In this document: piece by piece, positions 1 to 29,666 of the stretch | How positions within the stretch are numbered: the first letter of the stretch is position 1 | Layout: every line of letters begins with the position of its first letter | Virus record (IMG/VR): IMGVR_UViG_2695420874_000005 | From: a virus | Lineage: Duplodnaviria > Heunggongvirae > Uroviricota > Caudoviricetes | DNA length: 29,666 nt | Strand: one strand, 5' to 3' | Notes under the pieces: model-generated | What the model was told of the DNA's origin: nothing | The model's input: only the letters and a program-made list of their open reading frames with translations | Database searches by the model: none | Made by a program: the position numbers and the translations under genes

Positions 1-1164
1 TCACTCATCATCTTCTGTTTCGTACTCCACATCAGAAAGCCTGACCTCAAGCTCCAAGGACGTCGTGAAGCCGCTATTATTCAGAAAATGTGTCACCTTA
101 GTGATTGTCCAGTCCTGCTCGTCTATGACGCGCTTAAAGCCTGACACTTTAACCGGTGTTTCCGTGTAAATATCAGCACGACCGGTAGCCAGACTGATGG
201 AGAACTCCGCAACGCCCCGTTGCAGCTTATCCCACTTCGCCTGAGCGGCGCGCATGGCCTGCGCTTTCGTGGCATATACCGTGGTCAGGGCAAAAACGTT
301 GTCAGCCTCACCGGCCATGTATTCACCTTCACGCGCTTCCGGTACTTTAGGCGCTTTCTTCTGCCTGACCGGTTTCGCTTTCGGGTGCTCCAGTGCGCGC
401 AGGTGTTTCTCTTTCTTTTTGCGTTTCAGTTTTACCTTCTGCTTTTGAGGCTTCGGGTCTTTGGTGTGTAGCCATTTTGCCGTTACACCGGTGTAGGCTC
501 CACGGTCAGCAATCGCAAAATGATGGCGGTCGCCGTCGCTGCGAGTGATGGTAATCTGCGGGATTTTTTTACCGCTGGCCGTCACCCCCTGCCCCGCTTT
601 GAGAAACAGCAGTTTTCCCATTTTTACCGACACCTCACCGCCGTTGCGTTCTGCAAGGCGGGTCAGGAATTTCGCATCAGACTCCTGCGACTGGTCGATG
701 TGCGGAATTTTAATTCCGGCCAGTGACGGAGCGACACTGGCTTCCAGCCTGTTACGGGAGGCTATCGCCTCAACAATCGCACCGAGCGTGGTGTCATGCC
801 AGGAGCCTTCACGGCGGGAATTGAGCGTCCCGCGGAAATCTGCACTCCGGGCGCGGATGGTGACCACATCCGGCGCGCCCCGGTGTTCAACCTCATCAAC
901 GGTGAATTTCCCTTTGCATACCAGGGCAAAACCTTTCCAGCCGATATACACCGTCAGGACAGCGCCACGAACCGGCAGTTCGACCTGCCCGTCGGCATCG
1001 TTCAGTTCAATATCAAGCTGGTCAGCCTCAAAGCCCCGGTTATCCGTCAGAGTCATGCTCATCAGACGGTCGCTGATATTGCCGGTAATATCCCTGCTGT
1101 CGAGCATCAGCATGTAATCCGGCGTCAGCGTACTGCCTGCATCAAATGTCAGCGCATCCAGCAT
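1..1164 (-). CDS. D: tail protein D (P2 gpD-like), 387 aa
   Basis: 387-aa ORF with stop at 1-3; position downstream of U as in P2; length equals P2 gpD. Confidence 0.85.
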   Translation of the reverse strand: MLDALTFDAGSTLTPDYMLMLDSRDITGNISDRLMSMTLTDNRGFEADQLDIELNDADGQVELPVRGAVLTVYIGWKGFALVCKGKFTVDEVEHRGAPDVVTIRARSADFRGTLNSRREGSWHDTTLGAIVEAIASRNRLEASVAPSLAGIKIPHIDQSQESDAKFLTRLAERNGGEVSVKMGKLLFLKAGQGVTASGKKIPQITITRSDGDRHHFAIADRGAYTGVTAKWLHTKDPKPQKQKVKLKRKKKEKHLRALEHPKAKPVRQKKAPKVPEAREGEYMAGEADNVFALTTVYATKAQAMRAAQAKWDKLQRGVAEFSISLATGRADIYTETPVKVSGFKRVIDEQDWTITKVTHFLNNSGFTTSLELEVRLSDVEYETEDDE

Positions 1165-1643
1165 TATCCTGCCCCCGTCATACCCGTGAATCTGGTCGCC
1201 ATACTGCCAGTCTTACCGATGAGCGACTCCGCCTGTTTACCGATATCGCCATAAAGCGCGGCCAGTGATTCATCAACGCGGGTGAGCGACAGCGTAAAAT
1301 CAATTTTCCGGGGTGTGCCGTCTGCAAAGAAAATACTCCCTGTTTCACTCACCTTGTTGATGACATACATGCCGTAAATCATGCCGGTGCCATCCAGCAA
1401 CGGCCACGCTCGCCCCTCCTCTGCCATCAGCCTGAGCGTGGTCATCGTCAGCTTGCCGCCGGTCAGTTCGGGATAAAGCACACCGGCAAGCGTGATGTTT
1501 TCCTCGCCAACGCCGAGAAACTGGTAGGCATCCCGTTTACCGATACGGGAATTTGACGGCCAGCGATAATCTGATTCACGCTGCATGGTCTGGTGTGGCA
1601 GCGTCTGGCGCATAAAAACAAACATACCTAACGCGAGCATCAT
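1164..1643 (-). CDS. U: tail protein U (P2 gpU-like), 159 aa
   Basis: 159-aa ORF between T and D; length and position as P2 gpU. Confidence 0.85.
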   Translation of the reverse strand: MMLALGMFVFMRQTLPHQTMQRESDYRWPSNSRIGKRDAYQFLGVGEENITLAGVLYPELTGGKLTMTTLRLMAEEGRAWPLLDGTGMIYGMYVINKVSETGSIFFADGTPRKIDFTLSLTRVDESLAALYGDIGKQAESLIGKTGSMATRFTGMTGAG

Positions 1644-1657
1644 TTTTCATCACCTCC

Positions 1658-4009
1658 TTAACCGTCATGCATCATGCTGGCACGGGCGCGCGCACGTTTA
1701 TCCCGCTCGTATTTTTCGAGCGCATCCTGTAACTGGCGGTCAAGCTGTGTCCCCGGCGCAGTACCACCCGTCAGGTTGATGTGATATTCGTTTTTACTCT
1801 GGTCCACATAAGAGCGGCCAGCCGGTGCCGTAACCGGCTGATAAGCCTGATAGCCTGCATAAGAGCTGGTCGCCGGAATATAACCACCGGTGCCATACGT
1901 GGCGGCATGAGTTCTGGCTGCGGTCTGGTCAAGTGTGTCTGACTCTTTGTTGATAACACCGAGTTTTTCCAGTACCCAGTCAATACCGCTGCGCAGTTTG
2001 TTGAACGCATTAAGCGGTAGCATCAACGCGTCAGCCAGTGCCTGCCCGAACATGACGCCCGTGTCACGGCAACGGTTCAGGGTGTCCTGTGTGGCTTTGA
2101 CCGGGGCAATCAGGTTTTTAAACCACTGCCACGCGGCCTGTAACTTTTCGCCCAGCCAGTCAAACACCGGCTTAAGTGGCGTGAACAGTTCCCCCACCGG
2201 CGCAAATGCCGCTTTCAGCCCTTCAACCACACCGCCAAAGAATGCGCTGACAGGCTCCCAGTATTTACGGATAAGCAACGTCCCGGCGACAATGGCAGCC
2301 ACCACGGCCACAACCGGCCAGCTAATCGCCCCGATGGCGGTCATAACAGCACTGCCAACCGTCGTGAAGATTGCCCCCATTGCGCCTGCTGCCGCGATGA
2401 TGGCATTGATGCCGGTGATAACCGGCCAGGCTACAAGACCAATGGCACCGATGATGCCAATAAGCGCCAGCGCGCCACCGACAATGAGGCCGATGGTTGA
2501 CGCCAGTGATTTGTTTTTCTGGATCCAGCCGTCGAGTTTTAACACATACTTTGTGGCCGTCTGAGTGAGCTTACGCAGTGCGCCTTCCTGCTGGTCAAAC
2601 AGGTCTGTCCCCACCGCCTCATAAGCGGACTGAAACTCCTTAAAGTCACCGCCGAGGTTATCCTGCATGATTTTAACCAGCTCTTCCGTTTTACCGTCCG
2701 AGGCTTTCAGCGTGGCGGTCAGCTTATCCAGCTTTCCGCTTGCAGCCGCTGCCAGTAAAACGTTCGCTGATTTCAGGGCTTCCTCACCAAAAATGGTTTT
2801 AAGGTATTCCCCCTTCTGAGACGTTCCCAGCTTGTGTTTATCAAAGCTGGCCTGAATCTCTTTCAGAATGGTGAACAACGGACGCATATTTCCCTTTTTG
2901 TCCGAGGTTTTAACGCCAAGCTCTTTGAGTGCTTCCCATGCTTTCCCTGTCGGAGCCTGTAATCGGGTGACAACGGCACTACTACCAGTACCCGCCATTG
3001 ACCCCCTGATGTTATTGTCATGCAGCACACCGGTCATGGCTGCTGCCTGCTCAAGACTTACACCTGCCGTTCTTGCGACCGGGCCAAGATAAGTCAGTGC
3101 ATCACTGAGTCCCTGAAAATCAGCCGCCGACTTATTCATCGTTGCCGACAACACATCGCCCACATGGCTGACATCATCATTTGACAGTTGAAAAGATGCT
3201 TTAGTCCCCAGCAACAGTTGCGCGTTTTCTTCCATCGACCGCTGATTCGCCAGTGCCATATTCAGCGTGACCGGCGTTGCCGCCTGAATAGCCGCAGCAT
3301 CTCCACCCGCTTTCGCAATGATAATCTGTGCACCGGCTGCATCATCTGCCGAGGCTGCGGTATTGTCGCCGAGCTGGCGCGCCTGTTTGCGTAGCGCGGC
3401 CATTTCGGCGGAGTCTTTTGCGACACCGAGCACAGCCTGCAATTCTGAGTTTTTCTGCGCAAACTCATAACCGGGCATCAGCAGCTTAACACCGGCCATC
3501 GTTCCCGCAGCAGCAATCCCCACACCGGCAGCGCCCACTGAGGCCATATTTCCGGCCAGTTCCTTTCCGGCCTGATAACGCTGTTTTACTGCGTTAAGTT
3601 TTGCCTGTTGCGCACTGACACGCGCCAGCGCGTCACGCTGCCGGTTAAGCTGTACGGTGGTTTCACTGATACGGTTTTTCAGCCCTCGTTCATCATGCGC
3701 CAGATTACGGGTATTAATACCCGCCTGACTCAGTTCCTGACGCTGGCGCTGTACCGACAATCTCAGGCTGTTATATTTCGCCTGTAACTCCGACACATTT
3801 TTACGCGCGGCTTCCATTGCCTTTGCCTGTGCATTTGTTGGTCGTTCAGTATTTTTAAACTGGACAGCCAGTGCTGCGGCTTCCTGTCTGGCTTTTTTCA
3901 GTTCCTGACCAGTCACGGCGAGCTGTGCACTGGTCTTGCGGAACCCCTCAATACGGGATGCCTGGTCAACAGCCCTGAGCAATACCTGTAATTTTACATT
4001 GTTACTCAT
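1658..4009 (-). CDS. T: tail tape measure protein (P2 gpT-like), 783 aa
   Basis: Long Ala/Gly/Gln-rich coiled-coil-like protein with a C-terminal hydrophobic/Gly-rich segment; follows E/E' as in P2. Confidence 0.9.
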   Translation of the reverse strand: MSNNVKLQVLLRAVDQASRIEGFRKTSAQLAVTGQELKKARQEAAALAVQFKNTERPTNAQAKAMEAARKNVSELQAKYNSLRLSVQRQRQELSQAGINTRNLAHDERGLKNRISETTVQLNRQRDALARVSAQQAKLNAVKQRYQAGKELAGNMASVGAAGVGIAAAGTMAGVKLLMPGYEFAQKNSELQAVLGVAKDSAEMAALRKQARQLGDNTAASADDAAGAQIIIAKAGGDAAAIQAATPVTLNMALANQRSMEENAQLLLGTKASFQLSNDDVSHVGDVLSATMNKSAADFQGLSDALTYLGPVARTAGVSLEQAAAMTGVLHDNNIRGSMAGTGSSAVVTRLQAPTGKAWEALKELGVKTSDKKGNMRPLFTILKEIQASFDKHKLGTSQKGEYLKTIFGEEALKSANVLLAAAASGKLDKLTATLKASDGKTEELVKIMQDNLGGDFKEFQSAYEAVGTDLFDQQEGALRKLTQTATKYVLKLDGWIQKNKSLASTIGLIVGGALALIGIIGAIGLVAWPVITGINAIIAAAGAMGAIFTTVGSAVMTAIGAISWPVVAVVAAIVAGTLLIRKYWEPVSAFFGGVVEGLKAAFAPVGELFTPLKPVFDWLGEKLQAAWQWFKNLIAPVKATQDTLNRCRDTGVMFGQALADALMLPLNAFNKLRSGIDWVLEKLGVINKESDTLDQTAARTHAATYGTGGYIPATSSYAGYQAYQPVTAPAGRSYVDQSKNEYHINLTGGTAPGTQLDRQLQDALEKYERDKRARARASMMHDG

Positions 4010-4429
4010 TCGTGTTTCCGCTTCGCCGGAGCGCCTTTTCGCGCCATGTGATGAGTTCGGTCAGGCTCATGGGATACAGTTCTGATGGCGGCCAGTGAAA
4101 TATCACTGCCACATCCGCCATCAGGTCATCGACCGAGAGATTTTTCGGAAACGTCACTGCACCGAGTTCGGCGACAAAAAACCGACCACCTTACCGGCCA
4201 GCGCCACAAGGTCAGGCAGTTCCAGCGCGGCGACCTCCTGCTCGGTCAGCATCGGTGCCGTCATGCGCGGCAGCACTTTAATCAGTGCATCGACTTCGGA
4301 GTTTGCGACCGCAGCCAGACTGACACCGCGCAGCGTCCCGGCATTGGGTTTCATCAGCGTGACCTGTTCGATAACCTGTTCACCACGTTTAACCGGATTA
4401 TCCAGGGTAATGACGTTTTCTTTGTTCAT
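4002..4429 (-). CDS. E': E+E' fusion product made by programmed -1 frameshift (about 142 aa)
   Basis: Minus-strand heptamer TTTTTTG (plus 4175-4181) inside E; the -1 frame stays open for 57 codons to TAA at 4002-4004, overlapping the T start; predicted fusion length about 142 aa as in P2 E+E'. Confidence 0.7.
4154..4429 (-). CDS. E: tail assembly chaperone E (P2 gpE-like), 91 aa
   Basis: 91-aa ORF ending ...GKVVGFLSPNSVQ; contains T6G slippery heptamer near its 3' end; lies between FII and T. Confidence 0.85.
   Translation of the reverse strand: MNKENVITLDNPVKRGEQVIEQVTLMKPNAGTLRGVSLAAVANSEVDALIKVLPRMTAPMLTEQEVAALELPDLVALAGKVVGFLSPNSVQ
4175..4181 (-). other. -1 ribosomal frameshift slippery site T6G
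   Basis: TTTTTTG read on minus strand, in-frame as TTT TTG (Phe-Leu) of E. Confidence 0.7.
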
Positions 4430-4485
4430 GGTTTTCTCACTTCTGAATCGGGGTTAACCGGTCAGCCAGGCTGACCGGATGAAAA

Positions 4486-5004
4486 TCACAGGCCGATATT
4501 GCGGCGGTGTTGCTCCAGCCGGTCGACGCCGTTCACCTTCTCAATCATGTTGATGGTGTCGATTTCGACCAGCTCCTTACCGTCCATCGTCAGCCGGAAA
4601 TAGGTGCAGACCACGGAGATTTTCGACTCGGTGTCTTCTCCCTGTTTACCCTCGCCGGTGTCGATTTCTTTCTGACGGCCACGCATGACCACCTCGACGG
4701 CCACCGTTTCGCCGGTATCGTCGCGCTGGTAAGAGCCTGCAAAACGAATCGGTACGGCATCCACACCGGTTGCGGCGTAAAGCTCCCAGATAACCGAATC
4801 CGGGAAGCCCCCGAGCGACCACTCCATTGACAGCGCATCGTCATCAAGGCCGAGGTCTATCGGTGCGCTGCCGTTCATCCCCGCACCGCGATAGTTTTCG
4901 AGCTTACGGGTCAGTTTTGGCAGCGTGACGGACTTTGCAACGCCCTGATAGCTGTAGCCGTTCAGAAAGACGTTCATTAACTTGAGTTTGCGCGGCATTG
5001 CCAT
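4486..5004 (-). CDS. FII: tail tube protein (P2 gpFII-like), 172 aa
   Basis: 172-aa ORF directly downstream of the sheath gene; length as P2 FII. Confidence 0.9.
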   Translation of the reverse strand: MAMPRKLKLMNVFLNGYSYQGVAKSVTLPKLTRKLENYRGAGMNGSAPIDLGLDDDALSMEWSLGGFPDSVIWELYAATGVDAVPIRFAGSYQRDDTGETVAVEVVMRGRQKEIDTGEGKQGEDTESKISVVCTYFRLTMDGKELVEIDTINMIEKVNGVDRLEQHRRNIGL

Positions 5005-5016
5005 TGGTCAGACTCC

Positions 5017-6207
5017 TTAATTGCTGTTAACCGAGGTGACCAGATTTGCCAGGTATTTATCGGTAATACGCTGGCGCAGGGTCAGGTTTTCAAGAGGAGG
5101 CACCGGTGTATAGTCGTAGTCGATATACAGTTTTCCGGCCTTGAGGGTTTCCGCATCGTTGGATTCTTCGCTGAACCAGCAGGTCGCATCCACGATATAG
5201 CCGTTTGTTTTCAGCTCACGGAATTTGGCATTGATGCCGTCAACGATGTCGCGAATCAGCGTTGCGGTGATGGGCTTGTCCACCGCCCACATGTGCGCCT
5301 CAGCCATCGTGTCGGCCAGCACCTGCGCGGTGCGGGTGTAGTTTTCAAAGAGGAACAGCGGGTCATCGGAGCAGGTACGGTTACCCCAGAAGCGGAAACC
5401 GTCGCGGCGAATCAGCGTTGTGACGCCTGACTCGTTAAGCAGGTCAGCATCGGTGCCGGACTCCTGCAAATCCCAGAATACAGATGCGCTGATGCCAGTA
5501 ACACCGTTCACCCCGACGTTGGACAGCGTTTTATGCCAGCCCTGCTCCTGGTCGATTTTGGCACGCAGACCCAGCGCACGGGCGGTGGCATACGCGGTGG
5601 CGGTGGTACTGGTGACCGTATCCCATGCGAGGAAATCCGGCCAGATAACCATCAGCTCACGCTGGCTGAAATTCTGGCGGTAGGCTTTCACCTCGGAAAT
5701 GGTCTTACAGCCCCATGCTCTGATATATCCGAAAGCGCGCAGCTTCTGACAGACTGATGCCAGTGCAACAGCCACCTCTTTGGTATCCAGCCCCGGCACA
5801 CCAAGAATACGCGGTTTAACACCGGTTACCGACTCCGCCGCCAGCAGGGCTTTCAGTCCGGTGTACTGGCCGTTTTCGTCGGTGGTGCCGATGATATTGG
5901 AAACGGTCTGCGCGAGCTTCGTTTCTTCGTCGTCGCCGGTTCCGTCTTCCACGCGCACGACAACGGTGACCGGTTTTGACTGGTCAGCGATGGCCTGCAA
6001 CGACGCCGCCAGCGTACCTTTTTTACCGGCCTTTGCAATTGCGCTCTGCACATTGGTAATCAGCACCGGTTTATTGAGGGGGAAGGTTTCCGCATCCGCA
6101 TCGCTGGCCGTGCAGACCATGCCGACAATGGCGGTGGATACAGTGGAAATGACGCGGGTGCCGTCGTTAATCTCCAGCACCTGCACGCCATGATGATAGT
6201 CGCTCAT
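5017..6207 (-). CDS. FI: contractile tail sheath protein (P2 gpFI-like), 396 aa
   Basis: 396-aa ORF; length and position as P2 FI. Confidence 0.9.
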   Translation of the reverse strand: MSDYHHGVQVLEINDGTRVISTVSTAIVGMVCTASDADAETFPLNKPVLITNVQSAIAKAGKKGTLAASLQAIADQSKPVTVVVRVEDGTGDDEETKLAQTVSNIIGTTDENGQYTGLKALLAAESVTGVKPRILGVPGLDTKEVAVALASVCQKLRAFGYIRAWGCKTISEVKAYRQNFSQRELMVIWPDFLAWDTVTSTTATAYATARALGLRAKIDQEQGWHKTLSNVGVNGVTGISASVFWDLQESGTDADLLNESGVTTLIRRDGFRFWGNRTCSDDPLFLFENYTRTAQVLADTMAEAHMWAVDKPITATLIRDIVDGINAKFRELKTNGYIVDATCWFSEESNDAETLKAGKLYIDYDYTPVPPLENLTLRQRITDKYLANLVTSVNSN

Positions 6208-6428
6208 CCGTTTAACTCCGTGGTTAATGGGTGAGTGGTATTTTCATGTGTGCCGGAGATGTCAGGCTATTTGTCCCGGTTGGCTGATGGATGGCACAAT
6301 TTATTCTTTGTCGCTGATGAGGCGAATTTTTTATAGAGCGTGGACAGGTCAATATCAAAAATCAGCGCCACACGTTGACGTGATTCCCTCGCAGCCAGCA
6401 ATCGTCCTGCCTGTTCCCACACAGTCGA

Positions 6429-6473
6429 TTATCTGGAGCACTGGAACTTGTCGAAATTTCCAGTGCTCCAGAT
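6429..6473 (-). terminator. 17-bp perfect hairpin immediately downstream of G (candidate terminator or RNA structure, no U-tract)
   Basis: Inverted repeat TATCTGGAGCACTGGAA / TTCCAGTGCTCCAGATA with an 11-nt loop, 11 bp after the G stop. Confidence 0.45.
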
Positions 6474-6483
6474 ATTGAATGGC

Positions 6484-7086
6484 CTACGCCTCCGGCAGTT
6501 CAGGCCAGATAACATCAGGCGCGGTGCTGGTATCTGTTGCCGTCACAGCGTCAATGTAATCCAGCACAGCGTTAAGCCGGGTTGTTTCTGCCTGCGTCAG
6601 TTTCCGCCCGGCCTGTAATTTCAGCTGAATCAGACTAATGGAAGCCATTGCTGCATCAGTCAGTGACTGGCGCTGTGCTTCTGCTGCATCTACTGCGGCG
6701 CTATGCTGTGCCTCGGTATCCGTCACCCATTTCTCACCATCCCATTTATCGTATGGCGTTGACGGGGCGATAGTGGTTGCATTTTCAGGGTAATCACCCG
6801 GAGTTTTGATTTCTTTTGATTCACCTGTTTCGGTGCTATAGACAATTTCACCACGATGGTCTGACACATATTCCCATGATTTTAAATCCATAGAACGGCA
6901 GATAGCATAACCCGCCTTATATGTGCCAGGAGCATCTAAACAGGAATATGCCGGGATACCGACACCAACGGCAAGATATTCATTTGAAGTGGAAATATAT
7001 TCCCGTGTTTCACCATCATAGTTATAGACGGTAATATTCCCCGCCTTCGTGGCAATAAGTTCGCTATTTAATACGGCTTTATCCAT
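6484..7086 (-). CDS. G: tail fibre assembly chaperone (Tfa/gpG-like), 200 aa
   Basis: Directly downstream of and overlapping the tail fibre gene H stop (ATG/TAA overlap at 7084-7088); AT-richer than flanking genes. Confidence 0.8.
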   Translation of the reverse strand: MDKAVLNSELIATKAGNITVYNYDGETREYISTSNEYLAVGVGIPAYSCLDAPGTYKAGYAICRSMDLKSWEYVSDHRGEIVYSTETGESKEIKTPGDYPENATTIAPSTPYDKWDGEKWVTDTEAQHSAAVDAAEAQRQSLTDAAMASISLIQLKLQAGRKLTQAETTRLNAVLDYIDAVTATDTSTAPDVIWPELPEA

Positions 7087-8609
7087 TATGCAGCTCTCAC
7101 GATATAGTTAAATGCAATATTTCGTGGACGGGTTTCGCTCCCACCTGTGTTACCAATACTCCCTCGTGTATGTAGCGTTGGTGATGGAATCAGAGTTCCT
7201 CCGGCATCGGCAGCATCAAGCCCCCGGCCTTGCGTATATGCTCTTCTGAAGATTGTCGCCAGTTCCCATTCCTCTTTTGAATCATACCCATCGTTGGCAA
7301 CAACAATATGGCGGTGTTTTTCCAGCATCCCAGTCTGAATGCTCAATAAAGCACGTCCTGCATCAATACCACGCCCGTCATCCCATCCACGAATAAACTC
7401 ACCACGGAGATCAGGTAGTTTCCCTGATGGATATGCTGTAGCAAGATGGGGATATTTCACCTTATCAAAGGCAGCGCCGTTGCATTTCAGCCAGCCCGTT
7501 GGCGGGGTTGCGGAGGGCCACGGAACAGGTACACCAACAGGCAATGCAGAGCCTTCTCCCAAACCAAGATAATCAAGAACTCCCTGTGTGCTGGGCTTAC
7601 TAAGAATTGCACGACCAACACTTGTCAGTGCAGTTAACGCGGCACGATCTACCCCTGTAAAATAAGGGAGTTTATCTGCCGCTGTAGCAAGCCCTGCCAG
7701 AGCAGTGAGTATGGCGTTTGCCGGTTGTCTTCCATTAGCCAGGTCGTATGCAGCCTTTACCGCTTTTGGCGTTGCAGCCAGTGTTTCAGATGTGCTGTTG
7801 GTTGCACTACTGAGCTGAACAAGCCCTTTTTGCGTCGTGGTGGCGTTCTGGGCGGTATATTTCCCGTTAGCCAGGTCATACGCCGCCTTGACCGCTTTTG
7901 GCGTTGCAGCCAGTGTTTCAGACGTGCTGTTTGTGGCGCTACTGAGTTGAACAAGGCCTTTTCGTGCCGTAGTCGCATCCTGAGCGGTATATTTCCCGTT
8001 AGCCAGGTCATATGCAGCCTTTACCGCTTTCGGTGTTGCGGCCAGTGTTTCAGATGTACTGTTAGTTGCACTGCTTAACTGAGTAAAACCTTTTGCGGTC
8101 AGCGAGGCGTCCGGGTGGCGTCGTGACTGTTCGTGCTCAGAAATTTTGTCATCCACATATTTACGTGTTGCCAGTACCACAGCCGGGTCGATTTTCAGCG
8201 TGATGGCTTCGGTGTTCGTGACAACCAGAATCATGCGGATAGTCTGGGTACGACCACTGCCTTCCTGCAACTGCGGTTTGTACGTTTCCGGGCAGTTCGC
8301 CACCGCAATGAGTACGCCTTCATCATCATAAAGTCCAATCTCACGGATCCAGAATCCGCCCTCGTTTTCAGGGATGATTTGCTCCGCAATAATCTGGCTC
8401 TGATTGTTAGGGTCAACACTCAGAAGATTCAGCGGCGCGATGCGTTTCTGGTTAATCAGTTTTGTCTGTGCCGGGTCTGGTGTCGGCAAGACACCATTCG
8501 CATCACCAACGGCCATTTGCGTCAGATTCAGCTTACTGCCGAGCATCGTCGCGTTAGCCAGCCGTGCTGCGCCCTGATTAGTCAGAATGGCGTAGTATTT
8601 CACTGTCAT
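7086..8609 (-). CDS. H: tail fibre protein (P2 gpH-like N-terminus, collar-type C-terminal domain), 507 aa
   Basis: N-terminal region resembles P2 gpH (…EHEQSRRHPDASLTAKGFTQLSSATNSTSETLAATPKAVK…); three tandem 44-aa repeats; divergent C-terminal domain. Confidence 0.85.
   Translation of the reverse strand: MTVKYYAILTNQGAARLANATMLGSKLNLTQMAVGDANGVLPTPDPAQTKLINQKRIAPLNLLSVDPNNQSQIIAEQIIPENEGGFWIREIGLYDDEGVLIAVANCPETYKPQLQEGSGRTQTIRMILVVTNTEAITLKIDPAVVLATRKYVDDKISEHEQSRRHPDASLTAKGFTQLSSATNSTSETLAATPKAVKAAYDLANGKYTAQDATTARKGLVQLSSATNSTSETLAATPKAVKAAYDLANGKYTAQNATTTQKGLVQLSSATNSTSETLAATPKAVKAAYDLANGRQPANAILTALAGLATAADKLPYFTGVDRAALTALTSVGRAILSKPSTQGVLDYLGLGEGSALPVGVPVPWPSATPPTGWLKCNGAAFDKVKYPHLATAYPSGKLPDLRGEFIRGWDDGRGIDAGRALLSIQTGMLEKHRHIVVANDGYDSKEEWELATIFRRAYTQGRGLDAADAGGTLIPSPTLHTRGSIGNTGGSETRPRNIAFNYIVRAA
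7739..8100. repeat. three tandem copies of a 132-bp unit (third partial) inside H
   Basis: Unit starts (ccaggtc...) at 7739, 7871 and 8003; encodes repeated LSSATNSTSETLAATPKAVKAAYDLANGKYTAQ segments. Confidence 0.85.
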
Positions 8610-9217
8610 GCGTTTACTCTCAGGTTATCAATTAAATGAATGGCCGAGGCCGGGAAATAATCCCCTCCGACAATAATGGCCTCCGGGGTGTAGGGATAAA
8701 CCGTCAGGGCGTCGCCGTGATAGCATCCCGCACCGGCAAAAATGTTGCCGGTTGTACTTAAACTGATAGCCAGTCCCGTCAGATGGCGGCTTGCAGGTTT
8801 TGCATCAGCAACAAGACGCTCCAGCTCCTGATACATTTCTTCGGTAATACCCTGCTCAAGCACGCCAACAACGATACGGAACGTCCCCGGCTCCTCGTTG
8901 AGCTGCCACCACTCCCTCACCTCAATCAGATAGCCGAGCGGCTCCACCACACGCCGGATTGCACCTATAGTGCCTTTATGACAGTGAATGAAATACGCAT
9001 CGCGGATAACAGCGCGTTTTGTCGCTTCCGGCCACTTATCATCCCAGCGGTCAACCGAAAATGACCACGCCAGCCACGGCAGCAGATTTGCCGGGCAGGT
9101 GTCCGGGTTCCACAATTCACGAATACTGACCGGCGTTTTTTCAATTTCCGCACAGGCTTTTGCGGCGGCGACTTCAAGCGGTGATGAGCCGGTCGGCAGC
9201 AGGCGCGAATCACTCAT
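8606..9217 (-). CDS. I: baseplate assembly protein I (P2 gpI-like), 203 aa
   Basis: Starts MSDSRLLPTGSSPLEVAAAKACAEIEK as P2 gpI; overlaps J stop and H start. Confidence 0.85.
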   Translation of the reverse strand: MSDSRLLPTGSSPLEVAAAKACAEIEKTPVSIRELWNPDTCPANLLPWLAWSFSVDRWDDKWPEATKRAVIRDAYFIHCHKGTIGAIRRVVEPLGYLIEVREWWQLNEEPGTFRIVVGVLEQGITEEMYQELERLVADAKPASRHLTGLAISLSTTGNIFAGAGCYHGDALTVYPYTPEAIIVGGDYFPASAIHLIDNLRVNA

Positions 9218-10118
9218 CCGAGCCTCCGGTCACGACGCTGTATTCGGTGCAGAAAGACGCCTGCGTACTGTTGAGCACGATGTCAGCCAGAGGTGCAGTC
9301 AGTTCGACACGCTGCACGCCCTCCACATGCAAAGCGGCATAAATGGCAGACAGACGGATGTCGCGCCCAAGCCGGTGCTGTGCCGTGATGTACGCTTCCA
9401 GTTTTTTCACGGCAGCAGCGCGGATGGGTTCGCTTTCGGGACCAGGGTAAAGGTAAAGCGTGGCGTTTATCTGATATTCAACAATGGCGGCAGACTGCAC
9501 GGTCACGCGGTCGGCCACCGGCCTGACGTCCTCGCCATTAAGGGCGTTACGCACCACGGCCAGCAGGTCTTCGGATGCGACGCCGTTATTTTCACGTGAC
9601 AGCACAGAGATGGTGACGCAGGCCGGAGACGGACTGGTGACAGAGATATCCGCGACACGCCCGTCGGCACTGCGACCATGATACTGATAGGCACCCACCG
9701 ACCCGGCGACGCTTAAACCTTCAAACGCCTGCTGAATACGCAGACGATAATCGGTGTCAGACTCCATCACTGCCGGTGTCGGCGGGATGGTCGAATCATC
9801 TGCCGGGGTGATAGTCAGGCGCGTGGTGTTGTAATTGGCACCAATCACATCAAGGTCATTACCGGCAGCACAGGCCAGCATCACCGCCCGTGCGGCCTCA
9901 TTCACACGCTGACGCCAGATAAGCTCACGATAAGCATTTTCCTCCAGCAGTTTGACGAGAGGCTCGGATTCCAGCGTCAGGGTACGGGCGACCGCCTCCT
10001 GCTGGTCTTCCGGGTAAAGGGAAATCAGTGTCGCCTTGCGTTCGGCAAGAATGGTTTCAAAGTCCAGCTCTTCGACCACATCCGGTGCGGGTAGCTGGTT
10101 CAGGTCGATAATCGGCAT
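9210..10118 (-). CDS. J: baseplate wedge protein J (P2 gpJ-like), 302 aa
   Basis: 302 aa as P2 gpJ; between W and I. Confidence 0.9.
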   Translation of the reverse strand: MPIIDLNQLPAPDVVEELDFETILAERKATLISLYPEDQQEAVARTLTLESEPLVKLLEENAYRELIWRQRVNEAARAVMLACAAGNDLDVIGANYNTTRLTITPADDSTIPPTPAVMESDTDYRLRIQQAFEGLSVAGSVGAYQYHGRSADGRVADISVTSPSPACVTISVLSRENNGVASEDLLAVVRNALNGEDVRPVADRVTVQSAAIVEYQINATLYLYPGPESEPIRAAAVKKLEAYITAQHRLGRDIRLSAIYAALHVEGVQRVELTAPLADIVLNSTQASFCTEYSVVTGGSDE

Positions 10119-10122
10119 GGTT

Positions 10123-10470
10123 TCAACTCACAGGGATGGTTAACGAAAGTGACTGGCCGGTGTCGTTGTGCTGGCCGGTTAACGTGACCGTCATTCGCCC
10201 GTCAAAGCTGCGCGCCGTGGTGACAGATGACAGGGTGACGCGGGGTTCCCATTTCAGCACCGCCATGTAACAGGCGACCTTAATCTGCAACTCAAGCGCC
10301 GGGGTCTGCGGCTGGTCAATCATTGATGCCAGCAACGAGCCGTAATCACGACGCATCACCCGTGAGCCGACCGGTGTGCGCAGGATATCGCCGATACTCT
10401 GGCTGATATGCTCAAGGTCAGTGACAGTCAGGCCATCACTGCGATTCATTCCGAGATAACGCGCAGTCAT
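10123..10470 (-). CDS. W: baseplate protein W (P2 gpW-like), 115 aa
   Basis: 115 aa as P2 gpW; overlaps V stop. Confidence 0.85.
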   Translation of the reverse strand: MTARYLGMNRSDGLTVTDLEHISQSIGDILRTPVGSRVMRRDYGSLLASMIDQPQTPALELQIKVACYMAVLKWEPRVTLSSVTTARSFDGRMTVTLTGQHNDTGQSLSLTIPVS

Positions 10471-11102
10471 AGAGGTCCCCCGGTTGTGCCGCCGCTGTCG
10501 CCGGGGTGTTTATGGGTATGCAGTACCTTACCGTTTGATGAGAGTTCACCGCCGGTGTGTTCAATGTTGCCGCGCATCGTCCCGCCCTTCTGCACTTCCA
10601 GCGTGCCGGTAGTCAGTTTGTTAGTGCAGACCACTTCCGGTGTGTCCAGGGTGACACGGGTTGACGCTTTCACCGTGACCACAGGCACCGTGGCAGTAAC
10701 AGAATCAGAAGCCGTCACGCTGGCCGTTTTAATTCCGCTTACCGTGAGTGCACTGGTTTCGGGTTCATATTCAATCACCGCCCCGTCAGGGAAACGGATA
10801 TGCAGGGCATCCGCCGACACAGACGGCGAGGGGTTATCACCGGAATAAATCCCCGGCAGAACGAACGCCGTGTCGAGTTCACCACCCACGGACAGAATCA
10901 GCACCTGTTCCCCCACGGAAGGCGCCCACCATGTGCGCGAACGTCCGGCGCGATGGGTCAGCCACTGAAGCCAGTCGGTGCACATGCCGCCGGTCTGCAC
11001 ACGGCAGCGACCGGCTTTAAGGTTGGTTTCGACGACAAGGCCGGTGCGAATCATGTTGCGCAGTGCGCGCGCGAGTTCCTGGATATTTGCGAGAGTGTTC
11101 AT
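10467..11102 (-). CDS. V: baseplate spike protein V (P2 gpV-like), 211 aa
   Basis: 211 aa; N-terminus MNTLANIQELARALRNMIRTG... as recalled for P2 gpV. Confidence 0.9.
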   Translation of the reverse strand: MNTLANIQELARALRNMIRTGLVVETNLKAGRCRVQTGGMCTDWLQWLTHRAGRSRTWWAPSVGEQVLILSVGGELDTAFVLPGIYSGDNPSPSVSADALHIRFPDGAVIEYEPETSALTVSGIKTASVTASDSVTATVPVVTVKASTRVTLDTPEVVCTNKLTTGTLEVQKGGTMRGNIEHTGGELSSNGKVLHTHKHPGDSGGTTGGPL

Positions 11103-11168
11103 AACGGGAAGGATGCCGCCGGGTCATACCGGCGGCAATGTGACGATGAGGTGTCAGGAATGGCACAA

Positions 11169-11549
11169 CTAACGGTCGAGGTGAGCCAGAATAATCTCTT
11201 CAATCATCTGCACATCCTCACCGGTAAAGCCGAGCAGGGGACGCGCCGGATAATCAATTTTCTTACCGTCCTTCCGGGTTTCTTCCGACAGACCGAACTG
11301 ATGCACACTGGCGATTTTCGGTGACTTCCCGCCGTAAAACTCCATTGATGCCTGTTCCGGGCTGGCGCGGATATCGGCACTTAAATCGCCGTTCGTCTCC
11401 GGGTCACTGCCCGGCATCGGGCAAAGGCTCACTTTCGGGCAGGCGTTGGCGACAATCACTGGCGTCGGTGCAGGCCGGGCGCTGGTGCAACCGGCGCACA
11501 GCATCAGGCAGGCCAGCGCCGTACCAGCGGCGAAAATCTTCGTTTTCAT
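11169..11549 (-). CDS. lysC: LysC-like o-spanin lipoprotein embedded in lysB frame, with unusually long C-terminal extension (126 aa)
   Basis: Starts inside lysB in a different frame; SD GAGG 9 nt upstream; signal peptide with lipobox-like LCAGC; Pro-rich mature N-terminus; C-terminal about 60 aa look globular. Confidence 0.6.
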   Translation of the reverse strand: MKTKIFAAGTALACLMLCAGCTSARPAPTPVIVANACPKVSLCPMPGSDPETNGDLSADIRASPEQASMEFYGGKSPKIASVHQFGLSEETRKDGKKIDYPARPLLGFTGEDVQMIEEIILAHLDR

Positions 11550-11829
11550 TCAGTAACCTCGTGATGGTTTTCTCGCGCTGTGCTTCACGCTTCGCCGCGT
11601 TCTCCAGTTCCTGACGCAGTGCCACCTGCGCCAGCTCGTTTTTGTCTGCTCTGGTGAGGGCAACATGAAGCTGATTTTTCAGCATGGTGATGGTCGTCTG
11701 CTGCCCGTTGGCGACGTTGTTCGCCCTGTCCAGCGAGGTGCGCAGGCTGGCGTTTTCATGCTTCGCCAGAAACAGACCCGCCACCGCCAGCGATAACAAC
11801 ACGACCAGCACAATCATCAGCCTTGACAT
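11404..11829 (-). CDS. lysB: LysB-like i-spanin (141 aa)
   Basis: N-terminal transmembrane helix followed by charged coiled-coil-like region; 141 aa as P2 LysB. Confidence 0.75.
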   Translation of the reverse strand: MSRLMIVLVVLLSLAVAGLFLAKHENASLRTSLDRANNVANGQQTTITMLKNQLHVALTRADKNELAQVALRQELENAAKREAQREKTITRLLNENEDFRRWYGAGLPDAVRRLHQRPACTDASDCRQRLPESEPLPDAGQ

Positions 11830-12242
11830 GGTTCCCGCCCCTCAAAACGCTGACGGCAGGCCGTACGTATCAGCCGGAAGAACACCGATGCCACGAGATA
11901 AATCAGCGCGGTAAAAATCCACCCGGCAGCGACCAGCGAGATAAATGTCGCCACCATCACCACCAGAGCTACTGCCCGTCTGCGCCACGGCACCGGCTGC
12001 AAAAACAGCGACGTGACAATCTTCACGGCCAGCGATTCCGGCGGCAGCTCCCGTCCGTAGCGTTCCAGTACATACTCAGTGGCATACACACCGACACCAC
12101 CGGCAACCACACAGATAACCGTCGCCAGAATCGCCCAGGTGGCGACAAAACTGACGGCCACGCTCTGCGGGTAAATCAGGGACAGTGCCAGCATCAGCGC
12201 CAGCGACACGTTCAGCATCAGTGAAAGGGATAATTTCTTCAT
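11817..12242 (-). CDS. lysA: LysA-like lysis-timing membrane protein (141 aa)
   Basis: Multi-pass hydrophobic 141-aa protein between endolysin and lysB as in P2. Confidence 0.7.
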   Translation of the reverse strand: MKKLSLSLMLNVSLALMLALSLIYPQSVAVSFVATWAILATVICVVAGGVGVYATEYVLERYGRELPPESLAVKIVTSLFLQPVPWRRRAVALVVMVATFISLVAAGWIFTALIYLVASVFFRLIRTACRQRFEGREPCQG

Positions 12243-12256
12243 GGTGTTTACTCCGT

Positions 12257-12754
12257 TTAAGCCGGTACGCCGCCAGCGGTACGCCAGACGGTGACCAGTT
12301 TTTCCAGTGAATGCTCACGCTGACCGTAACCGGCTCCCGGCAGGGACGCCCAGATATTGCGACAGCGTGAAATGGCTCGCTCAATGCGTCCCGCCCGGAT
12401 GTCATCCAGTGCACCGCGTTCGCGGATCAACTGAATGGCAAGTCTGTCCTGTGACAACGGACTGAAATCCGGCAGGGCAAGCTGTTTGCGGTAGTGCGGC
12501 CAGAACAGGTAAAGCTGCTGATAGCGACCGGAGGCCGTGGACTTTTCACCGCGACGGTTAAACACCTTCGCCGGTCGGCCATGCGCGAACGGGTGGTCAC
12601 TGTAGTCGGTGAAAATTTCCGGCTTTCCGTCCAGTCCGGTGACGATCACGTCATAGCCCCGGTTTTTCGTCAGCGGATGATTCGCCGTCCCTTCGGACAC
12701 TGCCAGCATGTCGAGAAAGGCCGCGATATTCTGATGCGTGTTAATTACCGGCAT
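12257..12754 (-). CDS. K: endolysin (P2 gpK-like lysozyme), 165 aa
   Basis: 165 aa; position after holin; sequence resembles P2 K from memory. Confidence 0.85.
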   Translation of the reverse strand: MPVINTHQNIAAFLDMLAVSEGTANHPLTKNRGYDVIVTGLDGKPEIFTDYSDHPFAHGRPAKVFNRRGEKSTASGRYQQLYLFWPHYRKQLALPDFSPLSQDRLAIQLIRERGALDDIRAGRIERAISRCRNIWASLPGAGYGQREHSLEKLVTVWRTAGGVPA

Positions 12755-13035
12755 TACGGTTTCCCCCTGCCCTTAAAGCGGCGCTGAATGGCAATCTCAA
12801 TCACCTGATAACCGGCGATACCCAGCATGGAGCCGATGCCGCACACCGCAGGCAGTGACAGGTCAGGAAACTGCACCAGAACAACACCGGCAACCATCGA
12901 GACAAAACCACCGAGCAACATGCGCCCGATAAACAGACGCGGGGTGATGGGTTCACCACCGGCAAGCACCTTGCCGACAACAATCAGCACCCCAATCATG
13001 AAAAGCGACAGGACGCTTTTTTCTTCTGCTGTCAT
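12754..13035 (-). CDS. Y: holin (P2 gpY-like), 93 aa
   Basis: 93-aa protein with transmembrane segments and charged C-terminus, immediately upstream of endolysin. Confidence 0.8.
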   Translation of the reverse strand: MTAEEKSVLSLFMIGVLIVVGKVLAGGEPITPRLFIGRMLLGGFVSMVAGVVLVQFPDLSLPAVCGIGSMLGIAGYQVIEIAIQRRFKGRGKP

Positions 13036-13038
13036 GCG

Positions 13039-13242
13039 TTACTCCCACAGATTGACAGTTTCAGCCACGGGCGCGGTCTGAACGTCGGGCAGTTCGACGG
13101 CGGTGCCATGTGGCAGCACCGCCCCCAGTTCAGCCAGTCCCGGATTTGCGGCGAGCACAGCCTCGACCACGCCCTCAGTGCGCCCGTAATACCGGACACA
13201 AATGGCGTCGAGCGTGTCGCCCTGTAGCGCAAAGGTCTTCAT
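13039..13242 (-). CDS. X: tail protein X (P2 gpX-like), 67 aa
   Basis: Internal ATG at 13242 (MKTFALQGDTL...) overlapping L stop; 67 aa as P2 gpX; the longer ORF start at 13311 is rejected. Confidence 0.75.
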   Translation of the reverse strand: MKTFALQGDTLDAICVRYYGRTEGVVEAVLAANPGLAELGAVLPHGTAVELPDVQTAPVAETVNLWE

Positions 13243-13751
13243 CAGATTTGACTCACGATGCAGCGCGGCTTGTCCTGGATGCGCGCCACTGCCCAGCGCA
13301 TATCCCGCCACAGCTCATCAATGGTGCTGTCAATGCTGTCGGCCTTCTTGTCGCCTTTCGCACTGGCATCCACGCCGCGATAACGCTCATAAAGCGACGC
13401 GGTCGCCATCGCACACACGGCGCGCTCGTAGTAAAAAACTTTGATGCTTTCACCGTCGATGTCGTCCGCCGGGACGTCCGCCAGACGCGTAAAACCGGCG
13501 GCAATTTTCTGTTCGCGGTACTCGTACAGCTCCGCATTCGTCTCCGCCATGCCTGACTTGATGGCCTCACGCAGACGGGCGGGGGCGACGGTCTGCTCAA
13601 GGCGCATACGTTCCCGGACGCGCTTCGGGTCGATATCGGGAAAAAAGAACGTGTTTTTAATCACCGGCTCGTCGCCTGCCGGTTGCGGGATGACCACCGT
13701 ACCCTCACCGGACACGGGAGCCTCCTTTCGCGGAATAATCAGCGTCATCAT
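13242..13751 (-). CDS. L: head completion protein (P2 gpL-like), 169 aa
   Basis: Start at MMTLIIP with SD GAGG upstream; 169 aa as P2 gpL. Confidence 0.8.
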   Translation of the reverse strand: MMTLIIPRKEAPVSGEGTVVIPQPAGDEPVIKNTFFFPDIDPKRVRERMRLEQTVAPARLREAIKSGMAETNAELYEYREQKIAAGFTRLADVPADDIDGESIKVFYYERAVCAMATASLYERYRGVDASAKGDKKADSIDSTIDELWRDMRWAVARIQDKPRCIVSQI

Positions 13752-13850
13752 GACTACCTCTGAAAAGTCGGGCGGTGGACGCCGGTGCAGTGTCAGGTGA
13801 TTCACCCTCACTGACCGGCGTGCCGCCCTGGCGCGGGGCGCATTCGGTTG

Positions 13851-14594
13851 TTAACTGGCTTTCTTTTTCGGGCGTCCACGTTTTGCCGGTGTCACGCTCC
13901 GGGTCTTACGCGGGGTACGGGTGGCCGCTTTTGGCTGCGGCTCCGGCTTCGGTTTCAGCTCCCGCTCCAGTCGTTCAATCTCTTTTTTGACGCCTGCCTG
14001 ACAGTCGAGCTGTGTCGCACGTTGCAGGTGAGCCAGCGCACCGGCGGCATCACCAGCGTCACGCAGAAACAGACCGGTGATTTTGTGCAGCTTTGCGCGC
14101 ACTTCATCAGGCATGTCAGCCGTGGCAGTCAGTTCAAGGGTGTCCGTCAGCAGGCGGGTATCCACAGACTCACCGGCAGCGTGGGCGCGCATGGCCGCAA
14201 GTGCCACCTCCTCGGTGAACATGTACGGCGGGGTACGGCGGTGTTTACCCGGCATGGTCAGACCGTATTTCAGGGCATAACGGGCAATCTCCAGCGCACC
14301 GGCAATATCGCCGGTATCCAGACGCCACAGCATGACCGTCATCAGAATGTCATCCTGTGCACCTTTGCCCTGCTCCAGCACGCCATTCACCCACGGCAAC
14401 CAGAACGGAAGCAGTTCGCGTTTTTTCGCGGCCTTCAGCTCTTTTGAATAAATCGCTTTCAGTGTGCGCTGGTCTGCGGCGAGCTTAACCAGCATCTGCT
14501 CATAGACAGTTGCATGTCGCAGCGGGGCGGCTTCCCGCTGCGCGGTCATCGCTGCCGAGACCCGCATCATGTGGCGCTGTGCGGGACTCGTCAT
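13851..14594 (-). CDS. M: terminase small (endonuclease) subunit (P2 gpM-like), 247 aa
   Basis: 247 aa; basic C-terminal tail; position between N and L. Confidence 0.85.
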   Translation of the reverse strand: MTSPAQRHMMRVSAAMTAQREAAPLRHATVYEQMLVKLAADQRTLKAIYSKELKAAKKRELLPFWLPWVNGVLEQGKGAQDDILMTVMLWRLDTGDIAGALEIARYALKYGLTMPGKHRRTPPYMFTEEVALAAMRAHAAGESVDTRLLTDTLELTATADMPDEVRAKLHKITGLFLRDAGDAAGALAHLQRATQLDCQAGVKKEIERLERELKPKPEPQPKAATRTPRKTRSVTPAKRGRPKKKAS

Positions 14595-14597
14595 CGG

Positions 14598-15671
14598 TTA
14601 CGCTCCCGGCTCTGCGGTCGCTTTAGCCGGTGTGGAGAAATCACCGACCTTAATTTTTTCCACCAGACAACCGGCGGCGTAGTCTTCCACCACGTAATCA
14701 ATGTTCATTGACTCGTAGTTCTCCACGCGGTCGAGTTTCGGGTTTTCCTCAATCACGCGGCGATGGCTGTCATCCATGTAGTAGATGGACAGGTTTTCCA
14801 GCTTTGTGATGAGCATCGCATCCGCCGGGAAGTACGGGACGCGTACCGCCGGCAGGTTACCGATGCGTTTCTGGCTGATGATGACGTCAGCGGCCAGCAT
14901 TTCGCTGTTGTCCTGCTCCTTGTTGACGATGGGAAAATACTTGTCCGCCAGTAGCTGACGTCCCACAATCACCACAAGGTCAGGGTCTTCCTGATACCAC
15001 GGCTCAATCAGGTTGTTGGTCGCATCCATCACCAGTGCGTCAAGGCTGGCATAATCACCGCCCTTACCCACGCGGATAACCTCAGAGGTGGTGTGCCCTT
15101 CCTCGTCAGTGACCTTGCTCATCACGCGCGCCGGTGCTTCATTGCGGTATTTCTGCAGCCAGCCGACCGCCACATCCTGTAGCATCGGATTACTGCTGCG
15201 GTCAGAGGTTTCGGCACGCCTCACGCCGTTAAAACCGGCCATGATTAAATCAAGGGACTGGCGTTTGATAATGGCGTTACGGACACGGAGCTGGAAATCC
15301 TGATAACGCGCCCACAGGTCAAGCGTTTTGTAGCGGATATAAAAATCGAAGTTAATCTGGTCGCATTCGTACTTGTTTGACGCCAGCTTCGAGAAGTCCT
15401 TCGGCTGACGCTCGGTGCCACCGGCGGTGTCGCTGGTGCTGGCGATGGAGCCGGTGACACCAATACCAATTTTTTCCCCTTTCATTTCGCTGACCGGCAC
15501 AATGTTGATGCGGGTCAGAAAGTCAGAGGACTCCTGCATGGTGTTCATCAGGGTCTGGGTGACCGACGGTTCAACGGTGAATTTTTTCGACACATCACCG
15601 GCGTCGATGCCGTTCAGTTCGGCAACACGGGACAGGTAGGCATTAAATTTAAAGCGGGTTTCCTGGCGCAT
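14598..15671 (-). CDS. N: major capsid protein (P2 gpN-like), 357 aa
   Basis: 357 aa as P2 gpN; follows scaffold gene. Confidence 0.9.
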   Translation of the reverse strand: MRQETRFKFNAYLSRVAELNGIDAGDVSKKFTVEPSVTQTLMNTMQESSDFLTRINIVPVSEMKGEKIGIGVTGSIASTSDTAGGTERQPKDFSKLASNKYECDQINFDFYIRYKTLDLWARYQDFQLRVRNAIIKRQSLDLIMAGFNGVRRAETSDRSSNPMLQDVAVGWLQKYRNEAPARVMSKVTDEEGHTTSEVIRVGKGGDYASLDALVMDATNNLIEPWYQEDPDLVVIVGRQLLADKYFPIVNKEQDNSEMLAADVIISQKRIGNLPAVRVPYFPADAMLITKLENLSIYYMDDSHRRVIEENPKLDRVENYESMNIDYVVEDYAAGCLVEKIKVGDFSTPAKATAEPGA

Positions 15672-15729
15672 AGTTTTTCCTGAAATTAAAGGTTAATCGT
15701 GAAGGTTTTCCCGGACTGACTGACGCCGG

Positions 15730-16584
15730 TTAGCAGTTCGTCATCAGGGCGTCACCGCCACCGCCGGTGGCTTTACTGCGGCGCTGCTGGGTCAGACTTT
15801 CGGTGTGGTCGAGACTGTTTTTCAGGCGGGTGAATGCCTGGCTGGTTTCATCCGCCCTGTCAGTCACCTCCTGCTTAAGTGCGGAAAAGGCGGTTTCCAT
15901 CTCAGAGAGGCGCTGCTCAGTGGCGCTCAGTTTTTCCTGCACATGTTCAGCAACAGCGGTCACCGCTTCATGCACGTCATTCAGACGGGCGTCATCGCTG
16001 GCCTGTTTGCGGCCAAAAATGGATTTCACCTTTTCGGTCAGGGCGGTGAACACGGTTTCAGGCAGGTCTTCAAATTCCAGCTCAACAGGCGTTGCCACTG
16101 AAATCAGGTTTTCAGGGCTTAATTTGAAGCGGTTCAGGGGGTTGTGTTTTGCCGTGCGGCAGAATTCCAGGTATTCCGTGCCGAGGCTTGCCGGGTCATC
16201 GGTGACGGCCAGCCCCACCAGATAACATTTGCCGGTATTGGCAAAGTTCGGCTGAATTTCCATTGAGGTGTAGACTTTCTGCGCGGCCTTGTTCATCGCG
16301 ATAAGGTCATCGGTCGGGGTGATTTTCGCAAACAGCGCCCATTTGCCTTTCAGCGCCGAATCGTCGTCAATCTTTTCCGCCTTCAGTTCGGCCACATCGC
16401 CATAACGCTTAAAAATACCGTCAGGCAGGATGCCGCGCAGATGTTCCAGGTTAATGCGGCAACCATAGACACGCGGGTCAAAGGTTTCGGCCATTTCCTG
16501 AATATCCTGCGCACTGATGACACGCCCGTCACAGGTGTCACCCTCAACGCCGATACGAAAGAATTTTGAGACTTTTTTTGCCAT
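15730..16584 (-). CDS. O: capsid scaffolding protein (P2 gpO-like), 284 aa
   Basis: Start at MAKKVSKFF (ATG 16584) with AGGA upstream; 284 aa as P2 gpO; divergent from P. Confidence 0.85.
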   Translation of the reverse strand: MAKKVSKFFRIGVEGDTCDGRVISAQDIQEMAETFDPRVYGCRINLEHLRGILPDGIFKRYGDVAELKAEKIDDDSALKGKWALFAKITPTDDLIAMNKAAQKVYTSMEIQPNFANTGKCYLVGLAVTDDPASLGTEYLEFCRTAKHNPLNRFKLSPENLISVATPVELEFEDLPETVFTALTEKVKSIFGRKQASDDARLNDVHEAVTAVAEHVQEKLSATEQRLSEMETAFSALKQEVTDRADETSQAFTRLKNSLDHTESLTQQRRSKATGGGGDALMTNC

Positions 16585-16757
16585 TGTCAGGAGTCCTGAA
16601 TAGTGATTAGAGGAGTCACATGTCGGCATCAGTTTCCCGACGATGCGCATCCTCCGCCATCAGTCCCGGATGGCTTATCACTGACACAACAGCACCTTAG
16701 CGAATCGCGGGGCGCGACTCAGTAGCCTTGCCGTGTATTCATCACGGCGAGGTATTC
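16585..16757. promoter_or_regulatory. divergent late promoter region between O and P
   Basis: 173-bp intergenic region between divergently oriented O and P, as for P2 late promoters; no precise -10/-35 or Ogr site could be assigned. Confidence 0.45.
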
Positions 16758-18530
16758 ATGACCATCACCACAGACACCACTCTTTTACACGACCCGCGTC
16801 GTCAGGCGGCGCTGCTGTACTGGCAGGGGTTTTCCGTGCCGCAGATTGCCGCCATGTTGCAGATGAAACGCCCGACGGTGCAGAGCTGGAAACAGCGCGA
16901 CGGCTGGGACAGCGTTGCCCCCATCAGCCGTGTCGAAATGAGTCTGGAAGCGCGGCTGACCCAGCTCATCATCAAACCGCAGAAAACCGGCGGTGACTTC
17001 AAGGAAATTGACCTGCTGGGACGCCAGATTGAACGACTGGCACGGGTAAATCGTTACAGCCAGACCGGCAACGAGGCAGACCTTAATCCGAACGTCGCTA
17101 ACCGCAACAAAGGCGGGCGGCGCAAACCGAAAAAAAATTTTTTCAGTGACGAGGCCATCGAAAAGCTGGAGCAGATTTTCTTTGAGCAGTCTTTCGACTA
17201 TCAGTTGCACTGGTATCGCGCCGGGCTTGAGCACCGCATCCGCGATATCCTGAAATCCCGCCAGATTGGCGCGACGTTTTATTTTTCCCGCGAGGCGCTG
17301 CTGCGCGCCCTGAAAACCGGCCATAACCAGATTTTTCTGTCGGCCAGTAAAACGCAGGCGTATGTGTTCCGCGAATACATCATCGCCTTTGCCCGGCTGG
17401 TTGACGTTGACCTGACTGGTGACCCGATTGTCCTGGGCAATAACGGCGCAAAACTGATTTTTCTCGGCACCAACTCCAACACCGCACAGAGCCATAACGG
17501 CGACCTGTACGTCGACGAGATTTTCTGGATCCCGAATTTTCAGGTACTGCGTAAGGTGGCATCAGGTATGGCCTCACAGAGTCACCTGCGCTCGACTTAT
17601 TTCTCCACCCCGTCCACGCTGGCGCACGACGCCTACCCGTTCTGGTCGGGTGAACTGTTTAACCGGGGACGCGCCAGCGCCGCCGAACGCGTGGAAATCG
17701 ACGTCAGTCATAACGCCCTTGCCGGTGGGCTTCTCTGTGCAGACGGCCAGTGGCGGCAGATTGTCACCATTGAGGACGCCCTGAAAGGTGGCTGCACGCT
17801 GTTCGACATTGAGCAGCTTAAACGCGAAAACAGCGCCGACGATTTTAAAAACCTGTTCATGTGTGAATTTGTTGACGACAAGGCGTCGGTGTTCCCGTTC
17901 GAGGAGCTGCAACGCTGCATGGTCGACACGCTGGAAGAATGGGAAGACTATGCGCCGTTTGCCGCGAATCCGTTCGGCTCCCGCCCGGTATGGATTGGTT
18001 ACGACCCGTCACACCGTGGCGACAGCGCCGGATGCGTGGTGCTGGCACCACCGGTGGTGGCCGGTGGCAAATTCAGAATACTTGAGCGTCACCAGTGGAA
18101 AGGCATGGACTTTGCCACCCAGGCTGAATCCATCCGCAAACTCACCGAAAAATACAACGTCGAATACATCGGAATTGATGCCACCGGCCTCGGTGTCGGC
18201 GTGTTCCAGCTCGTGCGCTCGTTCTATCCCGCCGCGCGCGACATCCGCTACACGCCGGAAATGAAAACCGCAATGGTGCTCAAGGCAAAAGACGTTATCC
18301 GTCGTGGCTGTCTGGAATATGACGTCAGCGCCACCGACATCACCAGCTCGTTTATGGCTATCCGCAAGACCATGACCAGCAGCGGACGCAGTGCCACCTA
18401 TGAGGCCAGCCGCAGCGAGGAAGCCAGCCACGCCGACCTCGCCTGGGCGACCATGCACGCCCTGTTAAATGAGCCACTCACCGCCGGTATCAGCACCCCG
18501 CTGACATCCACCATTCTGGAGTTTTACTGA
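16758..18530 (+). CDS. P: terminase large (ATPase) subunit (P2 gpP-like), 590 aa
   Basis: Start MTITTD at ATG 16758; 590 aa as P2 gpP; overlaps Q start (TGATG). Confidence 0.9.
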   Translation: MTITTDTTLLHDPRRQAALLYWQGFSVPQIAAMLQMKRPTVQSWKQRDGWDSVAPISRVEMSLEARLTQLIIKPQKTGGDFKEIDLLGRQIERLARVNRYSQTGNEADLNPNVANRNKGGRRKPKKNFFSDEAIEKLEQIFFEQSFDYQLHWYRAGLEHRIRDILKSRQIGATFYFSREALLRALKTGHNQIFLSASKTQAYVFREYIIAFARLVDVDLTGDPIVLGNNGAKLIFLGTNSNTAQSHNGDLYVDEIFWIPNFQVLRKVASGMASQSHLRSTYFSTPSTLAHDAYPFWSGELFNRGRASAAERVEIDVSHNALAGGLLCADGQWRQIVTIEDALKGGCTLFDIEQLKRENSADDFKNLFMCEFVDDKASVFPFEELQRCMVDTLEEWEDYAPFAANPFGSRPVWIGYDPSHRGDSAGCVVLAPPVVAGGKFRILERHQWKGMDFATQAESIRKLTEKYNVEYIGIDATGLGVGVFQLVRSFYPAARDIRYTPEMKTAMVLKAKDVIRRGCLEYDVSATDITSSFMAIRKTMTSSGRSATYEASRSEEASHADLAWATMHALLNEPLTAGISTPLTSTILEFY

Positions 18531-19564
18531 TGAGCAAGAAAAAAGGGAAAACATCGCAACCTGCGGCAAAAAAAATGACCGCCAGCGCCCCGAAAATGGA
18601 GGCATTCACCTTTGGTGAGCCGGTGCCGGTACTCGACCGCCGTGACATTCTGGATTACGTCGAGTGCATCAGTAACGGCAGATGGTATGAGCCACCGGTC
18701 AGCTTTACCGGTCTGGCAAAAAGCCTGCGTGCTGCCGTGCATCACAGCTCACCGATTTACGTCAAACGCAATATTCTGGCCTCGACATTTATCCCGCATC
18801 CGTGGCTTTCCCAGCAGGATTTCAGCCGCTTTGTACTGGATTTTCTGGTGTTCGGTAATGCGTTTCTGGAAAAGCGTTACAGCACCACCGGTAAGGTCAT
18901 CAGACTGGAAACCTCACCGGCAAAATATACCCGCCGTGGTGTGGAAGAGGATGTTTACTGGTGGGTGCCGTCCTTCAACGAGCCGACAGCCTTCACGCCC
19001 GGCTCCGTGTTTCACCTGCTGGAGCCGGATATTAATCAGGAGTTGTACGGCCTGCCGGAATATCTCAGCGCCCTTAATTCTGCCTGGCTGAATGAGTCGG
19101 CCACGCTGTTCCGCCGAAAGTATTACGAAAATGGCGCTCATGCCGGATACATCATGTACGTCACCGATGCCGTGCAGGATCGCAACGATATCGAAATGCT
19201 TCGCGAAAACATGGTTAAGTCGAAAGGCCGCAACAACTTTAAAAATCTGTTTCTCTATGCCCCACAGGGGAAAGCCGACGGCATCAAAATTATCCCGCTC
19301 AGTGAAGTGGCGACGAAGGACGATTTTTTTAATATCAAAAAAGCCAGCGCCGTTGACCTGCTGGATGCGCACCGCATCCCCTTTCAGTTGATGGGCGGCA
19401 AGCCGGAAAACGTCGGGTCTCTGGGTGATATTGAGAAAGTGGCAAAGGTCTTTGTCCGCAATGAGCTTATCCCGTTACAGGACAGGATCCGCGAGATAAA
19501 CGGCTGGCTCGGTCAGGAGGTCATCCGCTTTAAAAACTACTCACTGGACACTGACAACGGCTGA
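18530..19564 (+). CDS. Q: portal protein (P2 gpQ-like), 344 aa
   Basis: 344 aa as P2 gpQ; immediately upstream of cos. Confidence 0.9.
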   Translation: MSKKKGKTSQPAAKKMTASAPKMEAFTFGEPVPVLDRRDILDYVECISNGRWYEPPVSFTGLAKSLRAAVHHSSPIYVKRNILASTFIPHPWLSQQDFSRFVLDFLVFGNAFLEKRYSTTGKVIRLETSPAKYTRRGVEEDVYWWVPSFNEPTAFTPGSVFHLLEPDINQELYGLPEYLSALNSAWLNESATLFRRKYYENGAHAGYIMYVTDAVQDRNDIEMLRENMVKSKGRNNFKNLFLYAPQGKADGIKIIPLSEVATKDDFFNIKKASAVDLLDAHRIPFQLMGGKPENVGSLGDIEKVAKVFVRNELIPLQDRIREINGWLGQEVIRFKNYSLDTDNG

Positions 19565-19569
19565 ACATC

Positions 19570-19591
19570 GCCGCCTGCGGGCGGCTTTTTT
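19570..19591 (+). terminator. intrinsic terminator after Q
   Basis: GCCGCC-tgcg-GGCGGC hairpin followed by TTTTTT, 6 bp after the Q stop. Confidence 0.65.
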
Positions 19592-19733
19592 ACAACCCGT
19601 CATCACGCCCTCACACGCTCACCACCGCGCAAAACAGCCCGCAGACAAACCAACGCCCCGGCGCACAATCTAAACGCCATCACGACGCGCTCAGACGCTG
19701 AAAAAATAAAATCAGCACCACCGCCAGCGCGCA

Positions 19734-19752
19734 GTGCTTTCCCCGCCTCGCC
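19734..19752. other. cos: cos cohesive-end site (P2 19-nt cos, reverse complement)
   Basis: gtgctttccccgcctcgcc is the reverse complement of GGCGAGGCGGGGAAAGCAC, the P2/P4 cohesive end as I recall it; located next to Q. Confidence 0.6.
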
Positions 19753-19959
19753 CGCCCGCTTCATGGGGCGCTTTTAATGCAGTTTCATGAATACGTTGGA
19801 AGCGCGCCAGACGTCACGGACAATACTTCAAATAAGTAAAGCTAATGCATGCAAAAAAATTCACGTCCATGCATACACCAGAAACTGCCATTTATAAGGA
19901 TGATGTATGCAGTAGCCATATAAAAAGCTATACTCTTGCCGGTTTATCAGGGGGAGAAA

Positions 19960-20943
19960 ATGCCAAAAGCTGTATCATTGTTCTCGGGTTGTGGTGGTTC
20001 CGATGCTGGATTAAGCAAAGCTGGTTTCGACATCGTTATGGCAAACGATATTTTGCCATATGCGAGAGAGGTTTATCTCGCAAACCTACCAGAAACAGAT
20101 TACCTAATCCAAGATATCCGAGAAGTTGAAAAATTTCCGAGTGCAGACCTTCTTGTTGGATGCTATCCATGCCAAGGATTTAGCCAAGGTGGCGCACGTC
20201 TTGCGGACAGGAGTATAAATTTTTTATATAAAGAGTTTGCACGTGCATTAACCAATATTCAACCTAAAGCATTTATTGTCGAAAATGTTTCAGGTATGAG
20301 AAATAGTACATTTAAGCATCTACTCGATGATCAAATAAAACGCTTCTCCAATGCTGGTAATATAGGCTATAAAGTTGTTTGGAATATACTCAAAGCTCAC
20401 CACTACGGTGTACCGCAAGAGCGTAAGAGATTAATAATTGTAGGTATTCGTAACGACTTCGACCTAGAATATAAATTCCCTGAAGCCACACATGGTGAGG
20501 AAAAATCATTACCTTATGTAACAATCGGTGAAGCACTAAAGGGATTACCTGAATGGCCAATCGGTGAGTTTTGTGATGACCCATTTCACTGGTACTATTT
20601 ATCTAGGAATAGACGCCGCAACTGGGACGAAGTTAGTAAAACTATCGTAAGTAATCTTCGTCATATTCCCTTGCATCCCATCAGCCCCGAATTAAAAAAA
20701 GTGGGTATAGACAAGTGGGAGTTTATAACAAACTCGCCAGCCAGACGCTTCTCTTATAAAGAAGCGGCGATTCTGCAAGGGTTTAGTAAAGAATATACCA
20801 ATCATGGTGGTTATCTAACTTTTCCTGACATGGATAGTTTTGGGGCCGCACGGATGTTAAAAGAGAGATATAAGGTCGTAGGTAATGCAGTTCCACCACC
20901 TTTGTTTGAAGCGGTTGTGAGAAACATCCCTGATATATGGTAA
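19960..20943 (+). CDS. DNA (cytosine-5)-methyltransferase, 327 aa
   Basis: Motif I LFSGCGG, motif IV PCQ (Cys71, TGC at 20170-20172), motif VI ENV, motif VIII QERKR, motif X GNAVPPPL; SD GGGGAG 6 nt before ATG 19960; AT-rich. Confidence 0.85.
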   Translation: MPKAVSLFSGCGGSDAGLSKAGFDIVMANDILPYAREVYLANLPETDYLIQDIREVEKFPSADLLVGCYPCQGFSQGGARLADRSINFLYKEFARALTNIQPKAFIVENVSGMRNSTFKHLLDDQIKRFSNAGNIGYKVVWNILKAHHYGVPQERKRLIIVGIRNDFDLEYKFPEATHGEEKSLPYVTIGEALKGLPEWPIGEFCDDPFHWYYLSRNRRRNWDEVSKTIVSNLRHIPLHPISPELKKVGIDKWEFITNSPARRFSYKEAAILQGFSKEYTNHGGYLTFPDMDSFGAARMLKERYKVVGNAVPPPLFEAVVRNIPDIW

Positions 20944-20944
20944 T

Positions 20945-20966
20945 GGCCCATCACTGGGCCTTTTTT
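20945..20966 (+). terminator. intrinsic terminator of the methyltransferase gene, overlapping the 3' end of the convergent 318-aa gene
   Basis: GGCCCA-tcac-TGGGCC hairpin followed by TTTTTT, starting 2 bp after the MTase stop; covers the last codons of the convergent gene. Confidence 0.55.
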
Positions 20967-21907
20967 AATTCTTTACAAAAGGTAATTAACGCATCTAACT
21001 CATCCTGCATATCACCAAATTCATCCTTAAAACGCTCATATGCAATAGTTAAACGGACTCGATCAAATATAATTCCAGCTTCTGCGCTTGCTTCTCTTAT
21101 CATTTCATCAACTAACACATAAGGTGTTGAGAAAACTTTAACACACTTAATGTAAGTTAATGGATGAAACCATGGTGTTAACCTTTCAATTTTAATATCC
21201 TGAAACTTTGTTGACCAATCATTACCACAAGCGCATTGCCCTAAAGCAAATAAACGTCCATCTCTACCATCCAAAAAATCAACCCATGTAACAAAATCCA
21301 CACCACAATCTTTAATTCTCAATGCATCCTCATCTCTTAAGCCATTCTCTACGCGCCAAGACCATTCTCTTGTATTTGGTGAGATCGAAGAGTTCAGTTT
21401 ATAAGCTAGTTCCTTATAACTACTAGGATTTCCATTTGAACGAGGCCAACCAGTATGCATGTGTTTTGCGTGTGAACTAAAAAATTTTGTGAATAATCGC
21501 CCAGCCATAACTTCAAAAAATCTAGGCAACTTAACATTATCTCCTTTTGTTAAATTATTAATTACAGAGACACATAAGCAAAACAGATAAACAAGGGAAG
21601 GAGACTCCTTTAATGTTAGATGATTTTCTTTATATTCAAATGGATACATATCATCCAAAACCTTTGCTCTCCATTGTATATGCTCGGCAATCTGACCAAC
21701 TAAAAGCTCCTTTCCCTGATCTTCCATCATCCATTCTTCTTCCAAATGACCATCTAAATTTTCTAACTCATCATAGATAGTTCCAGCAATTTTATCATCC
21801 TCAATTCCTGAGTCTATTGTCGCGCTAACATCAAGTAATGCATTAAATTCTGCTTGATCCGCATCTGTTGCGAATCCCTGCATTTTAGAGCGTAAACCAT
21901 AATTCAC
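20951..21907 (-). CDS. hypothetical protein, 318 aa, second gene of hotspot operon (possible nuclease/effector)
   Basis: GTG start 2 bp after upstream stop with SD GAGGG 9 nt upstream (translational coupling); AT-rich; no Walker A motif; no motif recognised by eye. Confidence 0.6.
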   Translation of the reverse strand: MNYGLRSKMQGFATDADQAEFNALLDVSATIDSGIEDDKIAGTIYDELENLDGHLEEEWMMEDQGKELLVGQIAEHIQWRAKVLDDMYPFEYKENHLTLKESPSLVYLFCLCVSVINNLTKGDNVKLPRFFEVMAGRLFTKFFSSHAKHMHTGWPRSNGNPSSYKELAYKLNSSISPNTREWSWRVENGLRDEDALRIKDCGVDFVTWVDFLDGRDGRLFALGQCACGNDWSTKFQDIKIERLTPWFHPLTYIKCVKVFSTPYVLVDEMIREASAEAGIIFDRVRLTIAYERFKDEFGDMQDELDALITFCKELKKAQ

Positions 21908-21909
21908 AA

Positions 21910-23085
21910 TTAAAAACCCTCACTATCACTTCCAGTAATAGCCTCATTAATTGATACTCTAAAAGATCTAAATTGTTTACTTATTTGCTCAAGATATATA
22001 TTAAGTTGAATAGCATCCTGCATTGGTAAATCTTCACGCCCTACCCTCGTAAGACATTCGTCCAATTTACTTCTAATTTCTAACATTAAACTAGTCAACC
22101 TATCGCCGATTGGCTGAGTTAGGTCATTAATGTCTTCAACATCCTTGCCTTGCTTGAGCAGTATAACTTTTTCTGGAGAAGCAACTATCTCAGCCAAGAC
22201 ACCAAGATTACGAGAGTCTTTAACTTGTGAGTTTTGTCCTTTATTTTTATTACCAAACATAGCTGTCATTAGAAGCTTCGCATTATCCAATTTCTTTTCA
22301 TCTATTGGATTAGGGTCTGTAGGATTATCTGATAAGCCCACAAAATCCTGAATACTCTTATAACTCAGCAATGTATAAACCCACGAGAATGGATAACTAG
22401 TATTGCTCCCTCTCCCTTTCTTCACACTATCATCTTTATTATACTTCCCAGCAGACTCCATTTGTTTAATGAAATTATATCCAGACAAAAGTCTTTTTAT
22501 AGTGCTATTACGGTCACCAATCATAGTGGAAATATCAGATACGCTCATATCTCCTTCCTTGATGGTTCGAGATATCCATGCAGCCTTAGCGTATGAATCC
22601 CAATCCTTTGTAGATACGATATGCCTCACACCTAAATATGATATAAGTGATTTTTTATCTACACCATCATCGTCTTCAAAAACTATTGCTGGAACTGGGT
22701 CTATTTTAGGGCACCCATGAGAATTGTATTTATCAATATACTGTTGATGCAGATTAACTTGATCTCTTGCTCTGTCATCATTTTTAAGTATAAGACAGGC
22801 AGCCAGCCTTCTATTACCTTCCATTACAGTGAATTTCTTATTATTATTTTTCCTCACCACCATTGGCTCAGCAGAAAAATAACCATTCACTGCAATAGAA
22901 CTTATTACATCAGTAACGCCATAATTTTTAACAATATTATTCAGCACATCAACTTGTGTATCAGATGAAGAAGAGTCTTCACCAAAGCGGGGGTTTTCAA
23001 CATCAAGCTCCAGATCTTCAATATTAATATATTGAACTGCTTTATGTTTTAATTTATCCTCCACACCTACCGAGTTTTTTTTCAT
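21910..23085 (-). CDS. ParB/Srx-like N-terminal domain protein with putative HTH, 391 aa
   Basis: N-terminal region (aa about 17-100) with ParB-like pattern and GxRRxxA-type motif (EGNRRLAA, nt 22807-22821); HTH-like segment MSVSDISTMIGDRNSTIKRLL; strong SD GGGGAGGGG before ATG; AT-rich. Confidence 0.65.
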   Translation of the reverse strand: MKKNSVGVEDKLKHKAVQYINIEDLELDVENPRFGEDSSSSDTQVDVLNNIVKNYGVTDVISSIAVNGYFSAEPMVVRKNNNKKFTVMEGNRRLAACLILKNDDRARDQVNLHQQYIDKYNSHGCPKIDPVPAIVFEDDDGVDKKSLISYLGVRHIVSTKDWDSYAKAAWISRTIKEGDMSVSDISTMIGDRNSTIKRLLSGYNFIKQMESAGKYNKDDSVKKGRGSNTSYPFSWVYTLLSYKSIQDFVGLSDNPTDPNPIDEKKLDNAKLLMTAMFGNKNKGQNSQVKDSRNLGVLAEIVASPEKVILLKQGKDVEDINDLTQPIGDRLTSLMLEIRSKLDECLTRVGREDLPMQDAIQLNIYLEQISKQFRSFRVSINEAITGSDSEGF

Positions 23086-23281
23086 ATGTTTACCCCTCCC
23101 CTAAATTCTGGAATGCAACAGTGCTCAACCCTACTCTCGTTTCTGCACACCTAACATACAACAGCTAGTTTTTCCATGATAGCTTTTGCTGTCGATGCTA
23201 GACAAGCCAAAGCCTACAGCGGTCTTATACTATTCTGTTTTAACTGCATACAATCCTACCGTTTATTAACTGATTGTAAAC

Positions 23282-25576
23282 TCAAGCACCACAATCAAAA
23301 AAATCAACAGAAGGAAATCCAAGCCACTCATCAGCGACCTGATAAGTGAAATGTTTCCCGTCATAATTTACGGTTGCCCCACGCGCCAGCGCCTCAAGCT
23401 CCCATCGCTGCGGCCTGATACCGTTCTGAGCAAGGTCAACGCGGATACGGGTGATTTGCATTCTTTCCGACCGGGTCAGTCTGGCCGATGGTGCAATTTC
23501 ATGTGGTTTTAACGGGCTTCCGTTTCTTTGCTGACGGTTTGGCGTTCTCAGGTCGTATTTTAGTGCGCCCCTGAGCGCCCTCACGACCTCCGGTTCATTC
23601 CATTCAATAACACCGTCATCAACCAGATTAAGCACTGCTGCGGCGTGCTCAGAAGGTGTGGGAGCCGGTAACGAAGTATCACCACCGGTGAGCTTTCCAC
23701 AGTTATTGACAGGACTCCGAGGCGCGGCGATGCCGCTTTTTAAAGTCAAAGGCTCAACGACCGGAACTTTCGGCACAATGCGCCACTCCGTCGTTCTGGT
23801 GATATGAATATGACGCGCGCCGAGATGCGGTGCGTAAATGCCGACCACTCTCTCGACCTCTTCCTCGTACTCGTTAACGTCATCCGACGGGCTACGGGCG
23901 ACCCTGACAGTCTGACAATCGCGCGGGACATTTGCCCCACCCTGCGCGCGGATATACAACGCAAAATCACCACTGTCTGCGGCGGCGCGTGCAGCCTCGA
24001 CGCGCTCGTCAAACTCATCAGCAATGCTGACGCCGCGAGGCAATTTGCGTAGTTCACGGTAAGCCCCCATTGTCGGCAGGCCAACCGTTTTAAATTGTGG
24101 TATGCGCCACGTTGACGCCCATGCGGTAACAGCCGCCGCTGTGTCTTTCAGCGGCCTGCCGGTATCGTTATCGAGCTGACCATCCAGTGCATAGCCATCG
24201 ATGTTTTTTGAGATGTATTTCGCGATATATCCCGCAGCACCGCCCCGGTTAAGGTGTTTTGCCTGAAAACGGTTTCGCGCGGCTCCTCTTTCGTCACCAT
24301 CCTCTTTGAGCGCATAGCGACGCATGATTTCGATAATCTGGTTACGCTGGCGTGGATTACAAAAAAGCATCATATGCCAGTGCGGCGTTCCGTCGTGGTG
24401 TGGCTCGACGACACGCAAACCGTAGACCTGTAAATCATTATCCTTGAATGCCGTGCGCATCAGGCTCCAGATACGGCAGAGATAACGCTGCGCATCCTTT
24501 GGATTAAATGCCTCATCATTCCAGCCGTGATTAAGCTGGACGGTTTTTCTTTCGCCTTTTCCGACCTGACGTGTCGGGTGATACTTTGACGGCGCGGTCA
24601 GCGTGATAAACATCCCCACATCACCCTCTGCGGCGGCGTAACGCTCAATACCGGCAATGGTGTTCATCAGCTCCATCCGGCGAATTTCAGGATTAGAAAT
24701 ACTGCCCATCACCTTACTGATAAGGTCGATGCGTTCGCCGGTTTCCCTGTTTTCAAGGTCACACGATTTAAGAAATTCCAGATTTGCCTGGCGGCGCGCA
24801 CGCACATCACGAATGGCGTGTTTACTGGCATAAGGAGAACGGTCTTTATTGACCTCCCCGACAGCTATCAGTAACGCTTCATGCCAGCGCATACGCTGGC
24901 CTTTAAGCTGACTAATCCACCACTCATCGTTAAACAGACGGGCAATGGCAGAATATGCCTGCCTCGTGGTCATCTGTCCTTTACGGTATTTTTTCCAGTA
25001 GAGAGGGGAAATATTGAAAGCACGTGCAGCGCCAGCAACATGACCATAGAGGTGAGCCTGCGCCTCATCCGTAAACAGCGATTCTTTTTCGCCATGCGCA
25101 TCCACCCAGGCATCGCAGAGTTCCTCATACATCATGAAAAGCTGCGATGAAATACGGGCGGCAAACTTTTTCAGCTCCTTATCATTCATCCCCGGCAGAC
25201 GCGCATAATGGTCACGCTCTGCCAGAAACAGCAACGACGCGTCGGTGTTCATTTCATGGCGCTGATTCACGCGCTCAATGCGCGGCCATAAACGACGCTG
25301 AAAAGTGGATGTGAGGAAATAAAACCCGTGCACCGGGCTTTTATTGCGCCGGATGTAGTCATAGCGTGAAGTAAACAGCGAACGCAAAAAGTAAGGCAGG
25401 CGGTTAATCGTGGATAAAACACCTTGCACCTGACGCATCTCGTCACGTGTAAGGGGTCTTTCGCGCCCGACGGCCTCGCGTGGCGCGTTCCATGCATAAG
25501 CACCGGTAAACGCCTTACCGGTGCCTGCAGCAAATGCTGAAGGAGGGACAAAACGCCCGGAGGCTTTAACGGCCAT
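23282..25576 (-). CDS. A: replication initiation endonuclease (P2 gpA-like rolling-circle initiator), 764 aa
   Basis: Start at MAVKASGRFVPP (ATG 25576); long match to P2 gpA as recalled; the TTG start at 25618 in the ORF track is rejected. Confidence 0.9.
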   Translation of the reverse strand: MAVKASGRFVPPSAFAAGTGKAFTGAYAWNAPREAVGRERPLTRDEMRQVQGVLSTINRLPYFLRSLFTSRYDYIRRNKSPVHGFYFLTSTFQRRLWPRIERVNQRHEMNTDASLLFLAERDHYARLPGMNDKELKKFAARISSQLFMMYEELCDAWVDAHGEKESLFTDEAQAHLYGHVAGAARAFNISPLYWKKYRKGQMTTRQAYSAIARLFNDEWWISQLKGQRMRWHEALLIAVGEVNKDRSPYASKHAIRDVRARRQANLEFLKSCDLENRETGERIDLISKVMGSISNPEIRRMELMNTIAGIERYAAAEGDVGMFITLTAPSKYHPTRQVGKGERKTVQLNHGWNDEAFNPKDAQRYLCRIWSLMRTAFKDNDLQVYGLRVVEPHHDGTPHWHMMLFCNPRQRNQIIEIMRRYALKEDGDERGAARNRFQAKHLNRGGAAGYIAKYISKNIDGYALDGQLDNDTGRPLKDTAAAVTAWASTWRIPQFKTVGLPTMGAYRELRKLPRGVSIADEFDERVEAARAAADSGDFALYIRAQGGANVPRDCQTVRVARSPSDDVNEYEEEVERVVGIYAPHLGARHIHITRTTEWRIVPKVPVVEPLTLKSGIAAPRSPVNNCGKLTGGDTSLPAPTPSEHAAAVLNLVDDGVIEWNEPEVVRALRGALKYDLRTPNRQQRNGSPLKPHEIAPSARLTRSERMQITRIRVDLAQNGIRPQRWELEALARGATVNYDGKHFTYQVADEWLGFPSVDFFDCGA

Positions 25577-25841
25577 ATGAGCCAAAAGCCTCTGAACAAC
25601 GCCTGCTGAGTTGCTCAACCTGCGCGTTTAAATCAGCAAAAGACTTTGCGCTTCCGGTCAGAATATCGTGATGCATCAGGCCGGAAACGAGCTGGCTTAA
25701 TTTCGGATAATAACCAACCACCGCCAGCCATTCCTGACCGGCGTTTTTACCGCTTTCCGCTCTCTTTTTCTCGTGGAGAATAAACTGAAAGCTGTCACTG
25801 GTAACGACATAACGTTCGCCAATTTCAATACGAATACTCAT
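25566..25841 (-). CDS. small early protein (P2 orf83-like), 91 aa
   Basis: ATG with SD GGAGAA; overlaps the upstream gene stop (ATGA); sits in the early operon just before A. Confidence 0.6.
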   Translation of the reverse strand: MSIRIEIGERYVVTSDSFQFILHEKKRAESGKNAGQEWLAVVGYYPKLSQLVSGLMHHDILTGSAKSFADLNAQVEQLSRRCSEAFGSYGR

Positions 25842-26062
25842 GCCATTCTCCGGTAATGCTTGTTTTTTGCTTCAAAGACTGACTGGCAGGAAACACAACG
25901 CGTGGCTGACGGATAAGCCGCACGACGGGCAGCAGGTATTGGCGCGTCACACTCTTCGCAAACCAGCGCAGAAGCACCGCAATGTTTTACCCTTGCCGCG
26001 TTAATCTGACGCTCCAGTAATTCAGCCTGTTGTTCCTGAATGAAATCTACGTTGTCCGGCAT
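25838..26062 (-). CDS. TraR/DksA-type C4 zinc-finger protein, 74 aa
   Basis: CxxC...CxxC pattern (CEECDAPIPAARRAAYPSATRCVSCQ) typical of TraR/DksA family phage proteins. Confidence 0.7.
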   Translation of the reverse strand: MPDNVDFIQEQQAELLERQINAARVKHCGASALVCEECDAPIPAARRAAYPSATRCVSCQSVFEAKNKHYRRMA

Positions 26063-26367
26063 TACCAGTTCCTTTTGTCGTTAAGGTTTTTAAATTCATC
26101 AGCGCAATAGCTGGCGATTTCTGTCGTTAATTTCGTCAGTTCATCCACGGAGGAGATTTGCTTGTGAAACACAGCGCGTTTAACAAGTAAATTGACCACA
26201 TCAGACAGGAGGTTTAATTCGTTCTGATAAATCGCGATAACAGACTCAGTTATTTCGCGTTTTTCTTTATCAAGACCAAGTTGAATAAGAGACAAATCGC
26301 CATTTTTCATAACGGCGATTTTTAGGGCGTTATTCAGTAATACAACTGAACGAGAACAGGACATCAA
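26062..26367 (-). CDS. hypothetical early protein, 101 aa, AT-rich
   Basis: ORF in the early operon with lower GC than its neighbours. Confidence 0.55.
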
Positions 26368-26588
26368 AGCACCTCCCCGCGAGACAATCCGATATTGTGA
26401 AATTTTTCCGACTCCTGACTGAGCAGCTCGACTATCTCCACGCGGGATAACTCCGCCTTTGTGATGTGGCGAATCATGGCATCAAGATGAGAAGAAAAGC
26501 GCGTCGCAGCGTCGGCCTGTGCTTCGGTTCTGGCCTGTTGCAGCAGTAATGCGTATATACCGCACTGATTTTCAGAAACTGTATGCAT
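26364..26588 (-). CDS. hypothetical early protein, 74 aa
   Basis: Start MHTVSENQ at ATG 26588 with SD GGAGAAA; overlaps downstream gene start. Confidence 0.55.
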
Positions 26589-26651
26589 GACTTTCTCCAG
26601 GCAAAAAGAAGCCCCGCACAATTAAGTGCGTTAAAAACTCTGGTTAATTAC

Positions 26652-27152
26652 TTAATGCAGATATTGCTCTGGTTTTACCGACGTCAGAATTGTCGGTGCA
26701 TACTCAAACAGGCTGAATAATTCACGTAATGCACGGAATAAAGCATCACGCCAGTAACATGACTCTTCATTAATTCGCCAGTATGGCTGATTAAATTCTT
26801 TTTCTGTCAATCCGGCGTGCATAAATAAAGTACGACGCTGACTGACTGTTAAAAAACTAATATATGCATGCTCACTTGCGCCAACCTGACGGCGTTTTGA
26901 GAATGCGCCACGCAATTCATCAATTGCACATACCAGTCGTTCACGTTCGACGTCGTTCATTTCTTCAAAACGCATCGTTGCGTGACGCTGTTTTAACTGT
27001 GCATGAAAGCAAACCGTTAGCCGTTCGCGCTCCATCATCTGATTATAATAATCACATGTATCCTGCCAGCGAGGGACGGCAAGATGCTTGCCAATTATCC
27101 GGCGCATAGCTGCTGGCTGTTTTTCAACGAGATTGAGCGTCATCACTGTCAT
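26652..27152 (-). CDS. B: replication protein B (P2 gpB-like), 166 aa
   Basis: 166 aa as P2 gpB; position in early operon. Confidence 0.8.
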   Translation of the reverse strand: MTVMTLNLVEKQPAAMRRIIGKHLAVPRWQDTCDYYNQMMERERLTVCFHAQLKQRHATMRFEEMNDVERERLVCAIDELRGAFSKRRQVGASEHAYISFLTVSQRRTLFMHAGLTEKEFNQPYWRINEESCYWRDALFRALRELFSLFEYAPTILTSVKPEQYLH

Positions 27153-27319
27153 TTCCAGACCCTCCGGCTTTTCAGAAAGGTCAGAGCCTTCTTTAACGGA
27201 CTCTGTTTTTTGGTGCGGATAATGATTCCCTTGCGTCCCTTCCCGTGGGTGATGGTGAAGTCAATCGCCCTGGGGCTTTCGTTACGCAATAACTGAGCAA
27301 TACAACGAGGTTCCTGCAT
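27149..27319 (-). CDS. small early protein (P2 orf78-like), 56 aa
   Basis: ATG 27319 preceded by AGGAGGAG; overlaps B start. Confidence 0.5.
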   Translation of the reverse strand: MQEPRCIAQLLRNESPRAIDFTITHGKGRKGIIIRTKKQSPLKKALTFLKSRRVWK

Positions 27320-27436
27320 AACTCCTCCTGAAACAGAGCCGGTTTTTAGCCATGTCCGGCGCATGGTCTTGTGGTACTATCCAATTGCTTTCACTCCAAA
27401 TGTAAGCAAGTAGTTCGTAACACAAGGAATAACGAC

Positions 27437-27613
27437 ATGAATGATTTAGAAAAAACCAAGTTTCTTTTTGAGCAGACCTGTTCAGTCATTGGCGGAGCAC
27501 TTACTGAACAATCAGTAATGCCTGTTCCTGTAGAAACCCGAGCTTCACGCTTATTTGATGCTATCTATCCAGTTCTTGAGAAAAAACTCGAAGAAAAACT
27601 CGCGAAAAAATAG
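27437..27613 (+). CDS. small hypothetical protein, 58 aa, antisense to the early operon
   Basis: ATG 27437 with SD AAGGAA 8 nt upstream; Lys/Glu-rich C-terminus (EKKLEEKLAKK). Confidence 0.4.
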   Translation: MNDLEKTKFLFEQTCSVIGGALTEQSVMPVPVETRASRLFDAIYPVLEKKLEEKLAKK

Positions 27614-27616
27614 GCA

Positions 27617-27805
27617 TTACTCGCACTGGTGAATAAAGTCCAGTACGCCAGCGATAACGCTGATATCTTTGCCGGACACCTGTTTATCTAAGCGTCCGGC
27701 CTCTTCTTTGATGAAATCCCCGATTTTTACCGCCAGTTCTAAAATTTCTCTCTGCGTCAGTGCCTTATCTGTGCCGCACTGGTTCGTACTATTTTTGTTC
27801 GCCAT
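27617..27805 (-). CDS. small hypothetical protein, 62 aa
   Basis: ATG 27805 with SD AAGGGGAA; convergent with the 58-aa plus-strand ORF. Confidence 0.45.
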   Translation of the reverse strand: MANKNSTNQCGTDKALTQREILELAVKIGDFIKEEAGRLDKQVSGKDISVIAGVLDFIHQCE

Positions 27806-27859
27806 GATGTTCCCCTTATGCCGTCCGCCCTGTTGCTGACAGCCTGATTTAGCAATGAT

Positions 27860-28132
27860 TTAAAGCCCCATCCACAGCAGCCACGCGTCCCGCTGTTCTA
27901 TCGGTCGGTTGTAGAATGCCTCACGCACACCACGATTGAACTCAGGAATGAAAACCAGTTTGTCTCCTGCACGAGCATTCGGCTTAGTTGGATCGCGAAA
28001 TTCAACTACCGGCAACTTGTTAGCTTTGATCATTTCAACGACCGCAGTACGCGGTTTTCCGAGCAATTCTGCAAACTTGTCAGGGTGTACCGCATCAATC
28101 GGATACTTAACCACATAGTTGTTTGCGTCCAT
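27860..28132 (-). CDS. cox: Cox-like excisionase/transcriptional regulator, 90 aa
   Basis: C-terminus ...YNRPIEQRDAWLLWMGL resembles P2 Cox (…RDGWLMWLGL); ATG 28132 with GAGAGG upstream; divergent from C. Confidence 0.8.
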   Translation of the reverse strand: MDANNYVVKYPIDAVHPDKFAELLGKPRTAVVEMIKANKLPVVEFRDPTKPNARAGDKLVFIPEFNRGVREAFYNRPIEQRDAWLLWMGL

Positions 28133-28279
28133 AAAACACACCTCTCGTGCTAATCTTATCCGTCCAGCCCTCTTAAAACCGCTCAGGATCGTTCCTGACT
28201 GGCTGGACTCACGCCCCAAAAGGTTTCCGAACAAGTACCTTTTGAGGGGAATATAGTCTCCATAGGGGAACCATGTCAA
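28133..28279. promoter_or_regulatory. lysis-lysogeny switch region (Pe/Pc promoters and operators) between cox and C
   Basis: 147-bp divergent intergenic region; contains dyad CCCCAAAAGGT-N12-ACCTTTTGAGGGG (28214-28249) and candidate -10 TATAGT (28252-28257). Confidence 0.5.
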
Positions 28280-28573
28280 ATGAAAATATCGGAGAAACTT
28301 CGCGCTATTCGCAAGGCCGAGGGATTAACACAAAAAAAATTTTGCGAGCTTAGTGGATTAGCACTTAGTTCGTTGAAAAATTATGAAGGTGGACATAAAG
28401 AGCCAGGACTACAAATCGTAAAGCAAGTAGTCAACACACCGCTGTTTAAAAAATATACATTATGGATTATGACAGATGAGATTGCGCCAGAATCCGGGCA
28501 GATTTCCCCGGTCGTCGCACACTCTGGGCCAGAAGAAACAACATCGTCACACTCAGGCCGCAAAACTGGCTAA
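28280..28573 (+). CDS. C: immunity repressor (P2 C-like, HTH), 97 aa
   Basis: HTH N-terminus; C-terminus ...PESGQISPVVAHSGPEETTSSHSGRKTG close to P2 C as recalled; SD GGGGAA upstream. Confidence 0.85.
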   Translation: MKISEKLRAIRKAEGLTQKKFCELSGLALSSLKNYEGGHKEPGLQIVKQVVNTPLFKKYTLWIMTDEIAPESGQISPVVAHSGPEETTSSHSGRKTG

Positions 28574-28685
28574 CTATTTACCGACATTACATGCACATAA
28601 AATGCATGTTACTGGTAAAAAAATATTCATCACACAACCACAAAGGGCTAAACAACAAGAAAACTCGTGTTCATCGGGGGGCTTT

Positions 28686-29666
28686 ATGAGTATCAGAAAG
28701 CTCGATGATGGACGTTATGAAGTGGATATCAGGCCTCGCGGTCGCGATGGAAAACGCATCCGCAGGAAATTTGAAAGAAAAGCTGAAGCGGTAGCATTTG
28801 AGCGATACACAATCGTCAATGCCAGTCAGAAAGAATGGGGAGGCCAGCGAGCAGACCGCCGAACTTTGACAGAATTGCTCGACATCTGGTGGAAATACCA
28901 CGGGCAAAACCACGAGCATGGGACAAAAGAGTTTAATCATCTGCTCAAAACCATCAGCGGCATAGGTGATATACCAGTGAGTCGGATGAACAAAAGGGCT
29001 TTGATGGATTATCGCTCCATGCGACTACGTGATGGCATCAGTGCTGCAACGATAAACCGCGACATGTACCGATTATCCGGCATGTTCACAAAATTAATTC
29101 AATTGGATGAATTTTCCGGGCAACACCCAATTCACGGACTGCCGCCACTGACGGAGGCTAACCCTGAAATGACGTTCCTGGAAAAAGCAGAAATCGAAAA
29201 ACTGCTAAATGTTTTGACTGGTGATGACTTACTTGTCGCGCTTTTATGTCTGAGCACTGGAGGAAGATGGACGGAAGTTGCCACGCTAAAACCAGCACAG
29301 ATTACAAGTTGCAGGGTTACCTTCCTGAAAACCAAAAACGGTAAAAAGCGAACAGTGCCGATTTCTGAGGAACTGGAGAAAAAAGTTAAAGAGGAGGCCA
29401 GCGCCAAATTGTTCAAGGTAGATTATGAGAAGTTTTGCGGGATTTTACGCAGAGTGAAACCTGATATACCTCCCAATCAGGCAACCCACATTCTGCGGCA
29501 TACATTCGCAAGCCATTTCATGATGAATGGGGGCAACATAATTGCACTGCAACAGATTCTGGGGCATGCGAGCATTCAGCAGACAATGACCTATGCGCAC
29601 CTTGCGCCTGACTACCTGCAGAACGCCGTCGCTCTGAATCCACTAAAAGGCGGAGTGACGTTATAA
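28686..29666 (+). CDS. int: tyrosine integrase (P2 Int-like), 326 aa
   Basis: Start MSIRKLDDGRYEVDIRPRGRDGKRIRRKF (P2 Int-like) at ATG 28686 after GGGGGG; C-terminal ...HxLRHTFASHF...YAH catalytic motifs; the ORF-track upstream extension is rejected. Confidence 0.9.
   Translation: MSIRKLDDGRYEVDIRPRGRDGKRIRRKFERKAEAVAFERYTIVNASQKEWGGQRADRRTLTELLDIWWKYHGQNHEHGTKEFNHLLKTISGIGDIPVSRMNKRALMDYRSMRLRDGISAATINRDMYRLSGMFTKLIQLDEFSGQHPIHGLPPLTEANPEMTFLEKAEIEKLLNVLTGDDLLVALLCLSTGGRWTEVATLKPAQITSCRVTFLKTKNGKKRTVPISEELEKKVKEEASAKLFKVDYEKFCGILRRVKPDIPPNQATHILRHTFASHFMMNGGNIIALQQILGHASIQQTMTYAHLAPDYLQNAVALNPLKGGVTL

What the first reader, a model, noticed from the sequence alone, without database searches (positions are those of the whole stretch)
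11103..11549. Tail completion genes R and S appear to be missing between the lysis cassette and V
In P2 the order is lysB/lysC-R-S-V. Here the LysC-like ORF is followed by only 66 bp (containing an 8-bp GC hairpin, GCCGCCGG-tatgac-CCGGCGGC) before the V start codon. No R- or S-sized ORF exists anywhere in the window. The LysC-like ORF is 126 aa, about 30 aa longer than the roughly 96 aa I recall for P2 LysC, and its C-terminal part looks like a globular protein fragment rather than a proline-rich spanin. This is consistent with a deletion that fused lysC in frame to the 3' end of a downstream gene. If so, the prophage would probably be defective for tail completion.
Basis: partly seen in the sequence, partly recalled or inferred. 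Interest (0 to 1): 0.6.

Follow-up and report, generated by a model that had tools for sequence, protein, structure and literature searches.

The report
P2-like prophage missing tail-completion genes
A 785-base deletion in this P2-like E. coli prophage removed tail gene R and half of tail gene S and fused the leftovers of lysC and S into one reading frame, so the prophage is probably defective; its S-side breakpoint recurs in many unrelated deletions of related prophages, and I could not explain why.

Summary
The window is a P2-like (Peduovirus) prophage on the minus strand.

- **The deletion:** compared with phage Wphi, phage 569R9 and a 99.3%-identical prophage in E. coli E2, exactly 785 bp are missing between lysC and S. 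The junction is a 7-bp microhomology (ATATCCG, window 11368-11374).
- **The fusion:** LysC residues 1-61 are joined in frame to gpS residues about 85-150 (ORF 11169-11549, 126 aa). R is gone. No R or S N-terminal sequence exists elsewhere in the window.
- **Unaffected parts:** LysB, V, the 66-bp S-V spacer and its hairpin are as in intact relatives.
- **Further decay:** a second, private 96-bp in-frame deletion lies in tape-measure gene T.
- **Rarity:** none of 84 matching phage records or 5,426 complete E. coli genomes has this junction. Four draft or read-run assemblies do, in three backgrounds about 3% diverged.

By itself this is ordinary prophage decay. The unexpected part is the S-side breakpoint (GCATA|TCCGCG), which also ends at least 18 other independent deletions with different partner genes. 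A second S site behaves the same way, and "TA" crossovers are strongly over-represented. The cause is unresolved.

The parts
11169..11549 (-). lysC'-'S fusion ORF, 126 aa: LysC residues 1-61 (signal peptide, lipobox Cys, proline-rich part) joined in frame to gpS residues about 85-150
   Evidence: An NCBI annotation of the same fusion from a later start codon is P0001, carrying Pfam LysC plus Phage_tail_S.
11368..11374 (-). Deletion junction: the single retained copy of the 7-bp direct repeat ATATCCG. Intact relatives carry it once in lysC and once in S, 785 bp apart. The one break point compatible with all events at this S site lies between 11371 and 11372.
11404..11829 (-). lysB (Rz-like i-spanin), intact at 141 aa. 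Its stop codon lies 30 bp before the junction.
   Evidence: 95.7% identity to Wphi LysB over 141 aa
11103..11168 (-). Normal S-V intergenic spacer of P2-like phages that lack orf30. It contains the 8-9 bp GC hairpin (11114-11137) and the region where the Ogr-dependent V promoter is expected.
   Evidence: The promoter position is inferred from the P2 annotation.
10467..11102 (-). Gene V (baseplate spike), intact at 211 aa
3954..3964 (-). Second deletion junction: 96 bp lost in frame near the 5' end of tape-measure gene T (ORF 1658-4009, 783 aa against 815 aa). BLAST pieces overlap by 11 bp here; the exact microhomology against P2 is 8 bp (GCATCCCG).

Best explanation
The window is a P2-like prophage that has suffered a 785-bp deletion running from codon 62 of lysC to codon 84 of S.

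**What the deletion did (shown).** It removed the C-terminal 35 residues of the o-spanin LysC, all of tail gene R (called tail completion or tail terminator in the phage records), and the N-terminal 84 or so residues of tail-completion protein gpS. The remains form one in-frame lysC'-'S ORF.

**How it arose (part shown, part inferred).** It is shown that intact relatives carry a 7-bp direct repeat (ATATCCG) at both ends and that one copy remains here. It is inferred that the join was microhomology-mediated (strand slippage, template switching or end joining). The S-side end (GCATA|TCCGCG) is a recurrent breakpoint in P2-like prophages, so a strand break or replication stall at that site probably started the event, and the 7-bp match in nearby lysC then chose the partner.

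**Consequences (inferred).**
- With no gpR and no functional gpS, the element cannot complete infectious tails on its own.
- The truncated o-spanin probably also impairs the last step of lysis.
- With the extra 96-bp deletion in T, this is a decaying, probably defective prophage. It could still propagate only if a co-resident P2-like helper supplies R and S.
For: - **Size and position of the gap:** a 785-bp gap with a 7-bp overlap against Wphi and 569R9 and against the 99.3%-identical E2 prophage, which has R and S.
- **Composition of the fusion:** frame arithmetic and fusion sequence; domain halves.
- **No spare copies:** no R or S N-terminus elsewhere in the window.
- **Essentiality:** the P2 RefSeq record annotates R and S as essential tail genes and lysB/lysC as nonessential for growth, affecting the timing of lysis.
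- **Not an assembly artefact:** a Logan contig from run ERR137823 is 100% identical over 13.4 kb. The same junction occurs in SRR29541131, SRR17525321 and GCA_051381295.1.
- **Further decay:** the second private deletion in T.
- **Recurrence of the S-side breakpoint:** 15 different left partners and 4 right partners.
Against: - Function was not tested. The fusion ORF is intact and could be expressed.
- The host genome outside the window is unknown, so helper prophages that complement in trans cannot be excluded.
- The same lysC-S junction in three backgrounds about 3% diverged could mean recurrence, or spread by recombination. Spread would imply the allele persists and is not simply a dead end.
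- The agent that makes the S site a hotspot was not identified.
Confidence: 0.93

Rival explanations
1. This lineage of P2-like phages naturally lacks separate R and S genes at this position, or carries functional equivalents elsewhere in the element.
For: None found. Four complete genomes have shortened R-S regions, but these are other deletions.
Against: - All 72 phage records that cover the region have the extra 785 bp. None of the 84 matching phage records or the 5,426 complete E. coli genomes has this junction.
- The closest relative has R and S.
- The window holds no other R or S sequence.
Confidence: 0.01
2. The junction is an assembly or sequencing artefact: a collapsed or chimeric contig.
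For: A 7-bp repeat sits at the junction, and the origin of the window is unknown.
Against: - Seven bases are far too short to mislead an assembler.
- The identical junction is present in four independent assemblies or read sets, three of them in sequence backgrounds that differ by about 3%.
- Analogous junctions at the same S site occur in complete hybrid-assembled genomes.
Confidence: 0.02
3. The deleted element is not a dead end but a helper-dependent cheater. It keeps cos (not in hand here), int, replication genes, and head and most tail genes. It spreads by using gpR and gpS from co-infecting or co-resident P2-like phages. The deletion allele may also move between P2-like genomes by homologous recombination.
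For: - The same junction occurs in three diverged backgrounds.
- Apart from T, every other P2-type gene ORF in the window has the length expected from P2 and E2.
- Some E. coli genomes carry more than one P2-like prophage (up to 3 places per genome with the T query).
Against: - Two of the three backgrounds are much more degraded, which fits vertical decay.
- The junction is absent from all 84 sequenced phage records.
- Recurrence at a hotspot with the best local microhomology explains the sharing equally well.
Confidence: 0.12
4. The deletion arose by plain replication slippage between the two ATATCCG copies. The apparent hotspot at the S end is only a sampling effect of my protein searches.
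For: - The 7-bp repeat is the kind of substrate slippage uses.
- The first protein query began exactly at S residue 84, and three top hits share the junction word DIRAS.
Against: - Fusions with a breakpoint anywhere upstream of residue 84 would score the same, yet all 25 heterologous fusions found at the protein level sit at one of two positions.
- DNA-pattern scans and complete genomes that do not depend on that query give further events at the same nucleotide: L016, L005, and L146-L149.
- Several partners share only 0-3 nt with the site.
Confidence: 0.08

Closest known systems
lysB-lysC-R-S-V region of P2-like phages (P2 NC_001895, Wphi NC_005056, vB_EcoM-569R9)
   Same: 96-98% nucleotide identity on both sides of the junction. 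Same gene order, same lysB/lysC overlap, and the same S-V spacer as Wphi and 569R9.
   Different: 785 bp are missing: the lysC 3' end, all of R, and the 5' 250 bp of S. P2 itself also carries orf30 between S and V, which this lineage lacks.
Other deleted P2-like prophages in complete E. coli genomes (ABW_A32/A33 and XJ6.2; UR21/11-869)
   Same: Deletions that remove R and/or part of S. Their right ends fall exactly at the same two S sites: R'|S site A in ABW_A32, and R'|S site B in UR21/11-869.
   Different: The left end points differ (inside R rather than lysC), so these are independent events. ABW_A32 also lacks parts of J and I.
Illegitimate recombination anchored at a rolling-circle origin nick (M13 and pC194 origins, Michel and Ehrlich 1986; recalled from my own knowledge, not checked in the library)
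   Same: One deletion end is fixed to the nucleotide. The other end varies, with little or no homology.
   Different: The fixed sites here lie in gene S, not at the P2 origin. They do not resemble the annotated P2 nick site in register. The true P2 ori nick is an end point in only one fusion I saw, P0251.
Generic prophage decay or domestication (for example the ogrK-yegZ P2 remnant of E. coli K-12; from my own knowledge)
   Same: Loss of essential virion genes by deletion in an integrated P2-like element.
   Different: This is an early stage. Only two small deletions are present, and every other P2-type ORF has the expected length.

Membership tests
P2-like (Peduovirus) prophage | P2 gene order and high nucleotide identity to sequenced Peduovirus genomes | tested here: met
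   Order D-U-T-E-FII-FI-tfa-H-I-J-W-V ... lysB-lysA-K-Y-X-L-M-N-O / P-Q / cargo / A ... B-cox / C-int. 96-99% identity to Peduovirus records and to the E2 prophage.
P2-like (Peduovirus) prophage | Complete set of essential late genes, which would make it a functional phage | tested here: not met
   R is absent, S lacks its first 84 or so codons, and T lacks 32 codons.
LysC / Rz1-like o-spanin (Pfam PF23793) | N-terminal signal peptide with lipobox cysteine, and the family profile above the curated cut-off | tested here: met
   29.8 bits against a cut-off of 27, profile positions 1-46 of 69. The sequence reads MKTKIFAAGTALACLMLCAGC....
LysC / Rz1-like o-spanin (Pfam PF23793) | Complete mature protein, including the C-terminal third that would face the i-spanin LysB | tested here: not met
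   Residues 62-96 of the 96-aa protein are replaced by gpS sequence. The role of that part in spanin contact is inferred from the Rz/Rz1 model, not tested.
gpS / Phage_tail_S virion morphogenesis family (Pfam PF05069) | Full-length domain (profile 148 positions) | tested here: not met
   Only profile positions 77-147 are present. S residues 1-83 are found nowhere in the window.
gpR tail completion / tail terminator protein (Pfam PF06891) | Presence of a homologue in the element | tested here: not met
   tblastn of Wphi gpR against all six frames of the window gives a best E of 0.046 over 20 aa.
Short-homology (microhomology) mediated deletion | A short direct repeat at both end points in the intact sequence, with one copy kept in the product | tested here: met
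   ATATCCG occurs at both end points in Wphi, 569R9 and P2-type references, and one copy remains at 11368-11374.
Site-specific strand breakage or recombination at a defined sequence | The same nucleotide position used in independent events with different partners | tested here: met
   S site A has 15 left partners and 4 right partners. S site B has 13 partners.
Site-specific strand breakage or recombination at a defined sequence | An identified enzyme and recognition sequence | tested here: inconclusive
   - There is no register match to the P2 ori nick.
- There is no similarity to the attP core beyond chance.
- There is no significant hairpin.
- TA crossovers are enriched.
- Two of the four or five TATCCGCG copies on the late-gene strand of P2/E2 are used as end points in the same register, TA|TCCGCG.
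- No enzyme can be named.

The most novel reading that the evidence does not exclude
P2-like prophages are broken and rejoined at a small set of nucleotide-precise sites.

**The sites (P2 coordinates).** Two lie in gene S: GCATA|TCCGCG and GGCTG|ACCGGA. Others are at J 11393 and J 11424, FI 18475, and D 23745-23747.

**The signature.** Crossovers usually fall on a TA dinucleotide and share only 0-7 nt with the partner. This points to a sequence-selective nicking or strand-transfer activity, or to a very specific replication stall, that drives prophage inactivation, rather than to random deletion.

**Candidate agents, none supported:** an HUH-type enzyme (P2 gpA, IS200-type TnpA, or a REP-associated Y1 transposase), a tyrosine recombinase acting on pseudo-sites (for example Rci or Int), or a topoisomerase. 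If this reading is right, the window's R-S deletion is one product of that process.
Probability: 0.4. Interest if true: 0.7.

Novelty: new member of a known kind. Interest (0 to 1): 0.42.

Why it matters
Taken alone, the finding matters little. It is one more prophage inactivated by a small deletion, useful mainly as an annotation warning, because NCBI's annotation names the fusion "LysC" and prophage predictors might still call the element intact.

It matters more as an entry point. The same S-gene nucleotide ends at least 19 independent deletions in P2-like prophages. A second S site ends 13 more. TA crossovers are over-represented more than tenfold.

If a defined activity causes this, it would be a concrete, testable mechanism for how one of the commonest E. 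coli prophage families is inactivated. It would also give a marker for telling independent inactivation events from inherited ones.

Tried and rejected
**1. P2 gpA cutting a pseudo-origin.**
- Site A shares GCAT..CCGCGCC with the origin on the same strand.
- However, the annotated nick (P2 29892) lies 3' of that motif and the deletion break lies 5' of it. Site B shows no similarity, and P2 itself has TCCGTG at site A.
- Not supported.

**2. P2 Int acting on pseudo-att sites.** Ungapped similarity of 13 break sites to the 28-bp attP core is no better than at random positions.

**3. Hairpin-induced stalling or SbcCD cleavage.** Folding 99 nt around each site gives z-scores of 0.31 and -0.68.

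**4. DNA gyrase with a 4-bp stagger and subunit exchange.**
- Site B fits the classical consensus, recalled from memory, in 11 of 13 positions, and site A in 9 of 13.
- A staggered exchange predicts that about half of the products would carry the partner's four bases. None of 15 does.

**5. Other ideas from memory.** I considered the XerC arm, the Cin/Gin invertase half-site, the Rci sfx arm, the REP arm, the E. coli type I-E CRISPR repeat (a 10-nt identity, CCGCGCCAGC), IS630-type TA targeting, restriction sites, Chi, primase CTG sites, RuvC and RusA. Each gives partial resemblances only, and none explains both S sites in register. All rest on memory and were not tested.

**6. Looking for this junction elsewhere.**
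- It is absent from one-genome-per-species contigs, IMG/VR, 84 phage records and 5,426 complete E. coli genomes.
- An exact-protein lookup of the 126-aa ORF found nothing, because gene callers chose later start codons.

**7. Testing the TATCCGCG idea in IMG/VR.** No further events turned up at the I 12402 or D 23097 sites.

**8. Literature.** Rousset et al. 2022 on P2 hotspots (PMC9122126) does not discuss defective or deleted P2 prophages. The paper that mapped the P2 A-protein cleavage site (PMC332061) is not held.

**9. A candidate dropped.** P0026 (140 aa, 545 members, Salmonella) looked like a widespread site-B event. It starts MAGLTESLS, so it is more likely a later start-codon call in a variant S. 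I dropped it from the counts.

Full report
**What the window is.** The ORF layout, megablast against phage records and against complete E. coli genomes show a P2-like (Peduovirus) prophage with its late genes on the minus strand. The window runs from the stop codon of D (position 1) to the stop codon of int (29666).
- The order is D, U, T, E/E', FII, FI, tfa, H, I, J, W, V, then the ORF in question.
- It continues with lysB, lysA, K, Y, X, L, M, N, O; then P and Q on the plus strand; a three-gene cargo block; A; small early genes; B; a cox-like gene; C; and int.

**Check of the observation.** All the stated facts hold.
- The ORF at 11169-11549 (minus strand) encodes 126 aa.
- V starts at 11102 and the spacer is 66 bp.
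- The hairpin arms are 11115-11122 and 11129-11136.
- LysC of phage Wphi is 96 aa.
- tblastn with Wphi LysC, R, S and LysB places LysC 1-61 at 11549-11367 and S 84-150 at 11372-11172. LysB is complete at 11829-11407. Nothing credible matches R or the first 83 residues of S anywhere in the window.
- Pfam sees the N-terminal two thirds of LysC and the C-terminal half of Phage_tail_S in the one ORF. PHROGs gives the same split.

**What happened.** A 1,401-base query across the region matches 2,186 bases in every full-length phage hit, in two pieces.
- Against Wphi and vB_EcoM-569R9 the pieces are query 1-933 and 927-1401, so 785 bp are missing and 7 bp overlap.
- The overlap is ATATCCG. It is present once in lysC (GAT ATC CGA) and once in S (CAT ATC CGC), and one copy remains at window 11368-11374.
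- The deletion length puts S in frame with lysC. The fusion reads ...GDLSADIR|ASPEQASMEF....
- lysB ends 30 bp upstream of the junction and is untouched.
- The S-V spacer with its hairpin aligns without a break to intact phages. It is therefore the normal spacer of P2-like phages that lack orf30. P2 itself carries orf30 there.
- The hairpin is not called a terminator by the simple scan.

**Is it real, and how common is it?**
- The closest relatives in complete genomes are prophages of E. coli E2 and GF131. They are 99.3% identical over window 3954-25000 and carry the 785 bp with annotated R and S.
- None of the 84 matching phage records or the 5,426 complete E. coli genomes has this junction. 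Nor do the species-representative genomes or IMG/VR.
- The protein collection holds the same fusion called from later start codons: P0001 (111 aa, named LysC by NCBI) and P0002 (82 aa).
- Their contigs show the junction in a Logan assembly of ERR137823 that is 100% identical to the window over 13.4 kb.
- The junction also appears in two other backgrounds about 3% diverged: SRR29541131, and GCA_051381295.1 together with SRR17525321. Both carry additional large deletions.
- The junction is therefore real, rare, and either recurrent or moved by recombination.

**Consequences (inferred).** The P2 RefSeq record annotates R and S as essential tail genes (tail completion), and lysB and lysC as nonessential genes that affect the timing of lysis.
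- Without R, and with only the last 66 or so residues of S, the element should not complete infectious tails unaided.
- The o-spanin lacks its last 35 residues.
- The window also has a private 96-bp in-frame deletion near the 5' end of T (783 against 815 aa; 8-bp exact microhomology). No listed complete genome shows it as a single piece.
- Two deletions in virion genes fit early prophage decay. Trans-complementation by a helper cannot be excluded, because the rest of the host genome is not in hand.

**The unexpected part: a fixed end point in S.** The homology search with the fusion protein returned many other odd proteins. Their sequences are fusions of different P2 genes to S at only two positions.
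- At site A (...|IRASPEQ) the partners are cox (two types), orf78, an antisense ORF of the P gene, M (two positions), Y, K, lysA, lysB (two positions), S itself, and lysC (this window).
- At site B (...|TGLIESLS) the partners are cox, A, three antisense ORFs of the P/Q region, L, X, Y (two positions) and lysB.
- DNA from contigs and complete genomes confirms these and adds more.
  - At site A: R'|S in ABW_A32, ABW_A33 and XJ6.2; N|S in an IMG/VR contig; lysB|S; M|S; cox|S.
  - At site B: R'|S in UR21/11-869; L|S; and two M|S events.
- A search with S residues 1-83 showed the mirror image. S is kept up to ...SRFLH and then joined to D, T or J.
- At DNA level all four of these keep exactly ...TTTTTTGCATA.
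- The only break compatible with every site-A event is GCATA|TCCGCG. For site B it is GGCT|G|ACCGGA.
- Shared bases with the partner range from 0 to 7.

**More hotspots and a TA signature.** I compared 120 IMG/VR P2-like loci and the other fetched loci with P2, which gave 25 distinct deletion junctions. The S|X loci added more, for 33 in all.
- Other end points recur in independent events: J 11424 three times, J 11393 twice, FI 18475/18477 twice, and D 23745-23747 twice.
- One contig (L147) keeps a 32-nt island bounded by exactly J 11393 and J 11424.
- In 15 of the 33 junctions the crossover zone contains TA. The null expectation is 0.7%, or 4.1% given at least 2 nt of microhomology, which gives p of about 1e-12. 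Leaving out the S-site events, it is 7 of 18.
- The retained right-hand sides often begin TATCCGCG, TAACCG or TATCG.
- TATCCGCG occurs only four or five times on the late-gene strand of P2/E2. Two of those copies are used as end points in the same register, TA|TCCGCG: site A in E2-type phages, and I 12402. An ATCCGCGCC site at D 23097 is also an end point, but about 5 nt out of that register.

**Mechanism.** I could not identify the agent.
- The P2 origin nick, annotated at 29892, resembles site A in a GCAT..CCGCGCC stretch but in the wrong register.
- The true nick is an end point in one cox-A fusion.
- Similarity to the attP core is at chance level, and there is no significant secondary structure.
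- A staggered gyrase exchange is contradicted, because the product always carries the right-hand site's bases.
- What the data do show is a nucleotide-precise break that can serve either as a left or a right end and is joined with little homology. That is the pattern expected for a site-specific nick or a very specific replication stall.
- For this window, my best account is a break at site A joined to the best nearby microhomology, which is the ATATCCG in lysC 785 bp upstream. That step is inference.

**Comparison and verdict.** As a biological object it is an ordinary, early-stage defective P2-like prophage, and a new allele of a known kind of event. The recurrent breakpoints are, as far as the held literature shows, not described. 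They are the reason the interest score is moderate rather than low.

Noticed in passing
window 11371/11372 (S site A), and the equivalent of P2 8946-8949 (S site B, deleted in this window); loci L004, L005, L010-L014, L016, L088, L138, L146-L149: Two nucleotide-precise recurrent deletion end points lie in gene S of P2-like prophages: GCATA|TCCGCG and GGCT|G|ACCGGA. Site A is used with 15 left partners and 4 right partners, and site B with 13 partners. Complete genomes are among the carriers.
   Followed up: partly
P2 coordinates J 11393, J 11424, FI 18475/18477, D 23745-23747, I 12402; loci L005, L006/L007, L114, L147, and proteins P0121, P0125: There are further recurrent deletion end points, and TA is strongly over-represented in the crossover zone: 15 of 33 junctions against a null of 0.7-4%. 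Locus L147 keeps a 32-nt island bounded by two of these sites.
   Followed up: partly
window 3954-3964 (T gene, ORF 1658-4009): A private 96-bp in-frame deletion (32 codons, 8-bp exact microhomology GCATCCCG) lies near the 5' end of tape-measure gene T. Every listed complete genome carries the longer form. If the element were otherwise functional, this might shorten or disable the tail.
   Followed up: partly
window 19936-23085: The cargo block sits at the P2 position between Q and A, the position of old and tin in P2.
- A C5 cytosine DNA methylase (DruM / type II MTase-like).
- A 318-aa protein with no Pfam or PADLOC match (phrog_14650).
- A 391-aa protein whose N-terminus resembles ParB and PADLOC PD-Lambda-5_A.

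This may be a defence locus.
   Followed up: partly
L006 / L007 (GCA_051381295.1, SRR17525321): The same lysC-S junction sits in a much more degraded prophage about 3% diverged. That prophage carries an AAA_15/AAA_21 ATPase plus a DUF4435 gene pair (PARIS-like by domain content), an IS200-type Y1 transposase, a Q-to-Y deletion (P2 893 to 6936) and a J-to-FI deletion. Recurrence and recombinational spread of the junction were not distinguished.
   Followed up: partly
window 23721-23734 (minus strand, inside gene A) and 23945-23958: The P2-type replication origin sequence GGCATCGCCGCGCC lies here. It shares GCAT..CCGCGCC with S site A. A second A-gene stretch, TGTATATCCGCGCG, shares ATATCCGCGC with site A. 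This may be chance.
   Followed up: partly
window 6227-6480, including a 20-nt inverted repeat at 6430-6449 / 6455-6474: In the near-identical E2 prophage, the region between FI and the tail-fibre assembly gene is annotated with a partial HTH (invertase-like) pseudogene and a partial tail-fibre assembly pseudogene. This suggests the remnant of an invertible tail-fibre segment. Locus L149 still has an intact resolvase/invertase gene at this place.
   Followed up: no
proteins P0293, P0294, P0296 (gene A): Three A-internal deletions, with left ends at two positions in A, all resume at (L)PAPTPSEH, about 17 codons downstream of the origin nick. This is another possible recurrent end point.
   Followed up: no
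protein P0001 (NCBI): NCBI's annotation names the lysC'-'S fusion simply 'Rz1-like lysis system protein LysC', so the loss of R and S is invisible in the product names.
   Followed up: no

Follow-up and report, generated by a model that had tools for sequence, protein, structure and literature searches.

A predicted ParB-fold protein as the probable DNA-binding subunit of a three-gene, restriction-modification-like cassette at P2 hotspot 1

Known proteins of the ParB-CTPase fold serve as clamps in partition, nucleoid occlusion and transcription. Many orphan and methyltransferase-fused versions, which have no assigned role, are flagged in a recent survey (PMC12704722). The closest described defence system is PD-lambda-5, which is borne by prophages, is validated against phages and pairs a ParB/HEPN protein with an N6-adenine methyltransferase of the D12 class (Vassallo et al., 2022, PMC9519451); the PD-lambda-5B class is MethyltransfD12, and Vassallo et al. 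call the pair a compacted RM+Abi system (PMC9519451). ParB domains of the DUF262 type occur in the defence proteins GmrSD, SspE and Menshen NsnA (PMC12065111). Our literature search found no description of a system combining ParB, nuclease and C5 methyltransferase or of a CTP-dependent restriction system, and Rousset et al. (2022) mention neither ParB nor a methyltransferase.

The cassette described here consists of three genes, termed A, B and M. It lies in the window, which is the whole stretch of 29,666 nucleotides analysed (Caudoviricetes record IMGVR_UViG_2695420874_000005). An earlier note on this DNA had placed gene A in a prophage defence hotspot, and this is borne out: the cassette is located in P2 hotspot 1, flanked by the portal gene gpQ and the replication gene gpA, and its GC content is 35-40% vs approximately 55% in the flanks. 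The note had described a module of two genes, which must be corrected, since a convergent C5 methyltransferase gene (M) is a conserved third member. The features are as follows.

19960..20943, plus strand: gene M, C5 cytosine DNA methyltransferase; ATG at 19960 after a GGGGGAG Shine-Dalgarno sequence (Pfam, PADLOC)
20945..20960, no strand: GC-rich hairpin between M and B, whose 3' ends converge, likely a bidirectional terminator
20951..21907, minus strand: gene B, predicted PD-(D/E)xK nuclease of 318 aa; GTG start 2 nt past the TAA stop of A
21206..21298, minus strand: candidate catalytic core of B, D204 ... Q224-C-A ... K234 (invariant columns, strand positions in the model)
21512-21514, minus strand: E132 of B, upstream of the candidate core (invariant column)
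21910..23085, minus strand: gene A, ParB-CTPase-fold protein of 391 aa with N-terminal nucleotide-binding domain, helix-turn-helix (HTH) and helical C-terminal domain
21913..22440, minus strand: predicted C-terminal helical domain of A, residues 216-391, with the invariant motifs GRGS..YPFSW.YT, MFG and DSR
22471..22548, minus strand: HTH DNA-binding segment of A, approximately residues 180-205
22621..22638, minus strand: YLGVRH, residues 150-155 of A, at ParB Box III (ENLQR), provisionally mapped; R154 is retained, the Asn is replaced by L151
22807..22821, minus strand: EGNRR, residues 89-93 of A, provisionally Box II/P-motif with the GxxR phosphate-binding arginines (translation, alignment, hhalign)
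22984..22995, minus strand: NPRF, residues 31-34 of A; N31, P32, R33 and F34 are invariant and the motif aligns with the ParB N-terminal QPR motif (hhalign)
23086..23281, minus strand: intergenic region from the gpA stop to the A start, with the ribosome-binding site of A and two sigma-70-like matches, both weak

The 391-aa reading frame of A was confirmed on the minus strand and contains the peptides that had been quoted from it. The start codon is ATG, preceded at a distance of 8 nt by the Shine-Dalgarno sequence GGAGG. Altogether, 1330 homologues of approximately 385 aa align over their full length at 45-50% identity, and the family comprises 463 clusters at E<=1e-30 (50% identity clustering); A is thus a real gene. 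Copies of the cassette with 100% identity occur in 37 of 5426 complete E. coli genomes, each time between the portal gene and gpA, and the cassette is absent from plasmids.

Sequence alone gives weak support for the ParB identity of A. The Pfam profile ParB_N (E=0.034, 14.6 bits; cut-off 26.3) and the NCBIfam profile parB_part (TIGR00180; 28.4 bits, cut-off 58.45) both match A below threshold, and PDB sequences, searched with HMM profiles of both proteins A and B and with residues 1-215 of A, returned noise only. In the nucleotide-binding domain and the HTH, the AlphaFold model of A (pLDDT 86) resembles KorB, ParB, Noc and PadC. According to this model the N-terminal domain is a ParB/Srx fold, and together with hhalign the model supports the ParB/Srx-like domain and the HTH-like segment behind it that the earlier note had proposed.

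In the alignment of 44 homologues of A the residues N31, P32, R33, E89, G90, N91, R92, R93 and R154 are invariant. Five of these form the EGNRR motif, at the site where the earlier note had seen a GxRRxxA-like motif. hhalign aligns EGNRR to GERR and puts N91 at the place of the canonical ParB catalytic Glu; the probability behind the mapping of Box II and Box III residues is only 58% and the mapping is therefore provisional. On this mapping both CTP-hydrolysis residues of canonical ParB are changed in A (the GERR Glu to N91, the ENLQR Asn to L151), which would mean that A may bind nucleotide without hydrolysis, or may not work as a clamp at all. The nucleotide specificity of ParB-CTPase-fold proteins is not predictable from sequence or AlphaFold3 (PMC12704722). 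After Box II, A carries a 26-residue insertion relative to CTP-dependent ParB-family clamps. No DUF262 match to A was obtained in the Pfam search at E<=1; the motif in A is EGNRR. In the C-terminal domain the model contains a hairpin of two helices (residues 326-350 and 355-384), which may be a dimerisation or partner-binding element; a search for structural matches with the model of this domain gave none that were convincing or informative.

That A has no ParA partner was also confirmed: the window contains no ParA gene, and no recurrent ParA was found beside A in 58 related loci, where only two Mrp/NUBPL-type matches occurred. The LG(R/K)GL ParA-binding motif is missing from the alignment of A homologues. 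Such an orphan ParB had been regarded as unusual, which does not hold, since approximately 23% of the chromosomal bacterial parB genes lie outside parAB operons (PMC12704722).

To judge from the spacing of the two reading frames, B is translationally coupled to A, as had been claimed. The partner, described then as an unknown protein, can now be assigned a predicted fold: the structure model of B has the PD-(D/E)xK restriction-endonuclease fold, and E132, D204, Q224 and K234 are invariant in the B homologue alignment. In a diverged B homologue (locus L084) the canonical Q-C-K is present and the later Lys is gone. Pfam, NCBIfam and PADLOC contain nothing that matches B, and none of them recognises it as a restriction enzyme. 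As a consequence, defence annotation tools miss the cassette and would score the locus as an orphan methyltransferase. The model makes B the likely DNA cutter of the cassette, so that there is no indication of the ParB domain nicking DNA. Of the two roles suggested for A earlier, DNA sensing or nicking in a defence module, sensing is the best reading.

Gene M carries a full set of catalytic motifs (FSGCGG, PCQ, ENV, QERKR and GNAV). Its reading frame as listed (335 aa) opens at TTG 19936, and ATG 19960 is the likely start. M matches the Pfam profile DNA_methylase at 4.8e-59 over profile positions 3-322 of 324 and the PADLOC profile DruM at 7.5e-106, and it is 63% identical to Wphi mth. In the window M is convergent with A-B. 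Judging by its sequence, the intergenic region upstream of A may contain the cassette's own promoter; in the promoter scan, sigma-70-like matches were no commoner than in shuffled sequence. A search for parS-like or operator-like repeats in 19560-23300 found only short repeats at chance level, and an Rfam scan of the whole window gave no match.

To describe linkage we compared 80 loci from at least five phyla (Proteobacteria, Acidobacteriota, Bacteroidota, Planctomycetota and Verrucomicrobiota). B was found in 77 of the 80 A loci, each time directly downstream of A, and an orthologous M (47-82% identity) adjoins A-B in approximately 73. The position of M is shuffled: 50 loci have the arrangement A>B>M<, 14 have A>B>M>, seven M>A>B> and two M<A>B>. 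All other genes around the cassette are variable. Vsr is a repair partner of m5C methyltransferases, and vsr is present in 23 of the related loci. The distance matrices correlate with r=0.86 for A-B, 0.43 for A-M and 0.38 for B-M, values that none of 300 permutations reached; the high A-B value suggests physical co-adaptation of the two proteins. Pairwise identity averages 0.55 in M, 0.42 in A and 0.35 in B, and a methyltransferase that is more conserved than the restriction gene is the usual pattern.

A few loci contain A-B without the orthologous M: one has no methyltransferase alongside (L031), in one A-B stands beside a separate NotI-like R-M system (L060), and three have a different C5 methyltransferase instead (L028, L064 and L080). 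In 115 flanking ORFs from 58 loci no defence-island enrichment was found; most of these ORFs are housekeeping genes, and integrases and genes of R-M or BREX systems are few. Outside L084, guilt by association thus carries little weight. An apparent A-B fusion (P0194) was rejected as evidence: in its locus (L085, identical to L061) B is split and the methyltransferase is truncated, so that P0194 probably results from decay or mis-assembly.

P2 hotspot 1 is also the site of diverged A-B-M trios in Wphi (orf98, orf96 and mth), vB_EcoM-12474III and Yersinia phage L-413C, and a further one is found in Pseudomonas phage D14A. Compared with the window, their identities are 25-29% for A, 24% for B and 63% for M. 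The HTH recognition helix of A differs from that of Wphi gp98, although the 63% identity of M to Wphi mth extends to the target-recognition region. A simple shared-site model, with the HTH of A reading the same site as M, thus does not fit and finds no support in this comparison.

The closest relative of the ParB module of A is PD-lambda-5_A. At least 25 PADLOC PD-Lambda-5_A models match A, the best with 3.1e-19 (residues 17-173 vs profile positions 4-161 of 466), and hhalign puts the probability of a match between A and a bona fide PD-lambda-5_A at 94%. All these profile matches stop by approximately position 200 and the match ends at approximately residue 175 of A. The two systems are joined in the metagenomic locus L084. 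Its gene 1 matches PD-lambda-5_A over the full length (2e-165) and has the identical EGNRR, and the protein P0277 is a fusion of a PD-lambda-5_B-type D12 methyltransferase to a full A-type protein. P0277 is flanked by the bona fide PD-lambda-5_A and the B homologue, with Pycsar-like and RADAR-like genes nearby.

We conclude that A, with its ParB-CTPase fold and its HTH, is probably the DNA-binding subunit of a self-contained defence cassette of three genes, the other two being those of the predicted nuclease B and the methyltransferase M; since M is a conserved member, the system is R-M-like. M would methylate a short target sequence in host and prophage DNA, protecting self, and a dimer of A would bind unmodified incoming DNA via the HTH and the C-terminal domain. 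A nucleotide (CTP or ATP) in the pocket of NPRF, EGNRR and R154 would engage the N-domains of A, resulting in a switch or clamp, and the engaged A would recruit or license B, which would cleave the DNA. We infer all of these steps from the folds, the motif conservation, the constant A-to-B order with its coupling, the conserved but shuffled M, the kinship with PD-lambda-5 and the fusion. A further-reading version is put forward tentatively: the trio could be an unrecognised R-M class, in which a ParB-type nucleotide-gated clamp replaces the helicase or AAA+ motor; the clamp would load onto unmethylated DNA, slide along it and either deliver the PD-(D/E)xK nuclease or activate it.

Controller genes of R-M systems usually sit directly upstream of the nuclease gene and are co-transcribed with it. 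A has this position as well, contains an HTH, and has KorB, a CTP-dependent ParB-fold repressor, among its top structural matches; it could accordingly be read as a KorB-like or C-protein-like transcriptional controller that times or limits expression of B and M and is not a restriction subunit. The size of A (391 aa, with a highly conserved C-terminal domain of 175 aa), the strong A-B distance correlation and the absence of operator-like repeats from the cassette make this improbable, as do the fusions of the EGNRR ParB module to an effector-like C-terminus in PD-lambda-5_A and to a methyltransferase in P0277. We also regard it as unlikely that the cassette combines R-M with abortive infection, with A sensing a phage cue (an anti-restriction factor, a replication intermediate or DNA ends) and releasing B as a suicide nuclease, and M having a separate protective or epigenetic function or serving as antidote. 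The RM+Abi description of PD-lambda-5, whose A protein has the nearest ParB module, would agree with such a role, as would the divergence of the HTH beside a conserved M target-recognition region. The type of methyltransferase is moreover exchangeable (C5 subfamilies; D12 in L084), which is easier to explain if A-B read no one methylated sequence. However, a methyltransferase is kept beside A-B in most loci despite the shuffled positions, the fusion of methyltransferase and A argues for a direct dependence on methylation, and a nuclease with a methyltransferase follows the classical self/non-self logic.

Two further readings are scarcely credible. If A-B were a modification-dependent (type IV-like) nuclease and M unrelated, a cognate m5C methyltransferase would adjoin an m5C-dependent nuclease and the system would self-destruct; in addition, the MspJI match covers the generic nuclease domain only. 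If A were a ParB for prophage partition or chromosome organisation, the lack of ParA, of the LG(R/K)GL motif and of parS-like repeats would be at odds with it, as would the TIGR00180 score under the cut-off; moreover, P2 integrates into the chromosome, and the cassette is never on plasmids.

The reading of A as DNA-binding subunit defines a compact and widespread three-gene cassette, in which a ParB-fold protein is locked to a predicted restriction-type nuclease and a predicted protective methyltransferase; two variants combined are present in approximately 141 of the 5426 complete E. coli genomes. It assigns a likely function to the unexplained Wphi genes orf96, orf98 and mth, and the cassette offers a testable model for the mechanism of the validated PD-lambda-5 family. 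If the proposed ParB-clamp class is true, it would be the first restriction system driven by a CTP/NTP switch and would give a hint at how PD-lambda-5 works.

The cassette and PD-lambda-5 each combine an N-terminal ParB module of the EGNRR subclade with a DNA methyltransferase and are carried by E. coli prophages, and L084 links them physically. They differ in the C-terminal half of A, which has no relation to the HEPN/DUF4145-like end of PD-lambda-5_A, in the predicted effector, encoded in the cassette by a PD-(D/E)xK nuclease gene of its own, in the methyltransferase, which belongs to the C5 cytosine class and not to the D12 adenine class, and in the number of genes (three against two). With the CTP-dependent ParB clamps (ParB/Spo0J, Noc, KorB and PadC), A shares the predicted N-domain fold, the GxxR Box II arginines and the central HTH, and its modelled C-terminal helical region could dimerise. 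In contrast to these clamps, A has neither a ParA partner, a ParA-binding motif nor parS, the catalytic Glu and Asn of Box II and III are replaced on the provisional mapping, the family scores are below the cut-offs, and it is accompanied in the genome by a predicted nuclease gene and a methyltransferase gene.

Systems such as CglI/NgoAVII (M+R+H), type III Res/Mod and McrBC combine methyltransferase and nuclease with a separate NTPase that couples site recognition to distant cleavage. Their NTPases are SF2 helicase-like or AAA+ and not ParB-fold proteins, and the CglI/NgoAVII nuclease is of the PLD type. We found no sequence or fold kinship of the cassette with these three groups. In type III enzymes ATP is the switch to a sliding state, which conceptually resembles a ParB clamp. 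The DUF262-type systems likewise tie an NTPase of the ParB/Srx superfamily, as DNA sensor, to a nuclease, as is predicted for A. Theirs is the DGxQR/DUF262 variant, which mostly senses modified DNA, whereas A is of the canonical GxRR type and is paired with a predicted protective methyltransferase. With type II R-M systems the cassette has in common a C5 methyltransferase that stands alone and has every catalytic motif, a nuclease with a predicted PD-(D/E)xK fold, and a compact mobile organisation with variable gene orientation, a better conserved methyltransferase and an occasional vsr. The two components M and R are sufficient in type II systems, but here A is kept with B in 77 of 77 loci (r=0.86): a third, strictly conserved ParB-fold gene precedes the nuclease gene and appears translationally coupled to it.

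The gene for the ParB-fold protein (A) is a genuine ORF, as the earlier note had proposed, with an ATG start and a GGAGG ribosome-binding site. It is part of a three-gene unit (A-B-M) located in a low-GC stretch of the window:

21910-23085, minus strand: gene A, 391-aa ORF
20951-21907, minus strand: gene B, 318-aa ORF, start 2 nt past the A stop codon
19960-20943, plus strand: gene M, C5 methyltransferase, convergent with B
18530-19564: portal gene, one flank of the low-GC stretch
23282-25618: replication gene A (gpA), other flank of the low-GC stretch

A predicted hairpin terminator shared by M and B sits between the two convergent genes. We collected 80 loci with relatives of A from one-genome-per-species contigs, which span Gamma-, Alpha- and Betaproteobacteria, Vicinamibacteria, Bacteroidota, Planctomycetota and Verrucomicrobiota. 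B was found by tblastn in 77 of the 80 loci, directly downstream of A every time, and an M orthologue (47-82% identity) is adjacent in approximately 73. The gene orders (arrowheads give orientation) are A>B>M< (50 loci), A>B>M> (14), M>A>B> (7) and M<A>B> (2); where a gene is missing, a contig end mostly accounts for it. Distance matrices correlate with r = 0.86 for A-B, 0.43 for A-M and 0.38 for B-M, and none of 300 permutations was this high. Within the trio M is the most and B the least conserved. ORF clustering across the loci yielded Vsr as the sole further recurrent family (23 of 80 loci); the remaining neighbours vary and are mainly housekeeping genes. Vsr is the very-short-patch repair T:G mismatch endonuclease, which accompanies active m5C methyltransferases. 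One example is located at 9148-9564 of locus L007 (Pfam 8e-28); the window cassette has no vsr.

Some loci are arranged differently. In L060 (8159-10145) the genes after A-B encode another C5 methyltransferase and a NotI-like restriction endonuclease, which make up a type II R-M system of their own. In L028 (8530-10390) vsr and a SNF2/ResIII helicase gene come after A-B in place of an orthologous M. In L085 (identical to L061; 5001-7920), from a Planctomycetales MAG, A continues without a stop into the first part of B (P0194, 534 aa), a 178-aa ORF of its own holds the remainder of B, and only 218 aa are left of the truncated methyltransferase. This is apparently a decaying copy of the trio, and a long-read assembly error could also produce these oddities.

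Sequence profiles alone assign A to ParB only weakly: Pfam ParB_N scores 14.6 bits, under its cut-off, and TIGR00180 28.4 bits (cut-off 58.45). A search of PDB sequences gave no match. The A family comprises 1330 matches, mostly full-length, approximately 385 aa long and 45-50% identical; among 1.84 billion representatives it forms 463 clusters (50% identity) at E<=1e-30 and 3826 at E<=1e-3. Nt 22807-22821, where the earlier note had placed a GxRRxxA-like motif, translate to EGNRR. An hhalign comparison with B. subtilis Spo0J (probability 58%, residue mapping provisional) paired the NPRF/QPR motif, EGNRR/GERR, PAIVF/PAIVR, YLGVR/ENLQR and also the HTH segments. A has a 26-residue insertion after Box II. 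R33, R92, R93 and R154, the phosphate-binding arginines, do not vary in the family alignment. By the provisional mapping, two residues that canonical ParB requires for CTP hydrolysis are exchanged (GERR Glu to N91, ENLQR Asn to L151). ParB folds bind CTP, ATP or GTP and follow no reliable sequence rule, so that the nucleotide of A is not predictable (PMC12704722). The part from residue 216 to 391 is a strongly conserved helical region (GRGS..YPFSW.YT, MFG, DSR) that closes with a long hairpin; structure comparison of this part gave no informative match.

B, with a predicted PD-(D/E)xK nuclease fold, has no family match in Pfam, NCBIfam or PADLOC and matches only PHROG 14650, which is of unknown function. 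Residues E132, D204, Q224 and K234 are invariant and in the model lie where candidate catalytic residues are expected, on a helix, on strands 2 and 3 and on the next helix, respectively. The canonical catalytic Lys position is Ala. A distant homologue in locus L084 has Q-C-K but no later Lys, as would be expected if the catalytic lysine had migrated.

The mechanically called M ORF starts with TTG at 19936. ATG 19960 follows a GGGGGAG Shine-Dalgarno sequence and agrees with the way the Wphi orthologue begins (MP.VVSLFSGCGG); therefore, M probably has 327 aa. Its best PADLOC match (window 19936-20943) is DruM of type II Druantia (7.5e-106, full length), stronger than the best type II R-M methyltransferase model (1.1e-73). 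This suggests a common methyltransferase lineage of Druantia II and the cassette.

The window is a nearly complete E. coli P2-like prophage (terminase, portal, gpA, Cox and integrase genes). Of 5426 complete E. coli genomes, 37 contain a prophage 100% identical to it. The low-GC stretch around A covers 3.5 kb with 35-40% GC versus approximately 55% in the backbone. The portal to gpA interval is P2 hotspot 1, the site of old/tin in P2 proper and, in relatives, of many defence systems (PMC9519451). A GC-rich part of approximately 230 bp with terminator-like hairpins (19568-19585, 19753-19770) separates the portal gene from the cassette (19565-19935) and is probably the left junction of the insert. 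A spurious-looking 94-aa ORF (19845-20129) overlaps the start of M.

The hotspot also harbours more diverged trios in Wphi (orf98, orf96, mth), vB_EcoM-12474III and the Yersinia phages L-413C and HQ103; Pseudomonas phage D14A has a further one between early and tail genes. Identities to the window proteins are 25-29% (A), 24% (B) and 63% (M). Of the 5426 complete E. coli genomes, 104 have the Wphi-type trio, E. coli W among them. In the Wphi copy (L081, NC_005056.1 29419-32589; also L082 and L083) three previously unexplained genes are identified as diverged A-B-M; the copy of a Pseudomonas Citexvirus phage lies elsewhere in the genome. The window protein and Wphi gp98 differ in the recognition helix of A, although the target-recognition regions of the two methyltransferases are conserved.

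PADLOC PD-Lambda-5_A models fit the ParB module of A far better than partition ParB models do (best 3e-19, first ~170 residues only). PD-lambda-5 was experimentally selected in E. coli, pairs a ParB/HEPN-like protein with a D12 methyltransferase, and required an mrr-deleted host for cloning (PMC9519451); a published mechanism was not found in the literature. Both types meet in one metagenome locus, L084:

1012-9457 of contig ERZ27234644 k141_275141: full-length PD-lambda-5_A (2e-165), P0277, B homologue (hhalign 98% probability), 153-aa ORF of unknown function, Pycsar-cyclase-like, RdrA-like and adenosine-deaminase-like genes

P0277 (663 aa) combines in one chain a D12 methyltransferase of the PD-Lambda-5_B type (4e-100) and a complete A-type protein; covalent joining of methyltransferase and A is therefore possible. 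The locus resembles a compact defence island, and its two distinct ParB-type effectors seem to share a single methyltransferase. The A-B pair may thus be able to work with an m5C or an m6A methyltransferase.

With moderate confidence we regard A-B-M as a restriction-modification-like system. M would mark self DNA, an A dimer would bind unmodified DNA, nucleotide binding in the ParB pocket of A would act as switch or clamp, and B, bound or licensed by A, would cleave the DNA. The analysis shows the folds, conserved pockets, gene linkage, co-evolution and fusions; all enzymatic steps, the A-B contact and the identity of the subunit that would read methylation are inferred. Its simple version is disfavoured by the recognition helix of A, which diverges while target recognition of M stays, by the apparent absence of the canonical hydrolysis residues and by the few A-B pairs lacking an orthologous M. 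An RM+Abi cassette in which A senses a phage cue is unlikely; compacted RM+Abi is the authors' term for PD-lambda-5 (PMC9519451). A controller role for A, in the manner of KorB or a C protein, is likewise rather improbable. A type IV-like nuclease A-B or a partition protein A is very unlikely, since neither ParA, in agreement with the earlier note, nor parS nor plasmid copies of the cassette were found.

A literature search found no published description of the trio, and PADLOC contains only an unvalidated candidate, PDC-M38A, which has part of A in common. The cassette is best described as a methyltransferase-linked ParB-fold putative defence system, kin to PD-lambda-5. It lies outside the partition ParB family because of its sub-threshold profile scores and missing ParA and parS, and outside PD-lambda-5 as defined because the C-terminal half, methyltransferase class and gene number differ; the obligatory third gene separates it from plain type II R-M. 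Its closest working analogue would be the NTP-dependent multi-subunit restriction of CglI/NgoAVII, type III enzymes and McrBC, whose NTPases are helicase-like or AAA+, whereas the cassette has a ParB-fold protein.

Follow-up and report, generated by a model that had tools for sequence, protein, structure and literature searches.

P2 is the textbook non-inducible temperate phage. Its switch sets the C repressor against Cox, with face-to-face promoters and cox as the first early gene, and convergent-promoter transcriptional interference is a known topic for switches of the P2/186 type. Known sites of accessory cargo in P2 are old/tin and Z/fun.

Loci that run antisense to lytic genes from a promoter of their own are typical accessory loci of prophages, STMMW_20121 of ST64B being an example, and STnc6030, an antisense RNA encoded by a prophage, has an effect on transcripts of phages (PMC7067206).

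Here we describe a locus that shares features with several such systems. The window, meaning the whole 29,666-nucleotide stretch analysed (IMG/VR virus record IMGVR_UViG_2695420874_000005), carries two small convergent genes, ORF58 and ORF62, right behind the C/Cox switch of a P2-like E. coli prophage. By its conservation and synteny, the segment holding them is an accessory module of two genes, old and conserved among P2-like prophages (Peduoviridae).

Position and occurrence of the module

The module is absent from P2 and spans 27320..27859, from the start of the orf78-like gene to the stop of cox. In P2 only 10 bp separate the cox stop from the orf78 start, therefore the window has 540 bp extra, inserted between two genes that are adjacent in P2. 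A junction alignment showed that the P2 homology picks up again at about codon 3 of orf78. An initial annotation of the stretch had suggested that P2 has no genes here, which the comparison bears out, and had pointed to small convergent ORFs with Shine-Dalgarno sites and stops 3 bp apart, all of which we could confirm. ORF58 (27437..27613, plus strand, 58 aa) ends with a TAG at 27611-27613, and ORF62 (27617..27805, minus strand, 62 aa) has its stop at 27617-27619, leaving a 3 bp spacer (27614-27616). Both are present in the open reading frame list, and RefSeq annotates the two as hypothetical proteins (WP_000998639.1 and WP_001284599.1).

Upstream of ORF62 lies cox (27860..28132, minus strand), the first early-operon gene in the window, encoding a Cox-family DNA-binding protein (Pfam Phage_Cox, E 1e-22; likewise annotated in RefSeq). 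Downstream, the module is followed by another early gene, the orf78-like one (27149..27319, minus strand; phrog_273, E 1.5e-40). The predicted early promoter Pe (28250..28279, minus strand; TTGACA-18-TATATT) abuts the C start codon, and its position matches the annotated Pe of P2. From this arrangement, Pe would drive cox-ORF62-(anti-ORF58)-orf78-B. On the minus strand, no terminator-like site was found in 27000-28400, including between cox and orf78. ORF62 is thus placed like a gene of the P2 early operon, on the cox strand, downstream of the predicted Pe and with no terminator-like site in between.

The module is rare and undescribed. The 540-bp segment was present in 60 of 5426 complete E. 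coli genomes, compared with 1669 for the flanking orf78-B segment. Neither RefSeq accession is mentioned by any paper in the literature, and the HQ103 paper discusses neither gene.

The convergent pair is conserved in P2-like prophages of Enterobacterales. Genes of the two families lay tail-to-tail, the gap ranging from +4 to -18 nt, in viral contigs as well as in E. coli, Enterobacter, Salmonella, Dickeya, Trabulsiella and Kluyvera. In 15 loci, the gene converging on an ORF58-like one was a distant homologue of ORF62. A profile search of genome contigs gave no loci with an alignment of close relatives and three with a broader one. ORF58-family genes lay in P2-like early regions, on the strand of C and int, in all loci but L023/L047. 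This 33%-identity match, located among structural genes of an unrelated virus, was set aside as spurious. The pair follows cox in the window and in L002, L003, L007, L008 and L024, and stands between C and cox, i.e. between Pe and cox, in ten of the collected relatives (L026-L031, L033, L038, L042 and L045). Two loci, the window and L026, were scanned for Pe, which abuts the start of C in both; in L026 the ORF62-like gene comes first after Pe. Other lineages have unrelated partners instead of ORF62 next to ORF58-like genes (L011/L013, L022/L032), and L021 is a recombinant within ORF62. The persistence of ORF58 without ORF62, together with this recombinant, argues against an obligate pairing of the two proteins. 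In L028 a second plus-strand gene is inserted beside the module.

The insertion between genes adjacent in P2, the orientation against the lytic operon and the occurrence in a minority of related prophages are features shared with morons such as STMMW_20121, and the predicted promoter and terminator (see below) would be a further one. In one rival explanation, ORF58 would be an ordinary lysogenic-conversion moron acting on the host or on other phages, e.g. in superinfection exclusion or defence, unlinked to ORF62 or early transcription. ORF62 would then be one more small early gene, its tail-to-tail arrangement with ORF58 reflecting genome economy. We consider this unlikely. It would agree with ORF58 having predicted transcription signals of its own and being retained where unrelated genes replace ORF62, with the L021 recombinant and the extra gene of L028, and with a rarity as expected of accessory cargo. 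The G + C content would also fit, being slightly lower over ORF58 (0.38-0.42) than in the flanks (~0.47-0.53), but the difference is small and other early genes dip equally low. However, the pairing survives down to ~20-30% identity in ORF62 (~37-50% in ORF58) and also relocation relative to cox, and such persistence means a tighter association than is usual for unrelated cargo. The module is inside the early operon beside the immunity switch, always within a few hundred bp of C/Pe, and not at the usual P2 cargo sites. Unlike a typical moron, ORF58 is also tied to a specific convergent early gene, which houses its predicted terminator, and the PADLOC search gave no match at a family cutoff.

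Coding status and protein families

By their substitution pattern, ORF58 and ORF62 are genuine coding genes under purifying selection. In every pairwise comparison pN was far below pS for both. The dN/dS of ORF58 was mostly 0.11-0.26, rising to 0.53 against the most distant homologue, and that of ORF62 was 0.17-0.35, in both cases at unsaturated synonymous divergence. The reading frames of both genes are intact at 37-60% identity, with conserved start codons and Shine-Dalgarno sites. The comparison with P2 and its relatives and the dN/dS analysis, both proposed in the initial annotation, agree with its view that the ORFs are real genes, the plus-strand one facing the early operon.

ORF58 starts at a conserved ATG (27437), preceded by the Shine-Dalgarno sequence AAGGA (27424-27428), 8 nt 5' of the ATG. 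An in-frame GTG at 27371 is used neither by the homologues nor by PGAP. Its family, with 33 clusters at 90% identity and named sources from Enterobacterales only, has the motif M-x-x-EEK-x-x-FLF-x-QTC ... FD-x-x-Y-x-x-LE-x-KL-x-EKL. ORF62 has the Shine-Dalgarno sequence AAGGGGAA (complement of 27810-27817). Its N-terminus is disordered and variable, and its core is a conserved hairpin shaped like a helix-turn-helix (LTPxE..LA....F....A....K..SG.D).

Both proteins gave full-length matches to PHROGs of unknown function: ORF58 to phrog_14615 (E 8e-45) and ORF62 to phrog_12968 (E 1.4e-47). Could the segment still be a non-coding spacer, with the ORFs open by chance or mere artefacts of annotation? 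At 58 and 62 codons they are short, and they are annotated as hypothetical only and have no domain matches. Nevertheless, the low pN relative to pS in many lineages, the frames that stay open, the conserved starts and Shine-Dalgarno sites, and the full-length PHROG matches all speak against it. The probability of chance frames is next to nil, the substitution pattern ruling them out as far as sequence analysis reaches.

With the module come two orphan families of phage proteins, each of ~60 residues. Searches of both proteins and of distant family members against Pfam, PHROGs, NCBIfam and PADLOC recovered nothing beyond PHROGs of unknown function. For either protein, nothing in Pfam, NCBIfam or PADLOC reached the family cutoff, all matches there being weak and sub-threshold. 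ORF58 had no relatives in Pfam, PDB, PADLOC or NCBIfam, and ORF62 had no known relatives in domain, family and PDB-sequence profile searches. Profile searches against PDB sequences gave noise only, the top matches of the ORF62 profile being L18, designed repeat proteins and similar. AF2 models predicted a two-helix hairpin for both, with a pLDDT of 86 and helices at 3-24 and 32-57 for ORF58, and a pLDDT of 74 for ORF62. Foldseek found no match for these models in the PDB with E below 1. By residue count, ORF58 has a neutral net charge and ORF62 a net charge of about -2, so nucleic-acid binding is not suggested. The N-terminus of ORF58 (MTKEEK...) has a likeness to ColE1 Rop, which we take to be superficial. 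A relationship with Rop was rejected, the Foldseek list having no Rop entry and the family having a long variable loop.

The predicted ORF58 transcription unit

From its flanking signals, ORF58 looks like an autonomous transcription unit. We infer the activity of its promoter and terminator from these signals and their recurrence in relatives. An extended -10 element, TGgTACTAT, is predicted at 27372..27380 (plus strand), with a start site near 27387. The pattern TGnTAnnnT was found at the same relative place in 11 lineages and, in a larger set, in all but one (L045, with TATTTA). The predicted promoter lacks a good -35, and a stricter -35/-10 sigma-70 scan detected no promoter upstream of ORF58.

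The predicted mRNA would begin with a 5' stem-loop, obtained by folding (27385..27409, plus strand). In the window's clade this stem-loop was no better than shuffles (z ~-0.2 to -0.7). Elsewhere, 11 of the 17 tested lineages had z ≤-2.2, the lowest value being -5.8. The strongest stem-loops were those of L024, L033, L042, L046 and L031, with stem sequences unrelated between lineages, and no 5' hairpin was found in L029. RNAalifold, run on a small alignment of ORF58 5' UTRs, found no consensus structure because the 5' UTR sequences do not align, and the stem-loops were then scored by per-sequence folding against shuffles.

An intrinsic terminator is predicted at 27671..27709 (plus strand), within the ORF62 coding sequence. 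It consists of a hairpin (GCCGGAC...GUCCGGC, 27671-27700) followed by CUCUUCUUU. In the window it has a long loop of 16 nt, a mediocre U-tract and a z of -2.0; in L007, L008, L003, L026 and L024 the z values were -3 to -5.6. Another terminator flagged by the scan, at 27649-27662, was not conserved in relatives, and the conserved 27671-27700 hairpin was preferred. Across the 20 loci analysed, a plus-strand hairpin plus U-tract came 41-59 nt 3' of the ORF58 stop in 15, and at 9-28 nt in the other five. The window is among these five, its best-scoring hairpin in the scan (+9) being different from that at 27671-27700. In the partner-swap loci (L011, L022/L032), a terminator-like hairpin was found directly 3' of the ORF58-like stop. 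The terminator stem sequences are lineage-specific. In ORF62, 17 degenerate codons are invariant at the amino-acid level; four of them are also codon-invariant, and three of these four are in the hairpin arms. The module offers a clean natural example of a predicted intrinsic terminator that lies within the coding region of the opposing gene and co-evolves with it.

The predicted ORF58 mRNA would be ~320 nt long and, over its whole length, antisense to the transcript from Pe. Its last ~90 nt would be antisense to the 3' half of ORF62, provided that transcription ends at the predicted terminator. In this it would be similar to the lambda OOP RNA/cII pair (and to the OOP of BTP1): a short transcript, begun and ended at signals of its own that are predicted in the case of ORF58, runs against the early operon into the 3' end of a small gene there, so that duplex formation and cleavage are possible (PMC7067206). 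Unlike OOP, a non-coding RNA of 77 nt, the predicted ORF58 transcript is protein-coding, as its dN/dS values show, and it had no sequence or Rfam similarity to OOP. A similar comparison holds for STnc6030 of BTP1, which is involved in superinfection exclusion. Both transcripts are antisense to lytic genes, and by analogy that of ORF58 could act in trans on an incoming related phage. STnc6030 is, however, non-coding and antisense to late genes, whereas the predicted mRNA of ORF58 encodes a protein and would pair with early transcripts.

As in the P2 and 186 switches (Pe-Pc; pR-pL) and as with the CII-activated pE of 186, the predicted ORF58 promoter faces an early lytic promoter, and head-on polymerase traffic is therefore expected. 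In contrast to these systems, it lies outside the canonical switch, at a distance of several hundred bp from Pe on the downstream side (in the window ~890 bp), and transcription from it is predicted to end within ORF62, short of C/int. No CII homologue was found. We disfavour a role as an alternative C/int promoter, similar to 186 pE, because a terminator-like hairpin follows ORF58 in nearly all lineages. Repeats resembling C operators, TTCCCCT(A/C), flank the -10 of Pe and are absent from the ORF58 promoter. Control of the latter by C was rejected, as these repeats are at Pe only.

Possible roles of the pair and of the upstream inverted repeats

The explanation that we favour, with middling confidence, is that the module is conserved as a self-contained ORF58 unit that opposes the early genes and brakes or insulates them, both proteins being under selection. 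ORF62 would be a small early-operon gene transcribed from Pe after cox. ORF58, which shares its orientation with the genes for the C repressor and the integrase, would be monocistronic, its unit comprising the extended -10 promoter, the 5' stem-loop of the mRNA, the 58-codon ORF and the intrinsic terminator buried in ORF62. Since C operator-like repeats are absent from it, the ORF58 promoter is probably independent of Pe and would fire also in the lysogen. RNA polymerases from ORF58 and Pe would meet head-on, and the ORF58 mRNA would be fully complementary to the early transcript. One expected effect is that the unit brakes or insulates the downstream early genes (orf78, B and A in the window) and, in relatives with the module between C and cox, also cox itself. 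The other is that strong firing of Pe would shut ORF58 off. Judged by its layout, the ORF58 unit may damp lytic gene expression. The suggestion in the initial annotation, a moron that interferes with early transcription, is the best fit to this anatomy of predicted promoter, stem-loop and terminator, as far as architecture goes. ORF58 may also be a small regulator, another option named in that annotation.

The proteins should matter besides transcription, because both two-helix-hairpin products are under purifying selection. Since this selection is strong on ORF58, a purely RNA or interference role would not be sufficient. As a weak guess, ORF58 might bind ORF62, or else a different factor of the early phase or of the host, and counteract it.

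Should the plus-strand unit be active in lysogens, transcription from Pe would have to cross an opposing unit on its way to cox or the replication genes. The module is thus a testable candidate for a device that tunes how stable the lysogen is and how often it is induced spontaneously. If it is inactive, the finding shrinks to two further hypothetical small phage genes.

The initial annotation had also raised a toxin-antitoxin-like pair. In such a system as we would picture it, ORF62, dependent on Pe, would harm or reprogram the host, and ORF58, made in the lysogen, would neutralise leaky ORF62 via its protein, its antisense 3' end, or both. The two genes are small, adjacent and conserved as a convergent pair, and the overlap of their predicted 3' ends recalls some type I loci. 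Opposite expression regimes would be expected (early operon versus own promoter), and the two predicted helical hairpins could pack as a four-helix bundle. Unlike in type II systems, however, the genes are convergent and not co-transcribed, and the two do not strictly co-occur: ORF58 is kept with unrelated partners in L011/L013 and L022/L032, where ORF62 is dispensable. Neither protein showed homology to a toxin, antitoxin or defence family in Pfam, NCBIfam or PADLOC, and by eye there is no obvious hydrophobic stretch as in type I toxins. A type I antisense RNA is geometrically possible over the ~90 nt overlap, but the overlapping RNA is itself a conserved mRNA. The toxin-antitoxin reading is not supported, and we hold it to be improbable.

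A more far-reaching version of the favoured explanation treats the module as an extra layer of lysis-lysogeny control in the P2 family, a convergent micro-switch directly behind Pe. The ORF58 unit, expressed in the lysogen, would gate the Pe transcription that reaches cox (in the order C-ORF62-ORF58-cox) or the replication genes (in the window), by head-on interference, the fully antisense mRNA and possibly the ORF58 protein. Early ORF62, together with strong firing of Pe, would flip the unit off. A covarying element at 27340-27366, possibly a pseudoknot, would couple the switch to the translation or stability of the next early gene. Taken jointly, these steps are rather unlikely all to hold.

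This element consists of two overlapping inverted repeats (27340..27366), just upstream of the predicted ORF58 promoter. The arms are GCCGG (27340-44) with CCGGC (27356-60), and CCATG (27350-54) with CATGG (27362-66). CCATG-N7-CATGG is unique within the window and was found in 16 loci. Across 16 lineages the CCATG/CATGG helix is 97.5% paired, with double changes in three of its five pairs, and none of 500 shuffles matched this covariation.

A left-edge RNA or DNA structure could also be the main selected function of the segment, with the ORFs secondary, although we find this very improbable, both ORFs being clearly under protein-level selection. The element could be an H-type pseudoknot in the minus-strand early transcript, just upstream of the ribosome-binding site of the next gene. 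In minus-strand order it has S1 of 5 bp, L1 of 1 nt, S2 of 5-6 bp and an A-rich L3 of 7 nt, the classical compact pseudoknot geometry, as in the gene 32 leader of T2/T4. It lies 6-22 nt from the Shine-Dalgarno sequence of the following early gene, in lineages where this could be read. Nested folding of the minus strand, however, showed no gain over shuffles except in L028, where the signal came mostly from the complement of the 5' stem-loop, and Rfam covariance models over 27100-28300 gave no match at E of 1 or below. Alternatively, the element could be a palindromic operator across the -35/spacer region of the ORF58 promoter. In a protein-bound palindrome, a symmetric change of both half-sites would imitate covariation, and there are no G-U pairs to tell the strand. 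The GCCGG repeat is missing in L033 and L042. The formal count of covariation covers the CCATG/CATGG helix (CCAYG/CRTGG across lineages), the GCCGG/CCGGC arms having resisted in-register alignment. By eye, these arms also have compensatory variants: GCCGT/ACGGC, CCGAT/ATCGG and GCCGGA/TCCGGC.

Regulatory region and the extra segment

The right end of the window is the regulatory region of a P2-like (Peduovirus) prophage, and in E. coli strain 746 an identical segment adjoins cpxP. The plus strand carries int (28687–29666) and the C repressor gene (28280–28573). On the minus strand, the early promoter Pe (TTGACA-18-TATATT, 28279–28250) is followed by cox (27860–28132), ORF62 (27617–27805), an orf78-like gene (27149–27319), a B-like gene (26652–27152) and further early genes, up to A (23282–25618). 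ORF58 (27437–27613) lies on the plus strand, tail-to-tail with ORF62. The Pe −10 is flanked by direct repeats TTCCCCT(C/A), 19 bp apart (28244–28251 and 28263–28270, minus strand). In arrangement they resemble O1/O2, the C operators of P2, and they are probably the C operator of this phage. No copy of the repeat was found near the ORF58 promoter.

The initial annotation described ORF58 and ORF62 as a convergent pair, and that description was confirmed in full: positions, lengths, Shine-Dalgarno sites and the 3 bp separating the stops. It also stated that P2 has no genes at this spot, and indeed the P2 cox stop and orf78 start are 10 bp apart. From this spacing, and from P2 homology restarting near codon 3 of orf78, we delimited 27320–27859 as a 540-bp extra segment. 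It was present in only 60 of 5426 complete E. coli genomes, versus 1669 for the orf78–B segment. Yersinia phages vB_YpM_115 and vB_YpM_117 were the only carriers in a set of 50,697 phage records.

ORF58 and ORF62 form a conserved, mobile module of genuine genes

Both ORFs encode real small proteins. RefSeq lists them as hypothetical proteins (WP_000998639.1 for ORF58, WP_001284599.1 for ORF62), and each matched a PHROG of unknown function over its full length. The comparison of homologues proposed in the initial annotation found both ORFs conserved, with a purifying substitution pattern. For ORF58, pS was 0.40–0.94 versus a pN of 0.09–0.43 (seven lineages, 45–88% protein identity); in comparisons with unsaturated dS, dN/dS was mostly 0.11–0.26, with a maximum of 0.53 against the most distant homologue. 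For ORF62 it was 0.17–0.35. Start codons and ribosome-binding sites were kept across lineages.

A profile run against 1.8 billion representative proteins gave about 15 small relatives of ORF58 (56–72 aa), and a word-indexed search gave 33 clusters at 90% identity. All named source organisms were Enterobacterales. The N-terminal helix EEKxxFLFxQTC and the C-terminal helix FDxxYxxLExKLxEKL are invariant, and the loop between them varies. Among the fetched loci, L023/L047 was set aside as spurious (33% identity, structural-gene context, unrelated virus). All other loci placed the ORF58-like gene on the C/int strand of a P2-like early region. In nearly all cases its convergent neighbor was a relative of ORF62 (core LTPxE..LA....F....A....K..SG.D), with gaps of +4 to −18 nt. 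The partner was an unrelated 132–134-aa gene in L011/L013, and an unrelated 103-aa gene in L022/L032, where orf78 and B were missing to the left.

The module occupies two placements: C > < cox < ORF62 ORF58 > < early genes (window, L002, L003, L007, L008, L024) and C > < ORF62-like ORF58-like > < cox (L026–L031, L033, L038, L042, L045). In L026 the Pe consensus abuts the C start, as in the window, and the first early gene is ORF62-like, not cox. The cox genes of L026 and the window are 88% identical, so in closely related switches the module is found both before and after cox. Its position between Pe and cox in many relatives is one of two unusual features of the module.

In the viral contig L021, ORF58 is of the L007 type, and ORF62 (3179–3367, minus strand) is window-type through ...SVIAGV, then L007-type (IDFLSYDE). 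This places a recombination joint inside ORF62, near its 3′ end, by the conserved SGKDIS..IAGV block.

In the lineage of L011 (5194–5592), L012 (884–1217) and L013 (996–1400), the unrelated gene at the ORF62 position has an Ala-Ser repeat of variable length, and in L012 it is broken into ORFs of 43 and 70 aa. L029 and L030, where the module lies between C and cox, combine a P2-type C/Cox switch with 186-type early genes behind it (Phage_186_Fil, DUF4761, TerB; 3444–4203), indicating a mosaic early region. The cpxP/cpxRA locus adjoins the integration site of the window's prophage (L001 5552–6601) and of L026–L030 (about 7000–9900). The insertion locus appears to be common to them, although the integrases have diverged (only about 29–43% identity to that of the window).

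Predicted signals of the ORF58 transcription unit

By its predicted signals, ORF58 resembles an autonomous transcription unit. An extended −10 (TGnTAnnnT) was found 41–77 nt upstream of the ORF58 ATG in 11 lineages (predicted as TGgTACTAT, 27372–27380, in the window), and in a larger lineage set it was kept in all except L045. A strict promoter scan upstream of ORF58 reported no promoter, because there is no good −35. Transcription is predicted to start at about 27387, and a stem-loop begins only a few nt from there. Its stem sequences are unrelated from lineage to lineage, with z ≤ −2.2 in 11 of 17 lineages tested (extreme −5.8). It was weak in the window clade (z about −0.2 to −0.7), and L029 had no hairpin.

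In 15 of 20 loci, a plus-strand hairpin and then a U-rich tract lie 41–59 nt beyond the ORF58 stop, within the coding sequence of the partner, the other unusual feature of the module. The stems are lineage-specific (GCCAGAGAGG/CCCUCUGGC in L026, GGCCAGAAAUA/UAUUUCUGGCC in L024), with a ΔG of −10 to −20 kcal/mol. For the window, the 20-locus scan ranked another hairpin first, and the predicted terminator GCCGGAC/GUCCGGC (27671–27700) is based on separate folding and on the homologous sequences of L002, L007 and L008. The top hit included a small hairpin, CAGCGATAACGCTG followed by ATATCTTTGC (27649–27662, plus strand), also flagged by a terminator scan; it was rejected as the terminator of the unit, not being conserved in relatives. 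The minus strand of the terminator region had a weaker hairpin plus U-tract in most loci and none in four. In the partner-swap loci a terminator-like hairpin directly follows the ORF58-like stop.

The hairpin arms coincide with the codons for conserved residues at the ORF62 turn (A-G/R and S-G). Among five diverged ORF62 genes, only four of 17 amino-acid-invariant degenerate codons were also codon-invariant, three of them in the arms, which indicates a nucleotide-level constraint added to that on the protein.

The extended −10 is immediately preceded by two inverted repeats that overlap each other, GCCGG/CCGGC and CCATG/CATGG (27340–27366). The latter is unique in the window and was found in 16 loci, with compensatory variants CCACG/CGTGG, CCTG/CAGG and GCTGC/GCAGC; 97.5% of cells were paired across 16 lineages, and no shuffle reached the observed covariation. 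Compensatory variants of GCCGG/CCGGC were judged by eye, without an in-register count. The element may be a pseudoknot on the minus strand, where its topology and loop lengths are those of a compact H-type and it lies 6–22 nt upstream of the ribosome-binding site of the next early gene. Alternatively, it may be a palindromic operator that covers the −35/spacer region of the ORF58 promoter. Only in L028 did nested folding give any support, and the element had no Rfam match.

In L028, a Dickeya dadantii prophage, the repeats and the ORF58-like promoter are closely preceded by an extra 154-aa gene (4377–4841, plus strand) with no recorded Pfam hit. The spot therefore seems to take further plus-strand cargo, and here the repeats may act as the terminator of that gene.

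Possible role and predicted proteins

Over its whole length of about 320 nt, the predicted ORF58 RNA would be complementary to the Pe transcript, and some 90 nt at its 3′ end would be antisense to the 3′ half of ORF62. The predicted terminator after ORF58 disfavors the idea that its promoter feeds C and int. The best-supported reading makes ORF58 a moron-like unit that faces the early operon and does not depend on Pe for expression. Both the transcription of ORF58 and the resulting antisense mRNA would hamper the early genes downstream, and ORF58 would in turn be impeded when Pe fires strongly. Prophage accessory loci antisense to lytic genes, OOP RNA and the STnc6030 antisense RNA are precedents (PMC7067206). 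The initial interpretation was partly upheld: the sequence suggests a module of the moron/antisense-unit kind, and a toxin-antitoxin-like pair, also proposed, is not supported and fails the defining tests of type II systems. The module anatomy is clean and open to direct testing.

Purifying selection on ORF58 shows that the protein is functional as well. It may pair with ORF62, but the two are not obligately linked. The ORF58 model, of good confidence (pLDDT 86), has two antiparallel helices (3–24 and 32–57), and that of ORF62 has a disordered N-terminus and two helices (pLDDT 74). By residue count ORF58 is neutral and ORF62 has a net charge of about −2; by eye, neither has an obvious hydrophobic stretch. 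Sequence and fold searches found no relatives with known function, and we found no literature mention of either accession.

Two database variants of ORF58, P0003 and P0004, have an out-of-frame tail after VLEK, at A-runs (window 27581–27592). A 1-nt change in the A6 run of GAGAAAAAACTC could account for the tails and might be a sequencing error or slippage.
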